Made by a program: the position numbers and the translations under genes
Notes under the pieces: generated by a model
Told to the model about the DNA's origin: nothing
Database searches by the model: none
Seen by the model: the letters and a program-made list of their open reading frames with translations, nothing else
Source of the DNA: Narcine bancroftii
Lineage: Eukaryota
Direction of reading: 5' to 3'
DNA: 64,000 nt
Assembly: GCF_036971445.1 (NCBI RefSeq)
Contig: NC_091473.1
Coordinates: 207,638,001 to 207,702,000, forward strand
Shown: positions 1-64,000 of the stretch, piece after piece
Layout of the letters: the number at the start of each line of letters is the position of its first letter
Position numbering within the stretch: position 1 is the stretch's first letter

Positions 1-1229
1 AATCAATAACGGAGTTTGTTGTTGTCTCGCATTTTGCACTGCTAGTCGAAGTATTGCTTCTCTGTCCAAATAATTCAAACATCGAATTATTACCGGTCTC
101 GGTGGTTGACCAGCTGAGGGTGTTCTTCTTGGAGCTCTATGGGCTCTTACCAGTGCCAATCCTCCAGAAAAAAATTCTTGCCCTAATACTTGCGGGATCC
201 AGTCTTTAAAGAAACAAAGAGGATCTTGTCCTTCTATACCTTCTGGCAAACCAACAATTTTCACATTATTCCTTCTGCTTTGATTCTCCAAGTAGTCTAT
301 TTTCCTCTCTAATTCCTTCTCGTGTTCTCCCAATTCTATGACTGATTTTTCAATCTTCAATACTTTTTCTGTGTTAGAAGCCACTTGTTGTTTACAGTCT
401 GAAATAGCAGTCTGAATTTTTTTTATTTCTTCATAAGATGCATCCACATGTGCTTTAACTGTATTCAATTCTAAACTTATACTAGCATTCATTTGAACCA
501 TCTCATTCATTTAAGGCTGAATAACTGCATTTCGGTACATACACTATAGATCAGAAAAGCTCAGCCCTGCTCTCTCTGACATAGTGGCAGAACAGGGTAA
601 CTGCAGCTCCTGCTGCAACTCAACAGAAGGCATTTTAAAAGTTTTACTGTGGGTCTGGACTCCCAGTGATGGCACCCCGACTTCCTCAGGGGGTCGCCGC
701 TGGTCTCCCCCCACATCTCGTTGTTTTTACATGAAATCACGAAGGTAAGTGATTTCTTCAGGTTGAAATGCTTCCTGATGCATTTCCAACAATGGAGTCG
801 TCTTCCTGTGTGCTCCCTCTGTTGAAATCGAAAGGCTTTCAAAATCGGGATCCACTTCTTGGGAACACACACCTTCTTCCAGAGAACAGGTAATTCCAGC
901 ACCATCCTTCACTTGGTGAATAATAGACATTTTTTTTCAGCTCCCACAGGCAGTCTTTGAGGTTTAGACACTGAAGAGATTAAACCTGGGGCTGTATCAA
1001 GTCGTCTTGGCCCCAAATCTTCAGCACTTCGAAAATGTAATTTCTTCTGGACTTGAGGTTTAATCTTTTTACCATTAGTGGCCATAATAGTTCCCTGATA
1101 CTTTAAACTAAAATTTTAAAAGTTTAAACTTGAAAACAAAGGGTTAAAAAACGGGAACTTAAAAGTCTGGCCAGAGAGGTCGAGATTACACATCTAGACT
1201 CTACGCCATCTTGCCACGCCCCCCCCTCC
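1..1229 (-). mobile_element. LINE-1 (L1) 5' end: 5'UTR and disrupted ORF1, truncated by window edge
   Basis: Minus strand starts with a G-run followed by CGTGGCAAGATGGCG (L1-type 5' end with YY1-like motif). ORF1 ATG near 1085 (MATNGKKIKP...). Minus strand 225-300 encodes IDYLENQSRRNNVKIVGLPEGIEG, the L1 ORF1 signature. Stops/frameshifts are present. Confidence 0.85.
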
Positions 1230-1256
1230 ACATCTCATGAATGAAGAAATAAGTGG

Positions 1257-4200
1257 TAGTGGGCATCCCTGCCGCGTTGACCTGCTTAAGTTAAATTGCT
1301 TTGATACATGTCCATTTACTGTCACTTTCGCTAACGGTCCCTTATATAATGCTTTAATCCAATTAATATACTTCTCCGGTAAACTGAATTTTTGCAATAC
1401 TTTGAACAAGTAATTCCATTCTACTCTGTCGAAGGCCTTCTCTGCGTCTAAAGCAACTGCTACTGCCGGTGCTTTATTTCCTTCTACTGCATGAATTAAG
1501 TTAATAAATTTACAAATATTGTCTGTTGTGCGTCTTTTTTTGATAAATCCAGTTTGGTCTAAATTTACCATTTTCGGTACCTGTTCTGCTAATCTGTTCG
1601 CTAATAGTTTAGCTATTATCTTATAATCTGTGTTTAGCAGAGATATTGGTCTATATGACGCTGGTGAGAGTGGATCTTTCCCTTGTTTTAGTATCACTGT
1701 AATTATTGCTGTTTTACATGAATCTGGTAAGTTTTGTGTCTCATCAATCTGGTTGATTACATCCAGGAGGGGCGGTATTATTAGGTCTTTAAATGTTTTG
1801 TAGAATTCTATTGGGAGTCCATCCTCTCCTGGTGTCTTATTATTTGGTAAATTTTTTATTATCTCTTGTATTTCTACTGTTCCAAATGGTTCTGTTAATT
1901 TATTTTGTTCCTCTATTTGTAGTTTTGGTAGTTCAATTTTAGTCAAAAATTCATCTATTTTCCCTTCTTTCCCTTCGTTTTCGGTTCGGTATAATTGTTC
2001 ATAGAATTCTCTGAAGTTTTCCTTAATTTCTTTTGGATTATATGTAATTTGTTTGTCTCTTTTCCTTGTTGCCAATACCATTTTCTTAGTTTGCTCTGTC
2101 TTAAGCTGCCATGCTAAGATTTTGTGTGTTTTTTCACCTAGTTCATAATATTTCTGTTTTGTCTTCATTATATTCTTCTCCACCTTATATGTTTGTAATG
2201 TTTCATATTTTATTTTTTTATCCGCCAATTCTCTTCTTTTGGTTGTATCTTCCTTTATTGCTAATTTTTTTTCTATGTTTATTATTTCCCTTTCCAACTG
2301 CTCTGTTTCCTGGTTATAGTCCTTCTTCATCTTGGTTGCATAACTTATTATTTGCCCTCTAATGAATGCTTTCATTGCGTCCCATAGTATAAACTTATCT
2401 TCCACTGATTCCGTATTTACTTCAAATTACATTTTTAATTGTTTTTCAATAAATTCTCTAAAATCCTGTCTTTTAAGTAGCATGGGGTTTAATCTCCATC
2501 TATACATTCTTGGAGGGATGTCCTCTAGCTCTATTGCCAATAACAGGGGTGAGTGGTCCGATAATAGTCTAGCTTTATATTCCGTTTTCCTAACTCTCCC
2601 TTGAATGTGGGCTGATAACAGGAATAGGTCTATCCTTGAGTATGTTTTATGTCTAGTCGAGTAGTATGAGTATTCCTTTTCTTTTGGGTTTTGTTTCCTC
2701 CATATGTCCACAAGTTTCATTTCTTGCATTGATTTAATTATAAATTTGGTTACTTTGTTCTTCCTGTTAATTTTTTCCCCCGTTTTATCCATATTTGGAT
2801 CCAAATTCAGATTGAAATCCCCTCCTATTAGTATGTTCCCTTGCGTATTAGCTACCTTCAAAAAGATATCTTGCATAAACTTTTGATCTTCTTCGTTAGG
2901 TGAATATATATTAAGTAGATTCCAAAGCTCTGAATATATCTGACATTTTATCATAACATATCTCCCTGCTGGATCTATTATTTCCTCTTCTATTTTAAAT
3001 GGCACATTTTTGCTAATTAATATAGCCACTCCTCTTGCTTTTGAATTATACGATGCTGCTGTTACATGTCCTACCCAATCTCTCTTTAATTTCTTGTGCT
3101 CCAATTCAGTTAAGTGTGTTTCTTGGACAAATGCTATATCTATTTTTTCCTTTTTCAGTAAATTTAGTAGTTTCTTCCTTTTAATTTGGTTATGTATTCC
3201 ATTAATATTTAGAGTCATATAGTTCAGCGTAGCCATTTTATATTTTGTTTATCTTCTCTTTCCGTTTTTCCATCATTACCTTTCCTCCTTTTCCATTTCT
3301 GTTTTCTTATTTTCAACTCTTTACCAGACAACATTCCTACAACATCCAACATTTTCCTTATTCTCCTATTTCTATCTTCTTTATCCCCAGTCTCCCCTTC
3401 CCCTCCTGAGTTGCCCTTTATCCCTTGTCGGACAACCACATCTCCCCTCTCCATTTGGATTTGCGAATCCACTCGCAAGCGTCAACTGATTTTGCAGTGA
3501 CCGCTCTTTTCCCCCACCCAGCCCCCCCAGAAAAGATTTCGCTTTTTATATGTCACAAAGGTCACTCTTTTAATTCCCTCCTTATTCTCTCTATTGTTTG
3601 CGCTAGCTATAGAACCACTAGCAGAATCGATAAGAAGAGATAATAATATAAAAGGAATAAAAATAAAAGACAGGGAATATAAAATCAGTCTGTTTGCGGA
3701 TGATGTGATAGTGTACTTAACAGAACCAGAACTATCAATAAAAGAACTATATAAGAAATTGAAGGAATATGGAGAAGTGTCGGGATACAAGATAAACGTA
3801 AATAAAAGTGAAGCAATGCCTATGAATAACGCGGATTTCTCAAAATTTAAGGAGGAATCCCCATTCAGATGGCAAACGCAGGCAATAAGATACCTAGGTG
3901 TGCAAATAAACAAAAATCTAGGCCAATTATATAAACTCAATTACAATCCACTAATGAAAAAATTACAGGACGATTTAGAGCATTGGAAAGAGCTACCACT
4001 AACACTGATAGGAAGGATAAACTGTATTAAAATGAACATTTTTCCAAGGATACTATACTTATTTCAGGCATTGCCAATACAACTGACAGAAAAATTCTTC
4101 AAAGAGTTAAAGAAAATAATAAGGAGATTTTTATGGAGAGGGGGGAATCCGAGGATAGCACTAGATAAATTAACAGAATGGTATAAACAAGGAGGCTTAC

Positions 4201-5663
4201 AATTGCCAAACTTCAAAAATTATTATAGAGCCGCACAATTAAGGTACCTATCAGATTTTTATCAAACAAGGGAAAAACCAGACTGGACGAGACTAGAATT
4301 AGATAAAATAGGGGAAAAGATACCTGAACACATATTATATAAATGGGACGAAAAATTGGTACAACATAGAACTTCTCCAGTATTACACCATCTCCTCAAT
4401 ATATGGAAGAAGATTCATGTAGAAAGAAATAAAATAAATTACCAAATACCAAAACTAATATTGACGCAAAATAAGCTACTCCCTTTTACAATAGACAACC
4501 TTTCCTTTAGAAAATGGGAAAAAAAAGGGATTAAAAGAATAGAAAATTGTTTTTCAGGAAGTAGATTCTTATCCTTTGAACAAATGAGAGATAAGTACAA
4601 TATAACTGGAGATACAGCGCTGGCATATTACCAACTGAGATCCTACTTGAAAGATAAATTAGGAAGCAACTTGAGTTTACCAGAGGGAAGTAACCTTGAA
4701 TATGTGATTACAGATACAATGTTAATCAAAAGATTTATAAAAAATATGTATATTAAACTGCAAGAAAAGGAGAATGAGGAAACAAATGGTAACACTAAAC
4801 AAAAATGGGAACAAGATTTAAATATAAAGATAAAAAAGGAAACATGGGAGAAGTTATGCTCTGGAACGATGAGAAATACAATAAATACGAGGCTGCGTAT
4901 GATACAATATAATTGGTTACACAGACTATACATTACACCGCAAAAGTTAAATAAATGGGACCCAACAGTATCTGATAGATGTTTTCGATGTAAAAAAGAA
5001 AGGGGAACAACAATTCATGCAATCTGGACATGTGAGAGAGTAGAAAAATTTTGGGATGATCTCAATCAGATATTAAATAAAATAACAGAAAACAAATACC
5101 AAAGAATCCAGAGATCTTTCTCCTAAGTAACATAAAAAATAAAGAATTTGGAATTGACTTGGAAGATGCACAAAAAAGATTTGTCAAGATAGCCCTAGCC
5201 GTAGCAAAAAAATGTATTATGTCAACCTGGAAAATGGAAGATAATTTGAAAATACAACAATGGTATATAGAAATGAATAAATGTATTCCATTAGAAAAAA
5301 TAACATATAGTTTAAGAAATAATATTGAAATATTCGAACAAGTATGGGAGCCTTACATTAAATACAATAGCGAAAACCTACCGGGAACAAACATTACCTA
5401 AGTTGATGGAAGGAGAAGAAAAGAATGGACTCAGTAGAATTTCTGGTGTATTTTTGTTGAATGACAACATTGTCTAACTGAATTAATGCAACCTAGATTG
5501 TATACCTAAAATGGATGAGAGGGGGGGGGGGGGTGGGGTGGTGGCTTGGGAGGAGGGAGGGGGGAGGGAGAAAAAGTCACTGTAAATGTGTGGAAAAGAA
5601 AAAGTGTATATCATGGCTATTGTGATTTATGGTGTGAAAAATAAAAAATTAAAAAAAAAAAAA
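1257..5663 (+). mobile_element. L1 insertion, 5'-truncated with 5' inversion (ORF2 EN-RT-CCHC, 3'UTR, polyA)
   Basis: 1257-~3590 is inverted and carries the spacer, the APE endonuclease (TLNINGI, FVQETH, GGDFN, SDH) and RT up to RQGCPL. ~3591-5663 is forward: LLFALAIEPL, FADD, CFRC..H...C, G-rich 3'UTR, AATAAA, polyA. 17-bp TSD AATGAAGAAATAAGTGG at 1240-1256 and 5664-5680. Stop at 2427 and frameshift near 5095. Confidence 0.95.
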
Positions 5664-5680
5664 AATGAAGAAATAAGTGG

Positions 5681-6275
5681 CATACATTTTTATACCATTG
5701 TGACTTATACTACCATCACTATGTTGACTGCTGTGTTGGGTTGGCACAGTCAGTGTAGCATTAAGTCCAACTCTGTTATGGCACCAGCAGCCCAGGTTCA
5801 AATCCAGTACTGTCTGTAAGGAGCCTGTACATTCTCCCTATGTCTGCAAGGGTTTCCTCTGGGTGCTCTGGTGACCTGTCTCCCTTCTAAAGGGTTGATG
5901 GGATGCAAATGGAGTGTATGGGCTCATGCGCTGGAAGGGCCTGTAACCGTGCTGTGTGTATATTTAAATTTATTAGGTAAATCTCACTAGATTGGGATTG
6001 ATTTCTGATCAAAATTGCAATGTAATTAATTCATTGTTATGTAATTTAATGACTGTTTCACCTTCTATTACCTTCGATTGTTGCATGGTGGTGTTGACTT
6101 GTTTCCATGGAAAGTGGATGGAGAATTTGTTTTCATTTGTATAAATGGCTGTGGATCAATTCCCTGAGGCTTGTTTACACATGGGGAAGGTCTTCTCCAC
6201 CAAGACCTGGTCCAAGGTCATGTTCACCCATCATTTGTTCCTGTGATTTATTGCCCCATAATCTGAATTGGGGCC
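5681..6275 (+). repeat. Local segmental duplication copy (paralog of ~17090-17620), including a V-SINE
   Basis: Long shared strings, e.g. TTGCAATGTAATTAATTCATTGTTATGTAATTTAATGACTGTTTCA and TCTCCACCAAG.CCTG.TCCAAGGTCA, occur in both places. Confidence 0.85.
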
Positions 6276-6559
6276 AGATGGAAAGGATGATGAAATGTAC
6301 TGTGGGTATGTGAGGAAGGACAGGCAGGGGAGGAGCAGAAATGTCGTCAGTTGGAGTGTTTCAAATGTGTCCAGGGAGTTGTAGCGCTATCGTTAGGATT
6401 AATATGCCTTAATTACCTTAAGACATCAACACACCTCACATGTTTCTAGCCCGGTTCCAAGGCAGGTTCTGAGGGAGGAGTTTGGGCAGATCAGCCTTTA
6501 TAGAGGTTTCCAGGAGGGAGGAATCACAGGTTCAGAGGTGGGCCATAAAATATAAACAA

Positions 6560-6950
6560 TACAGTGGTCGCACCACAGGAATATTAGGAATAAAGGAAAC
6601 CAATTTATTTAGAGCATGGATTAGAGCATGTGATGTTTTGGCTGTTACAGAGATTTAGATGACGCAAGGGATAGGATGGAAGGTAAGAGTAGGGGTGGGT
6701 GGTAGATAGGAAAACAGGTCAGGGATAGCATCACGGCTATGGAAAGGGAGGGCTCTGGAGAAGGAGTGTCTCCTGAGTCAGTGTGAGTGGAAGTCAGAAA
6801 GAGAAAGGGAGGAATCAGTGTTCTGGGAGTAGTCTATAGGTTCTCAAATGGTCCCCAAGATCCTGCGGAACAGAGAAGCAGGGAGAACTTGGAATGTTGC
6901 AGAAATTACAGGGTTGTTTTTATGGGAGACTTCCATTTCCCAAATATTTA
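6560..6950 (+). mobile_element. CR1-type LINE endonuclease fragment
   Basis: Encodes EVRKRKGGISVLGVVYR...VVFMGDFHFPNI, a CR1 APE domain pattern; degenerate. Confidence 0.7.
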
Positions 6951-7394
6951 CTCAGTATTGGCCGTCTGCACCTGCGCTAGTTAAAAAAGGTTGGTGGCGG
7001 ACGCCATTTCCAGGGGCTTGTTATCCATTGTATTGTTGAATTTAACTGTAAAACATTCATCAGAGGTTGCCACTTTTGCAGTATGGTTATTCGATGCATC
7101 AACAAACATGGTGTCAGAGTCTGAACCTGAAGCCTCCAAGTAAGAATTGAGTAACCAACGCCACGTTTATGACTGCACCATAATGGCAGACTGATTCAGA
7201 AGGCCTGACCCGTTGCAGATCTACAAGAAGCTAAACATAACTAATCATTTGTGCTCAGTCCTTCGTCAAGCTCCAAGCTTTCCTTTGCCCATAACTGCTT
7301 TGAACGTTAAGAAGACTGATCACGCTTCCCAAAATGTTATCCCATTGGAACTCTGATCACCTGGCCGAGCTCATTTGCCAATACAAGGTTGAGT

Positions 7395-10300
7395 TGTGGT
7401 GATACGACCACTAGCCTACTGCAGGGGGTGATCTCTGTACCTGCAGGAAGACCACCTAAGGGGGCTGACTCCACCTGGCTGGCTGTCAATTAGCCAACCC
7501 GAATATAGACCAGAGCTGGACCCTCCTGAGCCAGTCACACGGGGAGCCACCAAGGCATGATGTTCAGACTTTTGCTGGAATAAAACCTGTTGTCCAGTCT
7601 TTAGAGTTTTGTACTTTCTTGCCGCTGCCTCAGTGCTCCACAATGTATTCCAATAAAACTTTTAAAGAGTGACCATGGAGAAGTTGACGATCGGGAGCCG
7701 AGAGATCGACCCTCAACACCAGGCACGCTTCGAGATCTGGAGGCATGCGAATGAGGCGATCTTCCTAACTCACCCACAAACCAGAAATGGCTCATGATGC
7801 TCCACACCAAGCAGGGCCTACGAACTTTCCAGGCCATCAAGGACTGTGCAGACAACGAACCTGCGATGGCTGTCCTGGAGATAGTGTACAAGCCCCAGAC
7901 AAATGTGTCTACGGCCGGTATCTGCTCAGCATCAGGTCTTAGCAGCCAGGTGAGAAGGCCGATGCCTAAATGGGGGCCCTGTGGGTGATAGCTCACACGT
8001 ACCTGGCCGAGACGGGATGACAGAAGGGGAAGGGGAACGACTGATCCAGGACACCTGTGTGCGAGGGCTGCGCTCGAGGAGCGCCCAACAGAAGCTGTTG
8101 GATGAAAACATCGCCTCACTTGCCAGGACAATGGAGGTAGTCCGCTCCCTGGAGGCTGCAGCTCATCATGCTTAGGCCTTCTATGCCCAACTCCCCCAAC
8201 CTCTGGTCTGGCAGATGCAGACGACCGCTGTCGCTGAAGGGCTTTACCTGGAGGAGACTATCGCTGCTGCCGGGTTCTGGTGTGGGTCAGACAGGTGATT
8301 CCACAAAGGCTGCCCAGCAAGGAACTCGTACTGCTCTCCATGCGGGAAGAAACGTCACTTCGCCCAAGCGTGCCTTTCCAGGCCCGTCGGGAGCGCAGCG
8401 GCCCTCCCGAACATCGCCACGTGTGAGCACCGGGCAACGCCATCACTCACCCTGCCACTTCCGCCCACACCGCTGACGTCACTTCTGGCCCACCCACCGA
8501 CTGGCACTGCTGCCGTGCGCTCACCCCCGGCGCCGCCATCTTCTTCTGCACGACTTGAGCCTCATCGAAGATGTCACTTCCGCTCGTTCAGGTGACGTCA
8601 CCTCCAACTTCACAGCTGGTCCTGTCGCCTTTCCACGTTGACGCCACGTGTGTCGGGACGATGTGGTCAACATGGGCGCACACCCGATTGAGCAGCATCC
8701 GCACCCCATGCCCAGAAAGAAGCCGCTGGCCGCTACTCACCTTATCCATCGAGGAGCAATGATGGAGATCGCTGTCAATGGGAAGATAACAAAATGCCTA
8801 TCCGATAGCGGAAGGACTGAGAGCATCGTGCACCCGAATGTGGCCCGGACACTAAAGCTCCAAATCTAGCCCACCAACTTTTCTATCGCAGTCCAAGACC
8901 ACTCTCTCACAGCCTTCAGGCACTGCTCAGTGGATTTGACAGTTGGGTTGCAGGGGGGGGAGGGGAACTTACCAAGATTTCAGGCTCCCACCCCACCCCA
9001 CCCAAGCTCTGTGCCCCAGTCCTCTTTGGGCTGGACTTCGAATGCCCCCCCCCCCCCGGCTCACAGTCAACAGCATGCACCCCGTGCGACTGCCCCCAAT
9101 CCACCTACGGCCTCTCCAAGTTACAAGTAACCCCTCCCATTCTGTTCAACTACCTTATGTCAGATTGCAAGCCCTGAGCTGCCATGAATGGGCTCTATTG
9201 TGCAGCTGACTGGGCAACCTTTAAGGCAGAAGTGAGGCGGCTTCTGGCAGAAGATATCCTGGAGCCCAGCACCAGCCCATGGAGAGCCCAAGTCCTAGTT
9301 GTAAAAGAGGATAGCAAACTGAGGATGGTCATCGATTATAGCCAGACCATAAACCGGTACACCCAACTAGACGCCTACCCCCTACCCTGAATAGCCGACA
9401 TGGTCATCGAGATAGCCCGCTCTTTGGTTTATTGACAATTGACCTAAAGTCAGCCTACCACCAGCTCCCTATCCATACATGGGATAAGCCATACACTGCC
9501 ATTGAGGCAGATGGGGGCCTTGAGCTGTTCTGTTGGGTGCCGTTTGGGGTCTCTGTTTTCCAGCAGGAGATGGACCTCACGGTAGACCGGCACAACCTCA
9601 GAGAGACCATCCCGTACTTGGACTATGTCACCATCTGCAGCCACGACCACCAGGACCACGTTGACAATCTGGAGAGATTTCTCCGGACGGCCGAGGAGCT
9701 TAACTTCATTTACAACAAAGAGAAGTGCGTGTTCAGCACCACCCGCCTCGTCATCCTAGGATACATCATGGAACATGGTGTCGTCAGTCCTGATCCAGAA
9801 TGCATGTGCCCACTAATGGAAATGCCCCTTCCCCACACACTCAAGGCCCTCCACAGGTGCTTTGGACTTTTCTTCTATTACTCCTAGTGGATCCCCACTG
9901 ACCCAAGCCATCACTTTTCCTCACCGCACCCCCCGAGTCACAAGAAGCATTTGTCCAAATCAGGCAGGACATCGCTGATGCCACGATGCATGTTGTGGAT
10001 GAGGACACCCCATTCCAGGTGGAATGCGACGCCTCTGATGTTGCCCTCACGCAGCTACCCTTAACCAAGTCGGGGGCGACTGTAGCCTTTTTCGGCAGGA
10101 CCCTCCGTGGTTCTGAGCTCAGACACTCCACCATTGAAAAGAAGTGGAAGCAGTCCGCCACTGGTGCTACTACCTGGCAGGCAGGAGGTTCACCTTTCCT
10201 CACCGACCAGCGCGCAGTAACTTTCATGTTCAGTACCACCCATAAGGGCAAGATCAAAAATGATAAGATATTGCGCTGGAGAGTCGATCTGGCCACGCTC

Positions 10301-11729
10301 AGCTACGACATCCAATACAGATCAGCAAAGTTCACCGACTCCCCAACGCTCTGCCCCGGACCTCCACCGTGGTACAATCTGACCAACTGTAGGCGCTGCA
10401 CGATACCCTTTGTCACCCGGGTGTCACGTGCCTGTACCATTTCATCGTCCCAGAACCTCCCCTTCACCGCACAAGAGGTCTAGTCCATGACTGAGTCATG
10501 CGGGGTCTGTGCAAAGTGCAAACGGCACTGATTCTGCCTGCCACAGGCCCACGTCATCAAGGCCACTCAGCCCTTCGAACGGCTGAGCCTCGACTTCAAG
10601 GGCCCCCTTCCACGAACAACAGTGTCTACTTCTTTGCGGTCGTAGACGAATACTCCTGTTTTCCCTTTGCCATCCCTTGCCCTGACACCTCTACAGCCAC
10701 CATTATCAGGGCTCTGACGTAGCTAATCACAATGTTCAGACACCCGACATTCATCTACGCTAATCAGGGGTCTGGCTTCATGAGTGAGGAGCTACGCCAG
10801 CATCTAGTATCGTGAGAAATTGTGACTCGTCATACAACTAGTTATAACCCAAGGGTGAAACGTCACAACGGGGTGATCTGTAAGGCAGTCCTCCTGGCCC
10901 TGTGGTCCAAAGGCTGCTCTATTGATTACTGGCAAGAGGCCCTCCATGGCATTAGGTCGCTCTTGTGCACAGACCCCTCACGAGCTCCTTTTCTCATTCC
11001 CCAGGAAATCAGTGACTGGAATCTCATTCCCAGCTAGGCTCACATCTCCGCGACCGGTGCTCGAGCAGGTGCTCCTCATCCACATCAACTACACTTACGC
11101 CTATATTAGGTACCCCATTGGCCATGAGGACACCATCTTGACCAGGGATCTGGCACCAGCGGGGGCCCCAAACCCCCCCCCCCCACCCCAGCATCATGAC
11201 ATCATGATTACCTGACCCAAGCACACCACTCTGGGTAGTCTTGGCCTATCTAGGAGCCAAACCACTCCCTGCGCCCCTCCAGCGAACCCCACTCCAGTTG
11301 GACCACACCTACCTCGCCACCCCCTGTTGACAGACGTGCAAATAGACACCACGCTGCCCACACAGACGCCTGCCACGGTTACGCTCAACCCAGCCAGCCT
11401 CCGGCAACATCCACATGCTCGCCGACTTTTGACCAGGAACCACGGTTCCAGAGACTCCGATGTCTAAATTTGTAAATATCACCCGGCATCGTTCCACATG
11501 CATTCCCCCAGGCCACCTGGCTGGCTGTCAATCAGCTGGCTGACCTGAATAGACCTCCTGGGGGCTGACTCCACCTGGCCAGCTGTCAATCAGCTTACTT
11601 GACTATAAACTGAGCTGGTCCCTCCCTGAGCCAGAAGCCTTGAACTGTGTTCAGACTTTTACTGGAATAATGCCTTTCCTCCAATCTTTCGAGTTTTGTG
11701 CTTGCTTGCTGCTACCTCAGTGCACCACA
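7395..11729 (+). mobile_element. Degenerate Ty3/Gypsy LTR retrotransposon (gag-PR-RT-RNaseH-INT)
   Basis: 5' LTR TGTGGTG...CTCCACA at 7395-7642 with AATAAA. Partial 3' LTR at ~11510-11729 ends GCACCACA. Internal pieces: protease-like CLSDSG, RT (SPWRAQVLVV, IDLKSAYHQ, PYLDYVTI), RNase H (VECDASD), integrase (VDEYSCFPFAIPC). Many stops and frameshifts. Confidence 0.9.
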
Positions 11730-11964
11730 CCAGTATGACCCTCTTTCTGGTTGGGCTATCCACACACTTGTTAATGAAACTCTCCCACAGTCACGTAACA
11801 AATTCTGCCCCACCTAGACCTCTGGTGCTAAGCACGTCCCAGTCAATAATGGTGAGATTAATGTCTCCCACTGTGACAATCCCATTACTTCTGCAGCTTC
11901 CTATAAATTTAATCCCTACCTGTTCCCCCTTCCTCCTACTGATTACGGAGAGGCCCACGGTGAT

Positions 11965-12235
11965 TCAGATTTCAGATTTATTGTCAGAGAGTACACACAT
12001 GACATCACATACAACCCTGAGATTTCTTTTTCCTGCAGGCATGGTAGAATTATCAATAACTGGAAGTGCATAAATAAGGTGTGTACAATCCTTAAATGAG
12101 TCTCTGATTGAGTTTGTCATTGGGGAGTCTGATGGTGGAGCGGTAGCGGCTGTTCCTGAACCTGGTGGTGCAAGTCTTGTGGCACGTGTACGTCTTTCCT
12201 GATGGCAACAGCGAGAACAGATCGTGTGCTGGATT
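11965..12235 (-). mobile_element. LINE 3' fragment (Rex1/Babar- or L2-like)
   Basis: Encodes AHDLFSLLPSGKTY...TTRFRNS, typical of the C-terminus of these LINE ORFs. Confidence 0.65.
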
Positions 12236-12279
12236 AAAGCCTGTAGTGAAGCCTTTTCTGTGTTTTGTTTCTGCTTGCT

Positions 12280-14131
12280 GCACCACAGGGCACCACATGC
12301 TGCAACAGTGGGTGGATCACCAGTGGTGGCTACTCGCTTTCTTCAGCAAACACATCCGACCACCCGAGTTGAAGTACAGTGCTTTTGATCACGAACTGCT
12401 GGCAATGTACCTGGCCATACGCCATTTCTGGTGCATCCTCAAAGACCGAGTGTTGACGGCCTACAGGGACCACAAGCTGCTGGGTAAAGTCTGGAACCCC
12501 TGGTCGGTGAGGCCTTTCATACATCTTTCATACTTTTCATACATCTCTGAATCTACAATGGACATCCGCCACGTAGCGGGGAAGTCCGACTTGGTACCTG
12601 ATGCACTGTCCAGGCCAACAATTTTCAAGGTGACAGGTGCATCGACACAGCTCAGCTCGCCAGGGACCAGACTGAAGATGCTGAGGCATAGACATACCAT
12701 ACCGCCATCACCAGCCTACAAATTGAAGAGTTTGCACTGGACCCAGGAGGCCCAACATTCCTGTGTGATATGTCTACAGGCTACCCTAGGTCAATCTTGC
12801 CCGCAACCTGGAGACAGCAAGTATTCAATCAAGTACATGGACTCTCTCATCCTTCCATCCAGTCAACAGTGTGCCTCATATCGGACAGGTTTGTATGGCA
12901 TGGGCATCGGCACGAAGTTTCCCTTTGGGCAAAAACCTGTGTACAATGCCAGTGAGCCAAAGTCCATCAGCACACTAAAGGCCCAATGCAACGTTTCCTG
13001 CCTGAGGTGGACAGGTTTGACCACATGCACGTGGACATTGTAGGGCCCCTTCCCATCAGCCAGGTGATGAAGTACCTTTTCATCGTGGTTGACCGCTTTA
13101 CACGCTGGCCAGAGACGGTGCCCTTGTCGGACTGTGACACGGAGACCTCTGTGAGGGCCATTACCTCACAGTGGGTTGCTCATTTTGGTGTCCCTTCCCA
13201 CATAACTTTGGACCAGGGAGCCCAGTTTACCTCAGGGCGACAATGGCCAAATTCTGCGGCAGCGAGCTATACCACATAACTGCCTATCAACCCCAATCCA
13301 ATGGGCTGGTAGAGCTGTTTCACCGCCACCTAAAAGCAGCCATCAAATGACAGCTGCATGGGCCCAACTGGATGGATGAACTCCCATGGGTCCTGCTGGG
13401 CATCCGCACAGTGCGGCGGAAATGGTCTACAGCGCACCGCTCTCAATCCCAGGCGACGCCCATTTCAGCTCCACGGTACCACCACCGAATACCCTGGACG
13501 TCCTACAGCGGCTGAGGAACCACAGCACCTACCCATGTCTGCATCCTACCACCACCCACGGGACGCCAACCAGCCACGTCCCACAAGAACTCAAAGGCAC
13601 GGATATTGTCTTTGTAAGACACGGCAAACCAGGTACCTCCCTGCAGTGCCCTTACAAAGGCCTTTCAAGATACTGAGAAGGGAGGGGGGTGTATATGCTC
13701 TAGAAATTGAAGGCAGGCACGACATGTTTACAAGAAAGCCCACTTGGACTGTTCAGAGCCTTTCCCTGCCTCTACACTATGGCTCTGGGTACACCTGCCA
13801 AAGACAATCTCCCAAACCTCACCCAAAGAGGTGTGGGGGTGGGGGGGGGGGGGACAGTGTGTGTAGTGGGCTGGGTTGCTGTAGTGAACAGCCAGAGCAG
13901 CAGGGCACAGGGCTTTCCCCCCACCCCCCACCGCGCAGAGGTTCCAGGCTGCAGCAGCGCATTGTCGGGGAACGGCCAAGCCTCACAGCAGTATGATGAC
14001 ATCACTCCTGTGAGCCTGTCTCCTCCCTGAAAAAGGAAGCTGCGTGGTTTGAATAAACGGCAGTTACTGGTTTACTTGCTTGGTGCAGACAGCATTTATT
14101 TCAGTAGCTCTGCCTTTGGCAGTGCGACACA
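12280..14131 (+). mobile_element. Second Gypsy family: RNaseH-integrase remnant, PPT and 3' LTR
   Basis: LAFFSK..YSAFDHELLAMY, HVDIVGPLP, VDRFTRWPE and DQGAQFTS motifs. G-run PPT at ~13835-13857. LTR TGTAGTGGG...GCGACACA at ~13862-14131 with AATAAA. Confidence 0.85.
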
Positions 14132-14271
14132 CAGTCTTTTTTACATGGGGGAGGGACGACTTCTGAGGAAAGATTTTAAACGTACCTGAAGAACAACTTT
14201 CTTGCTGTGCATTTGGAACGTGTTGCCAGTGGAAGTGGTAGAGGTGCGTACCATTGTAAAATTTAAAATAT

Positions 14272-14851
14272 CCATATATGTTGGCATATAAGATGGTAAT
14301 TGAATCTTAAAAATGTCACGCCAAAACCAGGGGTCATCTTGTGCACCAAGAATAATATCTGAACCTTAAAACTCCTACCGTCCTACCAGTAAATAATTTT
14401 TTCCTGAACCTTGTGTTTGAGAAGCTGGATTAATAGTAAAGATATATTTAAACAATAAAAATATAATAAACCTGCCAAACAAACCTTACAACAGCACAGA
14501 AAAATGAAGTGAACAGCATTAACCAGTGGCTGTTAGCAACAACTGACGATCCATTCGCCCAGTCTGACTACCATTGACTTAAAACATCCTGTTAAAGGAG
14601 ACAATGGTGGTTTCTTTTAAAATATGTTAATAAAATTTAAACCTTTGCTGGGTAATATGCTTTTAAAATATTGTTTCAGCATTACTCCTCTGGTCAGTGG
14701 TATGTTTGGTCAAGGACTATTGGGCAATAAGCCCTCAGTGGAAAGTGCCAGACTTGAAGTTGTCTTGTATGCTACCTCGACACCAACATTTTAGGTGGAA
14801 ATACTGGGGGTTATCTGATACATGACTCGTCTTATATGCTGACATATATGG
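14272..14851. mobile_element. Non-autonomous Tc1/mariner/pogo-like DNA transposon (MITE) inserted in a CR1 3' fragment
   Basis: Terminal inverted repeats: CCATATATGTTGGCATATAAGATGG at 14272-14296 versus the reverse complement of 14827-14851, CCATATATGTCAGCATATAAGACGA. Confidence 0.7.
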
Positions 14852-17061
14852 TTCTCAGAAAGTGTGTGGACAAGAAATTCTTTGATGGATATGGCTGAAT
14901 ATAGGAACATTGGAATAAATGGGGCAGACAATTGGGTCGGCAGGGCTAAATTGGGCATTGAAGTCTGTTTCAGTGCTTTAAAGCTCCATGACTCTGTCTT
15001 GCTTGTGAAATTCTAGGGTGAACGATTTGATTTGCATATTTTGGAATAGAAAGGTATGTTTGGTACATCAATTCAATGTCATCCTTCGAATCATTTGGAA
15101 CAGTCACGTTGCCCCTCTTAATTCATCTAAATTCCCTCTCAGTTGCCCATCATCCTTCACTGATTCTTCTTGGTTCAAGATATAATGTACAGAATCAAAT
15201 TAGCTGGCAGCAGGTCTCTGGTTTATGTGGGAGGAAATCGGGGCAACTGGTTAACCCTCACACAGTCACATGCAGATTCCACCCAATTCGCACTCAGGGT
15301 CATATCTGAATCCAGATGACTGCATCAGCCACTGCAACTCAATCCTGGGACGGTCCCTTCTTTGAGAATCTCCATCCTGGAAAATTCCAATCCTATGACA
15401 CATCGTCTTGGGAATAATCTCACCCCCGTGAGACTCCATCCTGAGAATAATCCTCCCCTGTCCAACGCCATCTCAGTACACTCGCATGCTGTGAAATTCC
15501 ATGCTAGAAATATTTGATTTTGCAGAGGACTGGATGACTCGACCTGTCAAGTCGGTGGTGATTCACAGATCATTCCTTTCTGTTGCTTTCTCCCTTCTAT
15601 TTCCCGTTCACTGTTCTCTCTCCCACTCTCCAACAACCCCTCACTGCTCTGGCATTTATCTGAATTGGCATCAATTTTCTATCACCAATGAGCCCACCAG
15701 CATATCTTGGAGATCAATTCTGCACAGTTGGGGAATAAAGGGTCCTGGGGTAAGTTGGAAAGTGAAGTCCATGCCTGATCAGCCATGATATATGTAAATG
15801 GCAGAGCATTCTCGACGGGCTGGATGGCCTGATCCTGCTCCAGTTCTCATGTGTGAAGATCCTTCAGCATCCAGGAAAACAATAACATCACGTGGAGAAT
15901 GTGTGGAGAAAAATTCAAAGTCTCTTGGTCACTGAAACTGTGCCACAGCAGCACTAACTGCTGCAGTGCTCTGCGCCTACTCTGTGAATTCTATCTGCCC
16001 TTTGAACCTCCAACTGGGAATATCCCCATCATGTGAAACACCCTGGTGACAATATCCCTGCTTTGTGAAATTCCACCTGCATGGAAAAACACCAATTCCT
16101 CCAATTTACTGCCTCCCTCCTCCCTCCCTCCCCACTGTGGACTGGGCAGAAGTTGATTTTCACAACTTGGCTCCACTTTGTACAAACAGAGTGTCTGATT
16201 CATTGGCTGAGAGGAGCTGAAACACAAAAACAGGAAACAGAATTTGAGGCCATATTTGTGAGCAAGGATGTCTTTAAAATACACCGGAAGATTAGCCGTT
16301 CTTATGCACAGTGGGAGAGGAGATGGCAGGTCAATGTTCAGAGCTGATACTTGTGGAGAGGAGCAGAGGCCAGTAGCCTGGTAAGGTCCTTCTTTGTTCC
16401 ACTTCCTGGGTTTGTCGATGGCTAAATTATGAGGGTGGGAGGGAGTCTGGTTGCTCAGTGACAGGTGTTGTTTGTTGGCTGCTGACACCACGCTGCTGTG
16501 AAAGATGGAAGGAAGTTGACAAAGTGTCATAGGTGCACAAGGTGGGGAGGGGTGGGGAGTGAGAGGGAGGACATTGGGGAGAAATCTATTATTAACCAGG
16601 AAAAAAACGGAGGAAACGTACAAAAAGGAGTGATTTGAAGTGGAAGGCAGAGGGGAGCTGAGTGCATGGATCAGGAGAGAGAAAGAGGGAGCACGAGGAA
16701 GTGGAGGGAATGAAGGCGTAGAATGGCAGATACACCAACATGATTTTTAATTTACTGGATGTCATAAAGAAACTGCATGATTTGGGCACAAGTTCCAGTC
16801 AAACAGCAGCTGGGAGGTCAAAGTTCATTCCATTAAATGTGTGGAATGAAGGGCCTGTGTCAGTGGTTTTGACATTTTAAAAGAAATTGGATTTTAAATC
16901 TGACACTGACAGGCTTCAGTGACGATTATCTGCTGACTTTACCTGGCCTGATCTGTACATGACTCCAGACACCGCAGTGCAGTAGCTGATCGTTTGCTGT
17001 GAACTGGCACAGTGAGCCACCCAGTTCAAGAGCCATTAGGGATGGAAACAAATACTGGACC

Positions 17062-17620
17062 TCTCCACATCTTATGAATGAAGAAATAAATGTCACGCAT
17101 TTTTATACTGTGATATGACTGATCCACCTCGATGTTTTCTTCTATGTTGGGGCGGAATGGTCGGCGGAGTGATTAGCTCAACTCTATTGTGGCACCAGTG
17201 GCCTGGTTTGACTCCGGCACTGTCCGTCAGGAGTTTGTATGTTCACCCCACATCTTTGTGGGGTTCCTCCGGGTCCTCTGGTTTACTTGCACCCTTCAAA
17301 ACATGTGGATGTTTAGCAATAACATAAGGGGTACCGGAAGTGCCTGTTTCCGTGCTGTCCTTATGTTTAAATTTAATAGATCTATCCCATTGGATTGGGA
17401 TTGATTCCTGATCTAAATTGCAATGTAATTAATTCATTGTTATGTAATTTAATGACTGTTTCATTGTTTCCATGGAAACAGGATGGACAAATTGTTTTCA
17501 TCTGTATAACTGGCTGTGGATGGTTTACCCATGGGGCAGGTCATCTCCACCAAGTCCTGTTCCAAGGTCAGATTCACCCTTTGTTTGTTCCTGTGATTTA
17601 TTCCCCCAGGATCTGAGTTC
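17062..17620 (+). repeat. Local segmental duplication copy (paralog of 1227-1256 plus 5681-6275); shows the L1 empty site
   Basis: CTCCACATCTTATGAATGAAGAAATAAATGTCACGCATTTTTATAC is uninterrupted here but split by the L1 at 1257-5663. Confidence 0.85.
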
Positions 17621-18945
17621 AGGCCATAATCCACACCCACCTGCTCTGCACTTTGGGTTTTGGGGACTGAGATTCTCTCCCAATAGGTTATTTTTGGTGC
17701 AGTCTCTCAAATCTTATCCAGGTATAAATTATGAACCATGGGCATTTGTCTGGGGTCACATTGTGAATTTGATCCTCTTCATTTTCTAAAATAACTGATA
17801 TTCTTGTATGAATTGTTTCTCATACATGGGAATCAGACCATTCTCCAAGATAAAACATATGTCCCTCATGACGTTGGATGAGGAGATTAATTATATTCAC
17901 ATCATTAAAATCATGTTGCCTTGCCCTGTGCTAACTGATCTCTATCTGTAACGTTGCTCTTATACTGTGTTTTACTTGCTGTACAATCTACGAAATGACC
18001 AGCTGGACTGTTTGCAAAAAAAGCTTTCTCAGTGCACTTCAGGGCATGTGCCAATAAAGTAACTTGTGTCTTCATAATTAACTGTGCCATCTGGCCCTAG
18101 GCCGGGGTCTGCTGTTTCCTGTTATCTGCAATTTCAGAGGTGACCCCATGACTAGGTGTATTCTTCCCGTATCTCATCCTGGTGCATTCATTTCCAAAAT
18201 GCCTGCCCCTTGGACTTAGTTCACTTGCATCAGATGCTGGTGTTTATTACCCACATATGTGTGATGTCCTGCTCTATTCTTGGTTGCTATTAATCCTGAC
18301 GCTGTCCATGCATTGTCGTGCTCTCCTCAGCGTCCTTCTTGGGATGCAATGCCCCGATGTTTCCACTGTGGGAAATCCCTTATGAATGTGAGCAGTGAGA
18401 ATGTGATGACATTCAAACATTACAAGCTGCAAATCTCTGTGATATTTGTTCTGGGGGGTGTCCACTTGCTAGCTGGAAATGGTGGTAGGTGAACTAACTC
18501 CCAGATGTGGTGAGGGAATTAAGATGGGACAGGTATTTTTTTTTCACTTTAATCATCCATTTTTTAATATATCTGATTTTAAATCAAAACATACACTCCA
18601 GCAAAAAACTGAAAAATAAGCCACAGGCAATGATTTCAACAACAACTTATTTACAAAAGTCGACATACCAAGACCCCAAGCACTGACCCACCCTCCACCA
18701 CGTTGCTTCAAACTCCTCTCCTGTCCCCAGATCACTTTCCTGCTCCACAATATCAATACACCCTCTCCCTCTGCCCTCTTCATTGTCACTGGCCCCACTT
18801 GCATTCCCAAAAATTAAACCTGCCTGCCTCTCCCCACCCATCCACTGTCACACACCCTGACATTTTCCCACTGCTATGACCCCTCCTGTCCCTCCCTCCC
18901 TCTCCCAACCCAATTCTTTTCCAGGATCCCCAGTGCATAGAAAGG

Positions 18946-18951
18946 TTTATT
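18946..18951 (-). terminator. Poly(A) signal for membrane-form IgW mRNA
   Basis: AATAAA on the minus strand ~125 nt after the TM2 stop. Confidence 0.7.
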
Positions 18952-19076
18952 TCCTGAAATGAGCGTTGCAGTGCAGTAGCCTAGGATTGCTGAGGGAATG
19001 AGAGGGAGAATCCATTTCGGAACATCAGCAGCTTCACCGGGATTTCCTGACGGAAGGTGGTGCGTGTATCCGTTGG

Positions 19077-19088
19077 TCATTGCTGTAC
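19077..19088 (-). CDS. IgW: IgW TM2 exon (cytoplasmic tail VQQ*)
   Basis: Strong acceptor TCTCACTTCTCTGTCCACATTCCAG|GTA CAG CAA TGA. Phase 0 matches the TM1 donor; AATAAA lies downstream. Confidence 0.75.
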   Translation of the reverse strand, partial: VQQ

Positions 19089-19694
19089 CTGGAATGTGGA
19101 CAGAGAAGTGAGATATTGTGTTTTGTAAGAGGCAGCACAGACCATGACCTGGAAGGATGGGTAAAATAAATAAAGGGGACTGTCCTTATTCGAGGAGACG
19201 GACCCTCCGAGACGGGTGGTTCCCCCCTTTTCTAGGACCCTCCTGGTTAAGGGGTCTGTCACACTTGCAGATAATGGATCCCATGGGAAAATGGTCTATT
19301 TTTCTTCTAGGAGATGGTTCCTCACGGACAGGTGGTCTCTCAACATTCTCTGAGGAGGTCCCTAAAGGAGCAGCAGTCTGAAGCCCAGTTGGGGTCTGAA
19401 GTGAGATCTGCCCTCGGGCTCAGGTTTTCGGAGCAGAGATCTTCCTTGTTCACATGAACACAACTCTTGTTTGATTTCAATGCTGGAGCCCAGGATCATT
19501 GTCCCAAACACTCAGCAACGTTCTGTCACATTTGCTATGTCAAAGCCCAGTAATGTCCCAGGGTTGTGCAGGCCCCCCGACTGCATCCGCTGTTGATTGT
19601 GCTATAGTTGGGATTCGAAAATCCGAGAACACAATGTAGTGAGAAATGGAAGCTGGGCTTCATGGGTTATCTCTGATATTGGTCATTTGGTTAC

Positions 19695-19837
19695 CTTGAC
19701 CACAGTGACAAAGGTGCTGTAGAGGAAACTGATAATGAACAGAATGGCGAAGGCAGCAACTGTAAGCACGTTGTCATCTCCATCCAACTCTCCTGGTTCT
19801 TCCTTTCCTTCCTCTCCTATCAATTCAGTGCAGGCTT
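19695..19837 (-). CDS. IgW: IgW TM1 exon (acidic spacer plus transmembrane helix)
   Basis: Acceptor ...ATCACTGCAG| (phase 1), encoding EACTELIGEEGKEEPGELDGDDNVLTVAAFAILFIISFLYSTFVTVVK, donor AAG|GTAACC. Conserved antigen-receptor TM pattern F..LF..S..YST.VT. Confidence 0.95.
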
Positions 19838-21177
19838 CTGCAGTGATCAAGAAAGCAGGAAAGTTAGTTTCCCACATATGTTTCATGAAGACCAACAACG
19901 TCTCAATAAAATGAAGACAGCAAGAGGACATGAGCCATTTCATGAGGTTGTGGATGATCTGGAACCAATTGTGTTATCTGACTTTACCATTAAAACCTTG
20001 GGTCAGCAAAAATTCCAGAATCTCAGTGTGAAAATAACCTTTGGATCTAGCATCGATTGCGTCCTTGTAAAACGGTGTGAACATATCTGTAAAACTCTTC
20101 CCTCCAAAATGTCTGAGGGACAAATGTGAGACCTGAATTGCATTAAAGTGAGAAAAAAGTTGCAGGACTGACATTCACTTTTTTTGGAGGATGGAGTTCT
20201 CTGTTCAGACAAAGTTCTGAACCTTAGAGCGATGAAAAAACATGAGCAAGTTCAAGGTGGAACTTTGGCCCAGTCACTGTTCCCACTCATTGCTGAATGA
20301 AGCACAATATCTTCTCCAAAAGCAGGGCAGGCATTCTCCACATGAAGAAGCAGCTATTTCAAAGGATATGGAGTTTGTTCTCTGTTATTTCAACCTACAA
20401 TTCATTGGCATATTCCAGGGGTCCCTGGAGGTACTTTCTGGAAGCAGGTTTGCATTCACGACAAGTGCAGCTTCTGAAGTACCATGGAAGCTTATGGAAT
20501 TCTGAAGACACAGCCTGTTGAATGACTTGAATTACAAAATTACCTGGGAGGGTAACAGAGCCAGGACAGTAACTGTGGTTTTGGAAACTGCGCTTACTCG
20601 GTCTATAACTGATAACACCGAGTGGCTGTTTGAATCACTTCCCATCCAGCAGCCGATGACGAGCCGGCTCCTAGAAAGGCAGGACGCTGCTGAACAAAAT
20701 TTTGATTTGCCTGTATTGTTGAATGACAGAATCCCAGTGGACACTCATTATGATTACTCCATTAACTTTGTTTTTACCATATGGTTTTCAGCGAATTCCG
20801 GAACCATAAATGGAACGAGAGAGTGGCGACCTTTTGCTATGCCTGGATAGCATGCAAAACAGTTTTTAAACTGCATCTTGGTGCACAGAACAATAAAAAA
20901 TACACGAAATCAATGAAACAAAAAAAAATAATGTCTTCTAATTATCTCTGTCATTTTCCTTTAACATCCTGAAAACATTGAATGTGTCTTCCTTCAGCTT
21001 TCCAGATTTCAGAGAATACACCATCATTTAACTATCTCACCTTGTAATTTACCCGTGAGGGTCCAGGTCTGTCCAGCTGGAATTTCCTGTCCTGGTTGTG
21101 GTATCCAAACTGCTCAGTACTGTACACGTGTTCTAACCTACAGCATAACTCTCCCCCTTGCTGTCCTGTCCTCCTGA

Positions 21178-23400
21178 TATAAAGAAATTGAGCCTGTTCA
21201 CTATTCAACAAGATTATGGGTGATCTGGACCTGGAATTAGTTCCAAATACCTGCCTGTTCCCCATAACCCCCTTGATTCCCCCACAATGCAAAACTCTGT
21301 CTTGAATATATCTAATGAGCAGGTCTCTACAACTTCCTTGGGCAGAGAATTCCACCGATTTTCTGTGCTCTAGGAAAAGCAGATCCTCATTATCAATTAC
21401 AACCTTGGATGGCATTGAGTTTGATTTTTTCTTTCCTTTTTTTCTCTTTCTTTACTTTTTATGCAACTCTTTGTACAAATACATATTGGACTGGGAGTTA
21501 AGAGTAAGTATTATTGTCATAATATATGCTTTAACCTCAAATGTGTAATAGTCTCAAGCAATGGATTTATTATATATTTGTTTTTTCTGACAAAACAATA
21601 AAAATAAATTTAAAAAGACAATATATCTTATGAGTAGATCTTCACAACTTCCTTGGGCAGGGAATTCCACTCTCGACACTCTCTGAAAAGCAGATCCTCA
21701 TCATCTCTCTCCTAAATATATTCCCCCAAGTCTTCATGAGATGTTCCTTGTTCTAATTTCACCTGCCAGAGCAGGAACTTATCTATCTCTGTTATCTATC
21801 TCTTTTAGAATTTTGCACATTTCTATAAGATCCCCTCTCATTTTTCTTAATACCAGTGAATACAATCCTCTCTGTAAAAGGGAGTTAATCCTCAGTGGCT
21901 GGCACGACGTAACAAACACAGATAGATGTTTCATACCTTTGTTGTGAACATCTTGAATATTGTGTGTAACTGTGGTTGGTTAAGTATTAAATGTGGAGGG
22001 GGTAAGGTGGCGATGGGGGGGGGAGAGTGTGAAAGGGATCGAGAAAGCTTGAACTCCTCAGAAATTCTTGTATTGAATTGATAATTTTTAACTGTAATCA
22101 ATGTTGATATTGTCAACATTAACATCGATAAGATGGATAATTGTTTAAGTCTAGAAAATTATAAATAGAATATTAAAGAAAAGAGTTAATCAGCACTTCT
22201 ATCTTTAAACCATTCTCCCGAATCTTGAGGTTAGGGCCCCCCCCAATCAGTGGAAATAAATTTCCTGCCACATCTGATCTATCCCTTTCATAATTTTACC
22301 TTTCTGTATGATCCCCTCTGTTAGGTCTGCTTTGTTCATGAATGAGTGAGTCAAACACCAGACTGAGTCAAAATCAAGGTTCTTTGTTCTTTATTGCCGG
22401 ATTGTAACACTTGCAACTAACAGTGTTAGTTGGAGAAGGCGCATTCTGCCATTATCAGCAAGTGGTGTTTTTTATATACCTTAGGATACGTACTTAGTAA
22501 ATTATCATACCATGACATTGTCCAATGAATAAACTGTTGCTATCCTTCTCTGCTAGTTTCCTGCACATCAATTTGTCATCCCCACTCTTATCTTGAGAGT
22601 ACAAGGTTACAACTGCATCTTGTTACGGCCCAGCACTGGGTGACTCCTTCTACATTCCCAGCTCATGATGTTTTTACCTAACACCTCTCATTCTTCTTAA
22701 TTCCAGTGACTATATTCCCAGCGACTCAATCTCCCCTTACAGGATGAACCTTTCTTTGCTGGAATCAACCTGATGAACCACTGCTTCCTATCCAGTATAT
22801 CCTTCCTTCTCACATATGGAGACTCAAACTCCAGGTGCAGCTTCACCTGAACCCTGTTCAGCTCCAGCAGATCCTACCTCTCTTCAATTCAATCCCTCCG
22901 GAAGTGAAGGCCCACATCCCATTTCCCTTCTTCATTACCTCTTGCATCTGCAAATTAACCTTTGTGATTCATTCGCAATCATTGCCAACTCCCTCTGGAT
23001 CAGAACATACGGTAAATATTCACCATTAAAAAAAATAACCTGATCTATTATTTTCTTCCACCGTGAATGATCTCAGATTTTACAACTTGACAGACCCTTC
23101 TCCACTCATTAGTCTGTCTTTCTCTTCAGACTCTGCATTCTTTCCACAATTTTTCTCCTGTATATATGGATGACATGGTTAGCATAGCAATCAGCACAAT
23201 GCCTTTACAGCGCCAGCGATTGTGACCGGAGTTAAAATCCCGGGCTGTCTGTATGGAGTTTTCATATTCTCCTCATGTCTGCGTGGATTTTTCCTGGGGG
23301 ATCCAGTTTCTTCCCACTGTTTGAAACCAGAGGTGAGGGTTCATTGGGTGTAAATTGTGTGCCAAGGGCTTGTGGCCGAAATGGCCTGTTTCTGCAATGT
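21178..23400 (+). repeat. Segmental duplication copy A (paralog of 28281-31825); CR1/SINE mosaic
   Basis: Colinear near-identical blocks, e.g. GAATTAGTTCCAAATACCT.CCTGTTCCCCATAACCCCCTTGATTCCCC and CAGGTGCAGCTTCACCTGAACCCTGTTCAGCT. Confidence 0.9.
22319..22683 (-). mobile_element. Solo LTR
   Basis: Inverted termini TGTTAGG...CCTAACA and 4-bp TSD CCTC. Absent at the paralogous site ~31090. TATA-like motif and AATAAA on the minus strand. Confidence 0.85.
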
Positions 23401-23479
23401 TTTATTCTTACAGCAAGCTGGGGAACTTTTACATCACGAGTGCCCTCACCACATCTAAAAGTAAAGTTGTTCACCCCTT

Positions 23480-24370
23480 CTGTCATGTACCTGAGTCTGT
23501 TCAGAAGGCTCTAACATGTTACTCTGTTTTTGCTTCCACCACTATCCCTGTTCCAGGCACCAACCACCGTCTGAGTGAAAGATCTTGCTAAAACTTGCTC
23601 TTGTTCGGGTTAAACACGTTCTCTTGTGTGTTACATGTTTAGCTTTGGGAAAAGACAATGACAGTCTACATTCTCAATGCCATTCATGATTCTATTTGCA
23701 TGCAGTTCTCCAAGTGACTCCAACCTGACTTATATAGCAGCCACATGTCTTGCTCACTTTGGTACTGAATGCCCCACCAGAAGAAGACAAGCAGACCACA
23801 CCCCTTCTTCAGCACCTTCGGTACTTTTCAAGGAGCTGTGGATCCCAGATCTCTTTGCACATCCATGCTTTGAAGAGTCCTGCCATGAACTGACTTTCCA
23901 AAGTTCAAAAACTCACATTTGTCTGGATCAAACTCCATCTGCCATTTCTCTGCCCATATCTGTAACTGATTTACATCTGTTATATTCTTTGTCCACAACT
24001 CCACAGAATCATCTCCAAATGTACTGACCCACACACGTACATTTTGATCCAGGTCATTTATGTACACCACAAACAAAAGGATTCCCAAGACCTTTCCCTC
24101 TGGAACACCATGGGTGACGGGCTTCCACAACCACCTTCACTTTTCAAGGGGCCAGACACTTCTGAATCCATACTATCATTCACTGTCGATTTAATGCATC
24201 CTATCTTTCTGGATCAGTCTATTGTGAGGGACCTTCTCAAATGCCTCATTGAAATTCATGAGGTCAAGATCCAGTGCCCCACCCTCATCGACCATCTCTG
24301 TTACTTCTTCAAAAAATATCATTCACATAATTAAGACATGATCTACACCACGTAAAGCCAAGTTGATCTG
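23480..24370 (-). mobile_element. CR1 LINE RT fragment
   Basis: Encodes WKPVTHGVPEGKVLGILLFVVYINDLD...WAEKWQMEF. Confidence 0.85.
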
Positions 24371-24924
24371 ACCATGATGCTCAAAATGTGCACATATACA
24401 CTATCCTCAAGTCTCTTTTGGTGAGGTTCCCACCACAGATTGGATGTTACTGGAGTATAATTTCCTGGAATACCCTTATTTCCCTTCTTGGCCACTCTCT
24501 ACAGAAATAATTAGGGGAAAAAGTGTGGAGCGTATCACCAGTCCAGAAATAACATCTTATCTCCAAATGGACCATAACATTGCTTGTGTTTGTCCTTTTG
24601 CAAAGAACACAAAACTCTGTGAATTGGATCAGGACTGGTCTCTCAGCTGCAGTCACTTGAGAACAAATAGTGAATTAGGGCTTCTGCAGAATGTTACATT
24701 CACAACGCTGTTCAAATTGTGAACCATGTGATCAGATGCTGTTCTCCATACAAGGAAGAGTGACATTCTGGAGATACCCTCTCTTTCCTCAATGGAATTA
24801 ATTGGTGGTGCAATCATGACCTGGATTTCCTGGACTCTAATACTAAAGGACAGCATGCCTGTGGATGGATGTACATCACGCCAATGCAAACCGACTCCAA
24901 CTGAGTTTCATTGAAGCGTTGAAA

Positions 24925-25130
24925 CTTCGTGATGGACCTCTTCTCCAGTGTTGACAAAAACCTGAACAAATACAAGTACTCAGCCTGACTCCACCCATCT
25001 GCAGTGAGTCAGCCAAATAAACCTTTGACCCTGTTCCTCTTCGGCCCAAGTCTTCACGTCCCAGGTTACCCTGAACTGCTCAAAATCAATGAGGGCCAGC
25101 TCACACAAAGTGGCCATCATCCTCTTCCTT
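24925..25130 (-). pseudogene. Decayed duplicate of IgW CH5 exon (psi-CH5')
   Basis: Colinear matches to CH5 (45096-45416): ATGGACCTCTTCTCC.GTGTTG.CAAA, AGTACTCAG, CCAGGTTACCCTGAA, CTCACA. Internal deletions; no intact splice sites or ORF. Confidence 0.75.
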
Positions 25131-25908
25131 CAGTTGTGCTGACAGACAGACTTGCCCAAAGTTCCTGAGAAACTAGTGTCCAAACCTTGATCTTGCCACC
25201 ATTATGTCATCTTTCTTTCATCGGGTGAGACTGTTGCTTATCGGACCAGCATTTATTGTTCTGCTCCAGTGACTGACTTGCCAGGCCTATCAGAGACACT
25301 GATGAATTTGGTGAGTGACTGAAGGCGAAAGAGTGCAAAAGGCAGGTGAACTTTACAAAAGGTCATCAGTGAACCTGTTAATCTTCTGTTCCTTTCCCAG
25401 TTTCACCCTCACTTCGACTGCCCACAGCAACTCATATCCTGCTATTGCTTTCTAGTTTAAAATCCTGCACTGTCCCTTCAAGTTGTGCGTCGAAGCCATT
25501 CTCCAGAGGCTGTTGAGCATAACCAAGCGTTGCCCTCCTCTGTGTTGGGCTATTGAGGTGTTCGACAAGATGTGGTGGAGGCAGATACAATTGGGTCTTT
25601 TAAGAGACTTTTGGAAAGGTACATGGAGCTTAGAAAAAAGACCTATGGGTAAGGCTGGTCATTTCTCAGGTAGGGACATTATTGGCACAATTTAGTGGGC
25701 CGAAGGGCCTGTGTTTTAATGTAGGTTTTGTATGTTTTTCTGTGAAATTGTATCAATGAATATATTTGCTTCTGTTCTATGCATTCAGGTTATCAGCTCC
25801 CTCACATAAGCACAACAATGCCTCATCGATCTTTCAGTGAACTAACTTGGCCCCAGTTTGTGGCATAGAGAAAGGTGTTTAAGATTAGGGTGAATCCCAG
25901 AACCGTAC

Positions 25909-26226
25909 CTTGCATGTTTTTCACCTCCCGGCTGATACTGGTGTTGGAGGGGGGATGAGACACTATACAGCTGAAGACTGAGCCTTTCTTCCACTCATCT
26001 GTCCTCACTGTCAGGAAGTGGCTGGCACTGAAAGTGCCCACCTGCTCCAAAGCAGTCCGTGTAGTGGGGGTGTTGGAGGAGATCAGGGAGCTGTCTTTCT
26101 CCCAGGTGACATTTATGAGGTCCGGGTAGAATCCAGAGACCACACACTCGAGGGTGGCCGTGATCCTACTCTTGGTATCGTCATGTGTTGGCGGCAGCAG
26201 ACGGACCTCAGGCCCTTTGATCTCGA
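25909..26226 (-). CDS. IgW: IgW constant exon CH8 (CH4-like duplicate)
   Basis: Acceptor TTCCAG|, 318 nt, donor CAAG|GTACGG. Encodes VEIKGPEVRLLPP...TLECVVSGFYPDLINVTWEK...EWKKGSVFSCIVSHP; C1-set Cys/Trp/Cys intact. Confidence 0.92.
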
Positions 26227-26314
26227 CTGGAACAGACGAGCAAAGAAAGGAGACGTCAACATTTTTACTCAAGGTCACAGATGTTGTCCATCTAATCACT
26301 GATCTTTTGCCCAC

Positions 26315-26617
26315 CTTTGGTACTTTGTGTCTGTGCTGAGACTGGCGAGGACGAAGAAGATCCTTGGGTGGAACAAGTGTACACTGCCCCACTGTACCAC
26401 TCCTCCACACTGGTCTGAAATTGGCTGATCACTGTGCTTTGTGTCCCTTCCTCTCTCGGTTGTTGGGTCACATTTCCTTTCATTTTCTCCCTTCCGCTCA
26501 CCTGCCAGTATATTTGGACCTGGCTCAGATCAGCACCCACAACCAGGCACACCAGAGTAGCGCTCTTGTTGATCCAAATCTCTTCAGTGGATGGATTTTG
26601 TAAAAAGATGGATAATT
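26315..26617 (-). CDS. IgW: IgW constant exon CH7 (CH3-like duplicate)
   Basis: Acceptor CTGCAG|, 303 nt, donor AAAG|GTGGGC. Encodes ELSIFLQNPSTEEIWINKSATLVC...IYWQV...EEWYSGAVYTC. The 88-nt intron to CH8 mirrors the 85-nt CH3-CH4 intron. Confidence 0.92.
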
Positions 26618-27254
26618 CTGCAGGTGAGAAATAGAAAACTTACAAACTGGACTATGTCTGGTGTCAGCGGGCTTCTCCACTTCGGCCCAGACTTGAATGA
26701 CAGCTGCATCTGCAGTGAACTGAACATTAGAATGAAACCATCTTTTCTGACTGCCTTGACTGAGTAAACGGAATTGAACACCAGGAACTCATATCCTTGG
26801 GAACCTGTCGGCTTTTGACAGGGACAGTGAGATAGTTGTAAACTGAATGGCATTTAGTTGCTGCAGGGTCAACAAGTGCATTCACCTGGATGTGAGATGC
26901 AGTTTCTGACCAAAGGAAACATTGCACAAATTCATCTTGCCTTGGTGCCTCTGTGGGACTGTGGACCACTTATTGACATTGTGCCTACTGAATCAGCGAG
27001 GCCTCTCCTCTCTGTTCAGACTGAACCTGGGATTCTTCTGGTATGAAAACATTGGTGCTGACATTCAGATCTTCCTTGACCATGCCTCTTGCCATCTCAG
27101 TATGTTTGACCAAATCAGTGCTTGGAATATTACAATTTTCTGCAGCGTGGGAGTGTGGCAACTTTTTGTGACCTGCTTCAAATATCTTTAACAATATTTC
27201 TGGGCACCAATTAATTCCTGGACATACCAGATGACAGGTGTGTACGTATGAAGC

Positions 27255-27950
27255 AGGAGCAAAGGTCGACTATTTGGCCTGTGATACCTGCACCCTCAAC
27301 CAATAAGATCATGTCGGATCAGTTCCACATACCTGCCTTTCACCCATTAGCCCTGATTCCCCAACAATGCAAAAATCTATTGAACTGTCTTAATTACATC
27401 GAATGAACAAGTCTCCAAAACTGCCCAGGGCAGAGAATTCCACGGATTCGCTACTTGATGTGAAAACCACTTCCTCATCATCTCAATCCTAAATATATTC
27501 CTATCCCTTTCCGATTTCAAATTTCCTCATAATATTTCTGTAAGACTCCTTCTCATTCTTCTCTCTTCCAGCGTGTATAGTCCCAAGCAACTCAATCTCC
27601 ACCCCTAGTTTTCCCTCCATTATCTACAGACTCAACCTGATGAGCCTCCTTTGCACCGCTTTCTGCCAGGATAACATTTCTCACGTAAGGAGACCAGAAC
27701 CTTACCCAATACTCCAGCGGCGGCCTCACCAATAGCCTGTCCAGTTGCAGCAGAATCTCCCTGTTCTTCATTTCAATCCCTCCAGCAATGAACCCGCATC
27801 CCATTGACCTTCTTAATGACCTGTTGTACCTTAACACCAAGCTTCGGCGATTCATGCACAAGCACTTCCAAGTCCATCTGCACAGCAGTATGCTGCAAAC
27901 GTTAACCATTTAAAGAATAATTTGATCAACTATATTTTTCTTCCACTGTG
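27255..27950 (-). mobile_element. CR1-like LINE 3' fragment
   Basis: Encodes REILLQLDRLLVRPPLEYWVRFWSPY. Confidence 0.75.
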
Positions 27951-28616
27951 AATGACCTTGGTCATAGCAGGGTCTGTGAGATAGTTGCAAGCTGAGTGAC
28001 CTTTAGCTTCCCTAATGCAATAAGTGCAATCTCCAGCAGATGTAGTTTCTGGACTGGCTACCATGTGACTCTAGAACCATGTGACTGTCCTCAGAATGAA
28101 CAACAGCAAGTGCTCACCTCAAGGATAGGTCAGGGTGGGCATGAAATGATGACCTTGCCACTGAGGTCCAAATGGTGTGAATGATTCAAATGGTTTTAAT
28201 CACATTTTTGAGAAGCTGACCTCAGTCTTGGGATCAGGTTTTTATGTGAAATACTTGCTATGTTTGGTGCACCAAGGAACATAAGAATTGAGCCTGTTCC
28301 ACCATTCAACAAGATTATTGCTGATCTGGTCCTAGAATTAGTTCCAAATACCTACCTGTTCCCCATAACCCCCTTGATTCCCCCACAATGCAAAACTCTG
28401 TCTTGAATATATCTAATGAGCAGGTCTCTACAATTTCCTTGGGCAGGGAATTCCACCGATTTTCTCCACTCTCAGAAAAGCAGATCCTCATTATCAATTA
28501 CAACCTTGGATGTCATTAGGTTCGATTTTTTTTCTTTCCCTTTTTTCTCTTTCTTTATTCTTTATGCAACTCTTTGTACAAATTCATATTGGATTGGGAG
28601 TTAAGAGCAAGTATTA

Positions 28617-30368
28617 AAAAGGGCACAAGGTGTAGGCCAAGCAACTATAGGCTAGTACATTTGATATCGGTGGTGGAGAAACTAATGGAAGGAATTCTTA
28701 GGGATAATATGTATAAATATCTGGATGGGCAAGGATTGATCAGGGACTCTCAATATCAGTTTGTCAGGGGAAAGTCGTGTTTGACAAATCTTGTTGAATT
28801 TTTTGAAGAGGTGACCAGAAAGGTTGATGAAGGTAGAGCAGTTGATCTGGTGTATTTGGATTGTAGTAAGGCTTTTGATTAAGTTCCACGTGGAAGGTTA
28901 GTGAAGAAGGTTCAATCGCTAGGGACTAATATAGAGATAGACAGATGGGTTTAGCGGTGGCTAGAAGATAGGCACCAGAGATTAATGGTGGACAACTGTC
29001 TGTCAGGATGGAGGCCAGTGACGAGCGGTGTGCCTCAGGAATCGGTGTTGGGTCCTTTGTTGTTCGTCATTTATATTAATGATTTGGATGACAGGGTGGT
29101 AAACTGGGTGAATAAATATGCAGACAATACAGAAATAGGGGGAGTTGTGGATAGTGAGGAGGATTTCCATGGACTACAGAATTATTTGGACTGTTTGGAA
29201 TGGTGGGCTGAAAGGTAGCAGATGGAGTTTAATGTAGACAAGTTTGAGTTGCTTCATTTTGGGAAAAATAACCAAAATAGGACGACGCATGCAGTGAAGG
29301 GGATTGAGGAATGCTGAGGAACAGAGAGATCTTGGAATAACGGTTCAGCATTCCTTAAAGGTGGATTCCCATGTAGATAGGGTAGTGAAGAAGGCTTTTG
29401 GTATGCTGGCCTTTATAAATCATAGCATATGGTAGCATAGCATAGCTCCATATAGGAGCTGGGAGGTGATGTTCAGACTGTTTAAGGCATTGGTGAGGCC
29501 AAGTGTGGAGTATTGTGTTCAGTTCTGGTTGCCAAATTCTAGGAATTTATAGAATTATTTATAGAAATATAAATAAGGTAGAAAGGGTGCAAAGAAGGTT
29601 TACAAAAATGTTGCCTGGATTGGAGTATCTTGAATACGGAGAAAGATTGAGTAGACTGGGACTTTATTCGTTGGAGCGTAGAAGGTTGAGAGGGGATTTG
29701 ATCGAGTTTTTGAAAGTTATGAAGGGAATAGATAGAGTAGATGTGAATAGGCTCTTTCCCCTGAGGGTAGGGGAGATGGGAACAAGGGGTTATAAGTTAA
29801 GGGTTAGGGGGGAAATTTTTAGGAGTAATTGTGGTGGTACACCACCGGCCTACTGCAGGGGCAACCTCTGTACCTGCAGAAGTGTGAGGGGACAGGACAA
29901 CACCTGGCTGGCTATCAATCTGTCGGCCTGAATGGATCAAGATCCACCCAGTCGGGTGTCAATCATCCTCCGGGATATAAGCCTGCGCCGGCCTCCCGAG
30001 GCCTCACTCAGAGTTGCTACAGCTAGAGCCAGCCTGGCTCTGTGGAAGTCTTTGTGGATTAAAGCCTGTTGTACAGTCTTTACCTTTGTGTGTGTCTGAT
30101 TCTGGCTATCAGCGCACCACAGTAATATAAGAGGATGCTTCTTCACTCAGAGAGTGGTGGTTTAGTGGAATGATCTACTGGAAAAGTAGTTGCTGCAGGG
30201 TTAATTTTGTCATTTAAGAGGAGGCTAAATGAGTACATGGATGTGAGGGGATTGGAGGGTAATGGGCATGGTAGTAGATAGGTGGAACTAGTGGAGTTTC
30301 ACATAAATCGGTGCAGACTAGAAGGACCAATATGGCCTGTTTCCGTACTGTAAATTGTTATATGCTTA
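28617..30368 (+). mobile_element. 5'-truncated CR1 LINE
   Basis: RT motifs KSCLTNL.EFFEEVT, SGVPQESVLGPLLF, ERVQRRFTKM, LERRRLRGDLIE. TSD TATTA at 28612-28616 and 30369-30373; empty site in copy A at ~21510. Confidence 0.9.
29830..30121 (+). mobile_element. Solo LTR (related to the Gypsy LTR at 7395) inside the CR1
   Basis: TGTGGTG...GCACCACA with perfect 5-bp TSD GTAAT. Shares GCCTACTGCAGGGG..CTCTGTACCTGCAG and CACCTGGCTGGCT with the 7395 LTR. Confidence 0.9.
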
Positions 30369-32156
30369 TATTATTGTCATAATATGTGCTATAATCTTTA
30401 ATGTGTAATAGTCTCATGCGATCAATTTATTATACATTTGTTTTGTTTTTCTGATAAAACAATAAAAATAACATAAAAAGAATATATCTAATGAGTAGGT
30501 CTCCACATCTTCCTTGGACAGGGAATTCCACAGATTTGCTACACTCTCTGAAAAGCAGATCCTCATCATCTCTCTCTCTTCAATTCCCCCAAGTCTTCAT
30601 GATATGTTCCCTGTTCGAATTTCACCTCCCAGAAGAAAAACTTTCCTGCCACTGTTATCTATCCCTTTGACAATTTTGCACATTTCGAAAAGATCCCCTC
30701 TCATTTTTCTTAATTCCAGTGAACACAATTCTCTCTGCAAAAAGGAGTTAATCCTCAGTGGCTGCCACGACGTGACAAACACATACCTTTGTTGTGAACA
30801 TCTTGATTGTTGTGTGTAACTGTGGTTGGTTAAGTGTTAAATGTGGAGAGGGTATAGCAGGGTGGGGGGGGGGGTGTGGGGGCGGTGTGAAAGGGATCGA
30901 GAAAACTTGAACTCAATAACTGTTCAATTCAGAAAATTATAAATAGAATATTAAAAGAAAAGGAGTTAATCCACACTTATATCTTAATTGACTACCCCGA
31001 ACGTTGAGGTTAGGCTCCCCCTACTAGAGGAAATAAATTTCCTGCCACATCTGATCAATCCCTTTCATAATTTTACCTTTCTGTAAGATCCCCTCTCATT
31101 CTTCTTAATTCCAGTGAGTATAGTCCCAGCAACTCAATCTCCCCTTACAGGCTGAACCTTTCTTTGATGGAATCAACCTGATGAACCACCGCTTCCAATC
31201 CAGTATAGTCTTTTTCATATACAGAGACTCAAACTCCAGGTGCAGCTTCACCTGAACCCTGTTCAGCTACAGCAGATCCTACCTCTCTTCAATTCAGTCC
31301 CTCCGGAAGTGAAGGCCCGCATCATCCCATTTCCCTTCTTCATTACCTCTTGCAGCTGCAAATTAACCTTTGTGATTCATTCACAATCACTGCCAACTCC
31401 CTCTGGATCAGAGCATAAGGTAAATATTCACCATTAAAAAAAATAACCTGATCTATTATTTTCTTCCACTGTGAATGACCTCAGATTTTACAACTTTGTC
31501 CCACCTGACAGACCCTTCTCCACTCATTGACTAGTCTCTCTCTCTCTTCAGACTCTGCATCCTTTCCACAATTTTCTCCTGTACATATGGGCGACATGGT
31601 TAGCGTAGCAGTTAGCGCATTGCCTTTAGAGTGCCAGCGATTGAGACCGGGGTTAAAATCCTGGGCTGTCTGTAAGGAGTTTGCAAGTTCTGCTCATGTC
31701 TGCATGGTTTTTTCCTGAGGCTCCAGTTTCTACCCACTCTTTGAAATGTACCAGGGATGTAGGTTCATTGGGGGTAAATTGGGTGCCAAGGGCTTGTGAC
31801 CGAAATGGCCTGTTTCTGTGCTGTGTGCCTCTATATCTCAATTTTGTGTCATCAACAGGCTTTGATACAGAGCACTCGGTCCCTTACTTAAATTATTCTT
31901 GCATATCATGGGCCCAGTATCAACCCCTGTTGCAAACTGCCAATAGATAACACCCATTTATCTGAATCTTCTGTTTTCTTTTGGGAAACCAATCCTCTAT
32001 GCATCCTAATATCTTATGCCCCAATTTCAAGCATCCTTATCCTCTGGGTGTCTTTTTTGTGGCACATTATTGAATGCCTTCTTGAAGCCCAAGTCCCCAA
32101 CATCCACCTATTCTCTTTGATCCATTGCTTTCATTACATCCTCAAAGAACTTCAGG

Positions 32157-32393
32157 GTTGCACAGTTAGCGTAACGCTCTGACAGCTGCAGAGATTGGGA
32201 CCAGGGTTCAAAACCCGCGTGGTCTAAAAGGAGTTTGTATGTTCTCCCTGTATCTGCGTGGGTTTCATCCCAGTGCTCTGGTTTCCTTCCACAGTTTAAA
32301 AAAGTACCAAAGATTGTAGGTCAATTGGGTGTAGTCAAGCAGCACAGGTCCAGGTGCTGAAAGGGCCTTTTATCGCGCTGTATCTCTAAATTT
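32157..32393 (+). mobile_element. tRNA-derived V-SINE (HE1-like); further copies near 5741, 17150, 23170, 31590, 51738, 62736
   Basis: A/B-box-like head, core AGGAGTTTGTA.GTTCTCCC.GT.TCTGCGTGGGTTT...CTC.GGTTTCCT.CCAC, and tail TGTATCTCTAAATTT. Confidence 0.8.
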
Positions 32394-35300
32394 GCAGGCG
32401 GCGGCCTCGGCCCCGGTCCGGGCAGTATGGACCGACCTAGGAGGGGAGGCAGGCCCCTCCAGCCCGGGTAAGAAACCTGCATAGGAGAAGGCCACTCCGA
32501 TATAAAACCTACGACCCAAGGACCTCGCTGCCACGTCCCAGCTTGCTTGGCCACGGCACACGAACCATGGGTGTAAAGGGTGGGGCCAGTACTGCGCGCA
32601 CTGCACTCCACCTAAAAGCTCCTTTGCGCAGGCCCGAGGACAGGTCCACGTCCTCCCCCTCCACGTCCTCCCCCTCCACGTCCTCCCCCTCAAAAGATGC
32701 TCACAAACTCAGGCTAGCATGCTGGAACATCAGAACCATGCTAGACAAGGCTGACAGCCACCGACCTGAACGTCGGTCTGCCCTCATTGCACATGAACTC
32801 CTCAGACTTGACATCGACATAGCCGCTCTCAGTGAAGTCCGCCTGGCAGATGTAGGCAGCCTCCGAGAACGCGGCGCGGGCTACACACTCTACTGGTCTG
32901 GCAAGCCTTTGGATGAACGACGCCTATCTGGTGTAGGCTTCATGGTCAAGAGCTTCATTGCCTCCAAACTCGAAAACCTTCCGACAGGCCTCTCGGACCG
33001 AATCATGTCCATGCGACTCCCACTTCAAAACAAGCGTCACATCACCCTCATCAGTGTCTATGCTCCAACCCTCCAGGCGGAACCAGCAGAAAAGAACAAG
33101 TTCTACACCGACCTGCGCAACCTCATCCAACGTACCCCTACAGCCGACAAGGTTGTCATCCTGGGCGACTTCAACGCTCGTGTCGGCAAAGACTCAGAAA
33201 CCTGGCCAGGAATCCTGGGCAAGCATGGCGTCGGCAAGTGCAACGACAATGGGCGCCTCCTGTTGGAGCTCTGCGCAGAACAGCGACTTGTCATTACAAA
33301 CACCCTTTTTCAGCAGAGGGACAGCCTTAAGACCACCTGGATGCATCCCCGATCCAAACACTGGCACCTCCTGGACTACATCCTGGTGCGAGAAAGTGAC
33401 AAACAAGATGTGCTCCACACCAGGGTCATGCCTAGCGCGGAATGCCACACTGACCACCGGCTGGTTCGCTGCAAGCTCAACCTTCACTTCAAGCCAAAGC
33501 CCAGGAACAATAAAGCCCCCAGAAAGAGGTTCAATGTTGGAAACCTGCAGTCAGACGAAGCGAGAGGAAACTTCCAGGCAAACCTCAAAGCAAAGCTCGA
33601 CGTTGCAACCCGCCTCACGGACCCGTCCCCTGAAACCCTCTGGGATCAGTTGAAGACTACCATACTGCAATCCACTGAAGAGGTACTGGGCTTCTCCTCC
33701 AGGAAAAACAAGGACTGGTTTGACGAAAACAGCCAGGAAATCCAGGAGCTGCTGGCAAAGAAGCGAGCTGCCCACCAGTCTCACCTTACAAAGCCGTCCT
33801 GTCCAGAGAAGAAACAAGCCTTCCGTCGCGCATGCAGCCATCTTCAGCGCAAACTCCGGGAGATCCAAAATGAGTGGTGGACTAGCCTCGCCAAACGAAC
33901 ACAGCTCAGCGCGGACATTGGCGACTTCGGGTGTTTCTACGAGGCTCTAAAGGCTGTGTACGGCCCCTCACCCCAAGTCCAAAGCCCGCTGCGCAGCTCA
34001 GACGGCAAAGTCCTCCTCAGCGACAAGATCTCCATCCTCAACCGATGGTCAGAACACTTCCAATCTCTTTTCAGTGCCAACCGCTCAGTCCAAGATTCCG
34101 CCCTGCTCCAGCTCCCTCAACAGCCCCTAAGGCAAGAGCTGGATGAGGTTCCCACCCTGGATGAGACATATAAGGCAATCGAACAACTGAAAAGTGGCAA
34201 AGCAGCAGGTATGGATGGAATCCCCCCAGAAGTCTGGAAGGCTGGCGGCAAAACTCTGCATGCCAAACTGCATGAGTTTTTCAAGCTTTGTTGGGACCAA
34301 GGTAAACTGCCTCAGGATCTTCGTGATGCCACCATCATCACCCTGTACAAAAACAAAGGCGAGAAATCAGACTGCTCAAACTACAGGGGAATCACGTTGC
34401 TCTCCATTGCAGGCAAAATCTTCGCTAGGATTCTACTAAATAGAATAATACCTAGTGTCGCCGAGAATATTCTCCCAGGATCACAGTGCGGCTTTCGCGC
34501 AAACAGAGGAACCACTGACATGGTCTTTGCCCTCAGACAGCTCCAAGAAAAGTGCAGAGAACAAAACAAAGGACTCTACATCACCTTTGTTGACCTCACC
34601 AAAGCCTTCGACACCGTGAGCAGGAAAGGGCTTTGGCAAATACTAGAGCGCATCGGTTGTCCCCCAAAGTTCCTCAACATGATTATCCAACTGCACGAAA
34701 ACCAACAAGGTCGGGTCAGATACAGCAATGAGCTCTCTGAACCCTTCTCCATTAACAATGGCGTGAAGCAAGGCTGTGTTCTCGCACCAACCCTCTTTTA
34801 AATCTTCTTCAGCATGATGCTGAACCAAGCCATGAAAGACCCCAACAATGAAGACGCTGTTTACATCCGGTACCGCACGGATGGCAGTCTCTTCAATCTG
34901 AGGCGCCTGCAAGCTCACACCAAGACACAAGAGAAACTTGTCCGTGAACTACTCTTTGCAGATGATGCCGCTTTAGTTGCCCATTCAGAGCCAGCTCTTC
35001 AGCGCTTGACGTCCTGCTTTGCGGAAACTGCCAAAATGTTTGGCCTGGAAGTCAGCCTGAAGAAAACTGAGGTCCTCCATCAGCCAGCTCCCCACCATGA
35101 CTACCAGCCCCCCCACATCTCCATCGGGCACACAAAACTCAAAACGGTCAACCAGTTTACCTATCTCGGCTGCACCATTTCATCAGATGCAAGGATCGAC
35201 AATGAGATAGACAACAGACTCGCCAAGGCAAATAGCGCCTTTGGAAGACTACACAAAAGAGTCTGGAAAAACAACCAACTGAAAAACCTCACAAAGATAA

Positions 35301-35949
35301 GCGTATACAGAGCCGTTGTCATACCCACACTCCTGTTCGGCTCCGAATCATGGGTCCTCTACCGGCACCACCTATGGCTCCTAGAACGCTTTCACCAGCG
35401 TTGTCTCCGCTCCATCCTCAACATCCATTGGAGCGCTTACACCCCTAACGTCGAAGTACTCGAGATGGCAGAGGTCGACAGCATCGAGTCCACGCTGCTG
35501 AAGATCCAGCTGCGCTGGATGGGTCACGTCTCCAGAATGGAGGACCATCGCCTTCCCAAGATCGTGTTATATGGCGAGCTCTCCACTGGCCATCGTGACA
35601 GAGGTGCACCAAAGAAAAGGTACAAGGACTGCCTAAAGAAATCTCTTGGTGCCTGCCACATTGACCACCGCCAGTGGGCTGATAATGCCTCAAACCGTGC
35701 ATCTTGGCGCCTCACAGTTTGGCGGGCAGCAACCTCCTTTGAAGAAGACCGCAGAGCCCACCTCACTGACAAAAGGCAAAGGAGGAAAAACCCAACACCC
35801 AACCCCAACCAACCAATTTTCCCTTGCAACCGCTGCAATCCTGTCTGCCTGTCCCGCATCGGACTTGTCAGCCACAAACGAGCCTGCAGCTGACGTGGAC
35901 TTTTTACCCCCTCCATAAATCTTCGTCCGCGAAGCCAAGCCAAAGAAAA
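32394..35949 (+). mobile_element. Near full-length RTE-clade LINE
   Basis: 12-bp TSD ATCTCTAAATTT at 32382-32393 and 35950-35961. ORF from ATG 32567 to 35893 with APE endonuclease (CWNIRT, LGDFNARVG, TDH), RT (FVDLTKAFD, QGCVLAP, FADD) and a C-terminal zinc finger. Confidence 0.95.
32567..35893 (+). pseudogene. RTE endonuclease/reverse transcriptase ORF with one premature stop at 34799-34801
   Basis: ORFs 32543-34801 and 34814-35893 are in the same frame, separated only by TAA in PTLF*IFFS. Confidence 0.9.
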
Positions 35950-36199
35950 ATCTCTAAATTTAAATTTGAAATTTAAATCAGCTACTTGATGGTTATTCAT
36001 TGCCCCATCACAATAAGACTCATACTGGAGACTAAAGGAACTTTTAGGTTGCCAAAATCCCCCTATGTAAAGCCACATATTATGCCCATATGTGTCTGTC
36101 AGGAGGCCACTTGAAAGCACAGGAGGTGGATGTGAGGCAAACTTTGTAACCCTCCTCCAGGAGGGATAGTCGCCGGAGTACTGAGGACCCCCGGCACCT

Positions 36200-37310
36200 G
36201 AATGCAGCCGCCTGAAAGCGAATGCTGAGGGGATGACAATATGCTGGTGAGCGCTTGACAGCTCCCCTCGCTGCTGCCCTGCCCGCTGGCACAGGACGTC
36301 AGGGCAGGGGCAGTGGGCATGGGCTGTCAGTGCTGGGGCAGCCAGCACGGTCAGTCAGGGTTGAGGTGACCGGCGCGGTCAGTCAGGGTTGAGATGACCA
36401 ACGCGGGCTGTAGGGGTTGTAGGGCTGTAGTGGTTGGGGAGGACGGCGCGGGCTTTAGTGGTTGGATTGGCCGGTGCGGGCTGTAGTGGTTGGGCCTGCC
36501 AGTATGGGCTGTCCCTATACTGATCCCACTTATGTGGGACAGATTAATTTGTTGCTTTCCAATGCAGCCACCGAACACCAAATGTTTGTTGATAATCTGC
36601 CCACAGCCACGCCAAACCTTGAGTGCTCTCCCCACAGCCCTTAATCAGTCCCAACACTGTGGGGCGGCCGGTGTGGGCAGAGCAGTGGGATCAGTGTGGG
36701 GACCAACATGTGGCTATGGGGAGAGAGCAGAGCAGTGGGATCAGTCTGGGGACCGACATGGGGCTAGTTTAATTGGACGGTAATGTTTGGTGCACACATT
36801 GTGGCCAAATGGGCTATTTCTGTGCTGTCCTGTTCTTTGTTTTAGATATTCATTATATTTAGTGTTTGCATTTCTCTTTGATAAACTAGCTGGGTTTTTA
36901 TTTGCCACCGTGATGTCTTTTGCTAACTGGTTCATGTGTAAATTCTTCTGTACCATATATTTTTCCTAATGCCTCTGCTAGTTCAAACTCTCTGCCGGTC
37001 TGATTCCTCTCAGAGCACTGAAGGTTTGACTTGGCTGTCGGCAGATTCTCAACAAACATTTGGTGCTCGGTGTCTGCATTGGAAAGCAACAAGTTAATCT
37101 GTCCCTCATAAGTGGGATCAGTATGGCAACAGCCCACGCCGGCCACCCCAGCGCTGACAGTCTGCGCTGCCCACCCCAAACCCTGTAGACCACCCCACCT
37201 CTGACAGCCTGCCGCCCCAACCCTGACAGCCCGAAGGGACAGGAGCCAGAGTGTGCTCCGAGGCACCTCCCTTGCAGCTTTCCCTTTCAGATGGCCAGCG
37301 CTGCACTTTC
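36200..37310. repeat. Imperfect inverted repeat pair
   Basis: 36490-36630 (ATACTGATCCCACTTATG..GGACAGATTAA..TGTTGCTTTCCAATGCAG..ACCGA.CACCAAATGTTTGTTGA) is the reverse complement of 37012-37150. Weaker similarity extends outward. Confidence 0.8.
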
Positions 37311-37324
37311 AATCGCAATAGATA

Positions 37325-40300
37325 TTCACCAAGAGAAATGGTTACTTAAACAAACCTTGCTTTTAATTATTTTGAAACATGAAAATAGAAGAAAACTTTA
37401 ACTTATCGCTATTGACTTACTTAACCTAACTTAACCCCCTTCTAATTCTAAGCGCACGTGTATGTAATGTGTGTGTAAGTTCTCTGGTTCTCAGTCCAAT
37501 CTCACTTCTCATTCCTCCAAGTTCACTGATTGCAGGCAATTCTTATACTGTGCACAGAATTTAACATTTATGAAGTTCACCAGGCTTTGGTGCTTGAAAG
37601 GTGAGGTTCTTGTCGGTTTTCAGAGAGACATTTGTTGTACGATGGACACCAGCCACCTCAGTGTCTCGCTGATGAAACTTATCCCCTGTGACAGTACAGG
37701 ATACAATCACCAATGTATATTTTTCTATATTTTTACAGAAAGTGATTGGCTGAGAGCCGGAGCCACACCTACTGGCAGGTCATAAAGGGCTGCTCTGGAC
37801 TGGTCGACCTCAATGTACTACGCTCCAGTCTTTTGTCAATAAAATCGTAGCGCGTCAAATGACTCGAAGACTTGTTGACTCAAATCAAGGCTCATGGACC
37901 TTCTACCTCCCCAAACCCAGAAGGTACTCAAATGCTGCCTGGGTTTTTTTTTCTTATTATGCTCAATGAGTCCCACAGTACCCTGACAAGGCACGGCCTA
38001 ATTAAGTCCACCTCCTTCCCCTTGTCAGCGGAAGCCAGACTGTCTTTTGACCGCATCAAGTCGGATATCACCGTGGTCACTCTGTTCGCAGTAGACATAT
38101 CCTTCCAGGTGGAGACCAATGCGTCTGACTTTGCATTGGCAGCCACCTTAAACTAGGCCGATAAGCCTGTCACCTTCTTTTCTAGGACCCTGCAGGCCCA
38201 GAAAGCCAACACTAATCTGTTGAGCAAGAGGCCCAGGCCAGCAGAGAGGTCGTATGTTGTTGGAGATACTACCTCGCTGGCAGGCGCTTTACACTCCTGA
38301 CCGACCAACGCGCAGTCTCATTTATATTTAGTGGCAGCAGCGGAGTAAGATCAAACATGACAAGATTCCCAGATGGAGAATCAAACTCTCTATCTTCAAC
38401 TACGACATTCAGCACAGGCCTGGCAAACTCAATGACCCGCTGACGTCCTTTCCCATGGGACATGTGCCAGTGTACAACTGGACAGGCTGAATAGATCCAC
38501 GAGGAGCTCTGTCTCCCAGAGGTCACCAGGTCTGCCCACTTTGTAAAGGCCCACAACCTGCCTTATATGGTCGAGGGGATCTACTCCATGACCCGAGCCT
38601 GCCCAGTATGCACTGAGTGCAAGCCCAATTTCTTCTGGCCCGAGAAGACCCAGGTCATTCAAACCACCCAGATCTTCGAACATCTCAGAGTGGACTTCAA
38701 AGGGCCCCTACTGTCGATGAACCGTAACACCTACATTCTCACAGTGATACATGAGTTCTCCTGCTTCCTGTTCGCTATTCCCTGCCCAGACGTGATTGCC
38801 TCTTCAGTCATAAATGCATTCCACAGCATCTTCGCCATTTTCGGGTACTCCAGTTACATCCATAGTGACTGGGGGGTCCGCGTTTATGAGTGCGGAGCTG
38901 AGGCAGTACCTCCTGGAGCATCGAGCAGGACCACGAGCTGCAACCCACATAGTAATGGACAGGTCGAATGGGAGAATGCCACCGTCTGGAAAGCAGTCAC
39001 GCTTTCCCTCTGGTCCAAAGGCAGAATGTCCTCCCAAATGCCCTACACTCCATCAGGTCCCTGTTTTGCACTACCACCAACGCTACTCCGCACGAATGTA
39101 TATTCTCGTTCCCGCGGAAGTCGGAACCGGGAACAACTGCACCAGCATGGCTGACGGTCCCTGAACCTGTCCTGCTGAGAACTCATGTCCGCTACTCGAA
39201 AACAACCCTCTAGTCCACCAGGTAACGCTGTAACATGTGAACCCGCACTATGCCTATATCGAGTACCCGGAAGGGCGGGAGGACACGGTTTGGATAAGGG
39301 ACCTGACCCAAGCCAGGTCTAACATTGTCACGTTCCAACCCCAACCTCCATTCAATCCTCCCCTAGGTTACATGCAGGGACAGTGGGACCAGCAGCACCT
39401 CGCAGATGACAACGGCAGCAGATTGGACCAGTCCTCAGCCAACGACGTCTGTGTACTAGGCGAAACTGCACCCACACCCGGGGTCTCCAGCAATGATATT
39501 CTGCCAGCTACCCCGATCCCGGTGATCATGTGAACAATCAGGCCTCCCGACTGTTACAGCCCGTGAACACTGCATGATATACTTTCCACTTTTTCTTTTA
39601 TTCACTCCGAGGTCAGTTCCTCAAGAAGGGGTGAATATGATAATACAGGATACTATCACCAATGTATATATTTACATATAGTAATAGTGATTGGCTGAGA
39701 GCCGGAGCCACGTCTACTGGCAGGTCATAAAGGGCTGCTCCTAACCAGACCCAGGTCAGTCTGGACTGGTCGACCTCAATGTACTACGCTCCAGTCTTTT
39801 GTTAATAAAAGCCTTGTTAATAAAGTCAACAAGTCTTTGAGTCATTCGATGGGCTACACCCCCTTCAGGTTTCTCCAGATGCCCAGCCACCTCACTGTCT
39901 CTCTGACAAAACTTGCCCCCTTCAGGGTTCTCCAAATGATAACGTCTTTCTTTCAGGTCACCACAGAGTGCCTTTTCCTTTCTCTTCTTGCAAGTGGAAC
40001 ATTAGAGAGCCAGTCCTCTCCTCTTGTATGAACCACAAGGGCTTTGACCAGGCTAAATCAAGCACTTACAACCCATCTTTCACATGGGGTTTTCCACAAG
40101 CTTGCAAGCTTGTCCTGTTCCAGTCCCAGCTGCTGTTGCTGGGTGTAATACTGGAGAAGTAATCTTTGTCTCTCTCTCTTTCTGAGAGAAAGTCTGTTTT
40201 ACTCTCTCTGCTTGCAAAACCACATGACCCACTTAGACCAGTAAGTTCTCTTCCAGACAGAAGGCGACCGACAAGATCTTTCATTTGTTGCATTTTTGTA

Positions 40301-40493
40301 AACAACAATCCATTCGTCAAGTCTCTTGGGCACTCTCTGAATCTCTTGCAAAGACTGTTGGCCCTGACATGTCTAGCAAATGGCAGAGCTCCAGTATTTT
40401 AAATAAGATCTGTTTTAAAGTGTTTGTATGTGACCTACTCAAACAAACCTTTCCCAATTTATCTCCCAAAAACTATCTATATATTCTGTCACA
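37325..40493 (-). mobile_element. LTR-like element (host) interrupted by a Gypsy insertion
   Basis: Minus strand begins TGTGACAGAATATA at 40493. Internal repeat CCAGCCACCTCA.TGTCTC.CTGA..AAACTT..CCCC TTCAGG is split at 37686/39859. The other end is not clear. Confidence 0.55.
37687..39858 (+). mobile_element. Internally deleted Gypsy element with both LTRs
   Basis: 5' LTR from TGTGACAGTACAGG at 37687. PPT AAGAAGGGGTGAA and 3' LTR 39636-39858 ending GCTACA. RNase H (VETNASDFALAATL) and integrase (RVDFKGPL, IHSDWG) remnants; gag/PR/RT missing. Flanks TCCCC/CCCCC. Confidence 0.88.
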
Positions 40494-41403
40494 CAGGGAA
40501 CAACATCTTTGACTCCAAGTGAGCCGATTTTCACTGCAGAGGAGCTGCTTCTCAGAACCCTTTTTTCAGCACGAAATAAGTACAGTTCTGTTTCTTTCCA
40601 AATTAACCTGAACAACTTCAAAGTCAATTTCTTTCAAAATTTATTGTAGAAATAGAGGACTGTTACCCACTGTAATTAGAGATTAGTCAGTTTGGCCAAT
40701 GATTTGAGAATGTGGCTTCAATCAGCAGTGCCCTGATATGAAGAATTGCAAGGTGTTCAGCCCTGTCCTGCAGTCGTGACACCGAGACACAGTCACAGTG
40801 TCCAGTGCCCCAGGTAAGGTCACCATCAGAAAGCCTGGCAGTGTTGGGACTATTCCCCTTATTGTTAGAGAATGCTGATCCTATTCCAATGGCTAATTAT
40901 ATTCACCTTTTGGCAGAATTTAAACAAACACTTTGCCAATTTCTGCACTTGACTGAATTCACTGATTGGAATGAAAATGACACAGTTGTTGCTTTTGCTG
41001 CCAAGTGTTTCAACCAAACGCACAGGAGGAGACAGAGAACCAGTTGGATCCCTGTGTTCAGTCTCACCAACCTGCCGCAGGTTCAGGTTTGTGAAAGGGT
41101 TCGCCACCCTCCCCCATCCACCCGCATTATCTCCTGCCCGTCAGGCTCTGGATGAGAAGGAGGGCTTCCAGTTCCCAACAGGAGTCTGACCAGAAAAATG
41201 ATCTGGTCCTGCAGTGGGTCAGTGGGCTGAGTGACAGTGAGCCAACATTGTTCACAAATAAATGGGCAAGGAATAGGGGGAGTGTGACTGGGGATTGCTC
41301 CTCCCTCTCTTTCAATCATTTTTATTGTTTTTTATAATAAATACACAACAATGAAGAGAAGGGAACAAAACTGAAAATACCTGTACACGATCACCTATCG
41401 AAA

Positions 41404-41405
<2 letters not shown>

Positions 41406-41450
<45 letters not shown>
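41406..41450. repeat. (TG)n microsatellite
   Basis: About 22 uninterrupted TG units. Confidence 0.97.
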
Positions 41451-41453
<3 letters not shown>

Positions 41454-42224
41454 GTCCACGTGGCTTACAATGCCATCACCTTCTGCTGCTGGTAACCCTT
41501 TATATCCTTTCAGCCATGTCATGAATATGTCCATGATTGGTTACGGAAGCAACTGAGGTCATTACAGGACACTGCACATCATCATCTCCTGCTGGGTTCA
41601 GTTCCCACCCATCGTGTCTTCAGTCTTTCTCCTGTCCTTCTGCCACTCAGACTTCAGGCTGCAACATGTGGCAAACAGTTTCTCATGAGAAACATTTGCA
41701 AACGCCTCAGAAAACTCCTCTCAATAAATTCCTGTCTCAGATACTTTAATTGCCTCTTTAATAAGTTCATTGATGTTCCTAAGTTATGATGAGACCTACA
41801 AAAGATTAGTGCTGGATAACAATGAGGAGTGAGGTCTCATAGAGTGGGAATAAACCCAGTGAATCATGGGAAGGTTCCCCCTCTGTGAGCCTCATCCTGC
41901 TTTACTCTCACATTCTATTTTCCCTCTTTGATTCTTCCACACGCTATTTCTCTCTCAGTCAATTTTCTTCCCACTTCAATTTTTGCTTCTGTTTGCAATT
42001 TTCTCCGTCTCCATCTCCATTCTCCTGAGAAGAACAATGGAAAAAAGGAGCAAGAGTAAACTACCAAGCACTTCACGTCCACCCAGCCAGTCAACCTGAA
42101 CATGGCTGATCCACTTTGACCTCAACTCCACTACTGTGCCAGTTACCCAAAGCCCTCAATTCCTTGCTGGGTTTCAGAGGTACTTTTCCTTTCAGTGAGT
42201 TTAACTGTGCCATTGGAATGGAAC

Positions 42225-42690
42225 AGCTTTCTGGTTTGGAAAACAATTCTCTTGAGGCAAGGTTAGCAGAGCTGGGACTTTTGACTTTGGGGTGTAGAAG
42301 GATGAGAGGAGAATTGATAGAGGTCTACAAAATTATGAGAGGCAGAGATTGGGTGGAAAGCTAGCACCCATTTCCCAGGACAGGATCAGGAAACCCCAGA
42401 GGACATATGTACAAAATTAAGGGAGGGAAGTTTAGGGGAGACATAAAGGGCAAGTGTTTTTTACACAGAGAGTTGTGGATGTCTGGAACACCTTGCCAGG
42501 GATGGTGGTAGAGACTGAAACATTAGGGACATTTAAAAGACTCTCAAGGCAAGGACATGGATGAAAGGAAAATAGAAGGTTCTGGGGTAAGGAGGGTTTA
42601 GAACTTTTTTTTGGAAGGAATACATGAGTCGGCACAACATTGAGAGCTGAAGGACCTGTACTGTGTGGAATTGTTCGATGTTCTATGTTA
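42225..42690 (+). mobile_element. CR1 LINE 3' end
   Basis: Encodes EARLAELGLLTLGCRRMRGELIEVYKIMRG; TTCTATG-type tail. Confidence 0.8.
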
Positions 42691-43359
42691 ACAGGTCCTG
42701 ACATTGAAGAGTCCCTTTATTTTATTTCACATTTATACACATGGTGAGCATCAGCCATGGATTCCTCAAACAATGAGGACCCCTGTTGGACACAGTTGTC
42801 ACGTGTGGCTCAGTGGTTAGCAATGGCACCTCTTGGACTGAAGGTGATGGATTCTAACCTCTATCTAGAATTAGGCTTTGCACAGAGGGGCTTTTTCAGA
42901 TAAATCTCAATAATCTCATGACGAGCCCAAAAGAAGAAAATAAGAGCGTTCCCCAGGACCCTGAGCCAATATTTATCACTAAACTAACAATTAAATACAG
43001 AAGATCCAACCGTATTCGATTGGTTATGTGAAGTCTTGCTTCAAGAACATTGTGACAATTGGACTGGGAAAGTCGATGATCTGTCAGCTCACATTCTGTC
43101 ACCCTGACAGTCACATGACACAATGATAATGGAGTTATCGACTCATAATCACAATCCATCCCTGTCCATTAGTCTCCGGCGGGTCCAGGTATGGTGCAAG
43201 GCTACCCAATGATGGAAGGTTTTGCACATCATCGATCCAAAGACACCAATTTCTCCCAAAATGTGCATTTTCCACACAGCACATCCCACATCATTCATTT
43301 CCTGCCTCTCAAAGCCCATCAGCAAAGCACACGCAGAATCATGACATTTTCAAGTTACA

Positions 43360-43365
43360 TTTATT
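43360..43365 (-). terminator. Poly(A) signal of long secreted IgW
   Basis: AATAAA on the minus strand ~250 nt after the CH6-tailpiece stop. Confidence 0.75.
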
Positions 43366-43615
43366 GAACTTCCAAATGATACATGAACACATCCATTGAT
43401 TTGACACATCTTGAGATCCCAGATCATGTTTCAATCTGATCAATGTCTGTAAAGCCATACAGATGCTGAGAAATTTGTGGCTAATGTAATCCTCGAGTCT
43501 CATTTTGTTCTCAATGGTTCAGAAATGTCCAGATCTTAATCATGATAGAAAGTAAAATGATCTTCTTGGACAGTTAATTTTCATCAAACTAACAAAACCA
43601 TTGAATCGTGAGGTA

Positions 43616-44001
43616 TTATGCACAAGAGGTAAAACTATCAGTGAGAACAAGTGAGACATTGACCGAGGTGGGTTTGCTGTGAGATTTATTGATGCTTCTG
43701 AACAGATTAGTTGTGAGCGACTCATGTCCCACCACGCAGGAGAAAGTGGTGCCATGATCCCACTCCTCTGGAGAAACCTTCAACTGACTGGTCATCATGT
43801 TCCAGCCACTTCTGGGGTCCTCGGTCACTGGCTGGTTCACGTAGCCAGTCTTCAGAAGGATGTCGTTGGCCATCCAGGCCACGTAGATGTCTGCAGGAGA
43901 GAACTTCTTGACTAGGCACATCAGGGTTGCAGACTGATCGCCCTCTAACTCTTCTGATGAAGGGGGGAGGAGGAAGATGTGAGGAGAAGTCACAACTCCA
44001 C
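43616..44001 (-). CDS. IgW: IgW CH6 plus secretory tailpiece
   Basis: Acceptor TTCCCAG|, encoding GGVVTSPHIFLLPPSSEE...TLMCLVKKFSPADIYVAW...FSCVVGHE...KPTSVNVSLVLTDSFTSCA*. Tailpiece has the NVS sequon and penultimate Cys. Confidence 0.96.
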
Positions 44002-45095
44002 CTGGGAACAGAACGAACCTCAGTTAGGTTGCATCTTTCAATAATTCTGTGCTGAACCCACACATTGTGCTTTCAAACCAACATGGGCAACTTCTACATC
44101 TTGAGGGATTTCACTTTACCTGACACTGGAGCCTTTTCCCTTTCTACTCATTGTTGGGATGTGCAGGGTGGAAGCCTTGACTCGGACACATTTTAAAGCT
44201 TCCAGAGAGGTTTGTCTGTTTCGTTTAATCAGTGGAAGCCACTGATCACAGAGACTCCACAGAAAGTGGGTCAGACCATGGACTTGACTCATCCTGTGCT
44301 GTTTGGTCCATCTCCCCCTCTGCTTCAATGATCTGCTGAACTTCAGTCTGTGCCTCAGCCTCCCTGCCCTTCCACCCACTGCCTTGACTCAGTCTCTCCC
44401 TCAGGGTTTGAAAGCTGCAGATCCTTCTCCCTCGACATCATCACAGGAACTCACCCCGCAGCTGAGTTTGGTTTTGGATGAGGCTGCTGTGGTGATTTGG
44501 GGTCTTACTGGTTTTCTCTGGAGGCTTCAGTCTTCCTTTGCTCCTTAATATTCTCTGACCAACATGAGAAGACCTTCTCCAAGGCAAAGAAGAATGTGGG
44601 GAGTCTCATGGAAACTATAACATTCTGAACTGATTGGACAGAATCGATACTGGAAGAATGTTCCTGATGGCGGCAGAATCCAGGAACAAGGGTGACAAGC
44701 TGAAGATGGTGTGAGAGGAGGAATGATAGAAAGGAGAATGGTGAACCTAGGGAATTCTCTGCCACAAAGAGCAGTTGAAGCCCAGTGAGTAAATATATCC
44801 AAAGATGAGCTGGATATTGTTCCAAGGGTAAAAGTTCAAGGGGCATGGAGAGAAGTCAGGAATAGGGGGCGCAATTTGAATAATCTGCTTTGATCATATT
44901 GAATGGCTAAGCAGCAATGAAGGGTTGAATGGCCTACTTCTACTCTCTAATTTTCCCTGAGACAACCACACTGCTGAATGGTGACATATGCTTTGCTTCT
45001 GTACATTACACAATGTAAATGACAAAACCTCAGTATTTATTATCATTCCTCTACTTGCTTAGATCAGAATCACACCAAGCTCTCTCTTCACGTAC

Positions 45096-45416
45096 CTGTG
45101 GCCTTCTTAATGGACCTCTTCTCCGGTGTTGGCAAACTCTTGTCCTCCACCACGCACGAGTACTCAGTTCCTATCTCCCACTCCGCAGCGGGCACCGTCA
45201 GTCTGCTGATAATTATGTCTTCACCTCCGTTCCTATTTGGACCCTGAGTTCTCACCCCATCTTTTCTCTCACTTCCATCCACTTGCCAGGTTACCCTGAA
45301 TCCCTCTAAATCACCATGGACCACCTCACATAGAATGGTCGCCGTCCTGTTCATCCAGATCTCTTCGAAGGAAGGTTTTCTTAAAGTGACTGAGGGGCTG
45401 GTATCTGAACAGTCAG
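45096..45416 (-). CDS. IgW: IgW CH5
   Basis: Acceptor TTTCTCCCAG|, 321 nt, donor ACAG|GTACGT. Encodes ADCSDTSPSVTLRKPSFEEIWMNRTATILC...VTWQVDG...EWEIGTEYSCVV. Confidence 0.95.
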
Positions 45417-46451
45417 CTGGGAGAAATGTCATAATTATTATTTTGTAGAGGCTCACTGGAGGCTTAATCGAACCAGCTCAAGAGGTTCCGAGTGATGTCA
45501 TGATATTATTTGGAACGTACGGTGTTTTCAAAATCTGCGCGTGACTGTTTGAGTAAAAGACTTTTACTGAACTTCAACTGGACTATGTCTGATCATTTTC
45601 TCATTCTTCAATACACGCTGTAAACCAGTTGCTACAATTTCACCATTCCCCAAAGGATAGGGCATCACTGGTGAGACCAACATTTCATATTCATCTCCAG
45701 CAAATCATTCGTTGGTCGCATCAGATCAGTCGAGACTTATCTACATTGATGGAGGAATGAGATTTCCCCAATTGAGCAGACAGGGTAAACCCTTGTCAGG
45801 AATATCAATGAACAAATTTGTCTCTGATGTAAGTTGGACAGTTTCAAGGACACTTAAGCTGTTCCCAGCCACTTATTAAAACAAAAACAGAAAATTCCAA
45901 ACAATTCAGGCTGCACCTGTGCAGAGGGAAGCAGAGCTAATATTTTAATTCAGAAATATTCCAGCAATTTTCCTTGACATTTTTAAAATTCAAGCAGCAT
46001 CAGAAATAGTTGATCTTTATTACAACTGTTAAAATGCATTTGGCCTCCATGAAGTGTAACTGAAATCTCTTGCTGCTTTCTCAGAACGTTTTGTGTTCAA
46101 GCCGTCCTGCAGAGGCTTCCACATTGCCCAGGCTAACTCTTCCCATGCTGGAGCAGAGTGCTGTCCTGATGCAGATTCAGTCACGGCTGAGGCCATGACC
46201 AGAGGCCCAGATTACATTCAAAGACAGAAGGAGAGACCATTTGGAAGAGGGATATCCGGGATCTCCAGGGCACCTGGCCAGTGAAATAGTTTGTATTGTG
46301 CTCAAGTTATGAAAGCAATTATTTCTCTGGCCAAGATTCTGGAGGATCCGTTCAGTCATCAAACCATAACAGGTCTGCACCATGTTTCTGTCTGGCACAG
46401 TTTATAGCAAAAAGCAAACAATGTCAACAATGGAGTGGGTCGGGACCTTAC

Positions 46452-46769
46452 CTTGGAGGTTCCTCGCTTCCTTTGTGATGCTGGTGTTGGAGGAGGGATG
46501 AGACACCGTGCAGCTGAAGATTGAGCCTGTCTTCCACTCCTGTGAACTCACCGTCAGGAAGTGGCTGGCACTGAAAGTCCCATCCTGCTCCAGAGCAGTC
46601 TGTGTCCTGCTGGTGTTGGAGGAGATCAGGGAGTGACCTTTCTTCCAGGTGACATCAATGTGGTCTGGGTAGAATCCCGAGACCACACACTCGAGGGTAG
46701 CCACATTCCTATGCTTAGCCTCTTCGTATGGTGGAGGCAGCAGTCTGGCCACAGGAGGTTTTGTCTCAA
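46452..46769 (-). CDS. IgW: IgW CH4
   Basis: Acceptor TTCTGTTCCAG|, 318 nt, donor CAAG|GTAAGG. Encodes VETKPPVARLLPP...TLECVVSGFYPDHIDVTW...FSCTVSHP. Confidence 0.95.
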
Positions 46770-46854
46770 CTGGAACAGAAGAACAAAGAAAACATTGGAC
46801 TCTTTCTCACATCATCACTGATGTTTGTTATTTAATCAGTGATTTCTTACCCAC

Positions 46855-47154
46855 CTTTGGTGCTTTTTGTCCATGCTGAGACTGGTGAGGATAAATGATC
46901 TTGGGCAGAACACATGTACTCCATCCCGCTGGACCACTCCTCCACGCTGGTCTGGAGTCGGCTGATTATTGTGTTTTGGAACCCTTTCCTTCTGGGCTGT
47001 TGGGTCACAGCTGCATCACTTTTATCCTCTCCGTTCACCTCCCAGGAGATGTGGACTTTCTTCGGATCAGCAGAGATGACTGTGCACACCAGAGTAGCTG
47101 TTTTGTTGATCCATATCTCTTGAATGGAGGGATTTTGAATTGAGACAAACAATT
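46855..47154 (-). CDS. IgW: IgW CH3
   Basis: Acceptor ATCCACAG|, 300 nt, donor AAAG|GTGGGT. Encodes ELFVSIQNPSIQEIWINKTATLVC...ISWEVNG...EEWSSGMEYMC. Confidence 0.95.
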
Positions 47155-48961
47155 CTGTGGATCAGAAAGAGGAGATGTCAGAATTGTAGTGGAAACTTTT
47201 CTCTTTGTGATGGAAAGTCAAAGCAGATCCAAGTGCATTGTGGCAGTGAACTGGAAACAAGGTAACAGAAACTCGCAAGGGTGGAAAGGTGTGCTGCAAA
47301 TGTTGGCTGGGAAAATAAACTCAGTATAAAGGACCTGCCAAATGGGTTTAATCGCCTTCCCCACAACTGTGACCACAAGGTTCAGAGCAGGGACTCGATG
47401 GGAGGTGAGAGGCTGAACAACATTTTGATGCTGCAAAGCCAGTCACAGGTTTGTGGGAAGCCAGAAGAGAGGGAAGTGGGCATATTTCTCATCAGAGACA
47501 ATTCAATATCTTCTTCACATGGAGCCCCTGTGGAATGAGTTACCTCCACTGAGCATTGTGAATCAATGAGAATCCTTTTCTCTGGACTGAGGCTGGGATT
47601 CCCTCAGTTTGTATTCAGTTAATAAATGCATCCTGGAATAAAACACTCTCTTTGGTGGTGGGGATTATAAAGTATTTGTGCTGTTATAAAACCCATCTGG
47701 TCCACTGTTGTTCATCACCAGAAGAAATCTGTCATCTATACCTGGTCTGGTTGCATGTGACTCCAGACCTGCAGTTACATGGCCAAGCCCTGGTCCAGCA
47801 AAACCCTCAGTTCAAGAGCGATCAATGAGGGACATGAAATTGTGAATGAATATGATTCCTCTGTGACGGAGCTTTGGGGGCACCTGACATCTGGGTTTGA
47901 ATCAGTTTTCTGTGAGTGTGCTCCAGTGAAGTGGTGCGGTGTTTTAATATTTGAAAATAACTATTTGAAAGAAAGATGTGGACAACTTGCTCTCCAGCAA
48001 CAACAGAGCAAACCATAAATCTGGAGAATAACAGAAATCTCCCTCATGCTGCACTTTGGGAAATTTTTGGAACAGATGTAGTTTCCCCGTTTCATTTTAG
48101 AATCGTTTGTTTCCTGTTTTCTGCAAAGCCACTGGTCTCCTCAAGCACCATCGTCACATCAGTTAAACTGCAGTTCACCATTTACACAATCAGTCACTTT
48201 GGTCCACGAGGGCTGTGTTTGCTTTCAAACACTTTTCAAGGAGGGTGATTATGTTTGTGTCAGGGTTGAAACCTTCACGACATTCAGCGTAAATTCCTCT
48301 ATGGTATTTAGAGCAGATATAATGAACTCTGTGCCTGTCTGGCAGGACACATTTCATTTGATGACATATGATGTTATCTCTTGCTCAACCCATCTTTCTT
48401 TTAACAAGTGTTGAGCAATTTAAAAACATATGACAGGTACCTGGTGTTAGTCCAGATAAGATTTCTCGCAGTGTGTGGTCTGAAGTTTGTAAAGTGAGGT
48501 GTGTGGTGTCAGGGTTATTTCTTTCAGAATATTGGTTTAATCAGTACAGTGATGTTGTTGAACGTTTGTTTGTTGTTCAGTGCCATCCCATATCAATGAC
48601 AAAATCCAATGCTCAGCCATCTCTGGTGAGAGGCAGTTCCCCCTCATAAGTCCTCACAGTGTCAAGATAGCTTTCCTTTTTGCAAAGTGCTGATATTATT
48701 CTATTAACCTTTGGGTGATTACACCCACACACTCCCCTCAGTGGCATTCCTTGTGATCACTGAGTTTCTCTCTTGGACTGAGTTCAGTGTCCAGGAAGTG
48801 AGTGAACAAAATGCTTCCAATGTTTGCTGTCCATCCCTTTCACACCAAGCGCGTGAGTTTGGTCAGGTCACTGGTGGGGTCCTGTGGTTTGTCTCACTGA
48901 TTTGTCACAGGCCCCTTTTCTTACAGGTTGTCACATTCTGTAACTGAGCCAAGGTGACATT

Positions 48962-49032
48962 TCACCCCTGTATATCTTCAGCACCTCCTCCCCAAGCCAC
49001 TGGCTGAGATGTAGTTTCTGGTTCTTGCTGAC
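48962..49032 (-). CDS. Candidate alternative Cys-free terminal (secretory) exon after CH2
   Basis: Strong acceptor CCCACTTCCCTTCACCACCTTCTTTCCAG|. Phase-1 reading gives GQQEPETTSQPVAWGGGAEDIQG*. ATTAAA at 48536-48541. Confidence 0.35.
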
Positions 49033-49260
49033 CTGGAAAGAAGGTGGTGAAGGGAAGTGGGGCTGGGATCTGAATCACACTGAACCAGCAATGTCCACAA
49101 ATGAATGAGTGTACATGTGAGGTGTGGAGTGGGGATGGGGCAGCTTGAATTGATGCCTTGTTCTCTGCTGCACTTTGATCTCAGTGGATATGGTGGGATA
49201 GATTTGAATCCAGAAAATGGATTGTAATAAAATTCACTGACGAATTCCACATGCAGCCAA

Positions 49261-49388
49261 TCACTTTATTTGACACTTTCCTTGTGAACAATGATACGGT
49301 CGGGTGGTACCATCAGAGAATGTCACATTGACATTAGTCTGCTGGAAGAATATCGGCACACACGTCGAACAGCTGGGACAGTTTTTAT
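49261..49388 (-). CDS. IgW: IgW-short cysteine-rich secretory tail exon (follows CH2)
   Basis: Acceptor CTTCCATTTTCAG|. Phase 1 gives DKNCPSCSTCVPIFFQQTNVNVTFSDGTTRPYHCSQGKCQIK* (5 Cys), resembling the skate/shark 2-C-domain IgW/IgX tail. Too short for the ORF track. Confidence 0.9.
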
Positions 49389-50022
49389 CTGAAAATGGAA
49401 GATGCATAGATTTAACCATTAGATATTCTCTCCTCTACTGGCTGCACTGAGAAAGGAAGTAGCTCCACACAGTCCCGACCTCTATTCTCTGCATTCACCA
49501 TCTTTTAGGGATGAGATAATGAAAACCAATGATGACCTGTTGTCCCAAGTTCTAATCCCAGTGTTTCTGAGGGGTTGGCCAACAGAATAATAATCCATCT
49601 TTGTGAGTGGATGACGTGCCAGGGAGATTCCTGGGATACTGTGGAGATAGACTGTGGAGATTCATTCACTCGGCTGGAGCTATTTTTCCAGAAACTGAGA
49701 CTGCAAAGTGAAAAGTGAAGGTGGAGATCTTCTCCACATGGTCTATCGGTTGGGACACATCTTGCTTGATGTCCCATTTCCCTTTCACTCCACACAGTAA
49801 CCACAAGAATTATGTGGGAGTAAGTGCACAGGAGACTTAAACTTTCACTTTTGCTGTACAACAGATTGGGTTAAAATTAGTGACGGAAAGGGTTGGATTG
49901 AAATGTAGAGGGAATAAATATCACACCTCACTCAACAGGACTCCCATCGGGGACATGAATTGAGTGGAGGTCAGCTAGTTGAATACTGTAAGTAAATTAA
50001 TTCTCCTTCAGACACCACTCAC

Positions 50023-50325
50023 CCCCCTGATATCTCATGACGATCTTCTCACTGAAGCTGGAAGGTTTATGGGTCACTTCACAAGAATATTCTTGTTCGC
50101 TGGTCCATTCATCCACAGACAAGGTCAGGTAGGCAACAGTTTCAAATCCACCATCAGTTTTCATGGAAGGGAGAAGAGTGCCCACTTGCTCTGATTTGCC
50201 TTTTTTCCAGGTCACCTGAATCTTGTCAGGTGAGAATCCAGATATCACACAGCCTAGGATAGCAGTTGTTTGATTGCTGAGAACCTCCGGGGATGGAACA
50301 AGAGGCATGAGCTTTGGAGATTGAG
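50023..50325 (-). CDS. IgW: IgW CH2
   Basis: Acceptor TTTTACAG|, 303 nt, donor GGG|GTGAGT. Encodes TQSPKLMPLVPSPEVLSNQTTAILGCVISGFSPDKIQVTW...EYSCEVTH. Confidence 0.95.
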
Positions 50326-50748
50326 CTGTAAAACAATGCAATGTTAATGCAATATTACTGATGGCATAACTGGCCACAGTGTAGGTGGACTCCATTCCCC
50401 AACTCCATTTGCAAATGCCCCAACAGCAGCCCACTCTACAAATCTGATCATTACAGATGGCCTGTCGTAGGATGGATCCTATCGTGAGATGTTGGGTAGA
50501 GCTGTGATTGGGAGATCAAGGTGTACAACACAGGCCTCCCCAGCATTATGTCCCACACTGCAGTGTTGAGGGGGTTGAACGAGGAAGTGGCCTGTGTGGG
50601 CAGACTATTGGTGATCTGATTGTTTGGTGGAATGGCTGACTCCAGATCCTGTGGATATGAGCAGATGGGGTAGAACAGGACATTAGGGAAGCACAATATT
50701 GAGGACAATCAAAAAGAAGAACAGATGGACAAGAGGAAATTATTTGGT

Positions 50749-50754
50749 TTTAAT
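50749..50754 (-). terminator. Candidate poly(A) signal for the post-CH1 terminal exon
   Basis: ATTAAA ~60 nt after the stop, followed by a T/GT-rich downstream tract (TTTCCTCTTGTCCATCTGTTCTTCTTTTTGATTGT). Confidence 0.5.
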
Positions 50755-50815
50755 GGCAATGATTTGCTCACATCTTAGAGGTGATGGATAAAGGTGAGTG
50801 GGGGATGTTGATTCT

Positions 50816-50940
50816 TCAGTTCCCTTCACAAGGAGTGTGAGTTTTGCAGGAACAGTGACTAATGTCTGTCTGGTTCCGTGTGGAGGAGCTAATCTGGGGG
50901 GTGATGCTTGGGCCAGGTGGTGGGGATGGTGCAGAGTCTT
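50816..50940 (-). CDS. Candidate hinge-like, Cys-containing terminal exon between CH1 and CH2
   Basis: Acceptor CTCATTTATCTAATTTCAG|. Phase 1 from CH1 gives KDSAPSPPPGPSITPQISSSTRNQTDISHCSCKTHTPCEGN*. Confidence 0.6.
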
Positions 50941-51237
50941 CTGAAATTAGATAAATGAGTGGATACAATGGAGGCTGTTCAGCACAGATTATTTCCTGTA
51001 CATTCCACCAAAATTCAGTTTCATTGACTGGAGGAAACTGCCTCATTCTCCGTCTATTTCCACCTAATTTCTCTCTGCCTTTTTTGTGCGCTACAGCAGC
51101 ACTGGCTTGTAGGAATGGAAGAAATGAGTAAAGGAATGAATGGACATCCTTGAACATTTTTTGACAAAGGTTCCTGCTCTAGTTTTATCTCTCGACAGTA
51201 ATGTAGTTTCAAATAGCAAATCAAATCTCATACTAAC

Positions 51238-51552
51238 TTTCAGCGAATATTGGTTTTGTGCTTGCTGTCACGAACTCGGTTGACTTGTACCCTGCCTTGC
51301 AGTAGTAGATATTGTTGCTTTTCCAATCCGCCGCAGGGACTCGGAGCAAGCTGCTCATTGTGTACTTTGCATTCTGCCCCAACACTGCTGGATATTTCTT
51401 GATTCCGTTGGTGATGTCCCCACTGGCAGTGGACCATTTCTGGATGATGCTCTCAGGCTGATAATCCTTGACCAGACACAGGAGGCTGATCACTTGGTCA
51501 GATTCTCTGTGGCAGGGAGGGGCGATGAAGACTGACGGTAATGACTCAACCT
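51238..51552 (-). CDS. IgW: IgW CH1
   Basis: Acceptor TACTTTTCAG|, 315 nt, donor GAAA|GTTAGT. Encodes EVESLPSVFIAPPC (light-chain Cys) ...LLCLVKDYQPESIIQKW...YTMSSLLRV...YYCKAGY, an omega-type CH1. Confidence 0.93.
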
Positions 51553-54500
51553 CTGAAAAGTAAATAAATTCACAGACAGTCCTGTCAATAAATGCATGAC
51601 CAACAGATGAAGCAAACATCCAATGTCATTTCCAAATTCATTTACCGTGTTACAGAAATTGCTTCCCGACTTATGTCTCAACAGAGAGTATATGTCTCTG
51701 AGGGAGAAAGGCATGGAATAATCCAAGGAACAGCAAAAGGCAGCTCGGTTAGTGTAGTGGTAGCACAACGCTGTTACACCACCACCAACTGGGGTTCAAA
51801 TCTGGCGCTGTCTATAAGGAGTTTGTACGTTTTCCCTGTGTGTGTGTGGGTTTCCTCCAACCATTCAAATTGTACCAGGGTGTGTAGTTCAATTGGGTGT
51901 ATTTGGGTGGGACAGGCTCGTGGGGTGAAAACACTTGTTACCGTGCTATATGTCTAAATTTAATATTCAAAAATCCCACAGAGGAGATTTAAGCATGGCA
52001 TATAAGGTGACTCTCTCCTGCAGTACTGAGGCAGTGACCCAATGTCTGACGTGTGGGATTTTGATCAAAGTTGCACCAAATCTCTCCCTCAAATGCAACG
52101 AATGATCCTCAGTGAATGTTTTGCACCAGAATATTGTTCACAGAAAAAAGGAAGAATTTGGCAGGAAGGTTATTGTATAAATCAGAACATTTCACCGGTA
52201 ATGTTTTTGCATGGAATGAAGTTACACCGGCCTGAATACCTGAACCTCGTCAATATGAAATGTGTGATATGGTGGCACCTGGGGACTCTTCTTCTGAAAT
52301 TCAATTGAACTGACCCCACAGTGAATTTGTTCCTGCTTTACAGGTTTTCCAAATGTAGTGGCAGAGGAGCTTGATGAAGCAGGAGGGAATGTTAACATGG
52401 ATAAGAAAGGAATTTGGAAATCCATTAGCCCAGTCCTGAGTAAATGCAGGAATCTTGGAAGGTTGAAAGGTTCACGGAATACACAGCTCCCAGTGTCCAG
52501 AGAGGAAATGCACAAGTTAAGAGGCAGAATCTACTTGAAAGATCTGGTTCTCATTTGACTGGAAAAGTGCAACCAATGATCATGTGGTTACTTCAGCTAA
52601 TTCCTGGGCATTAATGGGTGCTTAGGTTTTCATTACTTTAATCTTCTCAATGGCTTGAAAAGTTGTGAATCATTTCTTAATGTTCAGTGTGTGACAAACG
52701 ACATCTCCTCTATTTCGTCCACATCTGCTCCAACTCCCCCTCTCCTCTTCTCCACATTTTCCACTTCTCCAGCCTCTCCATTCAACAGATCAACCTTGGT
52801 GATTTCTGCCACCTTCAATGAGCTTCCACCACCAGGTGCATCTTCCCCTTCCCTTCCATTTCAGTGCTCTGAAGGGACTGTTTTCCTTGCACCTCCCTTG
52901 GCCACTTTTCATCTCCACATTTCACTCCCCTTACAGCACTCTCCCTGCAACCACAACACTTGCTTTTTCCCCTCTTTCCTCACTCTCCATGGATTGTTTA
53001 CAAATAAAGGGATATCCAGCAAGTGGGATTCCAAATGTGAGATAGGTGGACTTCAGGACCAACATGATCCTGTTAAAACGCAGGATAAAACTGGTAGGAG
53101 GAGGGAACCTTGGACAATGAGGGATTTCAAGGATCTGGTCATGGAAAGACAAGGAGGCACATGGACAAGTTGGGTTGAAGGGTTGGTTTCTGAGCTATGA
53201 CTCCATGACAGATTTGATAGCAGGAGATTTTGTTTTGGCCCATTGTCAGAATTATCTGGAGCAGAGTTGTGGGCAAGACTAGTCTTGGCCACCAAAATAG
53301 AGTCACAGAGTCAGAGAGGGTTGAAACAGTCCCTTTGGCCCTACTTGCATGCACTGACCAGAATGTCTGACCCACACTCATCCCACCTGCCTGCTTTTCA
53401 TGTCTTTCCCTCCAAATTTATCCATGTATCAATCCACATTTTTCTTAAAACATGCCTCAACTTCCTCTTCTGCCAGCCCATTCCATACAGCCACCACCCT
53501 CTGTTTAAAAAAGTTATGCCTCATGTTCTATTGGATATATTCTGCGAATGAAAGGATAGTGAGCAAACTTTGGCCAAGATTTCAATTAGGTGGAAAATAA
53601 AATTACAAAATATTTACTTCACAATAGTTTCCTCCAGTAGATGGAGGTGAAATGTTGAACTGCAGTGCACAATGGTGCAGGAGAAACTCAGCAGGTCACT
53701 CAGCACTGATGGGAAGTAAAGGGTAACCAGCATTTCAGCCCTGAACCCTTTGTCAAGGTAATGAACAAAAAGCAGTGTTGATATCTTGCTTCAAAGACAT
53801 TATTCAACCAGATAGCAATGGCCATGATTCCCAGGTGTCAGCTTCTCTGAGGATCTGTCCTGGAGCCTCCATTTTGATGCAACCACAAAGAAGGTTCCCC
53901 AGTACCTATACAACCCAGACCTGTGTTGTGGTGAAGTGTCACAGGACAGGAGGTAGCTGGACCATAACTACACTCAATGGGCTGAATGGCGCTGGTCTGG
54001 CCTGCTATTGGGACTCTCCCCACCCTGCCACACAGGAAAAGGTGGGACCTGGCTGGGCCTCAGGATGTTGGAGACCTGCAGTGAGGAGCACCAAGACCTC
54101 AACACCCTATGGTTTCATTTCTGGGTCTCTGGGCCAAGAACACCCTGACACAAAGCAAACCTGGGTTAGCAAAGCTGTCATGTAACATAACAAATTTAAA
54201 TGTCTGAAACATAAAAACTGACGTAAATTCTGCCACAAAAGGTACTTTGTTTAAAATAAGCGATCTACAGTTCACTGAAACCACAAAATGTACCCCGAAG
54301 TCCTTCATCACAAATGATCTTCCCAGATCTGCCGACCGAGAGTTCCCAGATGAATGGGGACTGTGAGCCTTTACCAGGCCAAACTTGGTAGGGAATCATA
54401 GTGTTGGAATCCCTCTTGTAATCCTGGGAAGCCCAGCTCCATGTGGAGAAGTGTGGTGAATGGCCCACTACATCTCAGTAAACTCTGTACAGTGGGTCTG

Positions 54501-55294
54501 TGCATGTCCAGGACTAACTGTAGTGCACGTGGCTGCACACTGTTGGTTCCCTTTGGAACTGCCACTCACTGCCAGCACTGTCTGATCCTGGTGAGCCTCA
54601 GCTTCATAAGGAGTCAGTAATTCAAGTAAAGGATGATCTGAGGAACCTCACTGCTCTTCATTGATGTCAGCCTTTAGTAATACAGGGATTCCTGGAGCAA
54701 AGAACTGGGATCATCTGGATGCCCTCCAGCCAATCAATGTCTGTCCATTCATCCACAGCAGAGTCATTCTTCAGCAGAGGAGTCCCCAGTGGAGGAGAAC
54801 TTTGGGAACTCGGGTCCCTCCCGACATCACTAAAGCAGACCGTCTGGACTTTTTCCTGGTTCCGTTTGTGGGACCAAGCTGCAGACAAGTTGGGTACAAT
54901 GTGTCTGCACCTCAAGGGCTAGGGAAGAGTTTGGGATGTTTTGGGGATATGAAAATCAATGAAAAACACAAATGAACTTTCACCAAATAAAAGGGTCAAA
55001 ATAAAAATGAAAGAGGCTGGGTGTCAAAAATCTGACTGAAGGACTTTAATGAAAGGCCATTGATGTAAAATATAATCTCTGTGTCCCTTCCCACAGAGGA
55101 TCGGAGAGCTGCCAAGTGTCTCTGGTGGAGAGGCACAATGTCAGTGAGTGGGATTTACATCCAAGGTTCTTCTACATCCCAAGATCTGCAGATTGTAAGT
55201 GCAATTTAATAGGGATCAGTGTTCTGAATGATGGTCAGGAGGTGAACTTGGAAAACACATCAAATCGTCAGCAGGGAGTCAAGTGTAGAGGGTT

Positions 55295-56120
55295 AGAAGC
55301 TGAGTGGGTCAGCAGGATGCTGGGATGGAGAGGGGAGAAGTGCTTGGTGGGACAGCAAGGTGCTGGGATGGAGGATGAGGAGCTGGGTGGGGCAGCGGGG
55401 TGCTGGGATGGAGAGGGAGGAGCTGGGTGGGACAGCAGGGTGCTGGGGTGGAGAGGCGAGAAGAGCTGGGTGGGTCAGCAAGATACTGGGGTGGAGAGGC
55501 GAGAAGTGCTTGGTGGGACAGCATAGTGCTAGGATAGAGGGGGAGGAGCTGGGTGGGACAGCAGGGTGTTGGAGTGGATGGGGGAGAGGAGCCCATTGGA
55601 CAGCAGGATAATGGGGTGGAGGGGAGATTTTCTGGGTGGGACAGCAGGGTGCTGGTGTGGAGAGGGGAGAGGTGCTGGGATGGAGGGGAGGAGCTGGGTG
55701 GGACAGTGGGGTGCTGAGATGGAGGGGAGGAGCTGGGTTGGACAGCAGGGTGCTGGAGAGGAGAGGTGAGAGGTGCTGGGTGGGTTAGCAGGATGCTGGG
55801 ATGGAGAGAGAAGTGCTTGGTGGGACACCAGTGTTCTGGGGTGGAGAGGGGACAGGAGGTGGGAAGTACAGCAGTGTGCTGGGGTGGAGATGGGAGAGGT
55901 GCTGGGTGGGTCAGCATAGAGTTAGGATAGAGGGGGGTGGAGCTGGGTGGGACAGCAGAGTGCTGGACTGAAATGGGTAGAGGAGCCCATTGGATAGCAG
56001 GGTGCTGGAGTGGAGGTGACAGGAGCTGGGTGGAACTGCAGGGTGCTGGGGTGGAGGTGACAGGAGCTGAATGGGACAACAGGGTGCTGGGGTGGAGGTG
56101 GGTTTGATAACACAGTGCTG
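55295..56120. repeat. G-rich ~40-bp tandem repeat in the J-CH1 intron (switch-region-like)
   Basis: About 20 degenerate units of GGAGCTGGGTGGGACAGCAGGGTGCTGGGGTGGAGAGGG. Confidence 0.9.
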
Positions 56121-56614
56121 GATTTTCCAAAAGAATAACCTGGGGATGTGGTTTGCAGCTCGGTTTGGATTCGGCCTCATCTCAGGAAGTGGAAAGAACA
56201 TCAGAAAAATTAGGCATTTTGACTCTAAACTCTGAGCCATGTTAATACATAATGTGGACTGAAATGCTTAGAGTTCTCGAGCATCTCTAAATATTGCAAT
56301 TCAAGAGAAAAGAGAAAGCAAATTTGTTCAGCTGAAAAATCACATCTCAACCGGGTTCACTGGAACCCTGGGGTTATTCAGACTTTAACCGGATCACACA
56401 TGTGCAGACCTTTTCCCCAGCCAGGTCTTATCTAACAGTTATAACCACGAAAGCAGCCGACAGGAAACCCCGATTCCAGTAACTGGAGAAACCGCCCGTC
56501 TCGGGGAGATTCAAGTAATTGCTTCAATATCTCACTGGCCTCAGTGAATCAGCTCAAAGGGCAAATTAATAAAATACAAATGGGAAAGGGTAGAATGGAG
56601 AAGTAGGGTCTTAC

Positions 56615-56659
56615 CTGAAGTCACTGTCAGCGAGGTTCCTTTCCCCCAGTAGTCGAGCG
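56615..56659 (-). CDS. IGHJ: JH gene segment
   Basis: Encodes LDYWGKGTSLTVTS (WGxG motif); donor TCAG|GTAAGA. Confidence 0.97.
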
Positions 56660-56698
56660 CACACTGCTCCGTCTCCCGACTCACCCAATACAGTAACT
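56660..56698 (+). other. JH recombination signal (23-bp spacer)
   Basis: CACACTG - 23 nt - ACAGTAACT. Confidence 0.88.
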
Positions 56699-57037
56699 TC
56701 ACTGAGCCGTCACCTCCAGTTATCTCAGCCAAGTGTCAGAATGAACCCTGTCCGGACCAGGAGCAGCCGCTTCCCAAATCTCTGTCACCAACTCCGTCCT
56801 CGTCTCTTCCTGACGAGCGAATAAAAGCAGCATTTTGGGCAGTTTTCCTGTCTGCGGGCACCGGCTCCCCCGCCCCGCGAGAAACTCAGTCGCCGGCTTT
56901 GGGGTGTTTAATTGCCCGCAAATGGACATTTCCTCAAACAGCCGCAGTCAGGCTTCGGGGATGTGACCCTGGGAAGCAGCAATGCGGGATCCGTGGAGAC
57001 AGACTGCGCTGCAGACGCTCATTTGTCGGGCGGGACC

Positions 57038-57109
57038 AGTTTCTGCTCAGCTCCCTACCACCGTGACACTCCAGCTAGAGTCACGGTGACACACCGCCGT
57101 TCAACAACC
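57038..57109 (-). other. IGHD: DH segment (57066-57081, ACTCTAGCTGGAGTGT) flanked by two 12-bp-spacer RSSs
   Basis: J-side RSS CACGGTG-12-GCAGAAACT (minus, 57065-57038). V-side RSS CACGGTG-12-TCAACAACC (plus, 57082-57109). Confidence 0.9.
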
Positions 57110-57420
57110 TCCGTCCCTCGCTCTGTCTCCGACCCCACTCTCCCCTCAGTTAAACCGTCCCGACACTGTCCCGGCTCACAGATCCCCTCCCATCCACACT
57201 GGCCAGGGGGCTGGGGCCGCCGCTTCGTGCTCCTGGTTCCGATACTCCAGTCCCATCCGCGGCGCTTGGCTCCGACCTGTTCTGTGATCGATCCCCTCGT
57301 CCTTCAACCACTCGCCTCCTATTGCAGGGAGGGCCGACGGGGGCACAGCAAGGCCGGGAATCCCTGTGGTGATCACTGCTGCCCTCTCACTCAGCGCCCT
57401 GAGGGCAGGCGCTCTCGCTG

Positions 57421-57459
57421 GGTTTTTGCAGCGGTCCAGCCCCGCTTCCTCTCGCCGTG
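57421..57459 (-). other. VH recombination signal (23-bp spacer)
   Basis: CACGGCG - 23 nt - GCAAAAACC immediately after YYCARD. Confidence 0.92.
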
Positions 57460-57757
57460 TCTCTCGCACAGTAATAGGTGGCCGTGTCTTCCACTTTCAG
57501 CTTGTTCATTTGTAGGTAGAAGTTGTTACTTCGCTTGGAAGCGGTGAATCTGTCTTGGATTCCAGGCGCGTAATACTTGTAACTTTCGCTATAATACCAC
57601 ACCAACCATTCCAGCCCTTTCCCGGAGACCTGTTTCACCCAGTGCATGGAGTTGCTGCTGAGATCGAACCCTCTGGTCTCACAGGTCAGTCTGTAGGACT
57701 CCCCGGGCTTCTTCACCGCTGACGCGACCTGTGTCAGGACGACGTCGGACCGCACGC
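57460..57757 (-). CDS. IGHV: VH exon (IgW-type variable segment, unrearranged)
   Basis: Acceptor CTTTTACTGACAG|, encoding [10 protein letters not shown]...[11 protein letters not shown]...[15 protein letters not shown]...RFTASK...[11 protein letters not shown]. Confidence 0.97.
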
Positions 57758-57866
57758 CTGTCAGTAAAAGAGAAAAGAGTGGATTTTAATGATCGGTTCA
57801 ACGGCGAGAGAGTCTCCGAGAAGCAGCCGGGCCCGGCCGGGCTGGGTGAAGACACGGGGCACCCAC

Positions 57867-57912
57867 CTGCCAGACAGGACAGAAAGAGAAAGAGATAAGG
57901 AGCGATCCCCAT
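57867..57912 (-). CDS. IGHV: VH leader exon
   Basis: ATG...MGIAPYLFLFLSCLA G|GTGGGT; 109-nt intron to the V exon; hydrophobic signal peptide. Confidence 0.93.
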
Positions 57913-57994
57913 CGCCCCGCGCACTGAGCCAGACTTGGACACTCCACAGATCGGCGGCTTCAGCTCAGACCGGCTTTGTCGGGAGCTGCAGTGA

Positions 57995-58150
57995 GCGCTG
58001 TTTAAATGGGGAAGGGGCCAGTGAGAGGGAGAGAGGGAACCGCGGCTTGAACAGGCTCCCACCCACTGAAACCAGAGGGGCAGCTTCCTGTCCCCGCCCC
58101 CAGCAGAGATTTCAGTTCCCCAAAAGATGTTTGTCTGTGCAACAGGTGCA
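57995..58150 (-). promoter_or_regulatory. Putative VH promoter (octamer-less)
   Basis: TATA-like ATTTAAA at ~58001-58007, Ets core CAGGAAG at ~58084-58090, GC box GGGGCGGGG at 58092-58100, E-box CAGGTG at 58143-58148. Confidence 0.5.
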
Positions 58151-58209
58151 GGCCAGTGGTCATGATAAGATCCGGATTAAAGATCTATCATACTTTTCAA
58201 TTCACTCAT

Positions 58210-58640
58210 ATACCCCTGAGAGAGAGGGACTGGTCAGTGTTCAGATATCCCCTCAACCCCCAACCCCCAGAGAGAAGGACAGAGAGACACAGGTCAGTGT
58301 TCTGATATCCCCTGAAGGAGAGGTACTGAGAGACACAGGTCAGTGTTCTGATATCCCCCTGAGAGAGATGAACTGAGAGACACTGGACAGTGTTCAGATA
58401 TGCCCACCACCCCCACCCCCCAGAGAGAAGGACTGAGATACACCAGTCAGTGTCCGATATCCCCCCGAGAGAGAGGGACTGTGTACAGATCTTCCCGTGA
58501 GTGACAAAGAGAGACATCGGTCAGTGTACAGATATCTCCAAGAAAAAATAAATGAGAGATACCAGTGAGTATATGAATACCTCGCAATAGACAGGAATTG
58601 AGAGGCAATGTTCAGTGTACAAATATCCCCCTGAGAGAGG
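58210..58640. repeat. Degenerate minisatellite upstream of the VH promoter
   Basis: Repeated GAGAGACAC.GGTCAGTGTTC.GATATCCCC units. Confidence 0.8.
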
Positions 58641-60829
58641 GGAAAATTTAGAAGAAACATCAGGGGCCTTTATTTTTACACACAGAGTGGTGTGTGTCTG
58701 GAATGGAGACTGGTACCATCAGAACATTTGAAAGACTTCAAAAGAAAGATTGTGGATTACAGATATGAGGTGGGAAAAGGCCCTGTACTGTGCTATATCG
58801 TTCTATGTTAAATCAGGGCTTGATCACAGACAGCAAAGTACTTTTTGAAGTGGAGTGACTGTTGTCTTGGAGGGACGCTGGGACCCAAATTGTACAAAGC
58901 AAGTTTCTGAACATCAAAGAAATAAAGAGAGCAGACAAGCTATTTCAGTGATGCTGGTTGAGGGATCGATGTTGGCAAGGATGATGGAAAATTTCCAAAA
59001 CCTACATCCACTTCACATGACAGGCATGCTCTCAGTTCACTGCTTCTTCAGATGGGCAGACCACCTTCAGTCCTGTGCTGGGAGGGCCAGACTGCAGAAA
59101 GGGCTCCAGTCACTGGAGTGGGACCTCAACCCACTGCCATTGACACAAGCTGGCTGTGACCTCACTGGTGAAGGTGAAATTGATACAGGCAGAATCCATA
59201 CATGTTGTTGGAGGTCCCCAGGACAACTCTGTTACATCCTCAGCTCTCACCGTGGAACCAGTTGATCCAGGACAGTGGGAAATACAAAAACATGAGAGAC
59301 AGAGAGAGGAGAAGCCCATCCAGCCCCACATACTCTCTCCATCAATCAGTGAGATCATTGTTCACATTTGACCTCAGGGCCATTTCTAGGCATAAACTCA
59401 CATCTGTTGAAACATTCATGTCTCAAAGTCCATTTATTGCAGCCTCAAATGGAGTCAGGGACTGACTCTGGATCCAGAATTTCAAGAATTTCACAGATTC
59501 ACTCCACTCTGGGTGAAGACATTCTCATCTTCTCGGTGATAGAACTATGTGACTATGAACCTTGGTTCTCGACACCCCACCAGCAGAAACATCACCTCAA
59601 AATTTATCCTGCCAAGTCTCTCACTAATATCAGATATTTTAATGAGGTCACACACCCTGTTCCAAACTCTGGAAAGCAGAGAAGCAGCCTGCTTCATGCT
59701 TAACATACAACAAGCCCACATCCCAGAACTCAATCCCTGCACTCCCTCAATCACGTTGATCCTTCCTTCAGAGCTGTAATCCTTATTCCAAATATTGTGT
59801 CAGAAGGGCTCTCAAAAATTGGAGCAACTTTCCTCTGCTCCTCTACTCAAATCTTCTTCCAATAATCACTGTCTCACCTGCATTTTAACTTCAGTGATTC
59901 TTGTGCAAGAGCACCCACATCCCTCTGACCTTTCGTTCTCTCACTTTGTAAACAATACTCTGAATTTGTATTTTTGTTTCCAAAGTGGACGAGCTCACAT
60001 TTTCCACATTCAATTTTCCAGTGTCTGAGACGTGAATCCTTGCTGTACACTTGCTGATAGCCCACACTAAGTCCTGTTGTGTTATCAGTCGCTGTACCTC
60101 TCCTTCAGACTGAATGCCAGTTAATGAAGAGGACAAAGGCTGTGTAGTTCACCGGAAATCATGGCTTTTATTAGTAGAAACTAAGTAATACAATAAGGAA
60201 TGATAATGGGTGCAAACACAGTTATAACCAAGGGGAGAGTCTTTAGTGGTAGAGATAATACACGTCTAATGTCAGTAAAGAAGACTAAGCACAGTGAAAG
60301 ACTGACAGCATGACACAGATTCATCACACAGGCCCTGTTAGTTTCCCCTTAAATACATCTCCATCATTCTCTTCAGCCATCTCCTGTAGCAACAAGTTCC
60401 TCCATCTCAGGTGCTTGGGGACAAGCGTTCTTCAAATTCCCCATCACATTTCTTGCTGGCTCTCTGACAATGTTGCCCAGGTTGGGAGAGTGAGCTGAAC
60501 ACTTTGCCCCTTGAGCTTACTCAGCCATCCATGGGATCACGACTGATCTCACTCTAAGCTCAACTCCGCAATTCCACTATTCATCCCTTGCTTTTCAGGT
60601 ACCCACCTCCCTCTGCCTTCACAAATATCCAAACACCGTGCTTCCATTGTCCTGGAAGGATATCATTCCAAAGACCTGATCTCTGTTTTAATTTGGCAAT
60701 CCTTTACTTTTAAGCACTGATCCCTAGTTCCAGAATCTCCCACATCACCCTGCCATTATCCCTCAGGATTTTAGACATTTCAATCAATTCATCCCATTCT
60801 TCTAGATTCCAGCAAATGTAAGCCTAACA

Positions 60830-61800
60830 TGTATTTGGATACAAGGATTTAGATTGACAGGGACTGATGAGGGATTGTCCACATGGCTTTGTGCATGGAA
60901 GGTCGTGTTTAATCTCGAGTTTTTTGAGGAGGTTAACAGCAAAATTGATGAAGGCCGTGGATGTTGTCTACATGGAATTTAGCAAGGCCTTTGACAAGGA
61001 CCCACATGGGAGGATAGTGAGGAAGGTTTAATTGCTGGGTGTTCATGGTGAGGTAGTAAATTGGGTTAGACATTGGCTTTATGGAAGAAGCCAGAGAATG
61101 GTAGTGAACAGCTGTCTCTCTGACTGGAGGCCTGTGCCTAGTGGTGTGCCTCAAGAATCGGTGCTGGATCCACTTTTCATTGTCATCTCTATCAATGATC
61201 TGGTCTTTGGAACGATAATGTGGTAAATTGGATGAGTAAACTTGCACATGACACAAAGACTGGAGGTGGAGTGGATAGTGAGGAGAGCTTTCAAAGCTTG
61301 CAGAGGGAACTGAACCAGCTGGAAAAATAGGCTGCAAAATGGCAGATGGAATGACATGCAGACCAATGTGAGGTGTTGCACTTTGGAAAGACAAACCAAG
61401 GCAGGACATGCACTGTAAATGGTAGGACACTGAGGAGTACAGAAGAACAGAAGGATCTGGGAATACAGCTAAATAATTCACTGAATGTGGCATCAGAGGT
61501 GGATAGGAATGTAAAGAGAGCTTTTGGCACATTGGCCTTCGTAAATCAAAGCACTGAGTACAGTGGTTGAGAGGTTATGATGAAGTTTCATAAGATATTG
61601 ATGATGCCAAATTTGGAGCATTCTGTGCAGTTTAATTTCTGAGATTTAAGAAAAATTTAGATGGATCCAAGAACAGGAGGAGTAGGGAGGGATATGTTCT
61701 GGATGCAAGTCAGTTGGACCAGGCAGGAAATAGTTCGGCACAGACTAGAAGGGCCAAAGGGCCTGTTTTGGTGCTTTATTGTTCTATGGTTCTATCGTTC
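60830..61800 (+). mobile_element. CR1 LINE RT fragment
   Basis: Encodes SDWRPVPSGVPQESVLDPLF and LHFGKTNQGR...QKDLGIQ; TTCTATG tail. Confidence 0.85.
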
Positions 61801-63129
61801 TAAGAAAATTTGTCCAGTCCAGGTTGCTTTTGAGTAAACCTTCTCTGAACTGCTTCTCTGATTGAATAAGGAAAAAGTATTGTGCACAGTAATTTGCATG
61901 GATATTTACCAGTGTTCTATACCAGCCATTCTTACAAGGGCCCATATAGACTCTTGGAAGTCACAGCACATTTAAGTATGGGGTGGGGTGGGTGGGGGGG
62001 GGGGGGGTGTCACGGTCTGAAATCATAAAATATGAGTTTTTTTTATGCAGTCAGTAGGAGAGATATATGAGGAAACCAACTAAACTTGACTGTTTCACAG
62101 GAAAGGGAGCCCATAGACTTCTGTCAGAGTCCTAAGGGGGCCATAGTTTAAAAAGTTTGAGAATGGCTGCTCTCTACTACTGATTCATAGCTCTCCCACC
62201 TACGTCATCATTTCCTCGGTCTGCAAACAACAACAATCTGTGAGCTTTCATTATTGCTGTGGTTATATACCAGCCTTTTGTAATCTGTGCAAATGGTTAC
62301 CCAGATCTCTCTTCACCTCTGACCCCTGCAATCTCTCACTCTTGGCATTTTCAGTTTCTGAAATGGACCATTGCAGATTTTCTAACATCCTTTGCCAGAT
62401 TTTTACACCCTCACTTAACCCACCTCTATCCTTTTTGTCTTCAGCATCGACTTTCGATCCGATCATCAAGCAACTGTGCCTTCAGAACCTTTGCCCAAGC
62501 ATTGATTATATTTATATTAGCAGGTTGAAGGCCCAGCACTCTTCTTGTGGCACCTCACTCAGTACATTTTTCCAATCAAAAAAGACCCAAGAATGTTGAC
62601 ACCCTGCTTCCCGTTACTACCCAGCCCTTCTCTCCATGTCAAGATGTTACCTCCTGATCCCTGAGCTTTATTTTTCTGTAAAGGCCTTTGAGGGCTATTG
62701 CAGAAAAATGAAGCTCAGGGCTAAGGAGGTAACTGGGCAGCACGGTTGGCGTAGCAGTTAGTGCAATGCCTTTACAGCGCCAACAATCAAGACCAGGGTT
62801 GTCATCCCGCGCTGTCGTTAAGGCGTTTGTACGTTCTCTCGGAGTCTGTGTGGATTTTTCCCAGGGTCTCCAGTTTCCTCCCACCATTAAAAACTTACCA
62901 CTGGTGTCGGTTAATTGGGTGTAAATTGGACCCGTGGACTGAAATAGCCTGTTCCTGTGCTGTATATTTAAATTTAAATGATCCTTGTCTTCTGCAATCT
63001 GAGTAGAGTACATCCACCGGCTACCCATTCTCTGCAACTCATGTCACGTATTCAAAGAATTCCAAGCAGGGGTTGTGTGTTCTTTCTGTGATTATGTAGG
63101 TTTACTGCTGGATTCTCCAGTCTGCTCTC

Positions 63130-63610
63130 GCAGGGATGTAATGATGTTGGAGAGAGTACGGAGAAGATTTACCAGGATGATTCCTGGAATGCAAGGGCTA
63201 ACACATGAGGAGCGCTTAGCAGCTCTTGGACTGTATTCATTGGAGAATAGAAGAATAAGAAGGGATCTCGCAGAAACATTTTGAAAGCTGAAAGGATTGG
63301 ACAGAGTAGAAGTGAATAAATATTTCCCTTGGAGGACAAGAGGACACAGTCTTAGAATTAGAAGGAACCCATTTAAAACAGAGAGGAGGAGAAATTTCCT
63401 TAGCCAGGGGGTTGTGGATTTGTGGGATTCATTGCCACATAAAGTCGTGGAGGCCCGATCATTGGAGGAGTTAAAGGAAGTATCTAATTAGTCAGAGTAT
63501 CAAGGTTAATGGGGAAAAGGCCGGAAATTGGAACTAGACGCGAGAAAGGTTTAGCTCGGTGTGGAGTTGCGGAACAGATGTGATGGGCTGAATGGCCTAC
63601 TTCTGTTTCT
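63130..63610 (+). mobile_element. CR1 LINE 3' end
   Basis: Encodes LERVRRRFTRMIPGMQGLTHEERL..LGLYSLE and RTRGHSLRI. Confidence 0.85.
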
Positions 63611-64000
63611 TGTGAATATTTTACTGATGGCAGATGTTCAGCCAAGTGGCCTGTGATTGCAGACTTCCTGCTCTACCTTCCTGAATGTAGGAAATACATT
63701 TTCTGTATCTCATCGAAGGGAATTGCTCCAAACTTCATGAAATTTGAAATATTAAAAGCAGTTACCAAACATCAGAATTCACAGCTATTTTTCCAAAAAA
63801 CACTGATCCCTTTATTGTTCTGTTCTTAACATGCTCACCTAATCATCCAATCTCAGAAAACACTGACCTGATGATTTAATATTTCTGCTGTCTCACTAAC
63901 GTTACTTGGAGGTATTAACCCCCATCTCACTTGAACTAGATTAGCAGGACGATGGGAACCAGGATGCCAGATCAGATATGGGAGTGAAGGAGGAAAGAGA

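Follow-up and report, generated by a model that had tools for sequence, protein, structure and literature searches.

Shark VDJs are switched between Ig clusters, with AID as the presumed initiator, and cartilaginous-fish Ig loci have been described without switch (S) regions, which appear first in amphibians (PMC4279169, PMC8201067). The locus analysed here, a ray IgW-like cluster in a 64-kb stretch of DNA (the window, meaning the whole stretch), raised the question of whether a tandem array 3' of JH, in the J-CH1 intron, could serve as a switch-like break zone, and whether a high density of motifs would suffice for that by itself when the orientation does not favour R-loops. Set against the reviews' view that S regions start with amphibians, a hotspot-dense, transcribed repeat at the reported recombination place of shark clusters would make the origin of class switching testable; if the array is an inert minisatellite, the textbook statement stands. 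The reading favoured here takes the array as an old, degenerate 41-bp minisatellite of low copy number, fixed in the J-CH1 intron of an expressed IgW cluster, transcribed with the gene and proposed to act as an AID break zone. This switch-like reading is plausible but unproven, with a probability of roughly 0.44, and a minisatellite without function has much the same probability.

One V and one J were found in the window, both on the minus strand. The features of the cluster and the array are given below in the direction of transcription of the gene.

57460-57757, minus strand: VH exon (Pfam V-set E = 1e-15, and sequence).
57453-57459 (heptamer CACGGCG) and 57421-57429 (nonamer GCAAAAACC), minus strand: V-gene RSS with 23-spacer (sequence).
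57066-57081, minus strand: D segment, with heptamers CACCGTG and CACGGTG on its flanks (read from sequence).
56660-56666, minus strand: JH heptamer-like CAGTGTG (sequence).
56615-56659, minus strand: JH coding segment (..DYWGKGTSLTVTS), the sole J-like motif in the window (sequence and RNA splice joint).
56613-56614, minus strand: splice donor GT of JH (sequence).
51553-56614, minus strand: J-CH1 intron, 5062 nt with GT..AG ends (joint 51552/56615 in RNA contigs).
55286-56104, minus strand: tandem array in the J-CH1 intron (Tandem Repeats Finder, unit alignment, motif statistics and hairpin folds).
51233-51552, minus strand: CH1 exon (Pfam C1-set E = 4e-14, and splice acceptor); its start is 51552, and 51233 is the ORF limit and not a mapped 3' end.
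49997-50434, 46847-47152, 46402-46752, 45088-45456 and 43616-43993, minus strand: CH2 to CH6 exons (Pfam C1-set per exon ORF).

The V, D and J segments lay apart and the D segment was flanked by two heptamers, and the cluster is therefore in its germline, unrearranged form. The heptamer of the V RSS was non-canonical and the nonamer was good. The V domain was closest to VH3-type V genes of turtles and bony fishes (up to 65% identity), and the V-exon search also matched one catshark gene (P0018). A TATA-like box was located near 58005, upstream of the V exon. Just upstream of the V promoter region, a ~47-bp tandem repeat occupied 58230-58480, with three copies called by Tandem Repeats Finder at 58269-58405 and degenerate copies beside them, and each unit contained GGGGATATC..AACACTGAC.

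The C exons were found one by one, with Pfam run per exon, and not as a joined protein model, and CH6 (43616-43993) carried a secretory tail. With V, D and J segments of its own, six C-domain exons and a secretory tail, this stand-alone cluster fits the IgW layout given in a review, in which the long form has seven domains and each cluster six to eight C exons (PMC5192425), and on this sequence evidence the cluster is described as IgW-like. With regard to the isotype name, an Atlas look-up of the C regions returned generic C1-set clusters only. Two more intact C1-set exons (25823-26552, Pfam E = 4e-18 and 6e-6) were located a long way downstream of the secretory tail. The long intron that separates them from CH6 contained two plus-strand ORFs (32543-35893) of 752 and 359 aa, endonuclease- and reverse-transcriptase-like, which are read from their sequence as a LINE-type retrotransposon. 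The same large intron also contained a second G-rich tandem repeat (36298-36494) with 28-bp units and, by eye, no WGCW.

Four sequencing runs were matched to 51400-57399 at 80% likeness; the runs consisted of contigs only, and the matches therefore give location and not expression level. The joint 51552/56615, a minus-strand GT..AG splice that removes 5062 nt, was present in 20 contigs of run X7 and 2 contigs of run X5, and was absent from the DNA runs X1 and X9. It follows that X5 and X7 are RNA, that the cluster is expressed and that the intron is 51553-56614. Exact RNA contigs were obtained on the array itself (X5 records 13 and 14, at 55140-55442 and 55541-55862), and others on the rest of the intron. 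Because runs of 138-330 million letters are too small to assemble contaminating large-genome DNA, these contigs are most simply pre-mRNA. The array is thus transcribed, most simply as part of the pre-mRNA, in contigs that do not show the transcript strand.

Exact RNA contigs also spanned the unrearranged V-to-J interval at 56631-57399 (X5 record 16), and the germline, unjoined cluster is therefore transcribed too (sterile transcripts). One X7 RNA contig had JH joined to a cryptic acceptor at 52775 within the intron (minus strand, GT..AG, 3839 nt skipped), and the sequence after this acceptor was full of stop codons.

Tandem Repeats Finder placed the array at 55286-56098, with a period of 41-43, about 10 + 9 copies and 71-75% matches, and also showed weaker higher-order periods. 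Cutting and aligning 55297-56104 gave 19 degenerate units of ~41 bp each, with lengths of 39-43 nt. The array was 62% G+C and strongly strand-skewed in base composition. It lies in the 5.06-kb J-CH1 intron of the minus-strand V-D-J-C cluster, 3' of JH, with a gap of 0.51 kb between the JH exon end at 56615 and the array edge at 56104. In the 41-nt consensus obtained from the unit alignment, an AGCT near the start was followed by AGCA and TGCT. The consensus AGCT was TGCT in 5 of the 19 units, while AGCA and TGCT formed the arms of one 13-nt palindrome per unit, CAGCA-GGG-TGCTG. GGGTGGG and GGGGAGG boxes were present in every unit. A search for a 27-nt unit core at up to 3 mismatches gave 10 hits in the window, all within the array, and 0 in shuffles.

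One sense-strand frame was open across the whole array (273 codons, 55309-56130), and the array could on that account be a coding sequence, an alternative Pro/Ser/Thr-rich hinge-like exon. This is highly improbable. Because unit lengths (39-43 nt) do not keep to multiples of three, the frame drifts between units; stop codons are rare in a strand with 52% C, and the open frame is an effect of composition. No protein relatives were found among 8000 scored candidates. The supported splice joints go from J to CH1 and skip the array, and none of the listed joints joins it. On the frame drift, the protein search and the splices skipping the array, a coding exon was rejected.

The WGCW count in the array was 45 in 808 bp (55.7/kb), about three times the background, whether this is taken from the remainder of the window (18.2/kb) or of the J-CH1 intron (20.2/kb). 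Among the 800-bp bins of the 64-kb window (mean 18.6, sd 6.0), the array was the top bin for WGCW. The pentamers GAGCT (11.1/kb) and GGGGT (12.3/kb) were likewise frequent, compared with a background of 0.9/kb for each. These results were in agreement with an earlier note on this DNA, which had described ~0.8 kb of ~40-bp units starting ~0.5 kb 3' of JH, three WGCW motifs (AGCT, AGCA and TGCT) per consensus unit and GAGCT/GGGT-type pentamers, and had named the comparison of WGCW per kb with background as a check. The extent, the start, the motifs and the pentamers were all recovered, and the array was found to be enriched.

The context of the cytosines differed between the two strands. Of the array's cytosines on the G-rich strand, 64% had a WRC context and 9% an SYC context, for which the window values were 23% and 26%. 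For the C-rich sense strand the shares were 13% for WRC and 40% for SYC, a cold context.

The same counts can be read in another way, with the array as a functionless G-rich repeat, Chi-like or minisatellite-core-like, that originated a single time in an ancestral IgW cluster and was then duplicated together with it, the WGCW motifs being accidental. Such a history is a strong competitor, at somewhat less than even odds. The chance tests speak partly against it: three or more WGCW per unit had P = 6e-4 in a composition-matched shuffle of the unit, 45 of the 51 GC dinucleotides in the array stood in the hotspot context W_W, and dinucleotide shuffles of the array gave a mean of 23.7 and a maximum of 37 WGCW against the observed 45. 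The array copies are, however, non-independent, so that these tests in effect sample a single ~41-nt unit, and the arms of one palindrome supply two of the three WGCW per unit; both points favour an accidental origin.

Conservation among the units also bears on this alternative. Motif columns mismatched the consensus in 12.7% of cells, against 18.7% for the other columns (p = 0.046). Specific protection of the hotspot positions was sought across the 19 units and none was found: AGCA and TGCT were intact in 14 of 19 units and were kept no better than TGGA, GGAG and GTGG (these and TGGG being intact in 14-15 of 19). The units were 72% alike on average, and the sole structure among them was an old block duplication with a lag of nine units. 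Given this low likeness, the old nine-unit duplication and the missing motif protection, the array is old and decaying. Hotspot positions that are not preferentially conserved, and divergent units with an old block duplication as in a decaying array, are what a functionless repeat would be expected to leave. Its polarity, opposite to that of mammalian S regions, points the same way, and an inert minisatellite fits the data nearly as well because it explains arbitrary polarity, decay and the absence of motif protection together. The reviews, moreover, place no S regions in shark Ig loci (PMC4279169, PMC8201067). Against a functionless origin, the array lies precisely within the transcribed interval 3' of JH in which joins have been reported for sharks.

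The low copy number of the array was supported by the matches to the DNA run X1. At 80% likeness, the summed contig depth was 42-70 on the array bins and 39-52 on the unique flanks; this contrast of contig depths is not a copy-number estimate. Two other intervals of the same intron behaved differently.

51600-51999, no strand assigned: high-copy dispersed repeat in the J-CH1 intron (summed depth to 118,000 in X1, against about 40-50 in unique intron).
53400-53999, no strand assigned: second high-copy dispersed repeat in the J-CH1 intron (summed depth to 80,000 in X1).

Together these two intervals showed summed depths of 6,000-118,000. Both were matched by thousands of contigs of 80-95% likeness, from DNA as well as RNA runs, and are probably SINE- or transposon-type dispersed repeats. 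The array was rejected as a dispersed minisatellite or part of a transposon, since it had no contig pile-up and no other copy in the window. The earlier note had named a common dispersed minisatellite, absent from other IgH clusters and without enrichment of junctions or mutations, as the combined outcome that would speak against its proposal; for the first of these three points, no pile-up was seen at 80% likeness.

At the array edge, X1 records 3 and 4 were contigs 83-85% identical to the flank that end there, and they fit paralogous clusters. Paralogous clusters would inherit the array by descent under a functionless origin, and the ~83-85% contigs ending at the edge are in keeping with this. 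Differences within the array were limited to a loss of 3 nt at 55613 and a gain of GAG at 55807, in contigs, which drop rare variants. Only 3-nt indels between individuals or paralogues are unlike a typical unstable minisatellite and count against that origin. A few rearranged contigs were found over the array, and these may be paralogues. Run X9 ("organism B") was identical over 442 nt of the array and is uninformative on divergence.

The strand polarity of the array was clear. Its plus strand was 52% G and 10% C, with a C-rich sense strand, and its G skew was the strongest among the 800-bp stretches of the window. Because the gene runs on the minus strand, this G-rich plus strand is its template. 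The caveat of the earlier note, that the G-rich strand here is the template strand and thus opposite to mammalian S regions, was borne out by the minus-strand gene and the G-rich plus strand. Five non-overlapping G4 motifs were found in the array on the template strand and 0 on the sense strand. R-loops are favoured by G-rich RNA, and sense R-loops and G4 switch RNA are important in mammals. With a C-rich sense strand that holds no G4 motifs, both sense R-loops and G4 switch RNA are disfavoured at the array. The array therefore lacks the mammalian-type arrangement of a G-rich non-template strand supporting R-loops.

The same strand features allow the array to be seen as a candidate cis-regulatory or structural element, in which G-box/CACCC-type sites or template-strand G4 would hold back RNA polymerase II downstream of VDJ or open the chromatin there. 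Possible examples are an enhancer-like or pausing element promoting V-region hypermutation, or an influence on splicing. The five non-overlapping template-strand G4 motifs with the strongest G skew in the window, the GGGTGGG and GGGGAGG boxes in every unit, and a small hairpin that is possible in each unit (DNA fold z-scores: -3.9 on one strand and -2.8 on the other) are consistent with such an element. The array, however, contained no octamer, no CAGCTG or CAGGTG E-box and no CTCF consensus match within 3 mismatches, and a regulatory role of this kind is considered unlikely. In their specific forms, CTCF sites were rejected on the lack of a consensus match within 3 mismatches, and an octamer/E-box enhancer was rejected since neither motif was present in the array.

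Returning to the array as an AID break zone, two traits of S regions were observed directly. It is a tandem repeat in the intron upstream of CH1 (55286-56104 within 51553-56614), and its transcription is shown by exact contigs on the array in RNA sequencing that also contained the J-CH1 splice. If transcription starts by the TATA-like box near 58005, the array would lie ~1.9-2.7 kb downstream of the start site in the germline form. V-D-J joining would remove ~0.75 kb and place the array at ~1.1-1.9 kb from the start site. This last distance is within the reach of AID in mammals.

WGCW provides a preferred cytosine on both strands, one base apart. With three overlapping AID hotspots per unit and 45 WGCW in 0.8 kb, opposed nicks would be likeliest here in the locus, because WGCW sets the preferred cytosines on both strands. 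If AID gains access to the cluster, closely opposed nicks could give double-strand breaks in the array. The array would then be a motif-driven break zone of the Xenopus S-mu kind and not of the R-loop-driven mammalian kind. Such a zone could feed inter-cluster switching as described in sharks, and selection for that use may have acted on the array.

The earlier proposal of a possible proto-switch region or AID break hotspot thus held in part. Position, transcription and WGCW density were in its favour, and R-loop polarity, shortness, sparse AGCT and the lack of hotspot conservation were against it. A wider claim, that switch-region-like DNA predates tetrapods in the form of a selected batoid IgW array 3' of JH serving as a WGCW-driven break zone without R-loops, is doubtful, and considerably more so than the break-zone reading itself.

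The hotspot density of the array was compared with mouse S regions. In mouse, the 5625 bp of the S-mu intron contain 462 WGCW (8.2 per 100 bp, with AGCT at 7.68), and the 4918 bp of the S-gamma3 intron contain 160 (3.25 per 100 bp, with AGCT at 2.19) (PMC9149575 supplement). The ray array has 5.6 WGCW and 1.24 AGCT per 100 bp, with 45 WGCW in total against 160 for S-gamma3 and 462 for S-mu. Its WGCW density is therefore between those of the S-gamma3 and S-mu introns, whereas it is below both in AGCT density, length and total motif number; for AGCT the density amounts to half the S-gamma3 value and one sixth of the S-mu value.

Like mammalian S-gamma and S-mu, the array is tandem, located in the intron 5' of CH1, transcribed, and provided with GAGCT and GGGGT pentamers. 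S-gamma units are ~49 bp, and the unit size of the array (~40 bp) is similar. Unlike mammalian S regions, its G-rich strand is the template and not the non-template strand, its length is 0.8 kb against 1-10 kb, and it belongs to a stand-alone V-D-J-C cluster that is driven by the V promoter without an I exon.

The array resembles Xenopus S-mu in that its predicted action is through palindromic AGCT/WGCW hotspots and not through R-loops. Xenopus S-mu is AT-rich and several kb long, whereas the array is 62% G+C, strongly strand-skewed and 0.8 kb long. Zhang et al. 2015 are said to have found the repetitive core of Xenopus S-mu to be orientation-dependent, which would count against an inverted array. 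Xenopus S regions are able to substitute for mouse ones (PMC4279169).

With G-rich hypervariable minisatellites, the array shares units of tens of bp, G/C strand asymmetry and GCTGG/GGTGG-type cores. It differs from them in having units with just 72% likeness, in varying among the runs by 3-nt indels only, and in being confined to the intron of one gene family and not dispersed. No earlier description of such a repeat was found in the literature searched, which did not reach the primary shark-switching papers.

The closest known setting is inter-cluster switching in the nurse shark, in which, reportedly (Zhu et al. 2012), switch joins between clusters lie in the intron 3' of JH. The two systems have in common the setting of autonomous IgM/IgW clusters and the intron 3' of JH, where the nurse-shark joins reportedly lie. 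They differ in that the nurse-shark system has been described as operating without switch-region sequence, whereas the intron described here carries a discrete, hotspot-dense repeat in a batoid IgW cluster.
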